Below, piece after piece: positions 1-64,000 of a DNA stretch of 64,000 nt (position 1 is its first letter; every line of letters begins with the position of its first letter). The stretch covers positions 7,222 to 71,221 of the forward strand of contig JBCCHD010000018.1 in assembly GCA_039028935.1 (NCBI GenBank), in the 5' to 3' direction. This DNA is from Pseudomonadota bacterium (lineage in GTDB: Bacteria > Pseudomonadota > Gammaproteobacteria > Steroidobacterales > SZUA-146). The translations under genes and the position numbers were made by a program. The notes beneath the pieces were generated by a model that worked only from the letters and a program-made list of their open reading frames with translations, searched no databases and had not been told where the DNA came from.

Positions 1-155
1 ACCACCCCTCAGGAGTATCAGCACCTTCACAAGCGGATGAGCAGATCACTCGCAAAATCAACAAGGCATGCACTCTTCTGAACATACGCCTACTTGATCA
101 CATAGTCGTTGGTGCCGATGGCACCACAAGCTTCGCAAGCCGAGGCTTGCTGTAG
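1..155 (+). CDS. radC: RadC-like JAB/MPN domain protein, C-terminal fragment (5' end outside window)
   Basis: Frame starting at nt 3 translates [50 protein letters not shown]. This contains the HPSG...PSxxD JAB motif and the LLDHIxVG...SF tail typical of RadC. TAG at 153-155. It is absent from the ORF track because it has no in-window start. Confidence 0.75.
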
Positions 156-273
156 ACCAAACTGCCAGCATGTTATTCGCTGGCAGTTTTTATGCAGAAA
201 TCCATTAGGCTCTTGCCCCTTCTCCAGCGTGCAAATATTCTACCCCCTTTTTGCTGTAAGTTTTTACGAGAGA

Positions 274-1500
274 ATGACATATATGGATACTGTCATTTAT
301 TTTGCAGAGGAAAATTACCGAAAGCGCTCCACTGTCTTCGGAATCAAGGAAAATGATTTGCTTTCACACACGTATGTTGTTGGAAAGACTGGAACAGGTA
401 AGACAAATCTACTAGAGAGCCTACTAATTGGTCATATAAATAACGGCAACGGTTGCTGCCTCATTGATCCCCACGGAGACCTGGCTGAAAAGGTTAATCG
501 GTCAATAAAAGCATCGGACAACGTCGTCTACGTCAATCCATCAGATACAGATAGCCCATGGGGCTACAATCCACTCAAACGTACGCCGCCCCACTACATT
601 CCGCTCGTAGCATCCGGAATCATTGATGTTTTTAAGAAATCGTTTGACAACAAGAGTTGGGGAGCACGACTTGAACACATTCTCAGGAACAGCGTACTCA
701 CACTGCTCGAATCTGGTGGAGCGAAGCTTTCAGATATTCCAAGACTCTTAAACGATCGAGACTATCGACAGTCCATTCTCAAACGAGTAAGAAATCAGGA
801 TTTACTCGATTTCTGGCGTTTTGAGTACGACAAATACAGCTTCGTACAACGTCAGATTGCCATTGCACCGATCCTAAACAAACTCGGGGGCTACATCACA
901 AACCCTAGTGTACGTCGTGTTGTGATTGACCCGGCCAAAGAGCTCTCCTTTAGTGAGATCATGGACTCCCGGAAAATACTCATCATCAATCTCTCTCGCG
1001 GACTCATTGGTTCAGAAGCCGCCCACCTTCTCGGCTCGCTGTTTCTGACATCTATTAGCCTGGCCGCATACTTTAGAGCAAGACTCTCAGAGGACAGACG
1101 AATACCCTTTTTCATTCATGTCGATGAATTCCAGAACTTTACAACCGATTCAGTCGCCGACATGCTCTCTGAGTTACGAAAGTATAAGCTCGGACTGGTA
1201 TTAGCACATCAGTATATCGGCCAACTCACTCCAACCATTCGCGATTCGATAATAGGAAACGTTGGAACAATCATTGCATTTAGAATCGGAACTATCGACG
1301 CCAAGTTCCTATCAACTGAGTTTCATCCCAGATTTTGCGTCAACGACCTAATCAGTCTTCCAAACTATCGCATCTATCTGAAACTAATGATTGACGGTGT
1401 ACCGAGCAAACCATTCAGTGCAACGACCATCAAAGCATCTAAGCTAATTGCCGATACGCGCCCCAACCCCTTTGTGGTAGCGTCTCGGGAAGAGTCGTAA
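274..1500 (+). CDS. Soluble P-loop ATPase of the T4CP/TraD/HerA (TraG-D_C-like) type
   Basis: ORF 109..1500; the likely start is ATG 274 (MTYMDTV...) because the upstream 55 codons are Cys/Pro-rich junk. Walker A is VVGKTGTGKTNLL, followed by CCLIDPHGDL; Walker B is FFIHVDEFQNF; LVLAHQYIGQL is typical of coupling-protein C-terminal ATPase domains. There is no hydrophobic N-terminal segment. Confidence 0.7.
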   Translation: MTYMDTVIYFAEENYRKRSTVFGIKENDLLSHTYVVGKTGTGKTNLLESLLIGHINNGNGCCLIDPHGDLAEKVNRSIKASDNVVYVNPSDTDSPWGYNPLKRTPPHYIPLVASGIIDVFKKSFDNKSWGARLEHILRNSVLTLLESGGAKLSDIPRLLNDRDYRQSILKRVRNQDLLDFWRFEYDKYSFVQRQIAIAPILNKLGGYITNPSVRRVVIDPAKELSFSEIMDSRKILIINLSRGLIGSEAAHLLGSLFLTSISLAAYFRARLSEDRRIPFFIHVDEFQNFTTDSVADMLSELRKYKLGLVLAHQYIGQLTPTIRDSIIGNVGTIIAFRIGTIDAKFLSTEFHPRFCVNDLISLPNYRIYLKLMIDGVPSKPFSATTIKASKLIADTRPNPFVVASREES

Positions 1501-1590
1501 CAGAGAAGCATTTCATAAGAATCTGATTACACTCTCTAGCTAGCATTAAAGCTGGAAAAATAAATAAGAATTCCGCCAAGGAGACACGCC

Positions 1591-1959
1591 ATGAAATTAC
1601 TGCTGACCAGAGAGCAAGCGTCTAAGGGCCTCGTTTCAAAAAAAATCGAATTCAAACTCACAGCCCGAGCATCGCTCTCAGACGATGAGAAGTCGAAAAT
1701 TGATCGATACAAGATGGGGGATCTACTTCTCTACACAAACCTCGAAGATCGCGGCTCAGGAGCCTTAGGAGCCATTTCTAGGGCGATGAGCGGGGTTGAA
1801 CTTCGCGTCAACGACCTCGTCCATGGAAAATCCGTTACTTGCAAGGACATTCTCGAGATGATGGGGATCGAGAACCAAATACGAGGAGCCTGCGAACAGT
1901 TCAAGTTAATGCTCGATGCTGCGTCAGGGTTTGAAGGCGAAACCGTCATCGAATACTAG
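1591..1959 (+). CDS. Hypothetical protein (122 aa), no family recognised
   Basis: ATG is preceded by AAGGAGA (1579-1585). The stop TAG 1957-1959 overlaps the GTG start of the next gene. The sequence has no transmembrane segment or known motif. Confidence 0.55.
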   Translation: MKLLLTREQASKGLVSKKIEFKLTARASLSDDEKSKIDRYKMGDLLLYTNLEDRGSGALGAISRAMSGVELRVNDLVHGKSVTCKDILEMMGIENQIRGACEQFKLMLDAASGFEGETVIEY

Positions 1960-4721
1960 TGTCGTTCTGGACTGATCTTCTCGACGGCTATCGGTTTGGC
2001 CAGCGAGTAGTTGCACTACTTAGTCGCGTCTTTAAGTCCACTGCCTCGCTGTTTACGTCCAACCAACGAGAAAAGAAATTCGACTTTGCGGGCGAGACCC
2101 AGAAACTACACGAACTGTATGATGAGACCAAGCTCGCGTTTGAGAATTCATCGTTAGGACGGGTACAGCCACACCTGCTTGCAGTCGAGATCGTCTCTTC
2201 TGTCGCCGATGAAACGGGAGTCCCCGTAACGGAGGGATTTCTCAGCCCATTCTACGACGTAATATCAGAAGCCCTCAGATCCGAGGGCTTTTGGTTTCTG
2301 CCTGAACGCGAAGAATTCCTCTCTGACGACCCCGTATCACGAGCTGAGGCTCGCATTGACCTACGAAAAAGGAAGAACCTATACGAGAATTCTGACGAAA
2401 AACTAGAGTACCTTGTCGGACTCTTGCGGAAGGCACTGATAGGTTTAATCTCTGGTGTTCAATCAGATCTACTCAGTAATGGATACGATGAGGATCTTTC
2501 AATTGATATTACTGACCTCTACAAAGATCTTGGGACTCACCTAGAATATTTCATTCTCAATTTTTTCGACGACGAACTCTCCTCCGTTGGTGTATTCCAG
2601 CAATACATGAACGCCTTCCATGAGAATATCGCTAGAGCTTCGGGCATAGTCGACCACCAACCCAGAACACATACTAATGAATTTGTGTTTCCCTCCGACA
2701 GTCCATTCGTCGGCGAGCAACTGATAGATACTTATTTAAGAGGAACCGCCTTCCAACAGCTGTTTGAGGCACAACTCCCGGTACAGATTCCCAAGAGAGT
2801 TCGCAATGAACACACATGGATTGTTGCTGGTTCAGGTCACGGTAAAACGCAACTGCTCCAACAACTCATCTGTAAGGACATAGATAGCGGTACGGGTTTC
2901 ATGGTGATCGACAGCCAAGGCGACCTTATTCGAAACATCCTGACGCTTGCCGAATTTGGTCCTGACCACGAACGTAGTCTTGCTGAAAAGCTAATACTCG
3001 TTGATCCAAACGATATTGACTATCCAGTGGCACTCAACCTGTTTTCACTAAATAACTACGATGAATCAAACCTTACTGCCCATCAAAAAGAAACAGTATT
3101 CAACGCTACGGTTGAGATGTACTCATTCTTGTTTGGTTCGATCTTTGGAGCTGAGTTAACCGCGAGGCAGGACATCATATTCGTCTACATAGCAACGCTC
3201 ATGATGGAAATCCCAGACGCGAACATTTCGACGTTTATGAAGCTGTTACAAGACGGAAAAGAATTCTCCAAATACATGGAGCGGTTACCTGGAGCCGCCG
3301 GTGATTTCTTTAGAACTCAATACTTCTCTAGTCAATTCTCTTCAACCAAGAAACAAGTCCTTACGAGACTCTGGGCCATACGATCAAACACGACGCTTGA
3401 ACGCTTGTTCTCCGCCACCGAGAACAAAGTGGACCTCTTCGAGGCGATTACACAAGGGAAAATCGTTCTGATCAATACAGCGAAATCGCTGCTGAGAGAA
3501 GAAGGCTCAGCTATTCTAGGCAGGTTCTTTATCGCCCTTCTCTCTCAAGCTACTCTGTTGCGAGCAACACAGAATCCGTCAGATAGAGACCTATTCAATG
3601 TCTATATCGATGAGGTACAGGAATATGCCGATGATTCTTTGGAGGCGCTGACAACTCAAGCCAGAAAGTACAACGTTGGAGTAACGGTTGCTCATCAGTT
3701 CCTCTCTCAAATTCCTGATCGTATTCGCTCATCGCTCGCCACCAATACGTCCACAAAACTGATTGGATCACTATCGAATAGGGACAGTCGTGCGCTTGCT
3801 GATGAGTTACAGTGTAAGCCAGAGAAGATTCAAGTCCTCAATAAAACACGATCTCATTCAGAATTCTTGTTGCATGTTAGGCACCTAACAGACAGTGGAG
3901 TTCGAGTGAGCATACCTTTTGGCGTTTTAGAGTCTCGCACCACTATCTCACCAAGCAGGCTCGAAGAAACACTAGACATCAATCGAGCAAAAATCGCCAG
4001 AATCGCCAAGATTGAGCCGTCCATCGATCAATCTACTGATATCGCTGGAAGCCCCACACCAAATGAGAGCGAACTAAAACTTAACCCTCCGACAGCATTG
4101 TCAAACCTGCCAGCGGATCGTATTGTTGAGAGATCTGAAGAGACGCCCTCAACGAACATAGAGCCCCCTGAGACACGACCATATATCGAGAAAACTAAGA
4201 GCGGAAAAGGCGGCCCGCAACATAAGCATATTCAGGGCATTGTTCGCAAAATAGGTCAAGCACATGGCTTCCAGGCCGAAATTGAGCATCCGCTCCCAGA
4301 TGGCAAATCCGTCGACGTAGTACTAGACAATGAAACGCATAGAATCGCTATCGAGACTTCTGTCACGACAAGCGCGTCTCATGAAATTGGAAACATAATC
4401 AAATGCGTTAACGCTGGATTCGACAAGGTTGTCGTGATTTGCAAGAACGGAGCACAAAAAAGAAACCTGGCCTCCCTGATCAATGACGCGGACGAACTTA
4501 GAGAGGCGGGAAATATAGTGCCGCTATTGGCCTACCAATTCGAAACCTACATCTCCGGGCTCGTTCCCAATTCTCAAATTGATGCTGAGAGAATTGCTGG
4601 GTATAAAACACGAGTCAACTACGTATCAATATCAAACGAGGACGCAGAGCGCAAGAAAGTGGCTATCGCCAAGGCCCTTTTAGGGTTTAACGCGGCAAGT
4701 CACGTCAACACAGATAGTTAG
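1959..4721 (+). CDS. 920-aa multidomain protein: helical N-terminal region, T4CP/HerA-like ATPase paralogous to ORF 274..1500, low-complexity linker, C-terminal restriction-endonuclease-like (PD-(D/E)xK-type) domain
   Basis: Walker A WIVAGSGHGKTQLL, then FMVIDSQGDL; Walker B NVYIDEVQEY; VTVAHQFLSQI. These align motif by motif with ORF 274..1500. The Pro/Ser/Glu-rich linker covers about aa 680-745. The C-terminus reads GGPQHKHIQGIVRKIGQAHGFQAEIEHPLPDGKSVDVVLDNETHRIAIETSV...NIIKCV, a helix/strand pattern with conserved E, D and E residues. The GTG start overlaps the upstream stop. Confidence 0.7.
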   Translation: MSFWTDLLDGYRFGQRVVALLSRVFKSTASLFTSNQREKKFDFAGETQKLHELYDETKLAFENSSLGRVQPHLLAVEIVSSVADETGVPVTEGFLSPFYDVISEALRSEGFWFLPEREEFLSDDPVSRAEARIDLRKRKNLYENSDEKLEYLVGLLRKALIGLISGVQSDLLSNGYDEDLSIDITDLYKDLGTHLEYFILNFFDDELSSVGVFQQYMNAFHENIARASGIVDHQPRTHTNEFVFPSDSPFVGEQLIDTYLRGTAFQQLFEAQLPVQIPKRVRNEHTWIVAGSGHGKTQLLQQLICKDIDSGTGFMVIDSQGDLIRNILTLAEFGPDHERSLAEKLILVDPNDIDYPVALNLFSLNNYDESNLTAHQKETVFNATVEMYSFLFGSIFGAELTARQDIIFVYIATLMMEIPDANISTFMKLLQDGKEFSKYMERLPGAAGDFFRTQYFSSQFSSTKKQVLTRLWAIRSNTTLERLFSATENKVDLFEAITQGKIVLINTAKSLLREEGSAILGRFFIALLSQATLLRATQNPSDRDLFNVYIDEVQEYADDSLEALTTQARKYNVGVTVAHQFLSQIPDRIRSSLATNTSTKLIGSLSNRDSRALADELQCKPEKIQVLNKTRSHSEFLLHVRHLTDSGVRVSIPFGVLESRTTISPSRLEETLDINRAKIARIAKIEPSIDQSTDIAGSPTPNESELKLNPPTALSNLPADRIVERSEETPSTNIEPPETRPYIEKTKSGKGGPQHKHIQGIVRKIGQAHGFQAEIEHPLPDGKSVDVVLDNETHRIAIETSVTTSASHEIGNIIKCVNAGFDKVVVICKNGAQKRNLASLINDADELREAGNIVPLLAYQFETYISGLVPNSQIDAERIAGYKTRVNYVSISNEDAERKKVAIAKALLGFNAASHVNTDS

Positions 4722-4733
4722 AGGATATAGCTT

Positions 4734-5333
4734 ATGAGTGATCTGTCATTAACTGAGTTCGTGGACATTGCGACTGTAACCACGGACAGAAAGGTCGCAA
4801 AGATACGAAACGCAAAGAACAAGGAACCGTATAATCCGGCGTTTGATTTCTACAAAAGACTCCGTGATGGCATAGTTTCAGCGCACAAATCTAGCGATAA
4901 TAAAAGGGCGTTGAATAAAATTCTCACTAACCAGACCGACAAGAAAAAGATCACAAATTACCCGAATGTTATCGCAGGTTACAAGAAATTCTGGGGTTCC
5001 AAAAAGATCTCATGGATTGAACCTCCAAAAGAGCAAATGGTTTCCCACAATATTAGTGTATCCGTGAACCCTGAAATTGGAATCTCGTTCAATAATAAAA
5101 ATTACATCGTGAAGCTGTACTTCAAGAGGGAGAAACTTGCCAAAGCACGAGTAAACATGATCCTGCAATTAATGGAGGAAACTCTTAGGTCCTCGGTACC
5201 AGATGACTATGTTTTCTCAGTGCTCGATATTCGACGAGCCAAGCTGATCGAACCCACCGTTGAAATCAAAGATGCATCAATAGTGCTCGACGCAGAAATG
5301 TCCTTGATTGCTAGTGTTTGGGATAAAGTCTAG
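4734..5333 (+). CDS. Hypothetical protein (199 aa), Lys-rich, no family recognised
   Basis: ATG lies 13 nt after the stop of the 920-aa gene and is preceded by GAGGA (4722-4726). It is on the same strand and has the same AT-rich codon usage as its neighbours. Confidence 0.55.
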   Translation: MSDLSLTEFVDIATVTTDRKVAKIRNAKNKEPYNPAFDFYKRLRDGIVSAHKSSDNKRALNKILTNQTDKKKITNYPNVIAGYKKFWGSKKISWIEPPKEQMVSHNISVSVNPEIGISFNNKNYIVKLYFKREKLAKARVNMILQLMEETLRSSVPDDYVFSVLDIRRAKLIEPTVEIKDASIVLDAEMSLIASVWDKV

Positions 5334-5602
5334 ATAGTACGCAGGCGCGATCACTGGCCCAACTTGAAAGAATCGGTATCTGAGCTGAGAGTTAGTGCCA
5401 GAAAGGCAAAAAGCAGTCGTTAGGGCCAACGAGACTAGAATACTTACTCCGATCCAGTCTAAACAGTCGCAGCATTTTGAACATTTCGCATATATTAAAG
5501 TAAGCTTTACTCATATATGTGTCCCACATTGTGAGATTTAGAGTAATTAGTAGTTAGGCCGAAAAACGACCAAGAAAATCGTGTAGCTGATCGAGTAATT
5601 TA

Positions 5603-6388
5603 ATGGACATTCAGAAAATAGTAACCACGATACCAGCGCTAGCGGCTGAGTATTTCCACGATTTTGTCGCCATTTTGACGCGACCCGACACTCGATTTGC
5701 ACCTGTACCCGTCGCAGATTCAGATGAGGAATTGATTGTAGTAAGCAACACTTCTGAGATGACCCTAAAAAGCGATCCAAAGCTTTTTCTATTTGCTACC
5801 TTAAGCCTTTGTTTCAGTATCTCTATCTCTTCTGCTAGTCCATTTTATAATCTGGACGAAGCACCGACTTTGATAGTCAATGTAATCGTTGGGCTCGTTG
5901 CATGGCTTATTTACGGATCGTTTATTCATTTGTTTTCCAAGGTGCTCCACGGGAGAGGCACGTACCCCGAAACGATTTCTGTATGTGTACAGTTATTTGC
6001 TGCGATAAGTGTATTAGGCAGCATATTCGCATTGCTTCTTTCATCCGAACTAATCGGGGATTGGTTGTATGAATCTTTTACTTGGTATCCAATTCAATTG
6101 ACTGTTAATCCATTCTTAAGCTTCTTTTTGTTTCAGGCAATCGCGCTGGCAGTATACCTACCTATATCATTGAAACGGATTCACCGGTTTGGTGCACTTA
6201 AAGTAACGGCAGTAGCAATTCCGTCAATTGCGCTAGTGATAGGGCTCGCCTATGTTTTCTATTCGGGCTTCGGAGTGCATCCTACGATGGCTTCAGCGAC
6301 AGCTATTCGCCAATCTCAGTCAGCTTCAGCCCCCGAGCAAAGGAGGAAGTCAATATCCGCTTCGAGAAGCAGTTTCGACCACATATGA
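5603..6388 (+). CDS. Polytopic inner-membrane protein (possibly Yip1-like), island cargo
   Basis: A soluble N-terminus of ~70 aa is followed by about five hydrophobic segments (LFLFATLSLCF..., VIVGLVAWLIYGSFIHLF, LFAAISVLGSIFALLL, FLFQAIALAVYLPI, VAIPSIALVIGLAYVFY). The Yip1 assignment is by architecture only. Confidence 0.5.
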   Translation: MDIQKIVTTIPALAAEYFHDFVAILTRPDTRFAPVPVADSDEELIVVSNTSEMTLKSDPKLFLFATLSLCFSISISSASPFYNLDEAPTLIVNVIVGLVAWLIYGSFIHLFSKVLHGRGTYPETISVCVQLFAAISVLGSIFALLLSSELIGDWLYESFTWYPIQLTVNPFLSFFLFQAIALAVYLPISLKRIHRFGALKVTAVAIPSIALVIGLAYVFYSGFGVHPTMASATAIRQSQSASAPEQRRKSISASRSSFDHI

Positions 6389-6425
6389 CACTGTCTGACA
6401 GCTCAAGTCCAAGCAATAACACTGA

Positions 6426-7475
6426 CTACTGAGGCTCATTCACCACCTCTCTGCCAGGACAATATATCGATCGCTCGAAGAATTCTCCGCCTCCATTAAA
6501 TCGGTGAATCTCTAGACAACGATTCACGATGCTCCCATCATCGAATTCATACATTAGATCCGTGTTATGGCAACGTAAGCGGCCTGGATTCAGTACGTAC
6601 TCTTGTCCATCTACGCAATCGCCGACAGGTGCGTAGATCTCTATATCACCAACAGTTCTATCATCTGCGAGGCGTAGATACACCCACTGTGTGACGTAAG
6701 GCGAACGAGTCCCGTCTTCACTTGATGCATGTTCTGCTACCAAGAAATATCTGACAGCTCGCTGAGTGAGAACAATTGCACACTGCTCAGGATCAATCCT
6801 GTTTATCCCAGACCCATAGGTTGACTCGCCCAGACAATCACCTTGGGAGCCGTCGTTGATAATGACGCCATAACTTAGATCGGGATGCACAGCTATAGGG
6901 TCACCTTCAGCGTTTGCTGTGAAGTAGCCATCACATGGCATGGGATCATCAATGCCATTAATCCAACACCTGCTAGCAAACCGGTAGTGGTCACCAGCCT
7001 CAGAGGCAATCTGATCCATTAGGTCTTCAGCTGAGCCTGTGCGATCTGAATAGCCAAGCACTGACTTCAATGTATGAACATTGAGGCTAAACTCCGGAAC
7101 GTTTTCGATGAGTATTGAAACAACTGTGGAATCAATCGCTCCACGGGCATCAGTCACCGTTAGAGTGCAGGTAACACTGGTATCGCTCTCTACCTCAGGA
7201 GCTATAAAAGACGATATGGAGGTAGTTTGGCCGTCTAGCATCACGGAACTGTTATTACAGGTCCAGGAATATGCGATGGAGTCTCCATCAGGATCATTAG
7301 ACCCAGTCCCATCCAAGGAAACAACCGCTCCCTCTTGAGCCGTGTCAATCGCTACAACCTGTGCGTTCGGGGCTGAGTTGGCAGGTGGCGGAGGCGTTGA
7401 GCCTCCTCCTCCACCACAAGAGGAGATAAAAAAGACCAATGTCAGAATCAGTAAATACTGGGCAAATCGAGTCAT
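6426..7475 (-). CDS. Lipoprotein with PKD-like domain
   Basis: Signal peptide with lipobox LVFFISSC followed by GGGGGS. The segment AQEGAVVSLDGTGSNDPDGDSIAYSWTC matches the PKD-domain signature. The C-terminal half is Cys-rich. Confidence 0.7.
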   Translation of the reverse strand: MTRFAQYLLILTLVFFISSCGGGGGSTPPPPANSAPNAQVVAIDTAQEGAVVSLDGTGSNDPDGDSIAYSWTCNNSSVMLDGQTTSISSFIAPEVESDTSVTCTLTVTDARGAIDSTVVSILIENVPEFSLNVHTLKSVLGYSDRTGSAEDLMDQIASEAGDHYRFASRCWINGIDDPMPCDGYFTANAEGDPIAVHPDLSYGVIINDGSQGDCLGESTYGSGINRIDPEQCAIVLTQRAVRYFLVAEHASSEDGTRSPYVTQWVYLRLADDRTVGDIEIYAPVGDCVDGQEYVLNPGRLRCHNTDLMYEFDDGSIVNRCLEIHRFNGGGEFFERSIYCPGREVVNEPQ

Positions 7476-7633
7476 GGAAGCCTTCCGAGTGAGATCCTGC
7501 CCGAATCGGACAGATATGCTAACTATTTTTGATTAGTATAGCGATATCGGCGCTGTTGGTCTATTATTGCTATCTATATAATAATTTTGTTAGTAATACT
7601 GATCCTTTGAATAATATTAGTTTAGCTATACTT

Positions 7634-8023
7634 ATGGACATGAAAACCATAGGTAAACGCATTCAAAAGGCTCGCAAAGACAAGGAATTGCGACAGGCTG
7701 ACGTCGCCAATCACCTTTCAGTCTCCAAAGGCGCAGTGAGTCAGTGGGAACTTGATATGAACGAGCCTTCAACCGCCAATCTTGGCCTACTGGCCGTCTA
7801 CTTAGACGTATCGTTTGAGTGGCTCGCGACAGGTCGAGGGATTCAAAACATTAACGACCACATCATCAAGCTACAGGATGATTTCAAGCATCAAGGAAGG
7901 TCGCTGTTTCTTGATGAAGCGCAATTTGTATTTCTCAAAAACTATTTGGAGCTACCAGAAGATCTCCAAGAGAGCATCTCCCACATAACGAAAAAATTTG
8001 TTTCAAAGGATGCAGAAGATTAA
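7634..8023 (+). CDS. XRE-family helix-turn-helix transcriptional regulator
   Basis: From ATG 7634: MDMKTIGKRIQKARKDKELRQADVANHLSVSKGAVSQWELDMNEPSTANLGLLAVYLDVSFEWLATG, a canonical Cro/CI HTH. The 35 upstream codons in the track (from 7529) lie in AT-rich promoter-like DNA. Confidence 0.75.
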   Translation: MDMKTIGKRIQKARKDKELRQADVANHLSVSKGAVSQWELDMNEPSTANLGLLAVYLDVSFEWLATGRGIQNINDHIIKLQDDFKHQGRSLFLDEAQFVFLKNYLELPEDLQESISHITKKFVSKDAED

Positions 8024-8041
8024 ATAGTACAAGGACGTTGG

Positions 8042-9661
8042 ATGACTAAGAAAAATGTTGGGATATGGATTCGTGTCTCAACGCAAGATCAAGCGGAAGG
8101 CGATTCCCCAGAGCACCACCTCAAGCGCGCTAAACTCTATGCAGAAGCCCAGGAATGGAGCGTGCACACGGTGTACGATCTCGCCGGATTCAGCGGCAAG
8201 TCTGTTATGGATCATCCTGAGACCAAGAGAATGCTCAAGGATGTCAGAGAGGGTAAGATCGAAGCTCTCATATTCTCAAAACTCGCCAGATTCGGAAGAA
8301 ACACGAAAGAACTACTCGAGTTTGCAGATATTTTCAGAAAGCATGATGCAGCGCTTGTTTCATTGCACGAAGCTATTGATACCTCAACTGCCGTTGGCAA
8401 ACTCTTCTACACCATCATTGGTGCGCTCGCTGAATGGGAGCGGGAAGAAATTGCCAGCCGAGTTGCTGCTTCGATCCCGATTCGAGCAAAAGAAGGAAAG
8501 TCACTCGGAGGACAAGCTCCATATGGTTACCGATGGGTGGATAAGAAGCTGGAGCTTGACCCTGACGAAGCCCCAATCCGACGCCTGATGTTCGAGCTAT
8601 TTGTCGAACTGAAACGAAAGAAAACTGTTGCAAGAGAACTTACGAAGCGCGGCATACGTACACGAAGAAACAGACCATTCTCAGACACTTCTGTTGGCAG
8701 ACTCCTCAAAGACACAATTGTCGTCGGAGACAGAATCGTCAATCACACGAAATCCACCGGCGATGGAAAGCACTGGGAGAAAAAATCGGAAGAGGACTGG
8801 GTCGTAGTAAGCGTTCCTCCAATCGTCACAAAGCAGCTTTTTGATGAGGTCCAGCAGATTTTCGAGAGTCAGAAGAGGAAGCCCGTCCCTAAAAAAGCAA
8901 AACACCTCTTTGCAGGAATTGTGCGGTGCGAGTGCGGAAAGAACATGTACGTCTTCTCCAACTCTCCAAAGTACATCTGCAAACCCTGCAAGCGACGTAT
9001 AGCTGTTGCCGATTTAGAGAAAATCTACTTCCATCGACTGAAAAAATTCCTGCTCACACCAGCCGATCTCAAACAGTATTTGGTCCAGGCCGACGAGGAA
9101 ATCGAAAAGCGAACCCGAGAGCTCAAAGCCCTCAAGACGCAATCGGGAAAGCTCAAGAAGCAGATTGACAAAATCTATGACCTCTACATCGATGACAAGA
9201 TTTCAAAGGACGGATTTACGCTAAAGTACAAGCCGCTGGAGGAGCAGTATCTTTCGATCCTCGATCGCATACCCATTCTAGAGTCAGAAATTGACCAGAT
9301 ACGGGTCACGTATAACTCAACCGATTATTTCGCAGAAGAGACGAAGAATCTCTTCTCCTCATGGGAAACGTTCGAAGAAGAGAGAAAGAGACAAGTTATT
9401 GAATTACTGACTGATTCAATAATTGTTCATAAGGACGAAGTGGAGATAAATCTCCACTTCGTCCCTAACATCATGAACACGGAGAAAATGGCAACGAACG
9501 ATCAAGGATTCATCGCCGCGATCAGCTGGAAATGGCAGGGAAAGCGAACACGACCGGCAGAACGAGCGATCAACACTTCTCGATCTTCGAGCGGTTGTCG
9601 CAACACCTCAAGCGAGCGTCTCGAAAACTCCGGCAGCTCATCCAAGAACAACACGCCGTGA
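8042..9661 (+). CDS. Large serine recombinase (island integrase)
   Basis: N-terminal resolvase catalytic domain ([11 protein letters not shown] with the catalytic Ser, ...[28 protein letters not shown]). Recombinase domain. Zinc ribbon [24 protein letters not shown]. Coiled-coil segment ([27 protein letters not shown]). The last ~52 codons (from ~9505) lie in GC-rich comM-antisense DNA. Confidence 0.85.
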
Positions 9662-10545
9662 TGCGCCAGGGATATTTCGCCGGGCATCGGTACGCGTCCT
9701 CCACCGACCAAGGCAATCGCGGAGAGCGTGTGGTGCGGGGCACGAAAAGACGGCAAGCACCAGCGCGACGGCGTCCGTTTCACGCCCGCCACATCGTGCA
9801 ACATCGCGCTTTCTAAAAACTGCGCACGTTCAAGATCAGGAAGAATGGTGGGCAGTCGACGGGCGAGCATGCTTTTGCCGCTGCCTGGCGGTCCGACCAT
9901 GAGCGCATGGTGTCCACCCGCTGCCGCAATCTCGAGCGCCCGGCAGGCGCGCGGTTGACCGCGCACGTCCGAGAAATCCAGTTTCTCATCTTGCGTTGCC
10001 TCGGACTCCTCACCCGACGACCTCAAGAGACTGTGAGTGCCTTGCAGGAACGCCGCCACCTCGACGAGCGTGTGTGCGCCCAGCAAGTGCCTGTTACCCG
10101 CACCGACGGTGGCCGGCAAACTCGACACCGGCATAATGACTTCAACCTTCGCTTCGAGCGTGGCGATCGCGATGGACAACGCGCCTCGCATGTGTCGTAG
10201 CTCACCGTTTAACGACAGTTCACCATAGAGCTCAAAACCCGCCATCTCCACATCCCGTAGCTGGCGCGACGCCAAGAGAATGCCAACCGCAATCGACAAG
10301 TCGAAATTACCCCCGGCTTTGGGCACATTCGCCGGAGCCAGGTTCACGGTGATACGGCGAGCGGGAAAATCGAAGCCTGAGTTAATCAACGCCGACCGCA
10401 CTCGATCTTTGCTCTCTCGCACTGCCGCTTCGGGTACACCCACCATGTAAAAGCCAGGTAGTCCGCCCGAGATGTGCACTTCCACCTGCACGCGCGGCGC
10501 TTCGATGCCCACACGAGCGCGGCAGTTAACGGTGGCAAACGACAC
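9502..10545 (-). pseudogene. comM: comM/yifB (Mg-chelatase-like ATPase), 3'-truncated by island insertion
   Basis: [53 protein letters not shown]... plus Walker [11 protein letters not shown] and [11 protein letters not shown]. The frame ends at FQLIAAMNP, whereas full-length ComM proteins run ~500 aa and continue after AAMNP into a Cys-rich motif. The missing ~150 codons are not downstream. Confidence 0.85.
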
Positions 10546-10731
10546 GATCGCACTCCTTGCGTCGTAACAGTGGCCGCTATCCGTAGCGGTGATTAAGTCG
10601 GATTCGATGAAAACGAACGCCGACGCGATGGCAGGTTCAGATAGGTCGCATCACGCGACCAAACGGTCAACGCTCGCCGACGATGTCAGCGGCGCCTGAA
10701 AATCGGGCGCAACCGAAGAGGATCGGCCACC

Positions 10732-11004
10732 CTATTCGCTTTTACCTTTAACGTCGGCTTCGAGTTCCGCGAGACGCTCGAGCATCTGCTCAAGCTTGGC
10801 ACGCGTTTTTTGCAGGACGGCAGCCTGCACATCAAACTCTTCGCGCGACACGAGGTTCATCTTACCAAGCACCGAATGCAGTGTGCTCTTGAAATTACTC
10901 TCAAGGTCGCTTTGCATCGCCTTAACATTCTCAGGCAGTCGCCCCATAAGGCGTCTTGCTAAGTCATCGATCAGCTGCGGGTCCACGTTGATTCCTTTTG
11001 TCAT
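10732..11004 (-). CDS. ubiK: UbiK/YqiC family accessory factor
   Basis: From ATG 11004: MTKGINVDPQLIDDLARRLMGRLPENVKAMQSDLESNFKSTLHSVLGKMNLVSREEFDVQAAVLQKTRAKLEQ... This ~90-aa coiled-coil protein matches the BMFP/UbiK pattern, and its position between comM and glnK matches Pseudomonas. Confidence 0.7.
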   Translation of the reverse strand: MTKGINVDPQLIDDLARRLMGRLPENVKAMQSDLESNFKSTLHSVLGKMNLVSREEFDVQAAVLQKTRAKLEQMLERLAELEADVKGKSE

Positions 11005-11255
11005 GACACGTCGCAGTGGCAGGACTGCGCCGCCACCAGTCTCTCTAGTGTACCGCAGCACCAGCTGGTCGCGACCCGAGAATCGGGTTTATTCGCTCAA
11101 TTTCTGATGAGATGCATTAAATTTATAGCCAATACGCGGCCGCGACGGGCGTTTAACGTTAAGTCGCGGCACGAAACCCCAGGCTTTACATCGCAATAGA
11201 TGAACGCGATAAAGACGAGCGATCGTGCGGTGTTCGACTCACACAATCGCCACGA

Positions 11256-11921
11256 TCACAGCCGATCAAACCGATACGGTCCAACCACCGCTCCCCAAAC
11301 CTGAACGCCCTCGGCATCGTAGCCCCGATCCCAGCTGGTGATGCCCTCCGGGGTGATGACCACTTCGGAGGTGGCATAACTCGCGCCGCGCAGCGAGCTC
11401 AAACAGTCATTCGCTCGCGTGCTGCCTTCGAAATGGTCGCGCGCGGGGCGGGTAAGAAACACCGCACAACCAGTGCGCAACGACAACGCGTCGGGCGACA
11501 GGCGCTCAAACGCGGCCACGTTTTTCCAGGCGCCGGCGTACTGCAGGGGTTCGGGCAACTCGAATACGGCGCTTTGCCAATCGTTATCATCGCCGGTGAC
11601 CTGATACACACGCTGGCGATACGGTCGATCGAGCGCCGAGGCGGCAGCCTGCTCAACATACAGCCAAATGCCGTCAGTGCGGTCGGCCCAGATACGCACC
11701 ATCTCAAGTCGGATATCAAAATATTGACTGTCCGTGGCGGCCTGCTTTGCACTGCTGAACGAACCGATCATCAGTGCGCCGAGTTCGTTAAGCCGATCCT
11801 CCGCGTCCCCGGTTGGCGGCTCAACGTGCGCACAACCACTAACAAGCAGTGCGCTGCTCATCCACACCACCCACGCATTGATCAATTGCCTGCGTACGCC
11901 ATGACGTGTGCTACGACTCAT
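11256..11921 (-). CDS. CpcT/CpeT (DUF1001) family lipoprotein
   Basis: From ATG 11921 there is a signal peptide with lipobox LLVSGC. GSFSSAKQAATDSQYFDIRLEMVRIWADRTDGIWLYVEQA...RPYRQRVYQV resembles the CpcT/CpeT lipocalin-like family. Confidence 0.6.
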   Translation of the reverse strand: MSRSTRHGVRRQLINAWVVWMSSALLVSGCAHVEPPTGDAEDRLNELGALMIGSFSSAKQAATDSQYFDIRLEMVRIWADRTDGIWLYVEQAAASALDRPYRQRVYQVTGDDNDWQSAVFELPEPLQYAGAWKNVAAFERLSPDALSLRTGCAVFLTRPARDHFEGSTRANDCLSSLRGASYATSEVVITPEGITSWDRGYDAEGVQVWGAVVGPYRFDRL

Positions 11922-12035
11922 CGACTGTTCCTCCGTTATCGAGCGCTGAGTATACCGCGACCGGCACACCAGGCCCGACGCCGCTCCGACGAGAACCACA
12001 GCGATCCACGGGGGACGCGCCGTCGGGTCCAGCGT

Positions 12036-12938
12036 TTAGCAGGCACCCAGCCCCGGACCCGGCGCGCCCAAAAACTGCTGCGTTACGAAACTCAAATCCA
12101 AAAAGTTGATGGCTCCGTCGCCATTGATATCGAACAACAAATCCGCCCCCAGAAATGCACCCGAAAACAACGACAGATCCACAAAGTTAATTAGGCAGTC
12201 GTTATTAAAGTCAGCGTCGCAGGCGTTGCCATAGCCATCACCATCGATATCGATCTGATTGGCGTTGGCGGTGGTCGTACAGTTATCCGTCGCATCATCA
12301 ATACCATCGCCATCGGTGTCCGCGCCAGCAGACAAACCGTATTGCAGATGATCCACCTCAATGCCGCCACTCGAATTACTGATGCGAATACTCGCGATAC
12401 CCGCCGCATGCTCAATACCAAAAAACCGATCTTCGTTAGTTTGCCCATTAAAGGTTGGGCCCGAGATCGCAATCGGGCCGATACTGCCCACCATTGAGCC
12501 GGCCGCATCGAAGGCCTCAAATACGGTATTGCCCGCACCGTCGGTCCAGACAATGCCGGCGTGAGTGGGCAGCGAACCTAACAGCATCGCATCAAACTCA
12601 AACGTGATGCCGGTACTGCCCGATGAGAAAAACAGCGATTCGCCGTCACTGCCCGAACCATCGATCACGCCGTCGTCGGCGTCGACCGAATCGACAATGG
12701 TTGGAAACGTTAGGCTGGTGATCTGCACCGGCTCGTTGACCGTCACACCCGGCACATCAAGCACCTGGTCCTCGAAATCCTCCAGATGAAAGTAGTTGAA
12801 CCCCTGACCATCAAACGGGCTGTCCGCAACACCGAAATACGGATTGGGACCGATCAGCGTGTCGCTGACAGCCGGCGGGGCAAATACGAAAGCAAGCACC
12901 GACGCGAACGCAACGGGCGTGAAATGGCGAACATTCAT
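12036..12938 (-). CDS. Secreted protein with C-terminal thrombospondin-type-3 repeats and dockerin-like Ca-binding repeats
   Basis: From ATG 12938 there is a signal peptide MNVRHFTPVAFASVLAFVFAPPAVS. The C-terminus reads DTDGDGIDDATDNCTTTANANQIDIDGDGYGNACDADFNNDCLINFVDLS...DINGDGAINFLDLS. Confidence 0.6.
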   Translation of the reverse strand: MNVRHFTPVAFASVLAFVFAPPAVSDTLIGPNPYFGVADSPFDGQGFNYFHLEDFEDQVLDVPGVTVNEPVQITSLTFPTIVDSVDADDGVIDGSGSDGESLFFSSGSTGITFEFDAMLLGSLPTHAGIVWTDGAGNTVFEAFDAAGSMVGSIGPIAISGPTFNGQTNEDRFFGIEHAAGIASIRISNSSGGIEVDHLQYGLSAGADTDGDGIDDATDNCTTTANANQIDIDGDGYGNACDADFNNDCLINFVDLSLFSGAFLGADLLFDINGDGAINFLDLSFVTQQFLGAPGPGLGAC

Positions 12939-13091
12939 GTCCACTCTCCTTGTTGACGTGAGATCACAAATCTCTGTGCACTGGAAACCCTTTCCAGCCA
13001 TCGCCCTCAGCATACCCCATCGGCCACCAGGGTGGGCGAGGACGTCGATTAATGGCCTTCTGTCCAGTCGATAATCGACCGGCCTAACTGA

Positions 13092-13598
<507 letters not shown>

Positions 13599-13720
13599 TC
13601 CGATTTTTCGACACAATTCCTGACAAATCAGGGGTTTTTCGTCGTTTTGTGACCCCACCAGGGGTGTTCTCATCGGTATTTTGTGATAATGCCCTTTCAC
13701 GAATACCGAGACTGAACATC

Positions 13721-14185
13721 ATGAAAAATCAGATCACCTCCTTTATCTGTGTGGCCGTGCTCGCGCTGAGCATTGGCGCCTCGGCCAATGACGAGTCGGA
13801 AGTGTACAAATGGACCGACGCAAACGGTCGCGTGCACTACTCTGACAAACCCGACAACGTCGATCATGAAGTGCTCAACATCAAGTCGCGCCGCACCGAC
13901 AAAGCCGCGATTGCCCGCGCCGTACAGGTGCGTATCGACGATCAGCAGTCAGCTCTGGCCGATGCGGCTGCCAAGGCGATGATGGACGCGGAACGTCAAC
14001 AGAATGAAGATGTGCGTGAAGAAAACTGTCGACGCGCCACCGAGGCGGTTACCAGTCTTCGCAACGCCACTCGCCTGTATTTACCGGGCGAAAACGGCGA
14101 ACGACGTTACTTGAGCGACGATGAGATCGCCGAGCGATTGAAGCAAGCCGAAAAAGACAAAGCCGACTGGTGCGCTGAGCGCTAA
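13721..14185 (+). CDS. DUF4124 domain-containing secreted protein
   Basis: Signal peptide MKNQITSFICVAVLALSIGASA, then VYKWTDANGRVHYSDKP (DUF4124 signature). Confidence 0.65.
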   Translation: MKNQITSFICVAVLALSIGASANDESEVYKWTDANGRVHYSDKPDNVDHEVLNIKSRRTDKAAIARAVQVRIDDQQSALADAAAKAMMDAERQQNEDVREENCRRATEAVTSLRNATRLYLPGENGERRYLSDDEIAERLKQAEKDKADWCAER

Positions 14186-14266
14186 CCCGCAAGCGCGACA
14201 GGGGGGTTCTTGGCATAATGCGCGCTGGATGGCGTAAACGCCCCGCACCTGACGGAGACGCTGCGT

Positions 14267-15394
14267 ATGCCAGACACTGGCATCGACACCCCTTCTAAGC
14301 CCGGCGCACACGCGCCGGGCGTTCTGAGCCCCGGCGCGTCTAACGCCATCGCGCAGGACTCCTATCTCCCCGATTTTTGCTCCGGCAAAACGGCCCTCGC
14401 CATCGTGCTGATCGCCGAGCTTGTTGCCATTACTCTCGCGCTCGCCGGCACCGCATCCGCCGAGAACTTCTGGACCGATCTGGCACGTCTGTCGATGCTG
14501 CTGCTATGGGTAGGTTTGGCGAATGCCGCTGTATTGTGTGTGGCTCGTCGATTTTTGGTGGGTGCCAGCGTCACGAAAGTCACCGCGGTCAGCATGACGC
14601 TAATTTTGCTGGTGTGCGCCATCATATCCGAACTCACGTTTCAGCTCGGTCAGTTTGCCTTTCCGGATCCCAGCACCCAGTCGCTGTTTCCGCGCGAGCG
14701 AGGCCCATTCATTGCGCGGACATTGGGCATCAGCTTTATCACCGGTGCGCTGATGTTGCGCTATTTTTACGTGACTCAACAATGGCGAAAAAACGTACAG
14801 CTTGAAGCGCGCTCTCGTGTGCGCGCACTGCAAGCGCGCATTCGACCACACTTCCTGTTTAACAGCATGAACACGATCGCCGAACTCACGCGCTCCGACC
14901 CGCTGATGGCCGAACAGGCCGTTGAAGATCTCGCGGATTTGTTTCGTGCAACCCTCGCCGATTCCATGCAAAAAGTGCGCATTAAGGACGAGCTGGAAAT
15001 GGCGCGCATGTATCAGCGTATCGAACAACTACGCCTGGGCGATCGACTGACCGTGGAATGGGCCGTCGAAACACTGCCGATGCGCGCGCTTATTCCAGGC
15101 ATCAGCATTCAGCCGCTGCTCGAAAACGCCATCTATCATGGCATCGAACCAATGGCCCAAGGTGGCACGATATTGGTCGAAGGCGAAACAAAAGGTGACT
15201 TTGTCACGATCATGATCAGCAACCCGGTCGCACCGGACAACCGCGGCGGCCGCAAAGGCGGCAACCACATTGCGCTGGACAACATTCGTCAGCGCTTTGA
15301 TCTTGCGTATGATGGGCAAGCCAATGTCAAAACCAGCCTCATCGACGACCGATTCAGCGTGTATTTGCGATTTCCTCTACGAGAGCACGAATGA
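14267..15394 (+). CDS. algZ: LytS/AlgZ(FimS)-type sensor histidine kinase
   Basis: Four N-terminal transmembrane segments, then ALQARIRPHFLFNSMNTIAELTR (His_kinase/LytS H-box) and a C-terminal HATPase region (QPLLENAIYHG). It overlaps the LytTR regulator gene, and hemC lies downstream as in Pseudomonas. Confidence 0.75.
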   Translation: MPDTGIDTPSKPGAHAPGVLSPGASNAIAQDSYLPDFCSGKTALAIVLIAELVAITLALAGTASAENFWTDLARLSMLLLWVGLANAAVLCVARRFLVGASVTKVTAVSMTLILLVCAIISELTFQLGQFAFPDPSTQSLFPRERGPFIARTLGISFITGALMLRYFYVTQQWRKNVQLEARSRVRALQARIRPHFLFNSMNTIAELTRSDPLMAEQAVEDLADLFRATLADSMQKVRIKDELEMARMYQRIEQLRLGDRLTVEWAVETLPMRALIPGISIQPLLENAIYHGIEPMAQGGTILVEGETKGDFVTIMISNPVAPDNRGGRKGGNHIALDNIRQRFDLAYDGQANVKTSLIDDRFSVYLRFPLREHE

Positions 15395-16146
15395 GCGACC
15401 GATCCTATAAAGTCATTGTCGTCGACGATGAAGCGCCTGCGCGCGGTCGACTCAAACGACTCATCGAAGACTTTGATCACTACACGTGCGTGGGCGAGGC
15501 GAGTCATGGGCTTCAGGCGCTCGAGCAAGTGGAGGCGCATCAACCCCACATCGTATTGCTCGATATCCGCATGCCCGGCATGGACGGTATCGAGGCGGCC
15601 CGTCACTTGTCTGAGCTCGACGAACCGCCGGCGGTCATTTTTGCGACGGCGTATAACGAGTATGCCGTCGACGCGTTCGACGCACAGGCGATCGCGTATC
15701 TGATGAAGCCGATTCGACGTGAGAAACTGGCGCGGGCCTTATCCCACGCGACGCGTCTGACTACACGACAAATTGATACACTCGCAACCGAGGCCAATAC
15801 CCGCGCACCGCGCACGCATCTGTCGGCGCGCATGGGTGATCGACTGCGCCTGATCCCCTGGGAGGACATTCACTACTTTCAAGCCGATCAGAAATACGTC
15901 ATGGTGGGGCTTGCCGACGAAGAAATTTTGATCGACGATTCGCTCAAGAGCCTAGAAGAAGAGTTTGGCGATCTGGTGTTTCGAGTACACCGCAACGCGC
16001 TGGTTGTCGTGCGCTATCTTCGGGCCTTGGAAAAACAGCCGGATGGCTCGCAGATGGCATTGGTGGGAGACGCACGCAAACCGCTTGCGGTGAGTCGACG
16101 CCACGTATCCAGCCTGCGCAAACTCATCAAGAGTAACCAACGATGA
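15391..16146 (+). CDS. algR: LytTR-family response regulator
   Basis: Receiver domain [12 protein letters not shown]...[12 protein letters not shown] plus a C-terminal LytTR domain ([13 protein letters not shown]...FRVHRNALV). It overlaps both algZ and hemC (ATGA overlaps). Confidence 0.8.
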
Positions 16147-17051
16147 CCACACTTCGTATTGCCACACGTCAAAGTCCGCTGGCTTTATGGCAGGCTGAAC
16201 ATGTACGTGACGCACTCCTACGCGCTCATCCAACCCTATCTGTGGAGTTGTTGCCGTTGTCCACGCGCGGCGATGAAATTCTCGACAAGAGTCTGGCTAA
16301 GATTGGCGGCAAAGGTCTCTTTATTAAAGAACTGGAAGTGGCCATGCTCGAGGGTCGCGCAGACTTGGCGGTGCATTCCATGAAGGACGTGCCGGTCGAA
16401 CTCCCCGACGGCATGACGCTCGCGGCCATACTCGAGCGCGAAAACCCCACCGACGCCCTCGTGAGCAACACCGTGTCGTCATTAGATGAGCTCCAAGCCG
16501 GCGCGGTCGTGGGCACCTCGAGTTTGCGCCGTCAAGCGCAGCTGTTGAACAAACGACCCGACCTGGTAGTGCGGCCGTTGCGCGGCAACGTGGGCACGCG
16601 ATTGGCCAAGCTTGATGCGGGTGAATTCGACGCGATCGTATTGGCGTCGGCTGGCCTTATTCGTCTCGAGCTGGCAGAACGCATAGCCAACGAACTGGAC
16701 GTGCGCGTCTGTATGCCTGCGGCGGGACAAGGTGCGGTCGGCATCGAATGCCGCGTGGACGACACCGCTACGCAAGAACTCGTGAGCGCACTGGCGCACG
16801 CTGACACCACGGCGCGCGTCACGGCTGAACGCGCGGTCACCCATGCTCTAGGGGGCTCTTGCACCTCTCCGATCGCTGTTTATGCGACGCACAAAAGTGG
16901 CATAATCCAGTTGGGGGCACGCGTGGCGGATCCGGATGGCAGTGAAATGCTGGAGACAATCGCCCGCGGCGACGCTGCCGAGGCCGCTTCATTGGGCAAA
17001 CGCGCAGCGACATCACTCACCAATATGGGTGCAGCGCGCTACCTGATATAG
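16143..17051 (+). CDS. hemC: Hydroxymethylbilane synthase (porphobilinogen deaminase)
   Basis: [22 protein letters not shown]...[27 protein letters not shown]...[11 protein letters not shown]. Confidence 0.92.
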
Positions 17052-17060
17052 GACGGCTGA

Positions 17061-19235
17061 ATGGATCCATCGGACAACACGCTCGCACGCGTTATCGTGA
17101 CGCGACCCGTCGCGCAAAGCGATCGATTGTCGGCATTGATCAATGACGCGGGAGGCACCGCGCTGCGCATCCCCGCGCTCGAAATTCGCAGCACCGCCAC
17201 CCCCGAGGCCGCCAAAGCGGTGTTCGAGCGTATCGACGAATTTCACACCGTCATTTTCATCAGCCCCAACGCGGTGCGCCACTGCCTGCAATTTGTGTCC
17301 GCCGACCAACTCAACTCGCTTCAAACGATTGCGATTGGTGGCAGTACGGCACAGGCGATGAAGCAAGCCAACATACGCTGCGATGCTCACCCAGAGCGCC
17401 AGTTTACGAGCGAAGCCCTCTTGGAGTTGCCGGCCCTGCAAGACGTCGATAACCGAAACATCGTCATCATTCGCGGCGATGGGGGTCGAGCGCTGCTTGG
17501 CAAATCGCTTACTCAGCGTGGTGCGCACATCACGTATGCCGAGGTGTATCAGCGCATCGTGCCGGAAGAGAGTGCGACCGCACTCAACGCGCTGCTATCG
17601 ACGCAGGGCGCCGACATTATTATTGCCAACAGCGGCGAGACGTTGAGCAACATACTGAGCATGGTGCAGCCTGAGAACGAGCAGGCGCTCTACCATTTGC
17701 AGGTTGTCACCGGGAGCGCCCGCGTCAGCCAAGCGGCCACGGCCGCCGGCTTCAAGGCGCCGCCGCTTGTGGCCGATACGCCCGATGATCGCGCCCTGAT
17801 GCGCGCGATAGCGACGTGGACACCCGCCGACCGTGTGGACGAAACGACTGATGCAACCGATGCAACCGATGCAACCGATGCAACCGATGATACCGAGCTT
17901 ACGCACGGCGCAACCACCGCCCCCGAAGTACACGTTTCGGGCTCTGAACATTCTCACGACGAAATCGATTCTATGTCTAACACCCCATCCAACGATGCTC
18001 TCGAGCACGACGCAGAGACCCCCGACACGCCACATGATGTCCCCCTCGGCGAGGTTGATTCGGTGGTACCCGATCGCGATGAACCCGCACCGGCTCAACG
18101 CGTCGAACCGTCACCCAAACCCTCGCGCGCGGGCACTGGCATCGCCTGGCTAGCGTTGCTCACGGCATTGGCCGCCGCGGCTGCGAGCGCCTGGAGCTGG
18201 TTACAGCGCGACGACGCGCCAGTGGCCGAAACGCTCGACGTCGCCTCTCTTAATATCCCAAGTGAAGACGATATTCGTGCACAGATTCAGCAGGCCAGTC
18301 AGTCGCAAAATAGTCGTATCACGCGACAAGTCGCGCAGCAGGACGAGACGCTAGAGGCGGTGAGAGATGAGCAATCGCAGCTCGCGTCGCAGCTTCGCGC
18401 GCAGAAGCGCAGCGTTGACAATCTGACCGATGAACTCACCGACATGTCTGATTCCCTGAGCGCCATGCGCGGTGTCTCCGCCAGCGTGCGCAACACCTGG
18501 GTGCGCGCGGAAGCCGAGTACTTTTTGCAGACCGCCAACACGCGTCTGCAGCTTGCGGGAGACGTCAACAGCGCCGTTCAGGCGTTAAAGGCCGCCGATG
18601 AGCGCATCGTCGCGCTGGGTGATCCGTCACTGACGCCCGTTCGCGCCCAACTCAGCGAAGAACTCCTCGCACTCGAAAGCCTGCCGGAGCTCGACATTGA
18701 AGGATTGGCATTAGCGCTCAACGCGCTGGCGTCTCGCGTGACGAATCTGCCGCTTCGCAATGAAGCCGCCCGCAATTTCGAACGCGACACACAATCGGCG
18801 AGCACCTCGCCAGACGACGGCGCGTGGGACAAAATTAAAGGCGCGCTGGGTGATACCGTCGGCGGTTTCGTGCGGGTGAGCCCGACCGACGACGCCGGCG
18901 CAGCGCTGTTGGCGCCCGAGCAGGCGTATTTCTTGTATCGAAACCTGGAGCTTCAGCTGCAGGCGGCACGCATATCCGCGCTCCAGGGAAATCAAACTTT
19001 ATACGACGACAGCCTGTCCTCCGCGAAACGCTGGCTTGAACAGTATTACGACCTGGAAGACAGCGGCGTTTCGACCGTGCTCAACCGACTGGTGCAAATG
19101 CAGTCCCAGTCAGTATCTCTCGATCTGCCGGACATCTCGCAATCGCTCAACCTGATTCGCGCGGTGGTACCCACCGCGCGCAGTTCCGGCGAAGCCGCCC
19201 CAGCAGAAGGGGTTACGGAAGGCCCTGAATTATGA
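17061..19235 (+). CDS. hemD: Uroporphyrinogen-III synthase (HemD) fused in frame to a HemX-like membrane/coiled-coil protein
   Basis: The N-terminal ~255 aa are HemD-like (VIVTRPVAQSDRLSALI..., second half IIIANSGETL). An acidic low-complexity linker contains DATDATDATDAT. Then come a transmembrane segment (IAWLALLTALAAAAASAWSWL) and a HemX-type coiled-coil/C-terminal domain. There is no stop between the two parts. An internal ATG at 17973 could also initiate a separate HemX. Confidence 0.7.
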   Translation: MDPSDNTLARVIVTRPVAQSDRLSALINDAGGTALRIPALEIRSTATPEAAKAVFERIDEFHTVIFISPNAVRHCLQFVSADQLNSLQTIAIGGSTAQAMKQANIRCDAHPERQFTSEALLELPALQDVDNRNIVIIRGDGGRALLGKSLTQRGAHITYAEVYQRIVPEESATALNALLSTQGADIIIANSGETLSNILSMVQPENEQALYHLQVVTGSARVSQAATAAGFKAPPLVADTPDDRALMRAIATWTPADRVDETTDATDATDATDATDDTELTHGATTAPEVHVSGSEHSHDEIDSMSNTPSNDALEHDAETPDTPHDVPLGEVDSVVPDRDEPAPAQRVEPSPKPSRAGTGIAWLALLTALAAAAASAWSWLQRDDAPVAETLDVASLNIPSEDDIRAQIQQASQSQNSRITRQVAQQDETLEAVRDEQSQLASQLRAQKRSVDNLTDELTDMSDSLSAMRGVSASVRNTWVRAEAEYFLQTANTRLQLAGDVNSAVQALKAADERIVALGDPSLTPVRAQLSEELLALESLPELDIEGLALALNALASRVTNLPLRNEAARNFERDTQSASTSPDDGAWDKIKGALGDTVGGFVRVSPTDDAGAALLAPEQAYFLYRNLELQLQAARISALQGNQTLYDDSLSSAKRWLEQYYDLEDSGVSTVLNRLVQMQSQSVSLDLPDISQSLNLIRAVVPTARSSGEAAPAEGVTEGPEL
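17850..17885 (+). repeat. Perfect 9-bp tandem repeat GATGCAACC x4 (encodes DAT x4) in the hemD-hemX linker
   Basis: Read directly: gatgcaacc gatgcaacc gatgcaacc gatgcaacc, followed by the degenerate copy gatgatacc. Confidence 0.95.
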
Positions 19236-20467
19236 GAAAGAGCCTGCTGCTATTACTCCTAGCGATCCTGGTCAGCGGTCTGACGCATTTTCTCATGCAA
19301 GATCGCGGCTATGTGCTGATCAATTTTCGCGGCTTGGCATTCGAATCCTCGGTGCCGGGGCTTATTCTCATGCTGGCCCTGATTTATCTGTTGATACGCG
19401 GCCTGATCTATCTGTTTCGTGCGCCGCGTAAGTTCGGCCAGGCGGTGTCCGCGCAACGACAACAACGCGCCCGTCGCAAACTCAATCGCGGCCTCATCGA
19501 AATGGCTGAGGGCAACTGGAAAAAAGGCGAAGCTATGCTCGCGCAGGGCGCAAAGTCCGGCGACATGCCGCTGCTCAATTATCTCAATGCCGCCAAAGCC
19601 GCACAGCTCCAAGGCGAGCATGAACGACGCGACAACTGGCTCATGCTGGCCTACGAACACGAGCCCGATGCAAGCACCGCCGTATTGTTAACCCAAGCAG
19701 AGCTACAGATCGCACACGAACAGTACGAAGAAGCGCTGGCGACACTACGCAAAGTGGAAGACAGCAACCCCAAGCATACGCACGCCAAAGTGCTCATGGG
19801 CACGATCTACGAAAAACTGGGGGATTGGGAAAGCCTCTACGCGTTAGTACCCACGTTACGCAAAATTAAAAAGTCGCCCGCGATGGCGGACATCACACGG
19901 CTGATCGACGCCGCCAGTCGACATCAACTGGTCGCGGCCGGTGCGCAAGGCGACAAGGCGCTCGTGAACAAAACCTGGCAGGGCCTCACCCTGGCAGCGC
20001 GCAAAGAGCCTGAGTTAGTCGCGTGTTACGCGCGGGCGTTGTGCGAATGTGACGACCACGGCCAGGCCGAAAAAGTGGTGAATAAAGCGATGGGTGTGCA
20101 ATGGAGTGCGGAACTTGCCAGCCTCTACGGCAACATCGAAACGGACGCGCCGAAAAAACAACTCGCGGTCGCCGAAAGCTGGTTGCAGTCGCGCGGTGAC
20201 GACAGCACGCTGCTGATTGCGGCGGCACGGCTGGCCATGCGAAGCGAACTGTGGGGCAAAGCGCGTAGCTATTTGGAGTCATCCCTATCCATCGACCCGA
20301 AACCGCATGCCTATCAGCTCTATGGCGAACTGCTCACCCAACTCGGTGAAACCGACAATGCCACTGCGGCCTTTCGTCAGGGTCTTGCGCTCATGACGGG
20401 CGGCGTCAATCTCACACCCGTGCTGACCGGCCCCGACCAAGAAGACGACGCGCCCGCGTCAGAATAA
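19232..20467 (+). CDS. hemY: HemY-like protein (heme biosynthesis-associated TPR membrane protein)
   Basis: Two N-terminal transmembrane segments, GYVLINFRGLAFESSV, RARRKLNRGLIEMAEGNWKKGEAML and C-terminal TPR-like repeats. It overlaps the hemD/X stop. Confidence 0.8.
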   Translation: MRKSLLLLLLAILVSGLTHFLMQDRGYVLINFRGLAFESSVPGLILMLALIYLLIRGLIYLFRAPRKFGQAVSAQRQQRARRKLNRGLIEMAEGNWKKGEAMLAQGAKSGDMPLLNYLNAAKAAQLQGEHERRDNWLMLAYEHEPDASTAVLLTQAELQIAHEQYEEALATLRKVEDSNPKHTHAKVLMGTIYEKLGDWESLYALVPTLRKIKKSPAMADITRLIDAASRHQLVAAGAQGDKALVNKTWQGLTLAARKEPELVACYARALCECDDHGQAEKVVNKAMGVQWSAELASLYGNIETDAPKKQLAVAESWLQSRGDDSTLLIAAARLAMRSELWGKARSYLESSLSIDPKPHAYQLYGELLTQLGETDNATAAFRQGLALMTGGVNLTPVLTGPDQEDDAPASE

Positions 20468-20493
20468 GCAACCTCACCGCTGTCATCGCACGA

Positions 20494-21231
20494 CTAGTCG
20501 GAATGGCGCTCGAAGCGCGCAAAGGCCTCGTAGCGCCACTCTCGCATTGCTAACACAAGGGTCATACCGTGTCGTTCGGTTGACGAAACGCGCCGCTCTT
20601 CTTCGGCAATCTCGTCAAATAGCTGACCGATGGCCCGCACACGCTGCCGGATACGATCCTGGGCAGCGCGCGACAAATCGGCCATCTTGACCAGATGCAG
20701 ATCGGTGACGCCCGCAAAGGCGCTGGCGAAAAACTGATCTTGAACCTGAGATCGGAAGAAACGCTCGATCGGTCCATTGGGCTGCCAACGAAAGCTATTG
20801 CCCACCAGCGTTCGCACCCGGTTGTCGGGCAACAGTTCGATGAGCTTCATGCGATCGAGTCGAGCCAGACAACGCACGAGATCTGATTCACTAACACGAT
20901 AACGTTCGCGCACGGTATCCAGCGTCCAGTGGTTCACCATGCAGTACGCCACGAGCAGTAGCATCGGATCATCGACCAAGGCCTGTTCATCGTCGATGGG
21001 GAGTTCTTCCAGGCGCGCATCGCGCGCCATGTGAGCGACAAGATCGGCCAGCTCGCAGCCCACCCGCTCACACACCTCTTCGAGTCGCACCAGCGACATG
21101 TTGCCAGTGGCGAACATCCGTTTAACCGCCGACTCCGACAGCTCGAGATCGTCGGCCAGCATGCGATAGGTAATGTGGCGCTCCTTGAGGAGTCGTTTGA
21201 GCGCGCTGATGAGGGAGCTTCGTTGAGTCAT
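20494..21231 (-). CDS. HTH (XRE-like) domain transcriptional regulator
   Basis: From ATG 21231: MTQRSSLISALKRLLKERHITYRMLADDLELSESAVKRMFATGNMSLVRLEEVCERVG. The upstream 31 codons in the track lie in AT-rich intergenic DNA. Confidence 0.6.
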   Translation of the reverse strand: MTQRSSLISALKRLLKERHITYRMLADDLELSESAVKRMFATGNMSLVRLEEVCERVGCELADLVAHMARDARLEELPIDDEQALVDDPMLLLVAYCMVNHWTLDTVRERYRVSESDLVRCLARLDRMKLIELLPDNRVRTLVGNSFRWQPNGPIERFFRSQVQDQFFASAFAGVTDLHLVKMADLSRAAQDRIRQRVRAIGQLFDEIAEEERRVSSTERHGMTLVLAMREWRYEAFARFERHSD

Positions 21232-21363
21232 TGACTCAAAATAGTACAGTATTTTTATACTTAACGACCAGATTATTGCCTCTTTTTTTAAAATAGTTGC
21301 TATAAAATAGACTTTTGAGAGCATGGCCTCACCGTATCACTTTACGACGGGAAGGAGAGAACA

Positions 21364-22026
21364 GTGAGGCTATTACATCGAATTACGTCCACCATCACGG
21401 CCAAAATGGATCAGGCCATCACACGCGTTGAAAATCACGACGCCATCATTCAAGCCGCGATCAAACGCACTCAACACAACGCGGCCACCGCACGCGTGCG
21501 CCTGGCGCGCGTGCAAAAAGACGGCGAACTGCTGCGCAAAAAACACGAGGCGGCCCAGCAAGCGGCCGCCGATTGGGCACGACGGGCTCGCGATCGAGCC
21601 GATGACGATCGATCGACCGCATTGGAGTGTGTGCGTCGGCATCGCCTTGCCAATGACCAGCTCGACAAACTGGCCGAATCGCTCACCCAGCATGCCGCGC
21701 TCGAAAAACAGGTCACGCTCACACTGCATGATTTGCATGAGCGCATTGCGCACATGAATCAACAGCGAAACATGTTTCGGTCGCGTGAATCGGTGGCCGA
21801 CGCCAAGCGCATCATTAATGAGCTTGACGGAAACGGCAGCCTGGATATCGACGATACGTTTGAGCGATGGGAAGTCATGATTGCCGAATCCGAATTTGAC
21901 GGCACGCTGCCCGCCTCGATTGATGATCTTGAAGCGAGTTTTATCCAAGAAGAGGATCGCACAGAACTCGAGGCCGGCCTCGAACGCCTGCTGACCGAGA
22001 AAGGGGGCGACGATGCACCACAATAA
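21364..22026 (+). CDS. PspA/IM30-family coiled-coil protein
   Basis: The GTG start is preceded by GGAAGGAGAG. The sequence is a long heptad-rich helix resembling PspA (ITAKMDQAITRVENHDAIIQAAIKR...ARVRLARVQKDGELLRKKHE...). A competing antisense ORF, 21373..22041, has no RBS or motif. Confidence 0.55.
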   Translation: MRLLHRITSTITAKMDQAITRVENHDAIIQAAIKRTQHNAATARVRLARVQKDGELLRKKHEAAQQAAADWARRARDRADDDRSTALECVRRHRLANDQLDKLAESLTQHAALEKQVTLTLHDLHERIAHMNQQRNMFRSRESVADAKRIINELDGNGSLDIDDTFERWEVMIAESEFDGTLPASIDDLEASFIQEEDRTELEAGLERLLTEKGGDDAPQ

Positions 22027-23446
22027 CGGCCCCAACCGCACCCATCAAGATTTTCGCGACACCCTATCGCGCGAATCCCAAGACACCACCGCACACACCC
22101 TGCGTGTTGAGCAGGATGTTGAACGGACCATGAAAGAGGCGAACGTTTCCGCTTCAAAAGCCCGCAGCGTGCTGGACACGTTGCGGCGCTTCGCCACCTT
22201 TTCGGAATTGTTGCGCATCATCGGGGCCGCCATCATGGTGGGGTCGCTGTCATTATTCATGCTGCAGGGGTGGTTGGAAGGTAACGATATTCAACGCTAT
22301 CTCAAGCTGCTCGCCCAAACCGTTCTGCTCACCGCCGGTGGCTTCGGACTGAGCGTTTGGCTCAAAGAGCAAAAAGGGGCGCGACTGTTTTTCAGCTTGA
22401 GCCTCGCCTCGGTGGCCGCCAACTTCACCATCCTGGGCGCGCTGATTTACTCCATCGTTCAATTCGATGGTTTACTGGGCAGTTATCCCGCCTATGCCGC
22501 CTGGGTCAGTCAGTCACCGTTCCACGTGATGGGCATCACCACCCTGGCGCTGGCGATTTTGGTGCCGGTCACACGCCTGGCGTTTACCGTGCTTGCGCGT
22601 CCGGCGGCGTCCTGGCTCACCACCACTTATCTGATCGGCTGTGCCGCACTGCTGCTTCCGGTACGCGGTTCCGTTTGGTCGAGCTTACTCGCGGTGGGGC
22701 TGATCGCTTTTGTGATTTTCCGTCTCACCCGTTCACGCAACGATGATCGTTCGCCGGGCACGGCAGAGAGTCGCTTTAGTGTGCTGATGTTGTTTGCGCC
22801 CGCGGTGATTCTGTGTGTTCGCAGTTTTTACTTCTATCAAGTCGAAGAGCTGGCGATTGCGGCGATGGCGATCGCGGGGTTTGTCTTGCTGCGCCATATG
22901 TCGCTGCGAGCCCAAGAACGCGGCGTCCAACAATGGCTCGACTGCAGCGCACTGCCGCTGCCGTTTATCGCAGCCGTCGCACTGACCGCCGGTGTGCCTT
23001 CCATTCCAAGCAGCTTATTGCTGCCGTCGTTTGCGTTGTTTTTAATGCCGATGATGGGCGAACTCGTACTGCGCCGTCCAAACACCACCCGGTCGGTTGT
23101 GTTTGGACTTGTCGGAGCAACCGCGGTGTGTCTGGCGCTACTGATTAACGTGCAAGTCTTCAGTGGCATCGCGGTCGGCACGATGAGTCTGTTCGCTGCG
23201 TTGCTCGTCGTCGCGACCGGCTATTGGCTAAAGCGCACGTTGACCATGAGTATCGGTGTGGTCACCGCCGGGATCATTTTGATTGTTAACCTCGGCCATT
23301 TCTTGCAGTGGTTCCATGTCAGTAACTGGGTGCTGCTGTCCATTTTGGGTGCGGGTGCCATCATCATGGCCTCACTGCTGGATCGATACGGCGCCGCGCT
23401 CAAACTGAAGCTGGATGCTCTGCGTGCTAAACGACTTAGTGCCTAG
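22013..23446 (+). CDS. Large polytopic membrane protein (more than 10 transmembrane segments), unknown function
   Basis: Repeated hydrophobic segments run through the whole protein. The start is either ATG 22013 (overlapping the PspA-like stop) or ATG 22130 (MKEANVS...). Confidence 0.5.
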   Translation: MHHNNGPNRTHQDFRDTLSRESQDTTAHTLRVEQDVERTMKEANVSASKARSVLDTLRRFATFSELLRIIGAAIMVGSLSLFMLQGWLEGNDIQRYLKLLAQTVLLTAGGFGLSVWLKEQKGARLFFSLSLASVAANFTILGALIYSIVQFDGLLGSYPAYAAWVSQSPFHVMGITTLALAILVPVTRLAFTVLARPAASWLTTTYLIGCAALLLPVRGSVWSSLLAVGLIAFVIFRLTRSRNDDRSPGTAESRFSVLMLFAPAVILCVRSFYFYQVEELAIAAMAIAGFVLLRHMSLRAQERGVQQWLDCSALPLPFIAAVALTAGVPSIPSSLLLPSFALFLMPMMGELVLRRPNTTRSVVFGLVGATAVCLALLINVQVFSGIAVGTMSLFAALLVVATGYWLKRTLTMSIGVVTAGIILIVNLGHFLQWFHVSNWVLLSILGAGAIIMASLLDRYGAALKLKLDALRAKRLSA

Positions 23447-23463
23447 ACAACCAGCGGTATCAA

Positions 23464-23489
23464 GCGGCGGTCGCCATGGCGGCCGCCGC
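23464..23489. terminator. GC-rich palindromic hairpin between convergent genes (possible bidirectional terminator)
   Basis: gcggcggtcgcc/atggcggccgccgc: arms of ~12 bp with one mismatch. A weak T-tract (ctgattt) follows on the + strand. Confidence 0.35.
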
Positions 23490-23494
23490 CTGAT

Positions 23495-24574
23495 TTACGT
23501 CACCGCGTAGTCGAACGAATCGGTGATGACCCGGTCCGGATCAATTTGCAGATCGCGCGCCACCGATTCGATGCGCTGAATAAGACCCGGCGGACCCGCG
23601 ACATACATCATCGCATTGTCGAGCTCGACAAAGCGCTCCACCGCATGCTCATACAAGCGCCTGGGATTCTCCGCCGAATCGCGCAGCACGGGCGTATAGG
23701 TGAACCAATCGTGCGCTTGCTGCCACGCGCGCACCGCATCGTGTTCGTACAGGTCGGCCTGATTGCGCGCCCCCCAAAATAGATGGGTGGGATGCGTTTC
23801 GCCTCGCGCAATTCGCGACAGCAACATCGATTTGATCGGTGCATACCCGGTACCACCAGCCACCAGTACCACCGGACCGGCATGGGGCCGCCAACCAAAT
23901 CGACCCAGCGGACCTTCAATTCGCAAAAGACTCGTGGCCGACTCATCGAACGCAATGCGTGAAAATACCCCACCTTCGACGCGTCGGATATGGAGCTCAA
24001 GCCCCGCCGCTGCGCGAAGTGTGGCGCCGGCCTCCTCTTGATCGGATTGATCTTCCGAAGTTGGCCAGTTGGCGATTGAGTAGCTGCGTCGTCGCCCTCG
24101 ATCGAGCAGCACATCCAGATACTGCCCAGGCTCAAACACAATCGGTTGGGTACGCGGCAGCTGCAGCGACAGTTTCATCACGTCGGGCGCCACGCGCTCG
24201 CGTCGCACAATGCGGCTGGGAATTCGAATGACCGGTGCAACGTCTGGAGTGGAGTGATGCGCCACATCGATCACCAACGGGCCCTGCGGCACGATCTGGC
24301 ACAGGAGGGCCTGACCGCCCTGTCGCTGCTCAGCGGTAATGCCAGGTGGCGGTGTCGGTCGATCGTAATCGTACGGGCCCGACACCTGAGCCACGCACCG
24401 TCCGCAGTTTCCACCGCGACAGCTATGCGGCAGCGCGTGACCGGCATCCAGTGCCGCATCGAGCACACGCTGGTCCGCCGCGCAGAAAAAGGCCTTTTTC
24501 TGCGCCCGCATTTTAACCAAATGGCTTTTACTTTCAGACACTTCGATAACCGCGACACATCCCCTGCGCATCAT
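23495..24574 (-). CDS. 2Fe-2S ferredoxin / FNR-type NAD(P)H-flavin oxidoreductase (CDP-6-deoxy-delta-3,4-glucoseen reductase-like)
   Basis: N-terminal plant-type ferredoxin cysteines (HSCRGGNCGRCVAQV...ALLCQ). FAD site RRSYSIAN. NAD site VVLVAGGTGYAPIKSML. The exact start is uncertain. Confidence 0.75.
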   Translation of the reverse strand: MMRRGCVAVIEVSESKSHLVKMRAQKKAFFCAADQRVLDAALDAGHALPHSCRGGNCGRCVAQVSGPYDYDRPTPPPGITAEQRQGGQALLCQIVPQGPLVIDVAHHSTPDVAPVIRIPSRIVRRERVAPDVMKLSLQLPRTQPIVFEPGQYLDVLLDRGRRRSYSIANWPTSEDQSDQEEAGATLRAAAGLELHIRRVEGGVFSRIAFDESATSLLRIEGPLGRFGWRPHAGPVVLVAGGTGYAPIKSMLLSRIARGETHPTHLFWGARNQADLYEHDAVRAWQQAHDWFTYTPVLRDSAENPRRLYEHAVERFVELDNAMMYVAGPPGLIQRIESVARDLQIDPDRVITDSFDYAVT

Positions 24575-24763
24575 GCTACGAATCGCGCAGACTCACAACG
24601 CATAGGCGTGTCCCGGCGGCTTAGCCTAACCGCGCACCTCGGCGCCAACCTCCGGTCATGCCCTTCGATCGATCGCCGATTTATCGGGCTGCTATTCTCG
24701 ACAAAAAGGCGCACACTCCGGGGCTATGTTGATCTGCCTCATTCCAAGTGGGTACGCCCGACC

Positions 24764-25660
24764 ATGAGACACCCGACCCTTATCGTCGGTGCTGGCTACA
24801 TTGGTACTCGGCTAATTACGGAGTTATCGCAGCGCGGTGTGAACACACTCGCCGCGGTATCCCGCGAGCGCAGTGCTGCACGCCTTAAGAAAGACGGTAT
24901 TCAGGCGCTGTGCATTGATCTCGATGACCCATCCGCATCGCTCGAGCTGCCGCTGCTCGACAGTGTGGTGTATCTCGTCCCACCACGGCGCGACAGTGAT
25001 GACGATACGCGATTCGCCCGGTTGCTCGATGCGCTGCCCGACTGCGTGAGCACCGTTTTGTATGTGAGCACCACCGGCGTGTACGGCGACCAGCAGGGTC
25101 GCCGTGTCGATGAAACTTGCCCACCCGCGCCACAAAGTGGTCGCGCCCATCGACGACTCAATGCCGAACGTCTCGTTCAGCAGCATTGCGAAGCCCATGA
25201 TCGCGCCTGGTTTATCGCCCGTGTCCCTGGAATTTACGGACCCGGCCGGCTGCCACTTCAGTCTATTGCTGAACGTCGTCCGATTATTCAGTTGAGCGAA
25301 GCGAATCCAGGCAACCGAATACATCGCGATGATTTGGCGTTTTCACTCGCCGACTTGCTCACGCTCGGCCGCGACGGCGCCCTCATCCATCGCATCTATA
25401 ACATCGGTGACAACCATCACATGAGCGGTAGCCAATTCACACTCGAAGTCGCTCGTCTTGCAGATCTGACGCCACCGCCGCAGATATCGCGCGAACAGAT
25501 GAAAGCCTCCGCCAGCGCCATTCGATGGTCGTTCTTGGCGGAATCACGCCGTCTCGACAGTCGACGCCTGACGGCCGTGCTCACCAAACCCTTGCGTTAT
25601 GCCGACCCGGTCGATGGCATTTGCGCCTCGCTCGAGGCGCCAGACGACCCGGCGGCTTAA
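24764..25660 (+). CDS. NAD(P)-binding Rossmann-fold (SDR/epimerase-like) protein
   Basis: From ATG 24764: MRHPTLIVGAGYIGTRLITELSQRG (GxGxxG). The track ORF starts at 24146, but its first 206 codons are antisense to the FNR-like gene. Confidence 0.65.
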   Translation: MRHPTLIVGAGYIGTRLITELSQRGVNTLAAVSRERSAARLKKDGIQALCIDLDDPSASLELPLLDSVVYLVPPRRDSDDDTRFARLLDALPDCVSTVLYVSTTGVYGDQQGRRVDETCPPAPQSGRAHRRLNAERLVQQHCEAHDRAWFIARVPGIYGPGRLPLQSIAERRPIIQLSEANPGNRIHRDDLAFSLADLLTLGRDGALIHRIYNIGDNHHMSGSQFTLEVARLADLTPPPQISREQMKASASAIRWSFLAESRRLDSRRLTAVLTKPLRYADPVDGICASLEAPDDPAA

Positions 25661-25782
25661 CCACGTGAAATAGGTTCCAGCGCGTCATAAGTGACGCGCA
25701 CCTGTCTCGGCGTCATCCAAAAAGGCACACCGAGTTGATCAACGCGGGGCGGACACGACGGCGCGCCGAACCCGCGTTCGGC

Positions 25783-26403
25783 TTACAGCGTGAGCTCCGA
25801 CACGTCGCGATAATTGCCCAGTTTTCCGTGCACAAAGCAATTGAAGGCGATCGCCCAGCGATCTTCGCTGGCGCTATTGGTTTCCACCAGATGGTTGATT
25901 TCGGATGGAAACAACAGCACCTCACCTTGCTCAGGCGTCACCACATTCACCGGGGTGTTGTAGATGTTTTGCTTGTTTGGGTCCGGATTAAGCTCTAGGC
26001 GCTGGTACATCACGTGTTTATCAAACACCACACGTGATGGCGGATCCGGGAGCGGCGCAAAGTACAGTGAGCCTGACACCAGCGAGTTTGAGTGCGCATG
26101 CGAGTGCATGCCGACACCAGGCGGGTTGGCCAAGCCCCAAGACTGGGTAACATAGAGACGCTGAGAAATGCCCATAATTTCCCCGGCATAGGCATCGAGC
26201 GCCTGTTGCACCGCGTCTTTGATGCTTTTCATTTCAGGCTCTTCGAAGATATACAGATTCTCAGAGATGAGATTCTGCCGATTCTTGATCATTTTGAGAT
26301 TCTTAACAAAATCGATCTGATCTTGCGTAATCGCGTCGGCCAAAGAGGCCCGAAAAAACGGCGTCGCGAAAAGCGGCTGCACGTCATATTGCAGTGCTGA
26401 CAT
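25783..26403 (-). CDS. TIGR02466-like putative 2OG-Fe(II) oxygenase superfamily protein
   Basis: From ATG 26403: MSALQYDVQPLFATPFFRASL...YVTQSWGLANPPGVGMHSHAHSNSLVSGSLYF...VLLFPSEINHLVE (HxH...H-type motif arrangement). Confidence 0.6.
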   Translation of the reverse strand: MSALQYDVQPLFATPFFRASLADAITQDQIDFVKNLKMIKNRQNLISENLYIFEEPEMKSIKDAVQQALDAYAGEIMGISQRLYVTQSWGLANPPGVGMHSHAHSNSLVSGSLYFAPLPDPPSRVVFDKHVMYQRLELNPDPNKQNIYNTPVNVVTPEQGEVLLFPSEINHLVETNSASEDRWAIAFNCFVHGKLGNYRDVSELTL

Positions 26404-26694
26404 TGCCCTAATCCCCCATGTATATAACGCCGGCCTGAGCCCCCACTCCGCCGGCGAGACGTAATGTATCGCATCAATCCTCTGACGCGGTCCTAAGTGT
26501 ACCGCAGGCCGGCGCCATTTCGGACCCGAGCGTAGCCCGCAGGCGTCATGGTGCGTTCGCAAATCCGCAAACCGTTGATTTCAATTGAGGTGTTGACGTC
26601 CATCCGCACCGGTCACGCGACGATAAGGCACGGATCGCACCATAGCAGTGCATCGCCTCCCCGAACCATGACCCTGGCCGCGGCGTCATTGCGC

Positions 26695-26725
26695 AAAAAA
26701 AAAGACCGCCCAAGGCGGTCTTTTC
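26695..26725 (-). terminator. Rho-independent terminator downstream of the parA-like gene (bidirectional shape)
   Basis: Perfect 8-bp stem AGACCGCC/GGCGGTCT with a 3-nt loop. It is flanked by A9 on the + strand (U9 on the - strand) and by TTTT on the + side. Confidence 0.7.
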
Positions 26726-26747
26726 TGCTGTGCTGGCCGGCAACCGA

Positions 26748-27386
26748 TCAGGGTTGACTGCGTTTGCTATCGAGCCACTGCACAACTGGATCCCATTGCT
26801 CCCAATCAGGCCAGGCGATGTATTCAGGTAAGTCAAAGATACTGTAGCCGCGTGAGTACGCGCGCACATAGTTTTGTGCCTCGCGTAACGACGCGATATA
26901 CGCCGCTCGCTGTTTGTTCAAATATTGATCAAGTTCGTCAAAGATCAGCGTGTTTTCGCGCACGCGATTACCGATCAGACCCACTTTAATCTGCTTGCGC
27001 TTATACCGACCGCTGGCGTAGATCTCTTTGAGAAACTCCGACGTGGCCTGCATGTCGATGGTCGATGGCAACACCGGAACAACCACCGTCTCGGCGTGGT
27101 TTAAAAGCGCGGTGAGCTCTTTGCCGTGACTGCGCGCTGGCGCGTCGAGCACCACAATATCGGTACCGCGCGACACGCCTTTTAGGCCGCCGTCGAAGCC
27201 TTTCACGCCCTCAATCGTGGGCAAATGACTGGGTCGAGTATCGAGCCAGTCGAGAGAAGATCGCTGCGGATCGAAGTCGGCCAAGGCGACGCTTTTCCCT
27301 TCGTCGGCGTAAAAACCGGCGATATTGGTGGCCAGCGTGCTTTTACCGCAACCGCCTTTGGCGTTAAGAACCATGATGTGCCGCAT
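26748..27386 (-). CDS. ParA/MinD-family P-loop ATPase (orphan, no parB nearby)
   Basis: MRHIMVLNAKGGCGKSTLATNIAGFYADEGKSVALADFDPQRSS (deviant Walker A KGGxGKS). Confidence 0.75.
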   Translation of the reverse strand: MRHIMVLNAKGGCGKSTLATNIAGFYADEGKSVALADFDPQRSSLDWLDTRPSHLPTIEGVKGFDGGLKGVSRGTDIVVLDAPARSHGKELTALLNHAETVVVPVLPSTIDMQATSEFLKEIYASGRYKRKQIKVGLIGNRVRENTLIFDELDQYLNKQRAAYIASLREAQNYVRAYSRGYSIFDLPEYIAWPDWEQWDPVVQWLDSKRSQP

Positions 27387-27507
27387 GCAAATACCCTCGT
27401 CACTGAATTATGTTCAACGGTACAGTACAAAAACGTTGGGGCATCGTCCAGTCAATTGCTTTACCCAAAACAGTTGCGACGCCGCGCGGGTCAGTTAAGC
27501 TCACACC

Positions 27508-28335
27508 ATGTCATTGCGCTTTACGAAAATGGAAGGCACCGGTAACGACTTTGTGGTTATCGACACTCGCCATCAGTCGGTGAGTCTAACGACCGAACAC
27601 ATCCGCTTCCTCGCTGATCGACGCATTGGCATCGGCTGCGATCAACTGCTGGTGATTGCGGCACCCGAACAATCCGATCATCAAATCGCCTACCGTATTT
27701 TCAACGCAGACGGCCAAGAAGTGCAGCAATGCGGCAATGGTGCACGTGCGCTCGGTGCCTATGTGGGTCTCGAGCACCCGGTCGACACACCCATCTATAT
27801 GGAATCGATGTCCGGAGTGATTGTGGCGCAGCTCCTGCCGGATGGCGCGGTGAGCGTCAACATGGGCACTCCACGCTTTGAACCCGCCGTACTGCCGTTC
27901 TTGGCGCCTGCTCAAGCCACTGAGTATGTGCTCGATGTGGGTCCTCAGAGCGTTGAATTTGGTGCTGTATCGATGGGCAATCCGCATGCGGTTATTCCAG
28001 TCGACAAGGTCGATGACGCGGATGTGGCCGGCATCGGCCAGGCGCTCCAGTCTCACCCATCGTTCCCCGAGTCGGTCAATGTCGGCTTCATGCAGGTGCT
28101 TAGTAAACAGGCCATCAAGCTGAGAGTGTACGAGCGAGGTGTCGGTGAAACGCTCGCGTGCGGCACCGGCGCGTGCGCGGCGGTGGCGGTGTCACACACT
28201 TTGGGCAAAACCAGTGGCAAAGTGATGGTGCATGCGCCTGGAGGGGATTTATTGGTAAGTTGGGCCGGAGACGGGCAAAATGCGTGGCTATCCGGTGCTT
28301 GCAACCGCGTTTTTGAAGGAACGATCACTTTATGA
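27508..28335 (+). CDS. dapF: Diaminopimelate epimerase
   Basis: MSLRFTKMEGTGNDFVVID...QCGNGARA...ERGVGETLACGTGACAA (both catalytic Cys motifs). Confidence 0.92.
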   Translation: MSLRFTKMEGTGNDFVVIDTRHQSVSLTTEHIRFLADRRIGIGCDQLLVIAAPEQSDHQIAYRIFNADGQEVQQCGNGARALGAYVGLEHPVDTPIYMESMSGVIVAQLLPDGAVSVNMGTPRFEPAVLPFLAPAQATEYVLDVGPQSVEFGAVSMGNPHAVIPVDKVDDADVAGIGQALQSHPSFPESVNVGFMQVLSKQAIKLRVYERGVGETLACGTGACAAVAVSHTLGKTSGKVMVHAPGGDLLVSWAGDGQNAWLSGACNRVFEGTITL

Positions 28336-29060
28336 GCATCCCGCGTAAAGCCTCTGCCGTGACCACCTCCGACCTGCTCGATGACGACCAGGTCATTGAC
28401 TACCTAAAAGCCCAGCCCGATTTTTTTGAGCGCCACAGCGATCTTTTGGCGCATCTAGCGCTGCCGCACGATACGGGCGGCTCCGCCGTGTCGCTGGTCG
28501 AACGCCAAGCGACCATCATGCGAGAGCGCAACGAAAAGCTCGACAAAAAGCTGCGCGAACTCATCAACGTAGCGCGCACAAACCAGGCGCTATCGGACAA
28601 AACGCATCACCTGACGATCTCGCTGATGAACGCTGACACCATTGTCGACGTGCTGCAGTTTGTCGAGGCGTCGCTACGCGAGGACTTCGGATCCGAGCGC
28701 GCGGCGCTCGTCCTGTTCATGCAGCCTGAGGCCAGCCCGGACCTTCAGTCGAATAATTTTATGCGCCGTATCTCGCCGGACGATCCGGCGCTCAGCGCCT
28801 TCGGCACCTTCCTCGACGGCGGCAAACCGCGCTGCGGGCAGATCCGCGATGCCCAGCGCGAGTTTTTGTTTGGCCCCGACAACAGCGAAGTAGGCTCCGC
28901 CGCGCTGCTGCCTCTGGCGCATCAACCCAGCCTGGGCATGCTCGCGATTGGCAATCACAATGCGCAGCATTTTCATCCTGCGATGAGCACCGATTTTCTC
29001 GTGCGCCTGGCCCAGTCTGTCACCGCCGCGCTGCAGCGTTTTCGTCATCAGCTGATCTGA
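28332..29060 (+). CDS. DUF484 (YigA) family protein
   Basis: VIDYLKAQPDFFERHSDLL..., a coiled-coil, and a GAF-like C-terminus. Its position in dapF-yigA-xerC is conserved, and its start overlaps the dapF stop. Confidence 0.75.
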   Translation: MSIPRKASAVTTSDLLDDDQVIDYLKAQPDFFERHSDLLAHLALPHDTGGSAVSLVERQATIMRERNEKLDKKLRELINVARTNQALSDKTHHLTISLMNADTIVDVLQFVEASLREDFGSERAALVLFMQPEASPDLQSNNFMRRISPDDPALSAFGTFLDGGKPRCGQIRDAQREFLFGPDNSEVGSAALLPLAHQPSLGMLAIGNHNAQHFHPAMSTDFLVRLAQSVTAALQRFRHQLI

Positions 29061-29069
29061 CCGCGCACC

Positions 29070-29996
29070 ATGAGCGGCACACAGGAAAAACACGAGCAGA
29101 TCGCGCGTTTCCTGGATCACTTGCACTACGAGCGTCGCCTCAGCGCACACACCGTCTCGGCGTATCGTCGCGACCTCAGTGCGTTCGCGCAGTTTTGCAC
29201 AACCCAAGCGCTCACCGATTTGACGTCTGCCCAGACCCTCGATGTGCGTCAATTTGCGGCGCGCCTCAATCGGTTGGGCAAAGCCCCAGCGAGCATTCAA
29301 CGGCATTTGTCTGCCGTCCGGATGTTCTTCCAATTTCTGGTGGGACAAGGCGATCTTACGATCAATCCGGCTGTCGATGTGCAGGCTCCCAAAAAACGAC
29401 GCAAACTGCCCAACGCCTTGGATGTCGACGCGATGAACGCGCTGCTCGAGCTCGGCGCCGACGATCCACTGGCGATTCGCGATCGCACCATGATGGAGCT
29501 TTTGTATTCGTCGGGACTGCGACTTGCGGAGCTGGTCTCACTCGATCTGGATAGCCTGGATCGTCGTGATCGTGAGCTTCGAGTGGTTGGCAAGGGCGGC
29601 AAAGAACGGGTATTGCCGATCGGACGGCGGGCCATCGAGGCGCTGGAGGTGTGGCTTGGCGCACGAGCGCAGCTCGCTAACGAACAGGAGCAGGCCGTCT
29701 TCGTCGGGCGCAATGGTCGTCGACTCAGCCACCGCTCGGTGCAGGCACGCATAAAATACTGGGCACGACGTCAGGGTGTGGACATGAATGTCTACCCGCA
29801 TCTTTTTCGCCACTCTTTCGCGACGCATCTTCTGGAGTCAGGAGGCGATCTGCGCGCCGTACAGGAGCTGCTGGGCCACGCCGACATCTCCACCACTCAG
29901 ATCTATACACACCTTGATTTTCAACATCTTGCCCGCACCTACGATAAGGCGCACCCGCGCGCGCGCCGCAAAGCCACACCGAAAAAGGTGAGTTGA
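29070..29996 (+). CDS. xerC: Tyrosine recombinase XerC
   Basis: FLDHLHYERRLSAHTVSAYRRDL..., R...HLFRHSFATHLLE...LLGHADISTTQIYTHL (R-H-R-Y catalytic set). Confidence 0.88.
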   Translation: MSGTQEKHEQIARFLDHLHYERRLSAHTVSAYRRDLSAFAQFCTTQALTDLTSAQTLDVRQFAARLNRLGKAPASIQRHLSAVRMFFQFLVGQGDLTINPAVDVQAPKKRRKLPNALDVDAMNALLELGADDPLAIRDRTMMELLYSSGLRLAELVSLDLDSLDRRDRELRVVGKGGKERVLPIGRRAIEALEVWLGARAQLANEQEQAVFVGRNGRRLSHRSVQARIKYWARRQGVDMNVYPHLFRHSFATHLLESGGDLRAVQELLGHADISTTQIYTHLDFQHLARTYDKAHPRARRKATPKKVS

Positions 29997-30148
29997 GCGC
30001 GCGGCACGGGGCGGCGACTGGACGCGGCGGCAATCGGGCCATTACGCGAAGCGGTCGTTGAGACCGTTTTGACGCGTCTCAAGGTACAATAGGGATCCTC
30101 TTGCGGCACAAATCGACCGCATTTTCACTTGGCTATTCAGGAGCACCC

Positions 30149-30688
30149 ATGGAGCAAATCCGGGGAACTACGATTTTATCGGTCCGCCGTCACGGCAAGG
30201 TGGTGGTGGGCGGCGACGGCCAGGCAACGCTGGGCAACACGGTGATGAAAGGCAACGTGCGTAAAGTACGCCACTTATACGGTGGCAAAGTGCTGGCCGG
30301 GTTTGCCGGCGGCACCGCGGATGCCTTTACCTTATTTGAGCGCTTCGAGGGCAAACTCGAGCAATACGGCAACCTCACACGCGCCGCCATTGAACTGGCC
30401 AAAGATTGGCGCACCGATCGCATGCTGCGCCGTCTTGAGGCCCTTCTTTGTGTGGCGGATGCGACAACGAGTCTGCTCATCTCAGGCAATGGCGATGTCA
30501 TAGAGCCAGAAGACAACCTCGTCGCAATCGGCTCAGGTGGGCCGTTTGCGCAAGCCGCCGCCCGCGCGTTGCTCGATAACACAGATCTGTCCGCGCGCGA
30601 GGTCGTCACGAAAGGCCTGTCGATCGCGGGCGACATCTGCATATACACGAATCACAATCTGGTGATCGAAGAACTGGACGCCGAGTAG
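30149..30688 (+). CDS. hslV: ATP-dependent protease subunit HslV
   Basis: From ATG 30149 (RBS CAGGAG): [41 protein letters not shown]...[16 protein letters not shown]. Confidence 0.92.
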
Positions 30689-30692
30689 CCCT

Positions 30693-32012
30693 ATGTCACA
30701 AATGACTCCACGAGAAATTGTCCAGGAATTGGACAAGCACATCATCGGCCAACAAGACGCCAAGCGGGCGGTGGCCATCGCCCTTCGCAATCGCTGGCGC
30801 CGGGTACAGGTTGATGAACCACTGCGCGATGAAATCACGCCCAAGAACATTCTGATGATCGGCCCCACCGGTGTGGGTAAGACGGAGATCGCTCGGCGCT
30901 TGGCCAACTTGGCTAACGCGCCGTTTATCAAAGTGGAAGCCACTAAATTTACAGAAGTCGGCTATGTGGGTCGCGAGGTTGACTCGATCGTTCGCGATTT
31001 GGTCGATGTGTCGGTCAAACTGACGCGCGAGCATGAAATGAGCAAAGTTCGACACCGCGCCGAAGACGCTGCCGAAGACCGCGTGCTCGATGCCCTAATA
31101 CCGAAACCGAATAGTTGGGACGAGGACGCCGCGTCCAACGAAACGCGTCAGAAGATGCGAAAAATGCTGCGCGAAGGCAAGCTTGACGACAAAGAAATCG
31201 AAATTGAAGTCGACGTCTCGCCCATGGGCGTTGAGATTATGGCGCCGCCGGGAATGGAAGAGATGACGCAGCAGTTGCAAGGCATGTTCGAGAACATGTC
31301 TGGCAATCGCAAGCGCTCACGAAAACTCAAAATCAAAGACGCCCACAAACTGCTTCTCGACGAAGAAGCGGCCAAGATGATCAATGAAGAAGACCTCAAG
31401 CTGCGTGCGATCGAAAACGCAGAGCAGCACGGCATTGTGTTTGTCGACGAGATCGATAAAGTCGCGCGTCGTTCTGACGCTCAGGGCGCCGACGTGTCGC
31501 GCGAGGGCGTGCAACGGGATTTGTTGCCTCTCGTGGAGGGCAGCACTGTCTCGACCAAATTTGGCATGATCCGCACCGATCATATTTTATTTATCGCCTC
31601 CGGTGCCTTTCATTTGGCGAAACCATCGGATCTGATCCCTGAGCTGCAGGGTCGATTCCCCATTCGAGTGGAGCTGGGCGCGCTCTCGGCAGAGGATTTT
31701 GCCCGCATTCTCACCGAGCCGAATGCATCACTCACCGAGCAATACAGCGCACTCATGGCGACCGAAGGACTGGCCCTCTCGTTTACCGAAGATGGCATTG
31801 AGCGCATTGCCCGCGTGGCGTTTGAGGTGAATGCCAAAACGGAGAACATTGGCGCACGCCGACTGCATACCGTTATGGAGCGATTGCTGGACACCGTATC
31901 GTTTAGTGCGTCGGATCAAAGTGGCGACTCAGTGGTGATCAACGCCACCTACGTCGATGACCACCTGGGCGAACTCGTGCAGGATGAAGACCTGAGCCGT
32001 TACATTCTCTAG
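30693..32012 (+). CDS. hslU: ATP-dependent protease ATPase subunit HslU
   Basis: [34 protein letters not shown]...[20 protein letters not shown]...[10 protein letters not shown]. Confidence 0.95.
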
Positions 32013-32016
32013 TGCC

Positions 32017-32379
32017 ATGATTCATCACCCCACCGAAATCAAAGTACGCAAAGCCTCGCGCATGCTCGAGATCGCATTTGAGAACGAGCGTTTCGCGCTG
32101 CCGTTTGAGTACCTTCGCGTTTACTCCCCGTCGGCCGAAGTGCGCGGTCACGCGCCAGGCCAGGAGGTACTGCAAACGGGCAAACAGCACGTCACGATCC
32201 AACGCATCGAGCCGGTCGGCAGCTACGCCGTGCGTTTGGTGTTCAGTGATGGACACAGCAGCGGCATTTATTCCTGGGACGTATTGCACGATCTGGGCGT
32301 TAATCATGATAAAAATTGGGCAACCTATCTCGACGATTTGGCCCGCGCGGGTCAGTCCCGCGATCCGGAGAACGCATGA
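32017..32379 (+). CDS. DUF971 (gamma-butyrobetaine hydroxylase-like N-terminal domain) protein
   Basis: [29 protein letters not shown]...[26 protein letters not shown]. The stop overlaps the ubiE start (ATGA). Confidence 0.7.
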
Positions 32380-33158
32380 CCTCTTCAGACAACCACGCTG
32401 ATTCACCCAACAACGGCGACGACACCACTCACTTCGGTTACGAACGCGTCAAACGCAGCGACAAAGCCCGACACGTGCGCGGCGTGTTTGATTCGGTCGC
32501 TAATCGATACGACCTCATGAACGACGTGATGTCGGGCGGTCTGCACCGCATCTGGAAGCGCTATACGCTCGATTTAACCCGTTTAAAACCAGGACAGCAT
32601 GCGCTCGATGTCGCCGGCGGCACGGGTGACTTGGCGATCCGGATGGCGCGCATGGTCGGCGACACCGGCCGAGTGGTGTTATCGGATATCAACGAGGCGA
32701 TGCTCGAGCAGGGTCGACGTCGACTGATTGATAATGGCATCGTGGGCAATGTGTCGTGCGTGCAGGCCGATGCCGAAAACTTGCCGTTTGATGACAATAC
32801 GTTCGACGTGGTCACCATCGCCTTCGGTTTACGCAACGTCACTGACAAAGACGCGGCGCTGCGCTCCATGCATCGGGTGCTTAAACCGGGCGGCCAGTTG
32901 CTCGTGCTCGAGTTCTCGAAAATCGTCGTACCTGGACTGGGCGGCTTGTACGACTGGTACTCGTTTAACGTCCTGCCCAAGATGGGCGAGGCATTGGTCA
33001 ATGACGCCGACAGCTATCGCTACTTAGCCGAATCGATACGCATGCATCCGGATCAGGAGACGCTGCTGGCGATGATAAATGAGGCCGGATTTGGCAGCAC
33101 CCGTTATCACAACCTAAGCGGCGGCATTGTCGCCTTGCACCGAGGATACAAACTGTGA
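32376..33158 (+). CDS. ubiE: Ubiquinone/menaquinone biosynthesis C-methyltransferase UbiE
   Basis: [45 protein letters not shown]...[11 protein letters not shown]...FGLRNVTDK. Confidence 0.92.
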
Positions 33159-33790
33159 GCGACGACATTCGTCCGGCCATTAATCCACTGCGCGGTGTAT
33201 TTAGCGCGGTTGAATCACTGTTTGCGCGCAAACTCGCCGCCTCAACCGCCGCGCGCACGCGCCTGGCAAAACTGGCCGGCAAAACGCTCGCGCTTGAGCT
33301 CACCGGCGTCGGTATGAATGTGTATGTGCACTGCGCCGAAGACGCCGTGCAGCTGTCGTCGGAATTCAGTGACGACGCCGATGTCATTATCAGCGGCACA
33401 CCCTTCGCGATGCTCGCGTTTGCACGCTCTGATCCACAGGACGGCATCCGCGGCGGGAGCGTCAAATTCACCGGCGATGTGGGTGTGGCCCAGGATTTTC
33501 AGCTGCTATTCGCCGCGCTATCACCCGACTTTGAAGAAGAACTGTCGCGACTGGTCGGCGATGAAGCTGCTTATCGAGTCAGCACCGCCATCAAAGACCT
33601 TGTGAACGTCGGCAAGCGCGCGGTTGAGTCACTCACCCAGGGCATTAGCGCACATCTAACGGAAGGTGGCCGTGACGTTCCCACCCAAGACGAACTCAAT
33701 GACTTTCTCGAAGAGGTGGATCGGCTGCGCGCGGATATCGAGCGCGCCGAAGCCCGATTGAACCGCACCGCGTCAGGAGCATCGTCGTAA
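33155..33790 (+). CDS. ubiJ: Ubiquinone biosynthesis accessory factor UbiJ (SCP2 domain)
   Basis: It lies between ubiE and ubiB with overlapping or adjacent stops. It has an SCP2-like N-terminal half and a coiled C-terminus ([16 protein letters not shown]). Confidence 0.65.
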
Positions 33791-33792
33791 TT

Positions 33793-35415
33793 ATGCGTCT
33801 TCGTCATCTTTTTCGACTGCTGCGAATTTTTCGCATCCTCAAACGGCACGGGCTACACGATGTGGTGCGAGCTCTGCGCCCGCAAAACCCTCTGAGCAGG
33901 CTGTTTGGCGGCAGCCAAAAGCCCATGCGCCCCGATCTTGGACAGCGCATTCGCCTGGCGCTGCAAGACCTCGGGCCCATATTCGTCAAATTCGGTCAGG
34001 CACTCTCAACGCGACCTGATCTATTGCCTCCCGACATTGCTCGGGAGTTGGCCAAGCTTCAGGACAAGGTGCCCCCGTTTTCCAACGAACTGGCGCGCGA
34101 GACAGTCGAAACGGCGTTTGGCGAATCCGTCGACAACGTGTTCAGCGCGTTCGACGAGGAGCCGCTGGCATCCGCTTCCATCGCCCAGGTTCATGCAGCA
34201 CGCCTTCATGATGGCACCGAGGTCGTGGTGAAAATTCTGCGTCCTGGCATTGAACCGATCATCGACAAAGATTTGGATGTGCTCACCGCACTGGCGGAAC
34301 TGGCGCACCGCTATTGGCCCGATATCCGCCGCCTCAAGCCGCGAGACGTGGTTGAGGACTACAGCCGAACCATTCGTGACGAGCTCGATTTCATGCGCGA
34401 GGCGGCCAATGGCGCTCAGCTCAAGCGTAATTGGGCTGATCATCATATTCTTGAACTGCCCGATATTTACTGGGATTACTGCCACCCAAATGTGATGGTC
34501 ATGGAGCGCGTCTACGGCGTGCCGGTGAGTGACGTTGAATCGCTTAACGCGGCCGGCGTCAATATGAAAACCTTGGCAGCACGGGGGGTCGAAATATTCT
34601 TCACGCAGGTGTTTAAGCACAATTTCTTTCATGCCGACATGCACCCGGGCAACATTTTTGTCAATGTCACCGATCCGGAAGACCCCCGATACGTGTCCAT
34701 CGACTTTGGCATTGTGGGTACGCTTGATCTGAGCGATCAGCGCTACCTCGCGGCCAATCTCTTGGCGTTTTTCCATCGGGACTATCGCAAAGTGTCACAG
34801 CTGCATGTTGATTCGGGCTGGGTACCTGCGGGGACACGCGTTGACGAGTTCGAGTCTGCCATTCGCACTGTCTGCGAACCGATTTTTGACAAACCACTCA
34901 AAGATATTTCGTTTGGGCAGTTTCTTGTCCGCTTATTTAGTACTGCGCGACGGTTCAACATGGAGGTGCAGCCGCAGCTCGTGTTGCTACAGAAAACGCT
35001 GCTCAATATTGAGGGCCTGGGACGACAGCTCTATCCCGAGCTTGATCTTTGGGAAACCGCAAAACCATTCCTTGAAGACTGGATGGCGGAGAAAACCAGT
35101 GGCAAGGAGTTAGCCGGGCGGTTCAAAGAGTCGTTGCCAGATCTTGTTACGACACTCAACGACGCCCCCCAGCTGCTGTCCCGCTTAACGCAGCAGCTCT
35201 CAGACGGTTCGTTCAACGTCGCGCTGGCACCCGACGACCTGGACGCCCTGCGCGCGAGTCAGCAGCGCAGCGATCGGCGGCACACCACCGCCGTTGCCGG
35301 TGCAGGCCTACTCATCGCGTCCGCCGTACTGGTCGGTACCGGCTATGAGCATAATTGGGTTAGTCTCGCTGCGCTGATTGCCGGTGGCGCTCTACTATGG
35401 CGCTCGCGCGCCTGA
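33793..35415 (+). CDS. ubiB: Ubiquinone biosynthesis regulatory kinase-like protein UbiB
   Basis: LGPIFVKFGQALSTRPDLLPPDIARELAKLQDKVPPF...ASASIAQVH...FFHADMHPGNIF; two C-terminal transmembrane segments. Confidence 0.92.
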   Translation: MRLRHLFRLLRIFRILKRHGLHDVVRALRPQNPLSRLFGGSQKPMRPDLGQRIRLALQDLGPIFVKFGQALSTRPDLLPPDIARELAKLQDKVPPFSNELARETVETAFGESVDNVFSAFDEEPLASASIAQVHAARLHDGTEVVVKILRPGIEPIIDKDLDVLTALAELAHRYWPDIRRLKPRDVVEDYSRTIRDELDFMREAANGAQLKRNWADHHILELPDIYWDYCHPNVMVMERVYGVPVSDVESLNAAGVNMKTLAARGVEIFFTQVFKHNFFHADMHPGNIFVNVTDPEDPRYVSIDFGIVGTLDLSDQRYLAANLLAFFHRDYRKVSQLHVDSGWVPAGTRVDEFESAIRTVCEPIFDKPLKDISFGQFLVRLFSTARRFNMEVQPQLVLLQKTLLNIEGLGRQLYPELDLWETAKPFLEDWMAEKTSGKELAGRFKESLPDLVTTLNDAPQLLSRLTQQLSDGSFNVALAPDDLDALRASQQRSDRRHTTAVAGAGLLIASAVLVGTGYEHNWVSLAALIAGGALLWRSRA

Positions 35416-35591
35416 TAGCACGCCTTTGAGCTTAGCGAGTCATCAATGTGTGACCCGATAGGCGGTCGATCTTGCCAGAGGGCGTAAACTGGCCGGTGAC
35501 GTGGATGCCGTTATGGTGAATCCACCGATGATTACGCGGCGCCGACCGCGAGGACGTCTCGACATATCGACCACGGTAGCTGGGTAAGAAC

Positions 35592-36539
35592 GTGATGCAA
35601 TCGGTCCCTAACCTTCTTCGACTAGCGCTCATTCTGGCCGCGATCGCGATTGTGGCCGGTGCCGCTGCCCAAACGCTTTATCGGTATAAAGACGAAGACG
35701 GTAACTGGCAGTTCACTGATCGTGCACCCGATGATGTCGCGGATGTGCAGACCGAGCGCATGACCACCCGCAACTACGAGCCACAAGTTACCCTGGAGCA
35801 GGTACGCATCGACGGTGGCATGCGATTAGTGGCCATCAATGAATGGCACTGCCCGATGGAAGTGTTTGTCGACTTCTCAAAAGTACGCAATCTCGATCCG
35901 GCACTGACCAAAGACTTCACCATTGTGCTCGAACCCGACAGCACGATTGAACTGCGTGACTTTTTCCCACTCGATATAGAGCAAAAATACGGCTACGAGA
36001 TGGAGTATGCGTATATCCCTGGCGATCCAACCAAAACACCGGACGACTATCTTTACGCTATGCCGTTCGCCAAAGGGACCGAATATACCGTCACTCAAGC
36101 CTACCCCTCCGCCATCACGCACAGTGATATTTCGAGCAAATACGCAGTGGATTTCGCGATGCCTGTCGGCACGCCGGTCTACTCCGTTCGCGATGGCGTG
36201 GTTTACGCAACCGCCTACGATAACTACACGGGCGGCACGGACCGGGCGCGAGACTTGCCGAAAGCGAATGTCGTGCGCATCGTGCATGACGACGGCACCA
36301 TTGCGGTCTATGCGCATCTGGCGTGGAACGCCATCCGTGTAAAGCCTGGCCAGCGCGTCCGACGTGGCCAATACATCGCCGACTCAGGTAACACCGGGTT
36401 TAGCAGCGGGCCGCATCTTCATTTTGCACTGCTGGTCAACAAAGGCATGCGCATTGAGTCGTTGCCGGTCGTGTTTGAGGGCCCGGGCGGTGCAGGTGTC
36501 GTGCCACGTACCGGGCAGATGCTCTACAACATCGAGTAG
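35592..36539 (+). CDS. M23-family metallopeptidase with N-terminal DUF4124
   Basis: LYRYKDEDGNWQFTDRAPDD (DUF4124). HSDISSKYAVDFAMPVGTPVYSVRDG...VHDDGTIAVYAHL...GNTGFSSGPHLHFAL (HxxxD...HxH M23 motifs). Confidence 0.78.
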   Translation: MMQSVPNLLRLALILAAIAIVAGAAAQTLYRYKDEDGNWQFTDRAPDDVADVQTERMTTRNYEPQVTLEQVRIDGGMRLVAINEWHCPMEVFVDFSKVRNLDPALTKDFTIVLEPDSTIELRDFFPLDIEQKYGYEMEYAYIPGDPTKTPDDYLYAMPFAKGTEYTVTQAYPSAITHSDISSKYAVDFAMPVGTPVYSVRDGVVYATAYDNYTGGTDRARDLPKANVVRIVHDDGTIAVYAHLAWNAIRVKPGQRVRRGQYIADSGNTGFSSGPHLHFALLVNKGMRIESLPVVFEGPGGAGVVPRTGQMLYNIE

Positions 36540-36636
36540 CCCCGCGTCTAGGAACCGGTCAGATCGTTACCAAGACCGGCCACCACCCGAGCGGACGGGC
36601 CTCACGTTAAGTCGCCGTCAGGCACATCGCGATCGG

Positions 36637-37302
36637 TTAGACGCCGACCTCTTCGGTGTCCAATATCTCTGTCTCGTCAAGCGCCGCCTCGATCCACTCC
36701 CGTATGAACGGGTCTTGGATGCAATGATCCGCATACGCCTGGCAAGCGGACGGCAGTGTCACGCTGTAGGTGCGAAACCGAAACACTACGGGCACAAACA
36801 TCGCATCACAAATGGAAAACCGTCCGAACAGCCACGGGCCGTCACGTTGTGTCCTATCGTCAGCCAGGCAGGCAGCCCAAACCGCGATCATCCGCTCCAC
36901 GTCCCGTTGCGCACCGGCGGAAAGCTCAACGACGCGTCCGGTGGCACGAATGTTCATCGGCATTTCATTGCGTAAATCCGCAAAGCCGGAATGCATCTCA
37001 CAACTAAGCGATCGAGCCTGTGCGCGCACAGACCGTTCATCGGGCCAAAGCTTGGCTTCAGGCGCGCACTCGTTGAGATATTCGGCGATGGCTAAACTGT
37101 CGCTAATTACCCAGTCGCCCTTACGTAGCGCCGGGACCATACCGTTGGGAGACAGCGACTTGATCTCTTCTTTGAAATGCGGTGTGTCGAGCAACACACG
37201 TTGACTGTCAAACGCCAAGCCACTGAATCGCGCAACCAGCCAGGCGCGCAGTGACCATGAGGAATAGTTCCGGTTACCGATGATTAATGTAAAGTCCGCC
37301 AT
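36637..37302 (-). CDS. Glutathione S-transferase family protein
   Basis: MADFTLIIGNRNYSSWSLRAWLVARFSGLAFDSQRV...MVPAL...ISDSLAIAEYL (thioredoxin-like GST N-domain). Confidence 0.75.
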   Translation of the reverse strand: MADFTLIIGNRNYSSWSLRAWLVARFSGLAFDSQRVLLDTPHFKEEIKSLSPNGMVPALRKGDWVISDSLAIAEYLNECAPEAKLWPDERSVRAQARSLSCEMHSGFADLRNEMPMNIRATGRVVELSAGAQRDVERMIAVWAACLADDRTQRDGPWLFGRFSICDAMFVPVVFRFRTYSVTLPSACQAYADHCIQDPFIREWIEAALDETEILDTEEVGV

Positions 37303-37407
37303 GTCAGAATTATCCGTTGTATTGTTGAAACTGTGGAATTGATCAATTCGCCGAATAGGAAGCTTCGCTATACTCCGCGATCTATCACCGCAATCGAATC
37401 GAATCGC

Positions 37408-38016
37408 ATGGTTAGTCGTTCACTACTGATTTTGTCACTTTTCGCTCTGTCGTTTACCAATCCGGCGTCCGCCACCGAAGCCCAATGCTTAGAAGCCGTG
37501 AGAGACTCTCATTTTGAACGCATGCCAACGGTATGCCTTGACCTACCGCATCGCAATCGCATGGAGAAAATGCGCCTGCTTATGTCAGGAAATTTTGATC
37601 ACTATCTCGGCACAATTGAGCGACCCAGCGACGCATTTGTGTTGCTCAAGCAGCTCGCGGAACAGCACGATAAAGACGCACAGTACATGTACAGCCAACT
37701 CTACGCTACCGTGCATACGATTTCGCTCGACGCCTGGCAAAAAGCGTTGGGAGCGCACGCTTCGGAGCGACAGACTCTGACCGAATACAATGCCAAGGTG
37801 AAAGCGGAATCCCAATACTGGCTCAAGCAGGCTGCCGATAACGGTCATACGCTCGCCCTTCTTGAAGTAGCCGAGTCCATGCTGCTTAAGTCGTACACGG
37901 TCCGCAATGTCGATTTGCACGAAGCCATGCTGATCGCCGAACGCGCCAACGAAGCCAACCCCAAGCTCGCCGCAAATCTCATTGAACGACTGCAGAAACG
38001 TATTCGAGAGTACTAG
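37408..38016 (+). CDS. Secreted Sel1-like repeat protein
   Basis: Signal peptide MVSRSLLILSLFALSFTNPASA. The motifs DKDAQYMYSQLYA and WLKQAADNGHTLALLEVAESML resemble Sel1/TPR repeats. Confidence 0.5.
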   Translation: MVSRSLLILSLFALSFTNPASATEAQCLEAVRDSHFERMPTVCLDLPHRNRMEKMRLLMSGNFDHYLGTIERPSDAFVLLKQLAEQHDKDAQYMYSQLYATVHTISLDAWQKALGAHASERQTLTEYNAKVKAESQYWLKQAADNGHTLALLEVAESMLLKSYTVRNVDLHEAMLIAERANEANPKLAANLIERLQKRIREY

Positions 38017-38120
38017 TCTCAACGCCCATTGGCGTTGAAGTCGCTATTCAGCGGAAACGCTGACATACTTGTTCTCCATTGACGGGCTCGGGCGCCTCAC
38101 CATCAATCTGGAGATTAACT

Positions 38121-38504
38121 ATGACGATTAGTGAACCCATGCGTGATGCCGGGCTGCTTGTTGGTCGCGTGTTACTCGTTTTCATCTACGTCCTTGGTGC
38201 CATAGCATTAATAAAAGGCTCGGTGCCGGTCGACTATGCGGCCAGCAAGGGCTTTCCGGCGTGGCTAACTTGGGCCGGCTATATCGTGAAGGTAGCGGGC
38301 GGATTTGCCGTGCTGCTGGGTTTTATGACTCGGCTCGGTGCCCTTGGACTGATCGTGTTTACGCTGCTGACCGCCTTTGTCTTCCATCCTTTGCCGGACA
38401 CGGTGTTCTTCAAAGAGATTTCGATGATCGGCGGACTCATTCTCGTTTTCATTGTTGGGCCCGGACGCTATAGCATCGATCATATGCGCACGGGCAACCG
38501 CTGA
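38121..38504 (+). CDS. DoxX-family membrane protein
   Basis: From ATG 38121 (RBS GGAGA) there are four transmembrane segments. GRVLLVFIYVLGA...GFAVLLGFMTRLGALGLIVFTLLTAFVFH is typical of DoxX. Confidence 0.7.
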   Translation: MTISEPMRDAGLLVGRVLLVFIYVLGAIALIKGSVPVDYAASKGFPAWLTWAGYIVKVAGGFAVLLGFMTRLGALGLIVFTLLTAFVFHPLPDTVFFKEISMIGGLILVFIVGPGRYSIDHMRTGNR

Positions 38505-39042
38505 TCGGTCAGCACACGCTGCTCCCATCATCAGGGGAAAGTTCAGTAGGCGCTTGGCGCACGTTACAGCCTGTGCCTTCGCCTCGACGCAGTACCACTC
38601 ACCGCATGACCGGCGCGCCCCGCGGCGCGCAGGTTTTCGCGCCGCTTTAAGCCGGCCCATTTCTTTTGTGCGCGACCTTAGCGGTGTTCAGAATCCCATT
38701 GCCACGCGCTCAAACGTCAAATCGCTCTGATCGATTCACAACGGGTTCACAGAGTGAAGTGTAAGATATAAATGACAGATAGACCTGCTCTGCCTTCTTG
38801 ACGACAGTTTTAGTTGAAATCAACTTACACAGTAAATAGCAGTGTTTAACGCGATTTTTACTTAATTCTATTTACTGAAAAATCCAGAAACGGTACTGTC
38901 TGTAGACTAAACGCGCAGACGACTGTCAAAACAGAAACCATAAACGGCTTCAAGCCGCAGCGCTGCACGCAAAAAAAGCTCCAATAACACAGGTACGACA
39001 AACCGAGCAGTTACGCTGCCAAAACAAAATAGAGGGAAAGAG

Positions 39043-40635
39043 ATGTTTACTGACCACAAGAGTGCGATGCGCTTGTTCGCATCCGTAATCACGACCGGTT
39101 GCGCGATGTTTATGCTCAACGCCAACGCACAGCTCTCTGAGTATTCTCAGAATTTCGAATCACTCGATCAAACCAGTGGCTCTGCACTAACCGATGACAA
39201 CTGGCTTGTCTTTGGTAACGTGTTTGACACAGACGGTACGACCTACCTATTCGGTTACGGCCCGTTTGGTGCACCGAATGGTGGCGACGGCTTCTCCGGT
39301 ATTACGACCGGCGAGGGCGGCCCCGAACAGGGCGTCAACCAACTGACCATCTACAACGACTACGCCAATGCGGCGCATGGCGCCAGTCAGTTTGTTGAAG
39401 CGAACGTGTTTCAAGAACAAACCATTTCTGCCGCGGATGTGGGCAAGACCTTTACGTTCCAGTTTGACGGCAAGCAAGGCAACATCATGGCCCCGACTGC
39501 GGCTATCGGGTTCATTAAAACACTCGATCCGGGTGCGGGTTTCGCCCAAACCAATCTCGTTGCTGTCGACACGTCCGCGTTACCCGCGACATGGGGCACC
39601 TACTCAGTTGAACTGACCATCGACGGCAGCTTAGTGGGCCAGCTGCTTCAATTCGGTTTCTCCACCACCACGACCGACTTCATTGGCTCAGGTAACTTCT
39701 ACGACAACCTCGTTTTCTCCATCACAGCAGACAACACGCTAACAAGCTATGCGCAGAATTTCGAAGGCATGGATCCGGCCGACCCAGCGGCTCTGTCGGA
39801 CGATGGTTGGCTGGTGTTCGGTAACGTATTCGACCCCATGGGCGGCTTCCTGTTTGGTTATGGCCCGTTCGTCGCGCCGAACAACGCTGGCGGCTTTTCT
39901 GCGGTTGACTTCAACCAGGGCGGTCCCGATCAAGGGATGAACCAGCTGTCCATCTTCAATGATTACAACAACAACGGCGCGCACACCGCCGGCAACCTGG
40001 TTGAATCGAATGTCTTCCAGGAGTTTGTGATCGGCGGTGACAGTATCGGCGAAACCTACACGTTCCAGTTCGACGCGAAGGCCGGCAACATCACGGGCGG
40101 CTCCACGGCTCAGGCGTTCATCAAGACACTTGATCCAGGCGCCGGATTCGCGCTGACCAACAACATTACGTTGGACACCACCAGCCTCGACCCAACGTGG
40201 AACACCTTCACGCTTGAGATCACGATCGATGCAGGCTTGCTGGGTCAGCTCATCCAGATCGGCTTTGCCACTACGGCAACCAACTTCGAAGGATCAGGCA
40301 ACTTCTACGACAACATCACGTTCAATAATGGCATGGTGGCGGTAGATACCGATGGCGACGGCGTCGACGACAGTCTCGACAACTGCACACTCGTGGCCAA
40401 CCCTGACCAGCGCGACTCCAACGGTGATGGCTACGGCAACATCTGTGACCCAGACTTCGACAACAACGGCGTTGTCAATTTCTTGGATATCAGTGGCTGG
40501 GTGCCGTTCTTTAACACCGCCTGCGGTGATGTTGATCAGGACATCAATGGTGACGGCGGCTGCAACTTCGGTGACTTTGCGGTCATCACGCAGTTCTTCA
40601 ACCAGCCTCCTGGCCCAAGCGCACTCGCACCTTGA
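39043..40635 (+). CDS. Secreted protein with two tandem ~215-aa repeats and a C-terminal TSP3/dockerin-like module
   Basis: A signal peptide is present (…TGCAMFMLNANA). The repeats begin LSEYSQNFESLD... and LTSYAQNFEGMD..., with long collinear identity (WLVFGNVFD, FGYGPF, NQL(T/S)I(Y/F)NDY, FIKTLDPGAGFA, GSGNFYDN). The C-terminus reads DTDGDGVDDSLDNCTLVANPDQRDSNGDGYGNICDPDFDNNGVVNFLDIS...DINGDGGCNFGDF. RBS GAGGGAAAGAG. Confidence 0.7.
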   Translation: MFTDHKSAMRLFASVITTGCAMFMLNANAQLSEYSQNFESLDQTSGSALTDDNWLVFGNVFDTDGTTYLFGYGPFGAPNGGDGFSGITTGEGGPEQGVNQLTIYNDYANAAHGASQFVEANVFQEQTISAADVGKTFTFQFDGKQGNIMAPTAAIGFIKTLDPGAGFAQTNLVAVDTSALPATWGTYSVELTIDGSLVGQLLQFGFSTTTTDFIGSGNFYDNLVFSITADNTLTSYAQNFEGMDPADPAALSDDGWLVFGNVFDPMGGFLFGYGPFVAPNNAGGFSAVDFNQGGPDQGMNQLSIFNDYNNNGAHTAGNLVESNVFQEFVIGGDSIGETYTFQFDAKAGNITGGSTAQAFIKTLDPGAGFALTNNITLDTTSLDPTWNTFTLEITIDAGLLGQLIQIGFATTATNFEGSGNFYDNITFNNGMVAVDTDGDGVDDSLDNCTLVANPDQRDSNGDGYGNICDPDFDNNGVVNFLDISGWVPFFNTACGDVDQDINGDGGCNFGDFAVITQFFNQPPGPSALAP

Positions 40636-40680
40636 TTGCGGTGACGAATCGGCGCTAAATAGCGCAGAGCAAGACCAAAA

Positions 40681-40707
40681 ACGCCCCGTTTATCGGGGCG
40701 TTTTTTT
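40681..40707 (+). terminator. Rho-independent terminator
   Basis: ACGCCCCG-tttat-CGGGGCGT followed by T7, 46 nt after the stop at 40635. Confidence 0.8.
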
Positions 40708-40733
40708 ATCACACTCTGGCGCTTCAATAGACG

Positions 40734-41939
40734 CTACGTGGGCGCGGTAGACAATGCCTGCAGTTCTTGACGACGGCGTACACTCATCAGCGCGACGAGC
40801 ACCAACAGCACGGCAGGTAACGTTGATCCCACCGTCGCTGTCCAGCCAAAAAAATTAATCAGCACGCCGGCCATTAGCGACGCCAACGCCGAAAAGCTGA
40901 AAATCGTGAACTCATTGAACGCCTGTGCAGAGTAACGCTCGGAAGACGCATAGCAGCGCGTGAGCATCGTTGTGCCGCTGGTGTAAAGAAAATTCCAGCC
41001 CACGCCGAGCAACAACATTGACCACCAATAATGCAGATAGGCATGGCCGGCCATGCCAATGACGATGCACAGCCCAAGAATCCAGACGCCGACAAAGGCG
41101 ATCTTTCCTGCGCCCATGCGATCGATAAGCCAACCCGCTACGAGTGCCGGCACATACATTCCCAGCACGTGAGTTCGCACAACACCCGCCGTTTGTTCAA
41201 GCGTGAAACCATCGATCACGTGCATACTCAATGGTGTCGCGGTCATGATCAGGCTCATTACCAGGTAGCTGACGACACCGCACATGACGGCAACCGCGAA
41301 AACGGGCTGTGCAAGCAACGCACGCAACGAGCGAGCGGGTGCAGACCTAGTCGCCGTCTCGACCGTTTGTGTTGGACGGAGAAAAAGATAGATAAACGCC
41401 AACAGCACAAATAACAATGCCTGTGTCGCAAGACCACCCGCATGCGCGACGCCATCAAACCAACGTACGCCACCGCTTGCTAATGTCGGCCCGAGCAGCG
41501 CGCCACCGATCGAACCTGACAACACAAAACTGATGGCGCGTCCGGCGTAGTCGGGTGTCACCGCTTCCGCTGCGGCAAAACGAAGCTGACGAGCGAATGC
41601 GGTGCTGAGTCCAAGCAGAGTGGTGGCAGCCACCAGCCACCAAAAGTGCTCGAGAAAAATGGCGTAGATTAAAAGCAGCTGGCTCGACGCGCCGACTAGT
41701 GCCGATGCCGCCAGACCACGTGCTCGTCCAAAGCGACGCATGACCATAGCCGACGGCACGGAAAACAGAGCAATGCCAATAATGTGAGCAGTGAGGGGCA
41801 AGGTGGCGAGCGCTTTGTTCTCGGCAAAGCGCTCGCCAATGATTCCACCTAACGTGACAACCTGGGAGGATCCGCTTACCGCAATCAACGACCCTAGAAA
41901 CAAAATCCAGAGATTTCGATTGCGATACAGCGCCGCCAT
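40734..41939 (-). CDS. MFS transporter, translationally coupled to trpA
   Basis: About 12 hydrophobic segments, and a GRARGL-type loop (MRRFGRARGLAAS) after TM2. The ATG at 41939-41937 overlaps the trpA TGA (TGATG on the - strand). Confidence 0.75.
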   Translation of the reverse strand: MAALYRNRNLWILFLGSLIAVSGSSQVVTLGGIIGERFAENKALATLPLTAHIIGIALFSVPSAMVMRRFGRARGLAASALVGASSQLLLIYAIFLEHFWWLVAATTLLGLSTAFARQLRFAAAEAVTPDYAGRAISFVLSGSIGGALLGPTLASGGVRWFDGVAHAGGLATQALLFVLLAFIYLFLRPTQTVETATRSAPARSLRALLAQPVFAVAVMCGVVSYLVMSLIMTATPLSMHVIDGFTLEQTAGVVRTHVLGMYVPALVAGWLIDRMGAGKIAFVGVWILGLCIVIGMAGHAYLHYWWSMLLLGVGWNFLYTSGTTMLTRCYASSERYSAQAFNEFTIFSFSALASLMAGVLINFFGWTATVGSTLPAVLLVLVALMSVRRRQELQALSTAPT

Positions 41940-42727
41940 CACTGCCCCTTCAAATACTGCAGAAACACGCCCGGGTCGTTGCCCTCCGCCAATTGTTCAA
42001 CGAGCGCCGATCCAACGATCACACCATCGGCATGCGCGCCGAGTGCGGTTACCTGTTCCGGGGTCCGTATTCCAAAGCCGGCACAGACCGGCACATTCGA
42101 CACCTGTTTAATCGTCTTAAGATAGTCGACCACCGTTTCCGTTACCGGTGCCGCGTTGCCAGGACCGCCCGACTTCGCCCCACCTGTCGTACCGGTCACA
42201 GTCACGGCATAGACAAAGCCTGTGGCCGTGTCGCACAGCTGCTTGAGTCGCTCAGGCGTTGTAACCGGCGTGACAAGATTAACGAGTGCCAGCGCGTTCG
42301 CCTCAAGATCAGGCTTAAGCAAATCGTTCTCATCGAGCGGCAAATCGGGACAGATAATGCCCGCAACACCTGCCGCCTTGCAGCGCGGTGCAAGCTGATC
42401 ACCCATCGCGATCAACGGATTGAGATAGCTCATGAGCAAGATCGGCGCGGGCCATTCGCGTTGCCCGATTTCGTCGAGTATCCAACCCAGCGTAACGCCT
42501 TGTTCGAGCGCTACCTTGCTGCTGTTTTGAATCGTCACGCCATCCGCCATGGGGTCTGTAAACGGCACGCCAATTTCAACCAAGTCGGCATGGGTCGTGA
42601 GGCTTTCAAGATGATCTTGAAACGACTCACGCGTTGGAAAGCCACCTGTCATAAAGGCAACCAGCGCCGGCCGCTGATCTTGACGCGCCGCGTCGATCGC
42701 CTGCGCAATGCGTTCGATACCGTTCAT
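41939..42727 (-). CDS. trpA: Tryptophan synthase alpha chain
   Basis: ALVAFMTGGFP...DLVEIGVPFTDPMADGVTIQ...VCAGFGI. Confidence 0.92.
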   Translation of the reverse strand: MNGIERIAQAIDAARQDQRPALVAFMTGGFPTRESFQDHLESLTTHADLVEIGVPFTDPMADGVTIQNSSKVALEQGVTLGWILDEIGQREWPAPILLMSYLNPLIAMGDQLAPRCKAAGVAGIICPDLPLDENDLLKPDLEANALALVNLVTPVTTPERLKQLCDTATGFVYAVTVTGTTGGAKSGGPGNAAPVTETVVDYLKTIKQVSNVPVCAGFGIRTPEQVTALGAHADGVIVGSALVEQLAEGNDPGVFLQYLKGQ

Positions 42728-43959
42728 GGGTTGCTCACCTTATTCACTTGTTGAAGCGTCGGTAGATCTTTGTCGCCGCGCCCGGATACACCAATGAGAA
42801 TGGTGCTACCCGGATGGTCTTGTGCATAACGACGCGCTCCATAAAACGCATGCGCCGTTTCGATCGCAGGCAAGATCCCTTCCATCGCGCAACACTCGTT
42901 GAGCGCCTCCAGCGCTTTGTCGTCATCCACTGCTACATATTCGGCGCGTTTAGTGAGCTGCAATAGCGCGTGTTCGGGACCTACGGCCGGATAATCGAGT
43001 CCGGCGGACACAGAATGCGTTTCGTACACCTGCCCATGTTCGTCGTGTAACAGCATCGAAAAGCAACCGTGCAACACACCGGGCGTGCCCGACACCAGAC
43101 TCGCCGCATTATCACCCAGGCCAACACCACGACCACCCGCTTCGACACCCAGCAGGTGAATACTCTCATCCTGAATCAGCGGATGAAACAAGCCAATCGC
43201 GTTCGATCCACCGCCCACACAGGCCACCGCCACATCCGGTAATTTTCCAGCCTGCCGTAACATTTGCTCTTTCGCTTCACGTCCGATTACCGATTGAAAA
43301 TGACACACGAGCTCCGGATATGGATGCGGGCCAACCGCAGAGCCAAGCAGGTAGTAGGTTTCAAGCGGTGCAGATACCCAATCACGCAGCGCTTCGTCGA
43401 TCGCCGCGCGTAACGTGCGGTCGCCCGTAGTCACGGGCACCACTTCCGCACCCAGCCGCTGCATGCGGTCCACGTTAGGTGCCTGGCGCTCGACATCCAC
43501 CTGACCCATGTAAACGCGACACGGCAAACCCAATCGGGCGCAGGCGGCGGCACTGGCCACGCCATGCTGTCCAGCACCGGTTTCGGCGATAATGCGCTTC
43601 ACGCCGAGACGTTTGGCCAGCAACGCCTGCCCCATGGCGTTGTTGATCTTATGCGCGCCGGTGTGCGCCAGGTCCTCGCGTTTCAACCACACATCGCAGC
43701 CCCAAGACTCACTCAGGCGCGCGGCATACGACAGCGGCGTTGGTCGCCCTACCCAATGACGCAGCTGCTCGTCCAACTCGTGTTGGAAATCCGCCTGGTG
43801 CAGCACATCACGCATCCCTTCGGTGATGCGATCCAGCGGTGGCACCAAGGTTTCGGGTACGAATCGTCCGCCAAACGGACCGTAACGCCCACGGGCGTCG
43901 GGAAATTCGTTATCCAGCATCCGCTGTTTCAATGTGTCGATATCTTGTGGAGCACTCAT
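42724..43959 (-). CDS. trpB: Tryptophan synthase beta chain
   Basis: GRYGPFGGRFVPETL...LKREDLAHTGAHKINNAMGQALLAKRLG...GGGSNAIGLF. Confidence 0.95.
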   Translation of the reverse strand: MSAPQDIDTLKQRMLDNEFPDARGRYGPFGGRFVPETLVPPLDRITEGMRDVLHQADFQHELDEQLRHWVGRPTPLSYAARLSESWGCDVWLKREDLAHTGAHKINNAMGQALLAKRLGVKRIIAETGAGQHGVASAAACARLGLPCRVYMGQVDVERQAPNVDRMQRLGAEVVPVTTGDRTLRAAIDEALRDWVSAPLETYYLLGSAVGPHPYPELVCHFQSVIGREAKEQMLRQAGKLPDVAVACVGGGSNAIGLFHPLIQDESIHLLGVEAGGRGVGLGDNAASLVSGTPGVLHGCFSMLLHDEHGQVYETHSVSAGLDYPAVGPEHALLQLTKRAEYVAVDDDKALEALNECCAMEGILPAIETAHAFYGARRYAQDHPGSTILIGVSGRGDKDLPTLQQVNKVSNP

Positions 43960-44027
43960 AGTCGTTAACTCTTCCTTACTTGTCTTACCGTGCTAATTAA
44001 TAAGTAGTCACTGCCTATCGGCCATGC

Positions 44028-44624
44028 TCATGGTGGAGTGTGCATGGCCCGTCTAACATTCGTCACAAACGCGCGCATTCGCGCCGGATCCTTTACCCCG
44101 CGCTCACGCTCAATGCCACTGCTCACGTCGACGCCAAACGGCGCCACGGCGCGCACCGCCTCACCCACATTGTCAGGATCAAGCCCCCCCGCCAAAATAA
44201 GGTGACGACCGTTCGCACAGGCGGCGGCAATCGGCCAGTCCACGGCCTTGCCTTGACCGCTGCCAATGCCCTCATAAACAAATGGATGCGGCGCATCCGG
44301 CAGCGGCGCGCCATCTCGCTCACGATGAACGGGCATCGCCTCGATCCCGTTGGGCAGCGTGAGTGTACGAAGCGCTTGCCAATCAGCCTGCACATAGTCG
44401 GGTGAAAACGCCCTGAGCACCGTGCCAAGCTCGGCTTGCCCCGGCCGCAGCATCACTGCCACCGTCGCAATATTGTCCGGCACAACGGCGGCCAATTCCG
44501 CCGCCCGCTGTGGCAAGACCGCGCGCGGCGACTCCGCAAAGACAAATCCGATCGCACTGACTCCACACGCCACCGCAACCGCCACGTCGTCGTGTGTTGT
44601 GAGGCCGCACAATTTAATCCACAT
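44028..44624 (-). CDS. trpF: Phosphoribosylanthranilate isomerase
   Basis: MWIKLCGLTTHDDVAVAVACGVSAIGFVF...ILAGGLDPDNV...GVDVSSGIE. Confidence 0.88.
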   Translation of the reverse strand: MWIKLCGLTTHDDVAVAVACGVSAIGFVFAESPRAVLPQRAAELAAVVPDNIATVAVMLRPGQAELGTVLRAFSPDYVQADWQALRTLTLPNGIEAMPVHRERDGAPLPDAPHPFVYEGIGSGQGKAVDWPIAAACANGRHLILAGGLDPDNVGEAVRAVAPFGVDVSSGIERERGVKDPARMRAFVTNVRRAMHTPP

Positions 44625-44633
44625 GATCGGCGC

Positions 44634-45470
44634 TCATGGTTTGGTCGGTCTCGCTGCCTCATGGACATCCGCTCGCGTGCGTTCGCCGAGTGCGTGTATA
44701 ACCGCGCCCGCGTGATCCGCCTTCATCAGCATCGTGCCGATCAGGGCGGCATCGTAGCCCAGCGCATGCAGCGCGACCGCCTGCTCCACCGAATGAATAC
44801 CGCTTTCCGCCACCGTGATCGCACCGCGCGGAAAATGACCGATGAAGCGTTCGAAGCGGACCGGATCGATGTTCAGTGTGGTCAGATCCCGACAATTCAC
44901 GCCAAGCAATACGTGTTCGCTGGCATAGGGTGACATTCGCACCAAATCGGACTCATCGAAGCCTTCGAGCAGCACGAACAGGCCAAGCGCGCGCGCCGTC
45001 GCGAGCATGGACTCGAGTCGTTCATCGGACAGTATGCGCGCGATGAGCAAGACACCATCCGCACCATGAACCCGGGCTTCATACAGCTGGTACTCATCAA
45101 CCAAGAAATCTTTACGCATCACAGCGGCTTGACGACCGACATGCGCCTTTACCGCCGCCAGGTAATCGAGGTGGCCGTCAAACTTGTCGGGCTCAGTAAG
45201 CACCGACAGCACCTGTGCGCCACCCATAACATAGTCCGCCGCGCGCGCCACCACTGAGTCGATGGTCGCACCAGCTTCGAGTTGACCCTCGGCCGGAGAG
45301 CGGACTTTAATTTCCGCGATCACGCTCATGCCCCGTTGGGCCAACGTCAGTGGCGTGGGCGGCGGCAAGTTCTGACAACGCACTCGCATGTCTTCAAGCG
45401 AACATTGCGACTGCGCCGCTTGGCTACGGGCGCGAGAACCGCGCGCCATGTCGGCCAGAAAGTCGTTCAT
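44634..45470 (-). CDS. trpC: Indole-3-glycerol-phosphate synthase
   Basis: VIAEIKVRSPAEG...SVLTEPDKFDG...RKDFLVDEYQLYEAR..GADGVLLI...LGVNCRDL. Confidence 0.88.
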   Translation of the reverse strand: MNDFLADMARGSRARSQAAQSQCSLEDMRVRCQNLPPPTPLTLAQRGMSVIAEIKVRSPAEGQLEAGATIDSVVARAADYVMGGAQVLSVLTEPDKFDGHLDYLAAVKAHVGRQAAVMRKDFLVDEYQLYEARVHGADGVLLIARILSDERLESMLATARALGLFVLLEGFDESDLVRMSPYASEHVLLGVNCRDLTTLNIDPVRFERFIGHFPRGAITVAESGIHSVEQAVALHALGYDAALIGTMLMKADHAGAVIHALGERTRADVHEAARPTKP

Positions 45471-46519
45471 TCGGCGTCCGCTCCAACATCGGTGGTGCCA
45501 CTGGCGAGAAGGCGATCCAGCAAATCGGCGCCCCGACCGGCGTTGATCGCCTCTCGTGCATGCGACATCGAGGCTCTAAACGATTGCGTGGTACCGGTCA
45601 CCTCCAGTGCCAATGCCGCCCCGAGAACCAATGCATCAAGGTGCGGCCCACCGTCCTGACCACGAAGCACTTTGGATAAGGCCTCGGCGTTGAACTGGGC
45701 ATCGCCACCGGCAAGGTCATCGGCGGTGCAGCGTGTAATGCGGTAATCGAGTGGATCGCGAATTTCCTCTGTCACCGAGCCTGGTCGAACGTCATACAGC
45801 ACAAAGGGGCCTACCGGAGTGGCTTCGTCCCAACCCGGTTCGCCATGCACCACAAACACCCGCTCAATATCCATACCCGACAACGCATGCGCCATAAGAT
45901 GCGCCATAGGCTTGCTGTACGCCCCGATCACCCCGAACGGCGGTCGCATGGGGTTGGTAAGCGGTCCGAGAATGTTGAATACCGTTCGTATGCGCATGGC
46001 CTGACGAATGGGCGCAACGGTCTTCATCGCGGGATGAAAATACGGCGCAAACAAAAAGGTAAAGCCATAAGTGGCGAGCGTCGATACGGCGTCGTCAGCG
46101 GTGCCAGGCAGCGTGACGCCAAGCGTCTCCAGCACATCGGCACTCCCGCTCTTACTCGACACGGAGCGGTTACCGTGCTTCACCACCGTGAGACCGCTAG
46201 CGGCTGCCAGCAACGCGCTGCCAGTGGAAATGTTGACGCTTCCCGAGCCGTCTCCACCGGTGCCGACGATGTCGACCGCCGGCAAATTGGCCGGGAGCGG
46301 CGCACGGATGGCCAGCGCCCGCATCGCATTGGCAAACCCGCGAATCTCCTGCGGTTGTTCTCCTTTGCAACGCAGTGCCGTCAAAAACGCGGCGGCAAGG
46401 GCAGGCTGCACATCGTCAGTCAGGGCGCGCATCACGTCGCCGGCTTCTGACTCGTCGAGATGGACCGCGTCCAACACTTTGTCGAGTGCGGCTTTGAGCA
46501 CATGATTGGCTTCGCTCAT
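45467..46519 (-). CDS. trpD: Anthranilate phosphoribosyltransferase
   Basis: VDIVGTGGDGSGSVNISTGSALLAAASGLTVVKHGNRSVSSKSGSADVLE. Confidence 0.92.
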   Translation of the reverse strand: MSEANHVLKAALDKVLDAVHLDESEAGDVMRALTDDVQPALAAAFLTALRCKGEQPQEIRGFANAMRALAIRAPLPANLPAVDIVGTGGDGSGSVNISTGSALLAAASGLTVVKHGNRSVSSKSGSADVLETLGVTLPGTADDAVSTLATYGFTFLFAPYFHPAMKTVAPIRQAMRIRTVFNILGPLTNPMRPPFGVIGAYSKPMAHLMAHALSGMDIERVFVVHGEPGWDEATPVGPFVLYDVRPGSVTEEIRDPLDYRITRCTADDLAGGDAQFNAEALSKVLRGQDGGPHLDALVLGAALALEVTGTTQSFRASMSHAREAINAGRGADLLDRLLASGTTDVGADAE

Positions 46520-47097
46520 CGAGGCTCCTGCTGAATAAAGTTGTTCATAAGTGTCATGCCCTCCGGAGTGAGCACGCTTTCGGGGTGAAACTGTACGCCT
46601 TCGATTGGATGCGTTGTATGCCTCACCCCCATAATCTCATCCTGATCGGTGTGAGCGGTGACGATCAAGCTGCTGGGCATCGACGCGTGAGTGGCGGTGA
46701 GCGAATGATAACGCCCTACCTCAAGCGGCGAATGAAGTTGTGCATAGACGCCTTGACGATCGTGGTGGATGAGCGAAGTTTTGCCGTGCATTTGTCGCGG
46801 CGCTCGTTCGATCGCACCACCAAACGCCGCCACAATAGACTGATGTCCTAAGCAGACGCCGAGAATGGGAACGGATCCGGCCAGCGCTTTAATCAAGTCG
46901 ACCGACATGCCCGCGGTGTCGGGGTTGCCGGGACCAGGTGAAATCACCAAATGCGTTTTGTCTTTTGTAATCGCCTCGTCGAGGGAGAGCTGATCGTTGC
47001 GATGCACGTCCACCGTGGCGCCGAGACTTCGAAAGCCCTGCACGAGATTGAACGTGAACGAATCATAGTTATCGATCATGAGGATATGCGCGCTCAT
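46516..47097 (-). CDS. trpG: Anthranilate synthase component II (glutamine amidotransferase)
   Basis: ILMIDNYDSFTFNLVQ...PILGVCLGHQSI...GVQFHPES. Confidence 0.92.
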   Translation of the reverse strand: MSAHILMIDNYDSFTFNLVQGFRSLGATVDVHRNDQLSLDEAITKDKTHLVISPGPGNPDTAGMSVDLIKALAGSVPILGVCLGHQSIVAAFGGAIERAPRQMHGKTSLIHHDRQGVYAQLHSPLEVGRYHSLTATHASMPSSLIVTAHTDQDEIMGVRHTTHPIEGVQFHPESVLTPEGMTLMNNFIQQEPR

Positions 47098-48482
47098 AAT
47101 CCGTCCCGAGCCATGGCAAGCGCTTGCCTCAAAATGTTGGACTTGTGGAGCACCTCTTCGTATTCGAGCCGCGGGACACTATCGGCCACAATGCCAGCGC
47201 CGGCTTGAAATCGATAGCGACCATTGTGAAACACCATAGTGCGAATCGCGATGGCCTGATCAAGATTGCCATCGTGATCGAAGTACCCCACGGTGCCGGC
47301 GTAGAAGTCGCGTCGCACCGGCTCGGCCTCCTCGATGAGCTCCATGGCTCGCACTTTGGGTGCGCCGACCAAGGTACCGGCGGGAAACGCCGCCGCAAAC
47401 AAGTCAAACGCATCGTGCCCATCTTCCACCTCACCCTGCACACCGCTCACAAGGTGCATCACGTGGCTGTATCGCTCAATTGACCGATACGGCTCGACTT
47501 TGATACTGCCAGGGATCGCCACGCGCCCTAGGTCATTACGCGCCAGATCTACCAGCATGACATGTTCGGCATTTTCTTTCGGGTCGTTGAGAAGCGACTG
47601 TTCCAGCGCTTTGTCATTCTCCGGATCGTCGTCGCGCGGTCGTGTTCCGGCGATGGGTCGCAGTGATGCGGTGCCGTGCTGCAATCGCACCAGCGCCTCG
47701 GGAGAAGAGCCCACGACCTGTGCATCGCCCAAATCGACGAAATACATATAGGGAGACGGATTGAGCAGGCGCAGCGCGCGATAGGCGGTAAAGGGATCAA
47801 TGCTCGTCGCCCCCGAAAAACACACGGATAGCACCAACTGAAACACTTCGCCCGCCGCGATCTGTTCCTGAGCCCAGCGCACCTTGGATTCAAATTCCGC
47901 CTGCGACATGCTCGCTTCGGGTGCCGAAAAATCAGCGTCTGCCGGTTGACTGGGCACCGCCGGCCCACGTAGCGCCGCAATCACGTTATTGCGTAGCGCC
48001 TGCCGTGTTGCGTCACTACCGGCATGCAGCAGCGCCGCCCGTCGAGAAAGATGGTCAAACACCAATAAAGAGGCGGGCGCGACAAAGGCGGCTTCAGGCA
48101 AATCGGTGTCACCGCGCGTCTGATCGGGCAGGCGCTCGAAGTAGCGCACAATGTCGTAGCCCAGCACGCCGACCAAACCGCCGCAAAAAGGCAACTCATC
48201 GAGTTCCGGCTCGAGCTTGGGCGAGAGCGTTAGAAGCGCGCGAAGTTCATCAAGTAGGGCATCGCGTGTCGCGGGACGATCCTTGCGCGTACCGTTCACC
48301 ACCAGCCCGTCAGCGGTTAGCCTGGCCTCCAAACCGTCGCCGAAACCAATGAACGAGTAGCGCCCGAGCACCGTGCCGTGTTCGACACTCTCGAGCAAGA
48401 AACGCGGGCGAAACGCCGCCAGTTTCAAAAACGCCGAAACCGGTGTATCGAGATCGGCAGGAATATCGAAAAGTGGATGCAT
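47094..48482 (-). CDS. trpE: Anthranilate synthase component I
   Basis: LLESVE...SPYMYF...LRPIAGTRPRG-like (IAGTRPRDDD)...GAPKVRAMELIEE..EP..R..YAG.VGYF. Confidence 0.92.
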   Translation of the reverse strand: MHPLFDIPADLDTPVSAFLKLAAFRPRFLLESVEHGTVLGRYSFIGFGDGLEARLTADGLVVNGTRKDRPATRDALLDELRALLTLSPKLEPELDELPFCGGLVGVLGYDIVRYFERLPDQTRGDTDLPEAAFVAPASLLVFDHLSRRAALLHAGSDATRQALRNNVIAALRGPAVPSQPADADFSAPEASMSQAEFESKVRWAQEQIAAGEVFQLVLSVCFSGATSIDPFTAYRALRLLNPSPYMYFVDLGDAQVVGSSPEALVRLQHGTASLRPIAGTRPRDDDPENDKALEQSLLNDPKENAEHVMLVDLARNDLGRVAIPGSIKVEPYRSIERYSHVMHLVSGVQGEVEDGHDAFDLFAAAFPAGTLVGAPKVRAMELIEEAEPVRRDFYAGTVGYFDHDGNLDQAIAIRTMVFHNGRYRFQAGAGIVADSVPRLEYEEVLHKSNILRQALAMARDGL

Positions 48483-48543
48483 GTGGTCTCGTTTTTGCCC
48501 TTATTCAGCGTTCGAGCGGGAAGTCACCCGTTCGGCCTGCCAT

Positions 48544-48580
48544 AAAAAAACCCGCCCTTCTCGAAAAAAAGGGCGGGTTT
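48544..48580 (-). terminator. trp attenuator (rho-independent terminator in the trpE leader)
   Basis: The - strand reads CCCGCCCTT-tttttcgag-AAGGGCGGG followed by T7. It lies 20-odd nt after the leader-peptide stop and ~60 nt before the trpE ATG. Confidence 0.75.
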
Positions 48581-48603
48581 GACGTTGTCTACAATTCAGC
48601 GTG

Positions 48604-48672
48604 TTACAACGCGCCCGCAAGCGGTTTCCACCACCAGGTTGTGTTGCGAAGGGTTGAATTGGTCGTTCTCAT
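48604..48672 (-). CDS. trpL: trp operon leader peptide (22 aa, three consecutive Trp codons)
   Basis: The - strand reads ATG AGA ACG ACC AAT TCA ACC CTT CGC AAC ACA ACC TGG TGG TGG AAA CCG CTT GCG GGC GCG TTG TAA, which translates to MRTTNSTLRNTTWWWKPLAGAL*. It is too short for the ORF track. Confidence 0.75.
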   Translation of the reverse strand: MRTTNSTLRNTTWWWKPLAGAL

Positions 48673-48740
48673 GATGACTTTGTTTTACGTCATTTACCGC
48701 AAAGCGTCAAGCCAACATAACCGCGACGTGTCGGCGACGA

Positions 48741-50600
48741 CTAAAGATTGCGTTCGACATAATCGTCAACAAACTCCTCGAGCACCGACAGCGGCAATGG
48801 ACCTTGGCGCAGCACCACGTCGTGAAACTCCCGGATATCGAAGCGATCACCCAGCCGCTCTTTCGCATCGGCCCGTAATTCGAGAATGCGGATCATGCCC
48901 ACTTTGTACGCGGTGGCCTGAGACGGCATAACGATATAGCGCTCAATGGCCTTCACCACGTCTTCGGTGGGATTTGGCGTATTGGTGCTCAGGTACTCAA
49001 TCGCCTCCTCGCGTGTCCACTTTTTGTCATGAATGCCGGTGTCCACCACCAGGCGGCAGGCGCGCCATAACTCCATCGCAAGCCGGCCAAAGTCGGAATA
49101 CGGATCCTGGTAAAAACCCATTTCTTTGGGAATGTACTCTGAATAGAGTCCCCAGCCCTCGGTGTAGGCCGTGTAGCGACCGTACTTGCGAAACTTGGGC
49201 ACACCCTCGAGCTCTTGCGCGATCGCGATCTGCATGTGATGACCGGGTATACCTTCATGGTAAGCAAGCGCCTCCATTTGATAAACGGGCATACTCGACA
49301 TCTTGTACAAGTTGGCATAATAGGTGCCGGGTCGGGAGCCATCGGGCGCCGGCTGCTGATAGAACGCCTTGCCGGCCGATTTTTCACGGAACGCTTCCAC
49401 CGCTTTGACCACCAGATCCGCTTTGGGCTTGGTAATAAAGATCGAATCCAGTTCCCCTTTCATCGTATCGATCATGGCCGTCGCCTCATCGAGATAGCGC
49501 TGCTTTCCATCAGCGGTTTCATCGTAATAAAACCGCGAATCAGTACGAGTGAATTCGAAGAAGTCTTGCAATGTGCCGTCGAAGCCGACTTTGCGCATGA
49601 TGGCGCGCATCTCATCATGGATACGGGCGACTTCCGCCAATCCCAGATCATGAATGTCTTCGGCACTCATATCGGTCGTCGTCGTGTCGCGTAACGCCAT
49701 AGCGTAAAACGCATCGCCCTCGGGCAATTTCCAAGCGCCGTCGTCCGTGGTCGCGCGGGTTTCCATATCCACAAGTTGCGCCCGAAGCTTAAGAAACGCG
49801 GGCTTGAAGCTGGTCAACAGCGCTGAGTGCGCTTGGGCGATGAGCGCGTCTTTTTGCGGCTGTTCAATGTCGAGCCCATTCACCTTGCCTTTAAAGTCGG
49901 TGTACAGCGCGCTGTCTTCGGATGCGTCGGCCTCAAAGGGTTGCCCAGACAGTACATTGTCGATGTCATTGATGGTGTAGGGATACACAAACTTGGGCGC
50001 CATGATGCCCTTTTTCTCTCGAATCTGAAGGCTCTCGATTACTTGGGCCACATTGCCCTCCACACCGTGCAGGCGCGAAATATACGCTTCCGCGTCAGCC
50101 ACCTCACTCACGCGATGAATGTTGATCAAGAACGAGGGAATACCCGACTGGGCACCGAACATCTGATTCACCGGATAGGAATGAAAGCGATATTTAAAGC
50201 GGCGAATTTGACGTTCTGACTGTTCTTCGAACAGCCGATAGCTGACTTTGGCCTGCTCATCGAGCGCGTCGTAATCGATGGTCTCTCGCAGCTCCTTAAG
50301 CGCCGCTTTGGTTATCGCTAATTCCTTCTGGGCGTTCTCGTCGGAGTTATCATTCCACTTGTCTTGGTCTTTCTTGATACCTAGATAGCTCTGATAGGTC
50401 GGGCTACGCATGACCGCTTCGTTAAAGATTCGCTCGAAAAAGGCGTTCGCGCGCTCACTTTCGGTTTGCACCGCCTCTTTGGTTTCCATCACCGGCTCGG
50501 ACTCGGCCGGCGCACTTGAGCAGCCGACCAACAGACCCGCCAATACCATCAGTCCCAGAAACTTCTTCACGTCTGACTCCTTTCGATTCGCTTGGCGCAA
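48741..50600 (-). CDS. DUF885-family lipoprotein (putative metallopeptidase-like)
   Basis: Signal peptide with lipobox LLVGCSS. YHEGIPGHHMQIA (the DUF885 HExxxGHH-type motif). The true start may be the internal VKKF... codon. Confidence 0.75.
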   Translation of the reverse strand: MRQANRKESDVKKFLGLMVLAGLLVGCSSAPAESEPVMETKEAVQTESERANAFFERIFNEAVMRSPTYQSYLGIKKDQDKWNDNSDENAQKELAITKAALKELRETIDYDALDEQAKVSYRLFEEQSERQIRRFKYRFHSYPVNQMFGAQSGIPSFLINIHRVSEVADAEAYISRLHGVEGNVAQVIESLQIREKKGIMAPKFVYPYTINDIDNVLSGQPFEADASEDSALYTDFKGKVNGLDIEQPQKDALIAQAHSALLTSFKPAFLKLRAQLVDMETRATTDDGAWKLPEGDAFYAMALRDTTTTDMSAEDIHDLGLAEVARIHDEMRAIMRKVGFDGTLQDFFEFTRTDSRFYYDETADGKQRYLDEATAMIDTMKGELDSIFITKPKADLVVKAVEAFREKSAGKAFYQQPAPDGSRPGTYYANLYKMSSMPVYQMEALAYHEGIPGHHMQIAIAQELEGVPKFRKYGRYTAYTEGWGLYSEYIPKEMGFYQDPYSDFGRLAMELWRACRLVVDTGIHDKKWTREEAIEYLSTNTPNPTEDVVKAIERYIVMPSQATAYKVGMIRILELRADAKERLGDRFDIREFHDVVLRQGPLPLSVLEEFVDDYVERNL

Positions 50601-50607
50601 ACCGACC

Positions 50608-52467
50608 TTACGACACGCCGTACATCAACGGCAGCAAAATGGAAAACGCGGCCCACATGACCAAGGTCAATGGGATACCCACCCGCAAAAAATCACTAAA
50701 CTTATAACCACCCGCACTCATAACCAGCAGATTCGTCTGATAGCCCATCGGGGTTGCAAAACTCATGTTGGCACCAAACAGCACGGCGAGAAAAAACGGC
50801 TCGGCCGGCGCGCCCAGTTGCTGCGCGACGCTCAGGGCAATGGGCGTGCCAATACCCGCGGCGGCGGCGTTGGACACCATATTCGTCAATATGGCCATCA
50901 CCAGCATCAACCCGCTCATGATTACTGGTGTGGGCATCCCCTGTGTCGACGCCACGAATACCTGGGCAATATACTCGGCCCCGCCCGTGCGAAGCAGCGC
51001 CAGTGACAGCGCAAGACTAGTAACGATAATCATAATTACCGGCGCACTCAGTGACGAGAGTAAGCTGTTCCAGTTCATCGTACGAGTTACGACCAAGAGC
51101 GACACACCCACCAGAGCACTGACCACAATCGGTAGCAAACCAAACGCCGCGGTGCCGATTACAAAGGCCGAAATGAACAGGGCACGTTTGGCCATTTTCG
51201 AATCGGGAAGACTCACTTTGCCCGACAACACCAACATCGCCCCACCCTGACGTAGATCGCGAATACTGTCTTCGGTTCCCTGCACGAGAATCACGTCGCC
51301 AGAGCGCAGACGCACATCGCCGATATCACCATCCGAATCAACCTCATCGGACTTCGCGCGATGAATCGCAAGAGGAACAAGGTTATAGCGCTGCACAAAT
51401 TTGACCGAGTTCAGCGTGCGGTGATGGAGTAATGAGCCACGAGTGACCACCACTTCCGCGAGCGCCTGGCCTTCGGCCGTCAGCGGATGGGCCTCATCCA
51501 CCGGAAATTCCTCGTCGCTGCCGCTGTCGGTATAAAGCGTGAGGCCAAGCGCTTCCTCAAACTCTTTTAACTGCTCCGGACGATCTTTCACATACAGCAA
51601 GTCACCTACCTGAACATTGACCGACGGCAGCTTGGTAATAAAGAGCCCCTCGCCAAACAGACCCTTACCCCGTTGAATACGGGTCACCTGCATCCGGTTG
51701 CCGGTTTTAGCGAGCACCTCGGACAGCGTTTTGCCCACCAGGAAACTGCCCTCGGTGACGCGGAAAGTCGCGTTGAATACTCGCGGAGACGTGTCGTTCA
51801 TGGGCGGCGTGCGCTCGGGCAATAGCTTGGGCGCAACAAGCCACAAGAACAAGATACCCACCACGCCGGCGATCATCACCGGCACGGTAAAGTGAAACAG
51901 CCCATTGATGGTAAGGCCCAAATCCGCCGCAATATCGACGGCCATGAGGTTGGTTGAGGTACCGATAGTGGTCGCCATGCCGCCAATAATGGTGGCCAGG
52001 CCCATTGGCATGAGCATACCGGTCGGCGATTGATGGGTGCGCAGCGCAGCGGCCACCAATACCGGCAGCAACATCACTACGATCGGCGTGTTATTGAGAA
52101 ACGCACTGGCAAACGCGGAAATCACCAGTGTGAGCAACATGGTGGTTTTGGGTCGGCGTTTCCAACCGGATGACATGAGCAACACGATGGAGCGCAAGGC
52201 GCCGGTTTCCTCCAGCGACTTACCCACGATCATGAGTGCGGCAATCGCGATAACCGCTTGGTTGCCAAAAAATTGGAAAAAGTCGCTGACGTCGATGTAC
52301 GCGCCATTCTCGTTTTCGTAAGGCACCACAAAAAAGACGATAACGAGTGCCGCCAAAATAATCAGGCACGACGTTTCCAGCGGAATGCGGTCGCGTGAAA
52401 AAAGCAACAGCGCAACCAGCGTCAGCACCATCGCAAAGATGGCGTGCGGATCAGGTAATGGTGGCAA
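50608..52467 (-). CDS. SLC13/DASS-family permease with two central TrkA-C domains
   Basis: Transmembrane bundles at the N- and C-termini flank two RCK_C-like segments (VTRIQRG...VGDLLYVKDRPEQLKEFEE and IHRAKS...LRSGDVILVQGTEDSIRDL). Confidence 0.8.
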   Translation of the reverse strand: MPPLPDPHAIFAMVLTLVALLLFSRDRIPLETSCLIILAALVIVFFVVPYENENGAYIDVSDFFQFFGNQAVIAIAALMIVGKSLEETGALRSIVLLMSSGWKRRPKTTMLLTLVISAFASAFLNNTPIVVMLLPVLVAAALRTHQSPTGMLMPMGLATIIGGMATTIGTSTNLMAVDIAADLGLTINGLFHFTVPVMIAGVVGILFLWLVAPKLLPERTPPMNDTSPRVFNATFRVTEGSFLVGKTLSEVLAKTGNRMQVTRIQRGKGLFGEGLFITKLPSVNVQVGDLLYVKDRPEQLKEFEEALGLTLYTDSGSDEEFPVDEAHPLTAEGQALAEVVVTRGSLLHHRTLNSVKFVQRYNLVPLAIHRAKSDEVDSDGDIGDVRLRSGDVILVQGTEDSIRDLRQGGAMLVLSGKVSLPDSKMAKRALFISAFVIGTAAFGLLPIVVSALVGVSLLVVTRTMNWNSLLSSLSAPVIMIIVTSLALSLALLRTGGAEYIAQVFVASTQGMPTPVIMSGLMLVMAILTNMVSNAAAAGIGTPIALSVAQQLGAPAEPFFLAVLFGANMSFATPMGYQTNLLVMSAGGYKFSDFLRVGIPLTLVMWAAFSILLPLMYGVS

Positions 52468-52742
52468 GCGTACCTCGGCAGTGGCCGCGCACCTGCGGCG
52501 CGCGAGAGCAAGTAGGTTAGCTCAAAACCCTCAGCCAAACAGCACCCACACACAACATCATTTGGCTAAGTGATTGCGATACTTAGAAATTGCTGTTTTT
52601 GGCGTTGTAGCGAATGCGCCTCACACGACGTGATTCGGCGACTTGACGCGTGGGGTTAATTTTGTCTGAGGTGCCGGCGAGTCGCTGAACCCGATGGGCA
52701 ACAAAGACGGATTAATCTCAATTCGACCGCTCACGGTTTCGC

Positions 52743-53309
52743 CTACACCGCCTGACCATACGCTGACTGTTTGATTCGGCAACACGGGCACACCCGCGGC
52801 GTTAACGACAACCTGTCATGTGCAAATAGACCGCCGCAGCGCTGGCACGAATGCAGCTCAAGTTCGTCACCGGACTGTAGCGCGTCACACAAGGCCCAGG
52901 CACGTTCGAAACAAAACGCCGGGGATTGGCATATGGCCACATACATCGCATAGGCGCGACAAAAGCGTGTGCCGTAGGCAATACCTCGCGTTGCCATGAG
53001 GGGCGCGCGGTGCGAGTGCTCCGGCAGCAAACCAAATTGCACAAACAAACTGGCCAATGTCGCGCTTTGCCGCTGGGTCTCGAGATTTTTCATGAACATC
53101 GTGATCTTACTGGGCGATTTGCCGCGCTGTCGCCGGACGGTCTTGCCACGCGCGTCTTTAAAATAAGTGCTGTACAGACGCCGAATTCGGTCGTCGGATA
53201 ATCCGGTGCACCCGCGAATGGTGTGGGTGCGAGCTTCGTAGGCGATCATTTGCAAGGCCAGTTCGATTTGACCTTTTTCCCGAAGATAGCGAGTAGATGT
53301 CGTGCTCAT
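52743..53309 (-). CDS. FlhC-family transcriptional regulator homologue (orphan; no flhD upstream)
   Basis: From ATG 53309: ...IELALQMIAYEARTHTIRGCTGLSDDRIRRLY...RGKSPSK...FERAWALCDALQSGDELELHSCQRCGGLFAHDRLSLTPRVCPCC. This is collinear with E. coli FlhC (IQLAMELITLGAR...LIKLY...RGSPPPKG...TRAWTLVRF...SCNCCGGNFITH...CSLC), including the four-Cys zinc site. Confidence 0.72.
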   Translation of the reverse strand: MSTTSTRYLREKGQIELALQMIAYEARTHTIRGCTGLSDDRIRRLYSTYFKDARGKTVRRQRGKSPSKITMFMKNLETQRQSATLASLFVQFGLLPEHSHRAPLMATRGIAYGTRFCRAYAMYVAICQSPAFCFERAWALCDALQSGDELELHSCQRCGGLFAHDRLSLTPRVCPCCRIKQSAYGQAV

Positions 53310-53352
53310 TTTGGCTCCAAATATGATGCGTCGCAATATTTTCGGCACAGTT

Positions 53353-53372
53353 TTTGGTCCAAATGGACCAAA
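53353..53372. promoter_or_regulatory. Perfect 20-bp palindrome TTTGGTCCAAATGGACCAAA (copy 1), putative operator
   Basis: Read directly. The 9-bp arms TTTGGTCCA/TGGACCAAA are separated by AA. It lies 44 nt upstream of the flhC-like ATG. Confidence 0.65.
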
Positions 53373-53393
53373 CTTGAAGAATAACGTAGCATA

Positions 53394-53413
53394 TTTGGTC
53401 CAAATGGACCAAA
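53394..53413. promoter_or_regulatory. Perfect 20-bp palindrome TTTGGTCCAAATGGACCAAA (copy 2), putative operator
   Basis: Identical to copy 1, with 41 bp start-to-start spacing (about four helical turns). It sits in the divergent intergenic region. Confidence 0.65.
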
Positions 53414-53553
53414 CCACACTATTTCGGCAACTTAGAAAGAAAATTGGTCGTCGATCCCAAAGGCGTCAAATTTCGCGAAATTCGCCGATTTTAGGGCTGC
53501 CGTTTTCGCCGCACTCGCCACAATCTGGTCGACCCTTTGCACAGGAGCACACC

Positions 53554-54123
53554 ATGCCTTCATCCGACCACGATCAACTTTCCCGTCACCTTCTGCGAGA
53601 GCTGGCCAGTCTCAACTACCGCTTTATCTTGTTGCTCAACGAATTTGATCCAGCCCCTGACCAGCTCGGACTGAGCCCGCCCCTACATGAACGCCTGAGA
53701 CTGCTGGACGAATCCGACCGACGCCGGCTGGCGTCGTGCCCCTATGGGCTGTTCGATCTACGGCTCGATCAACCCGTCCAATGGCAGGCGTGGTTTGACC
53801 AAACGCCATCTCCACAGCCCGAAACGAGCGCGTCGACCTTCACGCTGGCCGCCCTACTGTACTCCCAACAACTGGCGGTGGAGAACATCGATCTTGGTCG
53901 ACTGCTGCTTGGCCTCTCACCCCGCGTGGCGGAACACTTTCGGCGCGCGAGCATCGGCCAACTCATGGACATTGCGCCCCTGGTCAGCCAACACCTCAAT
54001 GTGCGCTTGATTGATGATCCCAATTTTTGGCCGGACCTCGTCAATTTTGTGCGCGATGGAACCGACGAGCAGTACGTGGCCGCGCAAACATCGGCGATTC
54101 AGATTATGGCCGCGCAGCTTTGA
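53554..54123 (+). CDS. Hypothetical protein (189 aa) with an internal duplication resembling two FlhD-like domains
   Basis: ATG 53554 is preceded by AGGAG. Repeat A is LNYRFILLLNEF...LGLSPPLHERLRLLDESDRRRLASCPYGLFDLRL. Repeat B is LAALLYSQQLAVE...LGLSPRVAEHFRRASIGQLMDIAPLVSQHLNVRL. Each recalls FlhD (INLSYLLLAQRL...[34 protein letters not shown]). Confidence 0.5.
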   Translation: MPSSDHDQLSRHLLRELASLNYRFILLLNEFDPAPDQLGLSPPLHERLRLLDESDRRRLASCPYGLFDLRLDQPVQWQAWFDQTPSPQPETSASTFTLAALLYSQQLAVENIDLGRLLLGLSPRVAEHFRRASIGQLMDIAPLVSQHLNVRLIDDPNFWPDLVNFVRDGTDEQYVAAQTSAIQIMAAQL

Positions 54124-54138
54124 TGCGCGATCGCACAA

Positions 54139-55176
54139 TCAGGTCTTGGGAAAACGACCGCGAATAATCCGAGCAAACAGTTCTGTGTCGACGTTGCCAC
54201 CGCTGAGCATCACGCCAACGCGCTGCCCGGACGGCAGTGTGTTGGACAGCGCGGCCGCGACGCCGAGCGCGCCGGAGGGCTCGATCACGATGTTCATGCG
54301 CTCGAACAGAAAATGCACGGCCTGCGCGATGGCCGCTTCACTGACCGTGACGATGTCGCTGACCAACTCTTGAATGAGCGGAAAATTCCGCTGTCCGAGC
54401 GCGGGCGTGCGGGTACCGTCCGCAATTGTGTCGACTGAGTCGCGCCGAATAATCCGTCCCGCTCGAAATGACTGCGCTGCGTCATCCGCGTTCTCGGGCT
54501 CGACGCCGATGATGTGCGTGCGCGGTGACACAAAGTGGGTGGCCACCGCGGAGCCCGCCAGCAATCCGCCACCCCCGACGGGCACTAAAAGAAGGTCCAG
54601 TGGAGGCGGCTCTTGTTCCATCTCAGCGACCTGCTCATGAAGCTCCAGCGCAGCCGTACCCTGTCCGGCGATGACATCATAATGATCAAACGGCGGAATT
54701 AACGTCGCGTCAGACGCTTGGGGTAGTGACGCGGCGACCTCTTCGCGCGTCGACGCCACCGGATCAAAGGTGACCACATCGGCACCGTACGCGCGTGTCG
54801 CCGCGAGTTTGGCCGGCGGCGCATTGATGGGCATCACCACCGTCACCGGCACCTTGAGAAGCCGAGCGGCCAGTGCCATCGCCTGCGCGTGATTGCCCGA
54901 CGAATAGGTTAGCACCCCGCGTTGACGCTCCTCGTCACTGAGCGCCGACAACGCGTTGTACGCCCCTCGAAACTTAAATGCTCCGACGCGTTGAAACGCC
55001 TCACACTTTAGCCACAGTCGGCGATCTGTCCGGGCATTGAGGGTGGCGCTTGTGAGCACCGCCGTGCGATGCGCCACGCCGGCCAATCGTGCGGCGGCGG
55101 TTTCGACCCGTTCGAACACTTGGCCCGCGCTCAACAGCATTGCCATGTCCGTCTGGTTTTGATCGATGGATGACAT
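54139..55176 (-). CDS. PLP-dependent threonine/serine dehydratase family protein
   Basis: [21 protein letters not shown] (PLP-Lys motif), [24 protein letters not shown]. Confidence 0.82.
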
Positions 55177-55348
55177 TCTCTACTTTCCGCTCTACCATTT
55201 CATGGCATCGGCAAAGCGCAAGTGGCTAAGCGTCGGGCATCCCGGGATGCCACACGCGTCACCCACTCAGCGCGCCTGCACACTCCAGCGCCACAGGCCT
55301 GCCGATTGGTGCCTGTCCACAGCCACTCAACGAGCTGCCGTTTATAGT

Positions 55349-55927
55349 ATGGCCAAAATGTACTTTTACTACTCGTCGATGAACGCCGGAAAGTCTACAG
55401 CGTTGCTCCAATCGAGTCACAACTATCGCGAACGCGGTATGAATACCCTTGTGCTCACCCCACTCATCGACGATCGCGACGGCGAGGGCGTAATCAAATC
55501 CCGAATCGGCCTCGAAGCCGACGCCATCTCCGTTGCGCCGGACGATGATGTGCTGCTCATCGTGCGCAAACATACGCTCTCCCAGCCCATTCACTGCGTT
55601 TTGGTTGATGAAGCCCAGTTTCTCAGCAAGAGCCAGGTCTACCAGCTGGGAGAAGTGTGCGATCGACTGAACATTCCGGTACTGGCTTATGGCCTGCGCA
55701 CCGACTTTCAGGGCGAGCTGTTTGAGGGCAGTCAATACCTGTTGGCATGGGCCGACAATCTCAACGAGATCAAAACCGTCTGTCATTGCGGCAAAAAGGC
55801 TACGATGGTCGTCCGCATGAATGAAGACGGTGATCCATTGCGAGAAGGCCAACAAGTTGAGATCGGTGGCAACGACCGCTACGTCTCCATGTGCCGTCAT
55901 CACTACAAAGAAACGCTGGGACTCTAG
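55349..55927 (+). CDS. tdk: Thymidine kinase
   Basis: From ATG 55349: [31 protein letters not shown]...VLVDEAQFL...[12 protein letters not shown]...YVSMCRHHY. Confidence 0.92.
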
Positions 55928-56226
55928 CCTCGCCACCGCACACGATTAGACGCTAATCCCCGCCCACCTTCACCTTAGCGCTCACCGCGAATAACCGTGC
56001 TGGTTGTCCAGACAGGTGGTTGTTTCGCGCGTGGCGATACCGACGCGAAAGCCCAATTGCGCGGATCTGATCGTTACAAAAATAACTGAATATTGTGATG
56101 CAACAATTCTTCGTTTCTTGTTATTCTCAACGGCCGTTCGCGGAGCAACCCATGGGTCGATACCGGACTGTGGGTAACGCCACGCGATGTGTTCGCTAAC
56201 CTAACCGAGTCTTTCCGGAGAACCTT

Positions 56227-57501
56227 ATGAAACTCGAATCTATTGCATTGCATAGCGGTTATGAAGCGGAGGCCACCACCAATGCCGCCGCCGTACCGAT
56301 CTATCAAACCACGTCTTACACGTTCAACGACACCCAGCATGGCGCCGACCTGTTTAATTTGGCTGTGCCCGGCAACATCTATACGCGCATCATGAACCCC
56401 ACGACCGCTGTTCTCGAACAGCGCCTAACGGAAATGGAGGGTGGACTCGGCGCGTTGGCGCTGGCGTCTGGCATGGCAGCGATCACCTACGCAATAGAGT
56501 GTATTACGCGAACCGGCGACAACATCATCAGCACTTCACAGCTGTACGGCGGCACCTACAACTTCTTCGCTCATTCGCTGCCTCGACAAGGCGTGGAGAC
56601 CCGCTTTTTCAAAGCCGACGACTTCGATGCGCTGGAGAACGCCATCGATGACAACACCAAAGCCGTATTTCTCGAATCCATCGGCAATCCGGCCGGCAAT
56701 GTTGTCGACATCAAGGCGATCGCCGAAATAGCGCACAAGCATGGCGTGCCCGTGATTGTTGACAACACGGTGGCAACGCCTGTGCTGTGCAAACCGTTTG
56801 AGTTGGGCGCTGACATCATCATCCATTCACTCACCAAGTACATCGGCGGTCATGGCACGACCATCGGCGGCATCATTATCGACTCGGGCAAATTTGATTG
56901 GGTGGCGAATAAAGCGCGTTTCCCCATGCTCAATGAACCTGATCCGTCCTATCACGGCGTGGTCTACACCGAGGCGCTGGGCGAAGCCGCGTACATCGGA
57001 CGCTGCCGAGTCGTGCCTCTACGTAACACCGGCTCGGCACTCTCTCCACACAGCGCGTTCTTAATCCTTCAGGGTCTGGAAACACTCGCACTGCGCATGG
57101 AGCGACATTGCAGCAATGCGGAGAAAGTGGCGGAGCACCTAACGCGACATGACAAAGTCACCTGGGTCAACTATGCGGGTCTGAAGGACAGCCCTTACCG
57201 GGAAACCTGCGTTAGCATCACCGGCGGCAAAGCGTCCGGCATTTTGAGCTTCGGCATTAAAGGCGGCGCGGAGGCGGGTGCGCAGTTTATCGACGCGCTT
57301 CAAATGATCTTACGGCTAGTCAACATTGGCGACGCAAAGTCGTTGGCCTGCCACCCAGCGTCGACCACACACCGCCAGCTCAGTCCTGAAGAACTTGAAC
57401 AATCCGGTGTGAGTGAAGATCTTGTGCGTATCTCGGTGGGCATCGAGCACATCGACGACATCCTGGCCGATATCGACCAGGCGCTGGACGCCGTTAGCTA
57501 G
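56227..57501 (+). CDS. metY: O-acetylhomoserine aminocarboxypropyltransferase (sulfhydrylase)
   Basis: MKLESIALHSGYE...PIYQTTSYTF...NIYTRIMNPTT...HSLTKYIGGHG (PLP-Lys)...NIGDAKSLACHPASTTH. Confidence 0.92.
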   Translation: MKLESIALHSGYEAEATTNAAAVPIYQTTSYTFNDTQHGADLFNLAVPGNIYTRIMNPTTAVLEQRLTEMEGGLGALALASGMAAITYAIECITRTGDNIISTSQLYGGTYNFFAHSLPRQGVETRFFKADDFDALENAIDDNTKAVFLESIGNPAGNVVDIKAIAEIAHKHGVPVIVDNTVATPVLCKPFELGADIIIHSLTKYIGGHGTTIGGIIIDSGKFDWVANKARFPMLNEPDPSYHGVVYTEALGEAAYIGRCRVVPLRNTGSALSPHSAFLILQGLETLALRMERHCSNAEKVAEHLTRHDKVTWVNYAGLKDSPYRETCVSITGGKASGILSFGIKGGAEAGAQFIDALQMILRLVNIGDAKSLACHPASTTHRQLSPEELEQSGVSEDLVRISVGIEHIDDILADIDQALDAVS

Positions 57502-57513
57502 GCAAACTGAGGA

Positions 57514-57548
57514 GCAGCCGGCGCGTGCATTTTGCGCGCGCCGGCTGC
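57514..57548 (+). terminator. GC-rich hairpin after metY (possible terminator, no clear U-tract)
   Basis: GCAGCCGGCGCG-tgcattttg-CGCGCGCCGGCTGC, starting 13 nt after the metY stop. Confidence 0.35.
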
Positions 57549-57559
57549 ACACTGTCGCC

Positions 57560-58645
57560 ATGCGAGTGCTTGCCATCAGCCCTAGCGGCGACTTACCCGA
57601 AACACAATCACTGATCGGTCTTCATCAACGCGGGGTTGATATGACCGTGCTGCACGGTGCCGCCGCACCGAATGCGCATCGACTGGAAGAGGCCCAGGTA
57701 CCGCACGCCGTGCTCGAATTGCGCAGCCGCTGGGACCGACACGCCACGCGTGCAATACGCGAGCATATACACCAGCTCGATCCTGATATCGTTCACATGT
57801 TCACCAATCGCGCGGTGCAAAATGGCCTGCGCGCGAGCAAAGGACTCAGACCAAAATTACTCGCCTATCGCGGCATTGCGGGCGTTGAAAAAGTACACGA
57901 CCCCATCTCATGGCTGACCTTTTTGAATCCGCGCATCGACAAAATCATCTGCGTCGCAGACGCCATTCGCCAGCATTACCTGACCCTGCGTCTCCCGGGC
58001 TGGCGCTTTCCACCCGACAAAGCCGTCACGGTCTACAAAGGGCACGATGTGAGCTGGTATAACCAGCCTGCTATCGCGCGATCGGAACTCAACGTGCCCG
58101 ATGATGCGACGGTGGTCGTGTGCACGGTGAACGATCGACCCCGCAAGGGACTGCCTTATCTGATCGACGCCTGTCATCAACTAGCCGATCTCGCGCAGCT
58201 TCATGTCTTGCTGGTCGGCAACATCGATCAAGGAAAATACGCCGACACCTTGGCGCGGTGTCGCATGCGCGATCGAATTCACTTCACAGGTTTTCGCCGA
58301 GACGTCACGCAGGTGATCGCGGCAGCCGACATCTGTATTTTGCCGGCCACCAAGCGTGAGGGTCTGCCGCGGGGCATCATCGAAGGTATGGTTAACGGCG
58401 TGACACCCACAGTCGCCGATGCAGGTGGCAGTCCCGAACTGATCGAACACGGCAAGAGTGGCATGATCTTCGCGCCAGCGGACGCTGGTGCGATCGCGGA
58501 CACGTTACGCTATTTGGTAGAGCATCCTAATCAATGCAAAGCGATGGGTGCGGCGGCCCAACAACGCATCCAGAACGACTTTCACTACACCACAACCATT
58601 GCCAAAACCTTCGACATCTACACGGAACTCACCGCGCAGGCATAA
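57560..58645 (+). CDS. Glycosyltransferase family 4 (GT-B fold)
   Basis: From ATG 57560: MRVLAISPSGD.... C-terminal motif REGLPRGIIEGMVNGVTPTVADAGGSPELIEHGKSGMIF (E-x7-E). Confidence 0.75.
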   Translation: MRVLAISPSGDLPETQSLIGLHQRGVDMTVLHGAAAPNAHRLEEAQVPHAVLELRSRWDRHATRAIREHIHQLDPDIVHMFTNRAVQNGLRASKGLRPKLLAYRGIAGVEKVHDPISWLTFLNPRIDKIICVADAIRQHYLTLRLPGWRFPPDKAVTVYKGHDVSWYNQPAIARSELNVPDDATVVVCTVNDRPRKGLPYLIDACHQLADLAQLHVLLVGNIDQGKYADTLARCRMRDRIHFTGFRRDVTQVIAAADICILPATKREGLPRGIIEGMVNGVTPTVADAGGSPELIEHGKSGMIFAPADAGAIADTLRYLVEHPNQCKAMGAAAQQRIQNDFHYTTTIAKTFDIYTELTAQA

Positions 58646-58647
58646 CC

Positions 58648-58980
58648 CTATGTTCGTTCCACAAGCGCCAGCAACCGCCTAGCGCTGTCGGGCGCTGCGT
58701 TCACCGCGCCGTTCGCACCCTGCTCAAACACGATATCCACCGGAATGCCGGCCGCAGACAGCCGGTCGAGATCGACGTGGCGGCTTGGCTTGAAAGTCCC
58801 GTTTTCGCTAATCGATGCATCGGTGCCCGCGTAATCGCGATCGCCCGTCAACAGAGGAATCGTGCGTGAGCGCGCGTTCATCGCGGCCGGCAAGATGTGG
58901 AGAACGACGCGATGTTGGCCAACGGCGTGGCAGAAAATTGTTACACGTCGGGGAGATTTAAGACTTGAGATCCACCACAT
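58648..58980 (-). CDS. Hypothetical protein (110 aa), weak call
   Basis: An open frame overlapping the 3' end of the upstream gene by 23 nt. No motif was recognised, so coding status is uncertain. Confidence 0.25.
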   Translation of the reverse strand: MWWISSLKSPRRVTIFCHAVGQHRVVLHILPAAMNARSRTIPLLTGDRDYAGTDASISENGTFKPSRHVDLDRLSAAGIPVDIVFEQGANGAVNAAPDSARRLLALVERT

Positions 58981-59530
58981 GGCATGTCATGGGTAAGGCA
59001 CAGCCATCATCAAACTCACAGGCAGCCGCCACTCCGGCGCGGGCGATAGCCGCCACATCGTCTGTGGTGTCATAGAGTGCATGCATGGCGCCCATGGCCA
59101 GACGCTTGCCGGAACCTAACGCCCAATAGCGCGTGTACTCACTCACTGAACGGTAGCTCTCAATCTCAAAAATACCGTGCGGATTGACAATCAAGGCACC
59201 CACCTGACTGGATTCGACCGGCTGCTCTTTGTCTTCGTTAGTGTCGATGAAGTATTTCTCTTTCATCACTTCGTGCAGACCGCGAAAGCTGTCAAAAATC
59301 GCCGCGCGCGAATCAAAGCGCATGAGCTCAGGCTGCTCGCGAACCAGACTCTCGAAAATATCCTGCGATGCCGACCAGCCGGCCAACCCAACGAAGCTGT
59401 CACCGACGGCAATTATTTTCTCATGATTCACCAGATAACTGGCGCGCATAACCATGGTTTCGTCACTTTGTGCCGTATCGGCCGCAATGACCGCCTGATG
59501 GCCTTTTCGCAGAGCAACTATTATCGACAC
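58958..59530 (-). CDS. HslV/proteasome-like Ntn-hydrolase-fold protein (Ser at the position of the Thr nucleophile)
   Basis: MSIIVALRKGHQAVIAADTAQS...KIIAVGDSFVGLAG...YWALGSGKRLAMGAMHAL. Compare the HslV in this window: [21 protein letters not shown]...[16 protein letters not shown]. Confidence 0.45.
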   Translation of the reverse strand: MSIIVALRKGHQAVIAADTAQSDETMVMRASYLVNHEKIIAVGDSFVGLAGWSASQDIFESLVREQPELMRFDSRAAIFDSFRGLHEVMKEKYFIDTNEDKEQPVESSQVGALIVNPHGIFEIESYRSVSEYTRYWALGSGKRLAMGAMHALYDTTDDVAAIARAGVAAACEFDDGCALPMTCHVVDLKS

Positions 59531-59656
59531 CGTCGTTCCTTATAAAGAGAATTGGCGTGGAGTATACCGGAGCGCGTGGCGGCTGAATAACCGAACGTTT
59601 GGCGAGTGGACAGGTTGCGGCGGCGGCGCTTACCAGCGAAGCGGCAATCGCATGGC

Positions 59657-60799
59657 TTAACCGATGCGCCGACGCCGCGCCCGTGCATTACGGGCGTTTA
59701 AAACGATGAAAAAGAGCGCCAGCAACACGGCGGTGCCCGTGCCGCCCAGCAAAAGCGCAACCGCCGGCCGAACGAGCGACGCAACGAAAATCGCGCCCGG
59801 ATCTGCCCCACCGAGGCCCTGCCATGGCACCACCGATACGCTCGCAAACGACACCACCAGCCCCGTCCCAATCACCAGCACCGCAAACGGCACGGCAAAG
59901 GCGCGCACCAGCCGATGCACGCGGCGAGACACGGGACTGAGCGGCACGAGCACGCGCTGCTCAATCGCGCAGACCGCGGCGGTAGTCATCACAAACCCCA
60001 ACACAACAGCGGCAACAATCGGTGACCAACCGGCCGCGGTTAAAAAGGGCGCGGCGCTCACAATGGGCAAGACAAAACTCACCGTCGAGGCCACAACCGG
60101 CCAAGGGTGACGCTGCCAAAGCATAAAGAGTCTCGACCCCAACGCCGCCAACCCAACAAGCAGCGCGGCGAGTGCTGGAAACGCCCGAACGGGTTGCGCG
60201 TAGTTGCTCGCGAACACCGCTCGCGCATGCGGATCATCGCGCAACGATGACAGAGGCCGATCGATGTACGCTCGACCGCGTTCCACAGCATCGGCGGCGA
60301 GCGCGGATGGTGCCTGATCGCCAACCGCTTCCTTCAACGGCAACAGCCACAGGCTGGCCCGAGGCGAATCCCCATCGATGCCAAAATCAGGGGGAACATC
60401 GAGCAAGTAAAACTGCGTCGATCGCGTGTCGGCATACTCAAGCATGCCGGTTCGAAATCGCTGCACATAGCGTGCACGATCTTTTGCCGGCACGTGCACG
60501 TTAACCCATGCCGCGGGAAACCGTGCCAGCTCGCTGCCGAACACCGTAACCGAAACATCCGCTCGCATCGGCTCGTTTACCACGCGATCCGCCGGAGGCG
60601 ACACCGCGATATAGTCAAGGATTTTGCCATCTCGCTGCGCTGTGATCGCCAGCCCGGCTGGCAACGCGAGATCATCGTATTCCGTGCGTTCGGCCTCAGG
60701 TTTTTGTTGCGCGTAGCGGATGTTGCCGACCGTCACCGCACCGGCGTAGGCGAAGCTGATCAGCGCGAGCAGTCCCAGAAGCGGTCCGCGCATCAACAT
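59657..60799 (-). CDS. Membrane protein: signal peptide, ~190-aa periplasmic domain, five or six C-terminal transmembrane segments; unknown function
   Basis: Hydrophobicity pattern only (LLGLLALISFAYAGA; ALAALLVGLAALGSRLF; VVASTVSFVLPIVSAAPFL; IVAAVVLGFVMTTAAVCAI; etc.). Confidence 0.5.
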   Translation of the reverse strand: MLMRGPLLGLLALISFAYAGAVTVGNIRYAQQKPEAERTEYDDLALPAGLAITAQRDGKILDYIAVSPPADRVVNEPMRADVSVTVFGSELARFPAAWVNVHVPAKDRARYVQRFRTGMLEYADTRSTQFYLLDVPPDFGIDGDSPRASLWLLPLKEAVGDQAPSALAADAVERGRAYIDRPLSSLRDDPHARAVFASNYAQPVRAFPALAALLVGLAALGSRLFMLWQRHPWPVVASTVSFVLPIVSAAPFLTAAGWSPIVAAVVLGFVMTTAAVCAIEQRVLVPLSPVSRRVHRLVRAFAVPFAVLVIGTGLVVSFASVSVVPWQGLGGADPGAIFVASLVRPAVALLLGGTGTAVLLALFFIVLNARNARARRRRIG

Positions 60800-60949
60800 C
60801 GCTCACTGCATGCGAATAGGCCGGACCGGTTAGGCCACGTCATTGGAAAACAGCGCATACTCTTACGTATAGGTCGCCCAGATTGGCGCAGGACGTTCAT
60901 GGATGAAACCGACACGCAGGCCTAGCCGTTTGCTGTCCGCACACCGCGG

Positions 60950-61591
60950 CTACTTGATCAGCGATTCGAGCTTGCGTACTGAAATGGCATCGACCGCCTC
61001 TTCAACTTGGTCCCATGCAATGTTGACGCCACCCGCACGCACAATGATGCGCCCATCGACGAACACCACCATTTCCGACTCAGATCCCGAGCGGACTTTA
61101 CTCATACGCTGGTACGACTTGTGGCCTTTATAATCGACCGTACGCTGAAAACCGTCCTGATTTTCTTCATCGATCTCCATGTCCAGCATGTCCAGTCCGA
61201 ACTGGGCAAAGCCTTGAATGTTACCGATGTCTGTCACACTCAACTCGAGCACACCCCGCCCATCGTCTTCCTCAAACGTTGCGGTTGATGCACTGAAACT
61301 AAATCCTTCAAGCCCTTTCTTATTTGCGCTGTACGCAGTGCGCGTCATGCCATCAAGACGCTCTGGCATGACCGCTTTAAGGTCGCGGGCCGACACAACA
61401 TCCACTTTCTTGCCGAGCTGACTAACCGCCTCCTCAAGGTTGCGGACCATTTCTTCCGCTTTCTCGCCCGACAGATTAATGTCCTTGTCGATGTTGAACT
61501 GACCGCGCTCTTCATCGGCTGACTCGCCACCGCATGCGGCAACCACTGTGGCCAGCGCGACCACCAGTAAAAAGTGAAGGGGTATTTTCAT
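60950..61591 (-). CDS. Lipoprotein, unknown function
   Basis: MKIPLHFLLVVALATVVAACGG (lipobox). The start overlaps the stop of yibQ. Confidence 0.6.
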   Translation of the reverse strand: MKIPLHFLLVVALATVVAACGGESADEERGQFNIDKDINLSGEKAEEMVRNLEEAVSQLGKKVDVVSARDLKAVMPERLDGMTRTAYSANKKGLEGFSFSASTATFEEDDGRGVLELSVTDIGNIQGFAQFGLDMLDMEIDEENQDGFQRTVDYKGHKSYQRMSKVRSGSESEMVVFVDGRIIVRAGGVNIAWDQVEEAVDAISVRKLESLIK

Positions 61592-62406
61592 GGAGACTCC
61601 TCACGAATGGATAATGGCTCAGAGAGCGGGTGGCCCTGCAGTTCTATCATACGTTGAACGCTCACGAACCGATAACCGAGCCCCGCCAGCCTCGGCAGCT
61701 CACGCTCCAGTACCGAAAGCGTGTGTGGGAAGGGGTGACCGATACCCAACGCGAATCCGTGCCGTCGAGCATGCTGCTTGAGGCGCTCAAACTGCTGCGC
61801 CACCGCCTCGTACGACGGGTCACTATCTAAAAATACGTCACGACGCGCCGTCGGCACACCGACCTCTGCGGCCACTGACTGCGCAACGCTGCGCCCGGAA
61901 GTCACACTATCGACAAAATACAGCGGCGATTGCGATATGGCCTGCATGAGCCAACGCATATGGCCGGTACGCTGAGTGAGCAAACTGCCCATGTGGTTAT
62001 TCACACCCACGGCAAACGGTACGGTATCCAGATTACCACGCAGCGTACGCAGAACGTCTTCTTGGGTGTGGTCGATTGTAATCGCGCCATCGCCTAATAA
62101 GTGATTTCGATGGGTTGCCTGCAGTGGCTGATGCAACAACACCTCTTTACCTAAGTCGTTGGCTTTGCGCGCAAAGGACGGACCAAAAGGGGTGTGAGGC
62201 AGAATCGCATACGCCACGGGACCGGGCAGCTCGATCGCTCGATTACCCTCCTCACGACCGTTACCAAGATCATCGATAATAATGGCAATGACGGGCCAGG
62301 TGTTCGGCTGGGCGGCATCGAATTGACGCTCATAGTCGTAGGCCGCAACGTCGAGCGTCAGCGAACACAAGAGCGTGTAAGCGAGAAACCATCGGGCAGA
62401 GTTCAT
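61588..62406 (-). CDS. yibQ: Divergent polysaccharide deacetylase family protein YibQ
   Basis: VIAIIIDDLGN...AILPHTPF...LLHQPL...GVNNHMGS. Its position downstream of envC is conserved. Confidence 0.8.
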   Translation of the reverse strand: MNSARWFLAYTLLCSLTLDVAAYDYERQFDAAQPNTWPVIAIIIDDLGNGREEGNRAIELPGPVAYAILPHTPFGPSFARKANDLGKEVLLHQPLQATHRNHLLGDGAITIDHTQEDVLRTLRGNLDTVPFAVGVNNHMGSLLTQRTGHMRWLMQAISQSPLYFVDSVTSGRSVAQSVAAEVGVPTARRDVFLDSDPSYEAVAQQFERLKQHARRHGFALGIGHPFPHTLSVLERELPRLAGLGYRFVSVQRMIELQGHPLSEPLSIREESP

Positions 62407-62450
62407 AGTGTGTGCTGCTTGTTATTGTGCGTCAGGACGCCCCGACGAAT

Positions 62451-63584
62451 TTATGGATTGCGTTGCTTGAACCACTCTCGTGGGTTGATGGGCTTGCTTT
62501 GCTGACGTAAGCCAAAATACAGCGCCACCTGCGCTTGACCGCCGGAGTCACCGACAGTAGCGATGGTATCACCCGCTTCAACCCAATCACCGGCCTTGGC
62601 CGACACGGTATCGTTGCGTCCGTACAAACTAAAGTAATTATCGCCGTGCTCGAGCACCACGAGTAACCCTTGTCCCGGCAGCCAATCGGCGTACGCCACG
62701 CGCCCATGTGCGACGGCACGAACCGCCGCGCCGCGCTCCGCCCCGATGAGCACGCCATCCCAATTCATGCTGGAGCCGCCTCTCGATTGCCCATAGCGTG
62801 CCAGAAGCGTGCCATTGGCCGGCCAGGTAAGACTGCCCTTGAGTTTTGCAAAACTGGTGCGCGAACCGACCGGAAACTCCCGCATAATTTGTTCAATTTC
62901 TTCGATGAGAGTAACCAAACGCGCCTCTTCTGATTTGAGCTTGGCAACTTGATCGGCGCCTTGTGTGATACGACTGGTGAGTGCTTCGATGGCGTGTTGC
63001 CGCTCCTTGCGCGCCGCTTTTAGCGATTCGAGTTCGCTGTGACGCTGGCGTTGGAGCTGCTTGATCGATTGATTCTCAAGCTGCGCCTGAGCGCTTAGCT
63101 GATCGAGTGTCGACAGCATCTCGTTAACACGGTCGATCTGTTTCAATCGATGTTGATTAAGGTAACCGTAATACACCGCCACCCGGCCAAGTTCAGACGG
63201 ATTGCGCTGCGACAACAAGAGCTTAATTTTTTCTTGGCGGCCGCCCACATAAGCGGAATAGACTTGCGCCGCGAGATCGCTCTTTTCATTCTTCAGCGCG
63301 GTCAGCTGTTCAACTGTCTGTGCCTCAAGTGATTTAAGACGCTTTTCGCTCGCCTCGCGCTCAGTGTTTAGTTTGGCAATATTGGTCTGAAGCCGCGCCG
63401 TTAAGCGTTCGGTCTCGGCCAATCGTGCCTGCAGCTTATCGCGCCGCGCGTACGTGCGGCTGATCTCCTTTTCAAGCTTACCGATTCGATCGCGGACCTC
63501 GCCGAGGTCTTTCTCGTTATCGGCAATCGATGGCGCACTAGCCAAGGCGAAGGCCATAAGTAGAACAACGCGGATTCGAGACAA
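62451..63584 (-). CDS. envC: Murein hydrolase activator EnvC (coiled-coil plus degenerate M23/LytM domain)
   Basis: Signal peptide, a long coiled-coil (LQARLAETERLTARLQTNIAKLNTERE...), and a C-terminal LytM domain (GVLIGAERGAAVRAVAHGRVAYADWLPGQGLLVVLEHGDNYFSLYG). Confidence 0.85.
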   Translation of the reverse strand: MSRIRVVLLMAFALASAPSIADNEKDLGEVRDRIGKLEKEISRTYARRDKLQARLAETERLTARLQTNIAKLNTEREASEKRLKSLEAQTVEQLTALKNEKSDLAAQVYSAYVGGRQEKIKLLLSQRNPSELGRVAVYYGYLNQHRLKQIDRVNEMLSTLDQLSAQAQLENQSIKQLQRQRHSELESLKAARKERQHAIEALTSRITQGADQVAKLKSEEARLVTLIEEIEQIMREFPVGSRTSFAKLKGSLTWPANGTLLARYGQSRGGSSMNWDGVLIGAERGAAVRAVAHGRVAYADWLPGQGLLVVLEHGDNYFSLYGRNDTVSAKAGDWVEAGDTIATVGDSGGQAQVALYFGLRQQSKPINPREWFKQRNP

Positions 63585-63593
63585 CGCAGACGC

Positions 63594-64000
63594 CTATTTA
63601 AACCGAATGAGCGAGCGGCCGGTCATCTGTTCAGGCACATCCAGCCCCATCATATGCAACAGCGTCGGAGCAATATCGGACAGCACTCCGTCTTCAATAA
63701 TTTCGGCCTCCCGCCCGATATACAACAGGGGCACATCAAAGGTGGTGTGCGCCGTGTGAGCCTGTCCGGTGTGTTCGTCCTCCATCTTCTCCGCGTTGCC
63801 ATGGTCGGCGGTCATCAGAAGCTCACCGCCGGCTCGGCGAATCGCGTCGGTTACTCGACCCAAGCAGGTATCGAGTGCCTCGATGGCTTTCACGGTGGCG
63901 TCGAATTTGCCGGTGTGCCCGACCATGTCCGCGTTGGCAAAATTGCACACAATCAAATCGAACGTACCGGACTCAATCGCCTCGACGAGTCCGTCGGTCA
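63594..64000 (-). CDS. gpmI: 2,3-bisphosphoglycerate-independent phosphoglycerate mutase, C-terminal part (5' end outside window)
   Basis: ...[37 protein letters not shown]...[12 protein letters not shown].... The frame stays open to the window edge; the track's 'M' at 63956 is an internal TTG. Confidence 0.92.

Follow-up and report, generated by a model that had tools for sequence, protein, structure and literature searches.

Most genomic islands have no known route between cells, and the island described here, found in a 64,000-nucleotide stretch of DNA (the window), raises the question of whether such an element may carry a route of its own. A first-pass annotation had drawn attention to four genes at the start of the window, built on two paralogous soluble ATPases, and had proposed for them a role in defence or DNA processing. 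Widespread islands with paired coupling-protein-like motors and no recognisable relaxase within 10 kb would be a candidate for self-mobilisation; if the module is a defence system, it would represent a new translocase-nuclease type. Whichever holds, these islands serve to carry many defence genes.

Gene order and the conserved unit

Gene A (positions 274 to 1500, plus strand, as are the other genes of this locus) encodes a 408-aa, core-only soluble P-loop ATPase of the TrwB/VirD4 family, and is followed after a 90-nt gap, with GGAGA ahead of the next start, by gene B (1591 to 1959, 122 aa). The TAG stop of B and the GTG start of gene C (1959 to 4721, 920 aa) overlap as TAGTG at 1957 to 1961. 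The stop codon of C occupies 4719 to 4721, a GAGGA lies at 4721 to 4725, and a 199-aa gene (4734 to 5333), translationally close to C, begins with the ATG at 4734. These open reading frame coordinates bear out the tight same-strand packing of four genes, with the TAGTG overlap and the GAGGA, from which the first-pass annotation had started. Directly upstream of A, and truncated at the window start, bases 3 to 155 read in frame 3 encode the C-terminus of RadC (JAB/MPN). The corresponding family of orthologous neighbours matched Pfam RadC at 9.8e-45, and RadC adjoins A in 11 of 78 related loci. The order RadC-A-B-C resembles a single operon.

Both small proteins had been described as matching nothing recognised, and neither had a match in Pfam, PADLOC, NCBIfam or PHROGs. 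The two differ greatly in conservation. No homologue of the 199-aa protein was found in 83 related loci, its search of the PDB was also negative, and the gene occupying its position changes from locus to locus; it is variable cargo that lies outside the conserved module. Since it occurs in 0 of 83 loci, the co-occurrence of four genes that had been proposed fails. B, on the other hand, has 670 homologues, all of about 126 aa, and immediately precedes C in 81 of 83 loci. Its AF2 model, made with database homologues, is confident (pLDDT 82), and no fold match was obtained in the PDB (best E 0.75) or BFVD (best E 0.27); a B-family profile searched against the PDB gave nothing significant. The conserved B family, more than 600 members strong, has no counterpart in the structure libraries searched. 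A resemblance to the phi29 SSB (6 members, best E 0.017) was dismissed as noise.

The conserved unit is thus A-B-C, three genes, often with RadC ahead. At 53 of 78 loci an orthologue of A (E<1e-80) lies no more than 10 kb from C, and A has often shifted position or been inverted with respect to B-C. Pairwise similarity of C correlated with that of A (rho 0.69) and with that of B (rho 0.50), and this co-occurrence and co-diversification across phyla suggests that the three gene products form one functional unit.

The paired ATPases and the tail of C

A and C are paralogous soluble ATPases of the TrwB/HerA superfamily. BLASTP aligned them at 27% identity over 392 residues (E 1e-33), in keeping with the paralogy over the ATPase core that had been noticed at first reading, and the Walker motifs are as then quoted, with GKTGTGKT (Walker A) and HVDE (Walker B) in A. 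Both proteins exceeded the Pfam cutoff of 20.5 bits for TrwB_AAD_bind (PF10412), A at 38.6 and C at 21.4, with a weak TraG-D_C signal alongside, and TrwB was the PDB sequence match of A. The curated NCBIfam cutoffs for TraD, VirD4 and TrbC were not reached, the best score being 43.6 against 366 (SXT_TraD). By secondary structure in the AF2 model, residues 1 to 270 of C (1959 to 2768) make up an all-helical N-domain with no Pfam match, modelled with a pLDDT mostly of 80 to 92 from residue 41 and of 41 to 62 over residues 1 to 40. From the boundary at 2769, residues 271 to 680 (2769 to 3998) comprise the ATPase with its all-alpha insertion, which is TrwB-like by Foldseek: TrwB (1e9s) was matched at E 4e-11, followed by HerA, DotL, DndH-C, TdpA and VirB4. 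In an alignment of 33 homologues the invariant residues of this ATPase include G291xGHGKTQ and D551-E552.

Canonical coupling proteins need a transmembrane anchor to dock on the secretion system. In A no transmembrane segment was found, the Kyte-Doolittle maximum over a 19-residue window being 1.49 anywhere in the protein, and the maximum in the first 80 residues of C was 0.88 with no N-terminal anchor; given these low values, neither protein is anchored, as had been supposed. A hydrophobic N-terminal helix (score 2.2 to 2.6) is present in 3 of 33 C homologues. A and C share with TrwB of R388, TraD and VirD4 the nucleotide-binding domain with an all-alpha insertion and the Walker A and B motifs, but they differ in lacking the N-terminal anchor, in standing side by side as paralogues, in the 270-residue helical N-domain and predicted restriction-endonuclease-fold tail that C adds, and in having no linked relaxase or secretion system that could be found for the module.

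The ATPase of C is joined to its tail by a disordered, Pro/Glu-rich linker (residues 685 to 750, 4011 to 4208; pLDDT 31 to 36) whose length varies and which shows little conservation in the homologue alignment. Residues 753 to 920 (4215 to 4721) make up the tail domain and a C-terminal tail; the domain has a restriction-endonuclease-like (PD-(D/E)xK) topology, alpha-beta-beta-beta-alpha-beta, with an AF2 pLDDT mostly of 81 to 93 up to about residue 870 and of 36 to 64 thereafter. Residues H755, E776, D786, E799, S801, E809, N812 and K815 are invariant in 33 homologues, and the pattern E776/D786/E799xS/K815 fits PD-(D/E)xK. Six of the 25 Pfam families matched weakly by the tail are restriction-endonuclease families (E 0.004 to 0.1), and the best three of these weak matches were AHJR-like, pPIWI_RE_REase and CoiA_nuc (E 0.004 to 0.006). 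A tail profile searched against PDB sequences matched solely a de novo designed protein. Taken together, the modelled topology, the motifs and the weak restriction-endonuclease-family matches suggest a PD-(D/E)xK fold, so that the nuclease-like domain first attributed to the large subunit is retained as a predicted C-terminal domain.

A soluble translocase carrying such a tail could be a stand-alone phage or plasmid defence system, in which the ring of C, perhaps with A, would track foreign DNA, the tail would cut it, and B would act as sensor or inhibitor, much as in DndFGH, TdpAB and the HerA-nuclease systems. The ATPase fold is common to DndH-C, TdpA and HerA, the conserved acidic residues of the tail are nuclease-like, both ATPases are soluble, and the best PADLOC matches were to mad8 (6e-13 and 5e-12) and DndH (1e-6), with HerA also matched. 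All of these matches, however, are at the level of the generic ATPase core of A and C, and the partner genes are absent. In the MADS model, Mad6, Mad7 and Mad8 occur together with a methyltransferase (10.1101/2023.03.30.534895), and MADS was rejected when mad8 alone, by both A and C at the ATPase core, was matched among the four proteins. HerA-effector systems, in which the ATPase is paired with SIR2 or DUF4297, and DndFGH, in which DndH is accompanied by DndF and DndG, were likewise rejected: HerA and DndH gave weak, partial matches, and nothing was matched by B or the 199-aa protein. The module resembles DndFGH, TdpAB, SIR2-HerA, DUF4297-HerA and Mad8 in its hexameric-translocase fold, its predicted nuclease-type domain and its occurrence in defence-rich islands; unlike them, it lacks their partner genes and behaves as the backbone of a mobile element, not as cargo. 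By the sequence comparisons made here no named system matches the module, which agrees with the earlier reluctance to assign it to one.

The island and its insertion in comM

To the right of the 199-aa gene the window contains further island cargo, a Yip1-domain membrane protein (5603 to 6388, plus strand) and a PKD-domain lipoprotein-like protein (6426 to 7475, minus strand), both identified by Pfam and both without homologues in related loci. They are followed by an XRE/CI-type HTH regulator (7529 to 8023, plus strand; Pfam HTH_3 at 2.6e-10, with NCBIfam matches to the DicA and RstR repressors) and by a large serine recombinase, the island integrase (8042 to 9661, plus strand; Pfam Resolvase and Recombinase). 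Beyond it is an N-terminal fragment of host comM/yifB (Mg-chelatase-like; 9502 to 10545, minus strand; Pfam ChlI and Mg_chelatase), whose Mg_chelatase-type match covers profile positions 1 to 158 of 207, and at which the GC content climbs from 0.46 to 0.58. The truncated comM is the right end of a low-GC island that disrupted this gene. The window does not include the island's left part. The first-pass annotation had listed no relaxase, VirB4 or pilus gene in the window; this was checked on open reading frames up to about 15 kb, the remainder being host DNA of higher GC content.

The same arrangement recurs elsewhere. Recombinases 43 to 51% identical to that of the window were found in 12 loci bearing A, B and C, the recombinase abuts a comM fragment in 30 of 52 loci sampled by recombinase, and in other loci the C-terminal fragment of comM is located at the opposite end of the island. 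As in an integrative mobilizable element (IME), the island has its own integrase and a disrupted target site, the recombinase adjoining the truncated comM. The integrative island next to RadC that had been proposed is in this way supported, and it belongs to an undescribed family of mobile islands inserted in comM. SCC-type cassettes, in which Ccr large serine recombinases accompany conserved replication genes, are the closest comparison for the recombinase, since its best NCBIfam matches were CcrB and CcrC, and they also share with these islands two recombinases flanking the core genes and site-specific insertion within a gene. The islands differ from them in their target (comM, not rlmH), in their core genes and host phyla, and in recombinase scores far under the Ccr cutoffs (158 against 900).

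In related islands the two serine recombinases flank conserved core genes, among them a P-loop protein (f7), which gave no database matches, and a weakly RuvC-like protein (f10). These neighbours would suit a module serving to maintain or establish the island in its excised or incoming form, acting with f7 and f10 in replication-coupled processing, resolution or segregation, or HerA-NurA-like end processing; the operon-like order RadC-A-B-C, the presence of HerA-NurA among the fold matches and the missing membrane anchor are consistent with such a role. Within the module, however, neither a replication initiator nor a partition protein could be recognised, the assignments of f7 and f10 are weak or absent, and the link to a MOBC-type gene described below points to transfer, so that we consider maintenance improbable.

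When islands were sampled by recombinase only, with at least 8 kb of island in each, an A-type protein, a C-type protein or both were present in 14 of 25, and in the other 11 neither A nor C was seen within 10 kb. The similarity of C correlated with that of the orthologous recombinase (rho 0.70, 66 pairs), which together with the sampling suggests that the module moves together with the backbone of the island. A correlation against all serine recombinases (rho -0.08) was set aside because that cluster mixed paralogous recombinases; the value of 0.70 was obtained with orthologues of the window's enzyme only. Around the module the genes vary, and include restriction-modification systems (type I and type II), AbiL, AriA, OLD with UvrD, and PDC candidates. 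The recurrent neighbours include RadC, ArdC, DUF3768 and ParB-like proteins. A relaxase, oriT or secretion-system gene did not turn up among the families that recur within 10 kb at the 78 loci, as judged from Pfam annotation of a sample of neighbours, which rare cases could escape.

These surroundings bear on the defence explanation in both directions. Proximity to type I and type II restriction-modification, OLD with UvrD, AbiL, AriA and PDC candidates is what a defence system would show, as is a patchy spread across phyla, with relatives in 463 of 185,579 species genomes. Such proximity is, however, expected of any gene on an island of this kind. It is the surrounding genes, not the module, that vary and hold defence functions, whereas the module is recurrent and co-diversifies within one island family and does not behave as sporadic cargo; related plasmid ATPases, moreover, pair with MOBC-type relaxase genes. 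Stand-alone defence is the main alternative, of lower probability, and the module is more likely the island's own machinery for DNA handling or transfer. Of the two roles first suggested for the locus, DNA processing fits better, and defence is weakened by the 14 of 25 islands, the rho of 0.70 and the MOBC pairing.

More than 660 homologues of C were found (E down to 1e-192), which is more than chance would give. The relatives in the 463 species genomes come from Pseudomonadota, Desulfobacterota, Acidobacteriota, Planctomycetota, Gemmatimonadota and candidate-phyla bins. Plasmids yielded 2 relatives in 72,556 records, and a DNA search of E. coli genomes and plasmids with a homologue from an enterobacterial bin gave nothing. 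In phages and viral contigs the relatives were partial, without the tail, and phages almost entirely lack the family. The lack of an anchor and of a linked secretion system or relaxase could also mean that these genes are relics of a conjugative element, in decay and with no current function. The open reading frames are nevertheless intact, none of the catalytic motifs varies among 33 diverse homologues, A, B and C co-diversify, and full-length homologues number in the hundreds across phyla, which makes decay highly improbable.

A possible role in mobilisation

The relatives of the ATPase core on plasmids provide a link to relaxases. In three of the four closest, those of Sulfitobacter, S. fredii and Embleya, a Replic_Relax gene directly follows the ATPase gene, at the position of the C tail. 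In the Sulfitobacter case C has no tail and the next gene is Replic_Relax (Pfam 1.8e-16). Replic_Relax is a PD-(D/E)xK family (PMC3424549) and is equivalent to the MOBC relaxase superfamily (PMC5357655, PMC12857230). Among streptococcal IMEs, 85 of 144 encode a coupling protein, and class 8 brings together a serine integrase, a coupling protein of the VirD4 type and a relaxase of the MOBC family (PMC5357655). The succession of a coupling-type ATPase and a restriction-endonuclease-fold DNA-processing function, predicted in the case of C, is shared by the module with CloDF13 MobB/MobC, pAD1 TraX and IME class 8, the last of which also has a serine integrase disrupting its target gene (PMC5357655). 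In contrast to MOBC modules, C has its predicted nuclease-fold domain in one polypeptide with the ATPase, on the far side of a disordered linker, and the module adds a second ATPase and the conserved small protein B, with no detectable fold relatives. The tail of C is also much shorter than MOBC relaxases, lacks their winged-helix N-domain and has no detectable sequence similarity to PF13814: it gave no Pfam match to Replic_Relax at E up to 10 (22 members), and hhalign with a single plasmid Replic_Relax protein gave E 0.72.

We prefer, with a probability of roughly 45%, the reading that RadC-A-B-C is the core DNA-processing and transfer module of comM-targeting serine-recombinase islands, which would be IME-like and supply their own coupling proteins. 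Mobilisation is favoured by this fusion or fission, with a Replic_Relax gene at the tail position in plasmid relatives, by the precedent of IME class 8, by the co-diversification of A, B and C and their link to the island backbone, by the tie between the tail domain and coupling-protein-like ATPases, and by neighbours (RadC, ArdC, DUF3768, ParB-like) that are typical of conjugatively transferred DNA; the near-absence from phages was counted on the same side. Against it count the missing anchor, the lack of a relaxase, oriT or secretion-system gene among the recurrent neighbours, and the rarity on plasmids, as do the 11 of 25 islands without A or C and the displaced or inverted A. The lack of a Replic_Relax match of the tail, the role of the second ATPase and of B, which mobilisation leaves unexplained, and the fact that the defence systems of DndH, TdpA and HerA are driven by ATPases of the same fold weigh in the same direction.

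For mobilisation we infer a nicking activity, a DNA substrate, an oligomeric state and the use of a helper secretion system in the following way. The serine recombinase would excise the island as a circle, and the tail of C, on its long flexible linker, would bind island DNA and nick or cut it as MOBC relaxases do. The TrwB-like ring of C would then pump or present the DNA, for example to a helper's conjugative pore, with A as a partner ring or part of a mixed ring and B as adaptor or regulator. The C-type protein might even be a new kind of transfer initiator, a soluble coupling motor with a minimal restriction-endonuclease-fold nickase, a paralogous ATPase and B, and hence a new MOB class; this more specific proposal is speculative and rather doubtful. 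Were it true, islands that seem to be without a relaxase would gain their own route of horizontal transfer, across phyla. The tail domain itself is tied to such motors: in the 20 full-length matches examined, it forms the C-terminus of coupling-protein-like ATPases from several lineages, one of them membrane-anchored, and the exception is an excisionase-type HTH protein.

Organization of the A-B-C genes

The first four genes of the window all lie on the + strand: A (bp 274 to 1500, 408 aa), B (bp 1591 to 1959, 122 aa), C (bp 1959 to 4721, 920 aa, GTG start) and a gene for a 199-aa protein (bp 4734 to 5333). These ORF calls agree with the first-pass annotation, and both of the signals it described were found: the sequence TAGTG at bp 1957 to 1961, in which the stop of B overlaps the start of C, and a GAGGA 8 nt ahead of the ATG of the 199-aa gene, after the C stop. 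A and B are spaced 90 nt apart. Bases 3 to 155 encode the C-terminus of RadC, whose gene is cut by the window edge, placing RadC directly upstream of A; a location next to RadC had been proposed. The proteins A and C are 27% identical across 392 residues (E 1e-33), indicating that they are indeed paralogues, and the absence of a hydrophobic N-terminal segment in both is in keeping with the claimed lack of a membrane anchor.

Both A and the core of C match Pfam TrwB_AAD_bind above cutoff, and the TraD, CedD and VirD4-like families of NCBIfam far below cutoffs. An AlphaFold model of C, built with 33 homologues (pLDDT 80), contains a helical N-domain (residues 1 to 270), a TrwB-like ATPase (271 to 680), a disordered linker (685 to 750) and a C-terminal domain of alpha-beta-beta-beta-alpha-beta topology (753 to 870). 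The closest structural match of the model was TrwB (4e-11), with HerA, DotL, the DndH C-domain, TdpA and VirB4 next in rank. PADLOC analysis of A and the C core returned mad8, DndH and HerA. These fold and PADLOC matches favour the main rival explanation, that A-B-C is a translocase-nuclease defence system like DndFGH or TdpAB, which we consider possible but less probable than a DNA-processing role. Since the PADLOC matches are at the ATPase core only, membership in MADS, Dnd or a HerA-effector system was rejected. Both ATPases also match PHROG 5156, a phage family of unknown function with a profile length of 824 (bp 274 to 1497 at 1.4e-46; bp 1959 to 4718 at 6e-31).

More than 660 homologues of C, of approximately 900 aa, were found, with relatives in 463 of 185,579 species genomes from several phyla. 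C is immediately preceded by B in 81 of the 83 fetched loci, the two exceptions being cut at the locus edge. After removal of duplicates, a C gene was called in 78 loci, and 53 of these have an A orthologue no more than 10 kb from it. The order is an unbroken A-B-C in 25 of the 53; intervening genes set an upstream A apart in 16, A lies downstream in 7, and in the other 5 it is encoded on the opposite strand. RadC adjoins A in 11 of the 78. Pairwise similarities are correlated between C and A (rho 0.69) and between C and B (rho 0.50). The 199-aa protein had no match in Pfam, PADLOC, NCBIfam, PHROGs or PDB and no homologue in any of the 83 loci, where the gene following C varies and that of the 199-aa protein is one among many alternatives. 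The conserved unit is thus A-B-C, often with RadC, rather than the four-gene module originally claimed. That both small proteins match nothing holds for the 199-aa protein; the confident model of B (pLDDT 82) likewise had no match in PDB or a viral structure library, yet B has 670 homologues, all approximately 126 aa in length.

The comM island and its gene content

GC content is 0.46 over the initial 9.6 kb of the window and 0.58 over the remainder. Downstream of the 199-aa gene are two cargo genes (bp 5603 to 7475), one for a membrane protein with a Yip1 domain and one for a putative lipoprotein with a PKD domain; neither was seen in related loci. They are followed by genes for a regulator of the XRE type and for a large serine recombinase (bp 8042 to 9661, + strand). 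On the opposite strand, an N-terminal fragment of comM/yifB (bp 9502 to 10545), which matches positions 1 to 158 of the 207 in the Mg_chelatase profile, shares 160 nt with the recombinase gene at the 3' end of the latter. This indicates that the island is inserted in comM, splitting the host gene, and the attachment site probably lies inside the overlap. The integrative island recognized previously is therefore borne out; the window holds its right part, and its left end lies outside. At the far end of the island, other loci show an HTH gene beside a comM C-terminal fragment.

Serine recombinases recur in 31 of 80 non-duplicate loci and HTH regulators in 20, together with RadC, DUF3768, ArdC, ParB-like proteins, a short tyrosine recombinase and two unassigned families, f7 (a P-loop protein of ~450 aa with no database match) and f10 (~175 aa, weakly similar to RuvC at E 0.01). 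In five loci (L120, L123, L147, L159 and L161; ~3.5 to 11.5 kb in each) two large divergent serine recombinases flank f7 and f10, a layout resembling that of ccrAB cassettes. Non-recurrent neighbours are mixed and defence-rich, a point in favour of the defence explanation: type I and type II restriction-modification, OLD and UvrD, AbiL, AriA, PDC candidates, KAP NTPases and assorted nucleases. Known defence systems are thus carried by these islands; complete type I restriction-modification operons and OLD-nuclease/UvrD-like (Gabija-like) pairs lie directly beside A-B-C (L001, bp 2272 to 8296; L002, bp 5728 to 8327; L050; L074). Besides Proteobacteria, the bins in which the island appears include some classified as Saccharibacteria, Paceibacterota and Patescibacteria (L010, L014, L015, L047, L063 and L067), which points either to transfer over a very broad range or to contamination of the bins.

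As the question of core gene or cargo decides between the two main readings, islands were sampled by recombinase alone, giving 80 metagenome loci whose recombinase is 47 to 53% identical to that of the window. In 52 of these loci the sequence extends far enough downstream to show what lies behind the recombinase, and in 30 of the 52 this is the comM fragment. Once duplicates are removed, 25 loci have 8 kb or more on the island side, and 14 of them encode an A orthologue, a C-type protein or both. Many of these C-type proteins belong to a second lineage, C' (~1,030 aa), which often abuts the recombinase, usually directly upstream (L103, bp 6770 to 9868; L108, bp 6797 to 9886; L134, bp 6587 to 9763; and others). 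The ATPase core of C' is more A-like and only 26% identical to C, its tail is clearly the same domain as that of C (hhalign E 2.5e-47), and its upstream partner (170 to 240 aa) is unrelated to B. When limited to recombinases orthologous to that of the window, C similarity tracked recombinase similarity (rho 0.70; 66 pairs from 12 ABC-bearing loci); a first test with paralogous recombinases mixed in gave no correlation. Shared host ancestry may contribute to this correlation, although bins of different phyla group together in it. On these results the module is a frequent, co-inherited part of the island family, with other genes turning over around it. Such conduct is unlike that of typical defence cargo, yet in 11 of the 25 islands neither A nor C was detected within 10 kb.

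The C tail and the MOBC link

Residues H755, E776, D786, E799, S801, E809, N812 and K815 of the C tail (residues 753 to 920) are invariant among homologues, a pattern that reads as that of a PD-(D/E)xK nuclease with the lysine shifted to the following helix. Restriction-endonuclease families, including AHJR-like, pPIWI_RE_REase, CoiA_nuc, Mrr_cat and MTES_1575, made up 6 of the 25 Pfam families weakly matched by tail family members (E 0.004 to 0.1). Together with the predicted topology, this is moderate evidence for the nuclease-like domain suggested on the large subunit. Decay of the module is very improbable given these invariant motifs and the co-diversification of its genes.

The module family is nearly absent from plasmids and phages. 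Of the four plasmid-borne proteins most closely related to the ATPase, three are encoded immediately ahead of a Replic_Relax gene: Sulfitobacter plasmid NZ_CP081110 encodes a 119-aa protein, a tail-less 699-aa C-like ATPase and a separate Replic_Relax protein (L084, bp 11129 to 14514); in S. fredii pSfHH103a2 the ATPase is soluble, 437 aa long and encoded by a gene that overlaps that of Replic_Relax; and on an Embleya plasmid an ATPase relative is followed by Replic_Relax. MOB-suite typed all three plasmids as non-mobilizable. Replic_Relax belongs to the PD-(D/E)xK superfamily (PMC3424549) and is the MOBC relaxase superfamily (PMC5357655), in which such members as pAD1 TraX and CloDF13 MobC resemble restriction endonucleases and have no detected covalent intermediate (PMC12857230). 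The C tail thus holds the place of a MOBC-type gene beside related ATPases. Among streptococcal IMEs, 85 of 144 encode a coupling protein, and class 8 combines a serine integrase, a VirD4-type coupling protein and a MOBC relaxase (PMC5357655).

We therefore favour, at a probability of roughly 0.45, the reading that in RadC-A-B-C the island carries a DNA-processing/transfer module of its own, possibly acting like a coupling protein and MOBC relaxase pair. From the folds, linkage and analogies observed, we infer that the tail would bind and nick island DNA, and that a C ring, with A and B, would translocate or present the nicked DNA, perhaps to a helper's conjugative pore. This leaves the roles of A and B unexplained. 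Also counted against it are the missing anchor, the lack of detectable similarity of the tail to PF13814 (Replic_Relax; Pfam search and hhalign against one member), and the failure to find relaxase or secretion-system genes among recurrent neighbours within 10 kb. Of the two functions first suggested, defence or DNA processing, the latter is preferred, the former being weakened by the backbone-like conduct of the module and the MOBC link. A role in maintenance or establishment of the excised island is less probable than either. With no anchor, no score reaching the curated NCBIfam cutoffs and no PF13814 match, the module falls outside the coupling-protein and MOBC families, upholding the view that no named system fits. 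A literature search found no published description of the module, and the comM-targeting island family carrying it is apparently undescribed.

A tail-only search of 1.84 billion representative proteins gave 1,276 matches, with the tail C-terminal in all. Of 20 full-length proteins examined, three are short, possibly fragments, with little beyond the tail; all the others but one are coupling-protein-like ATPases, which have several domain layouts and include one with an N-terminal transmembrane helix. The exception, P0250 (530 aa), has an excisionase/MerR-type HTH followed by two tail copies, which connects the domain with DNA binding in mobile elements.
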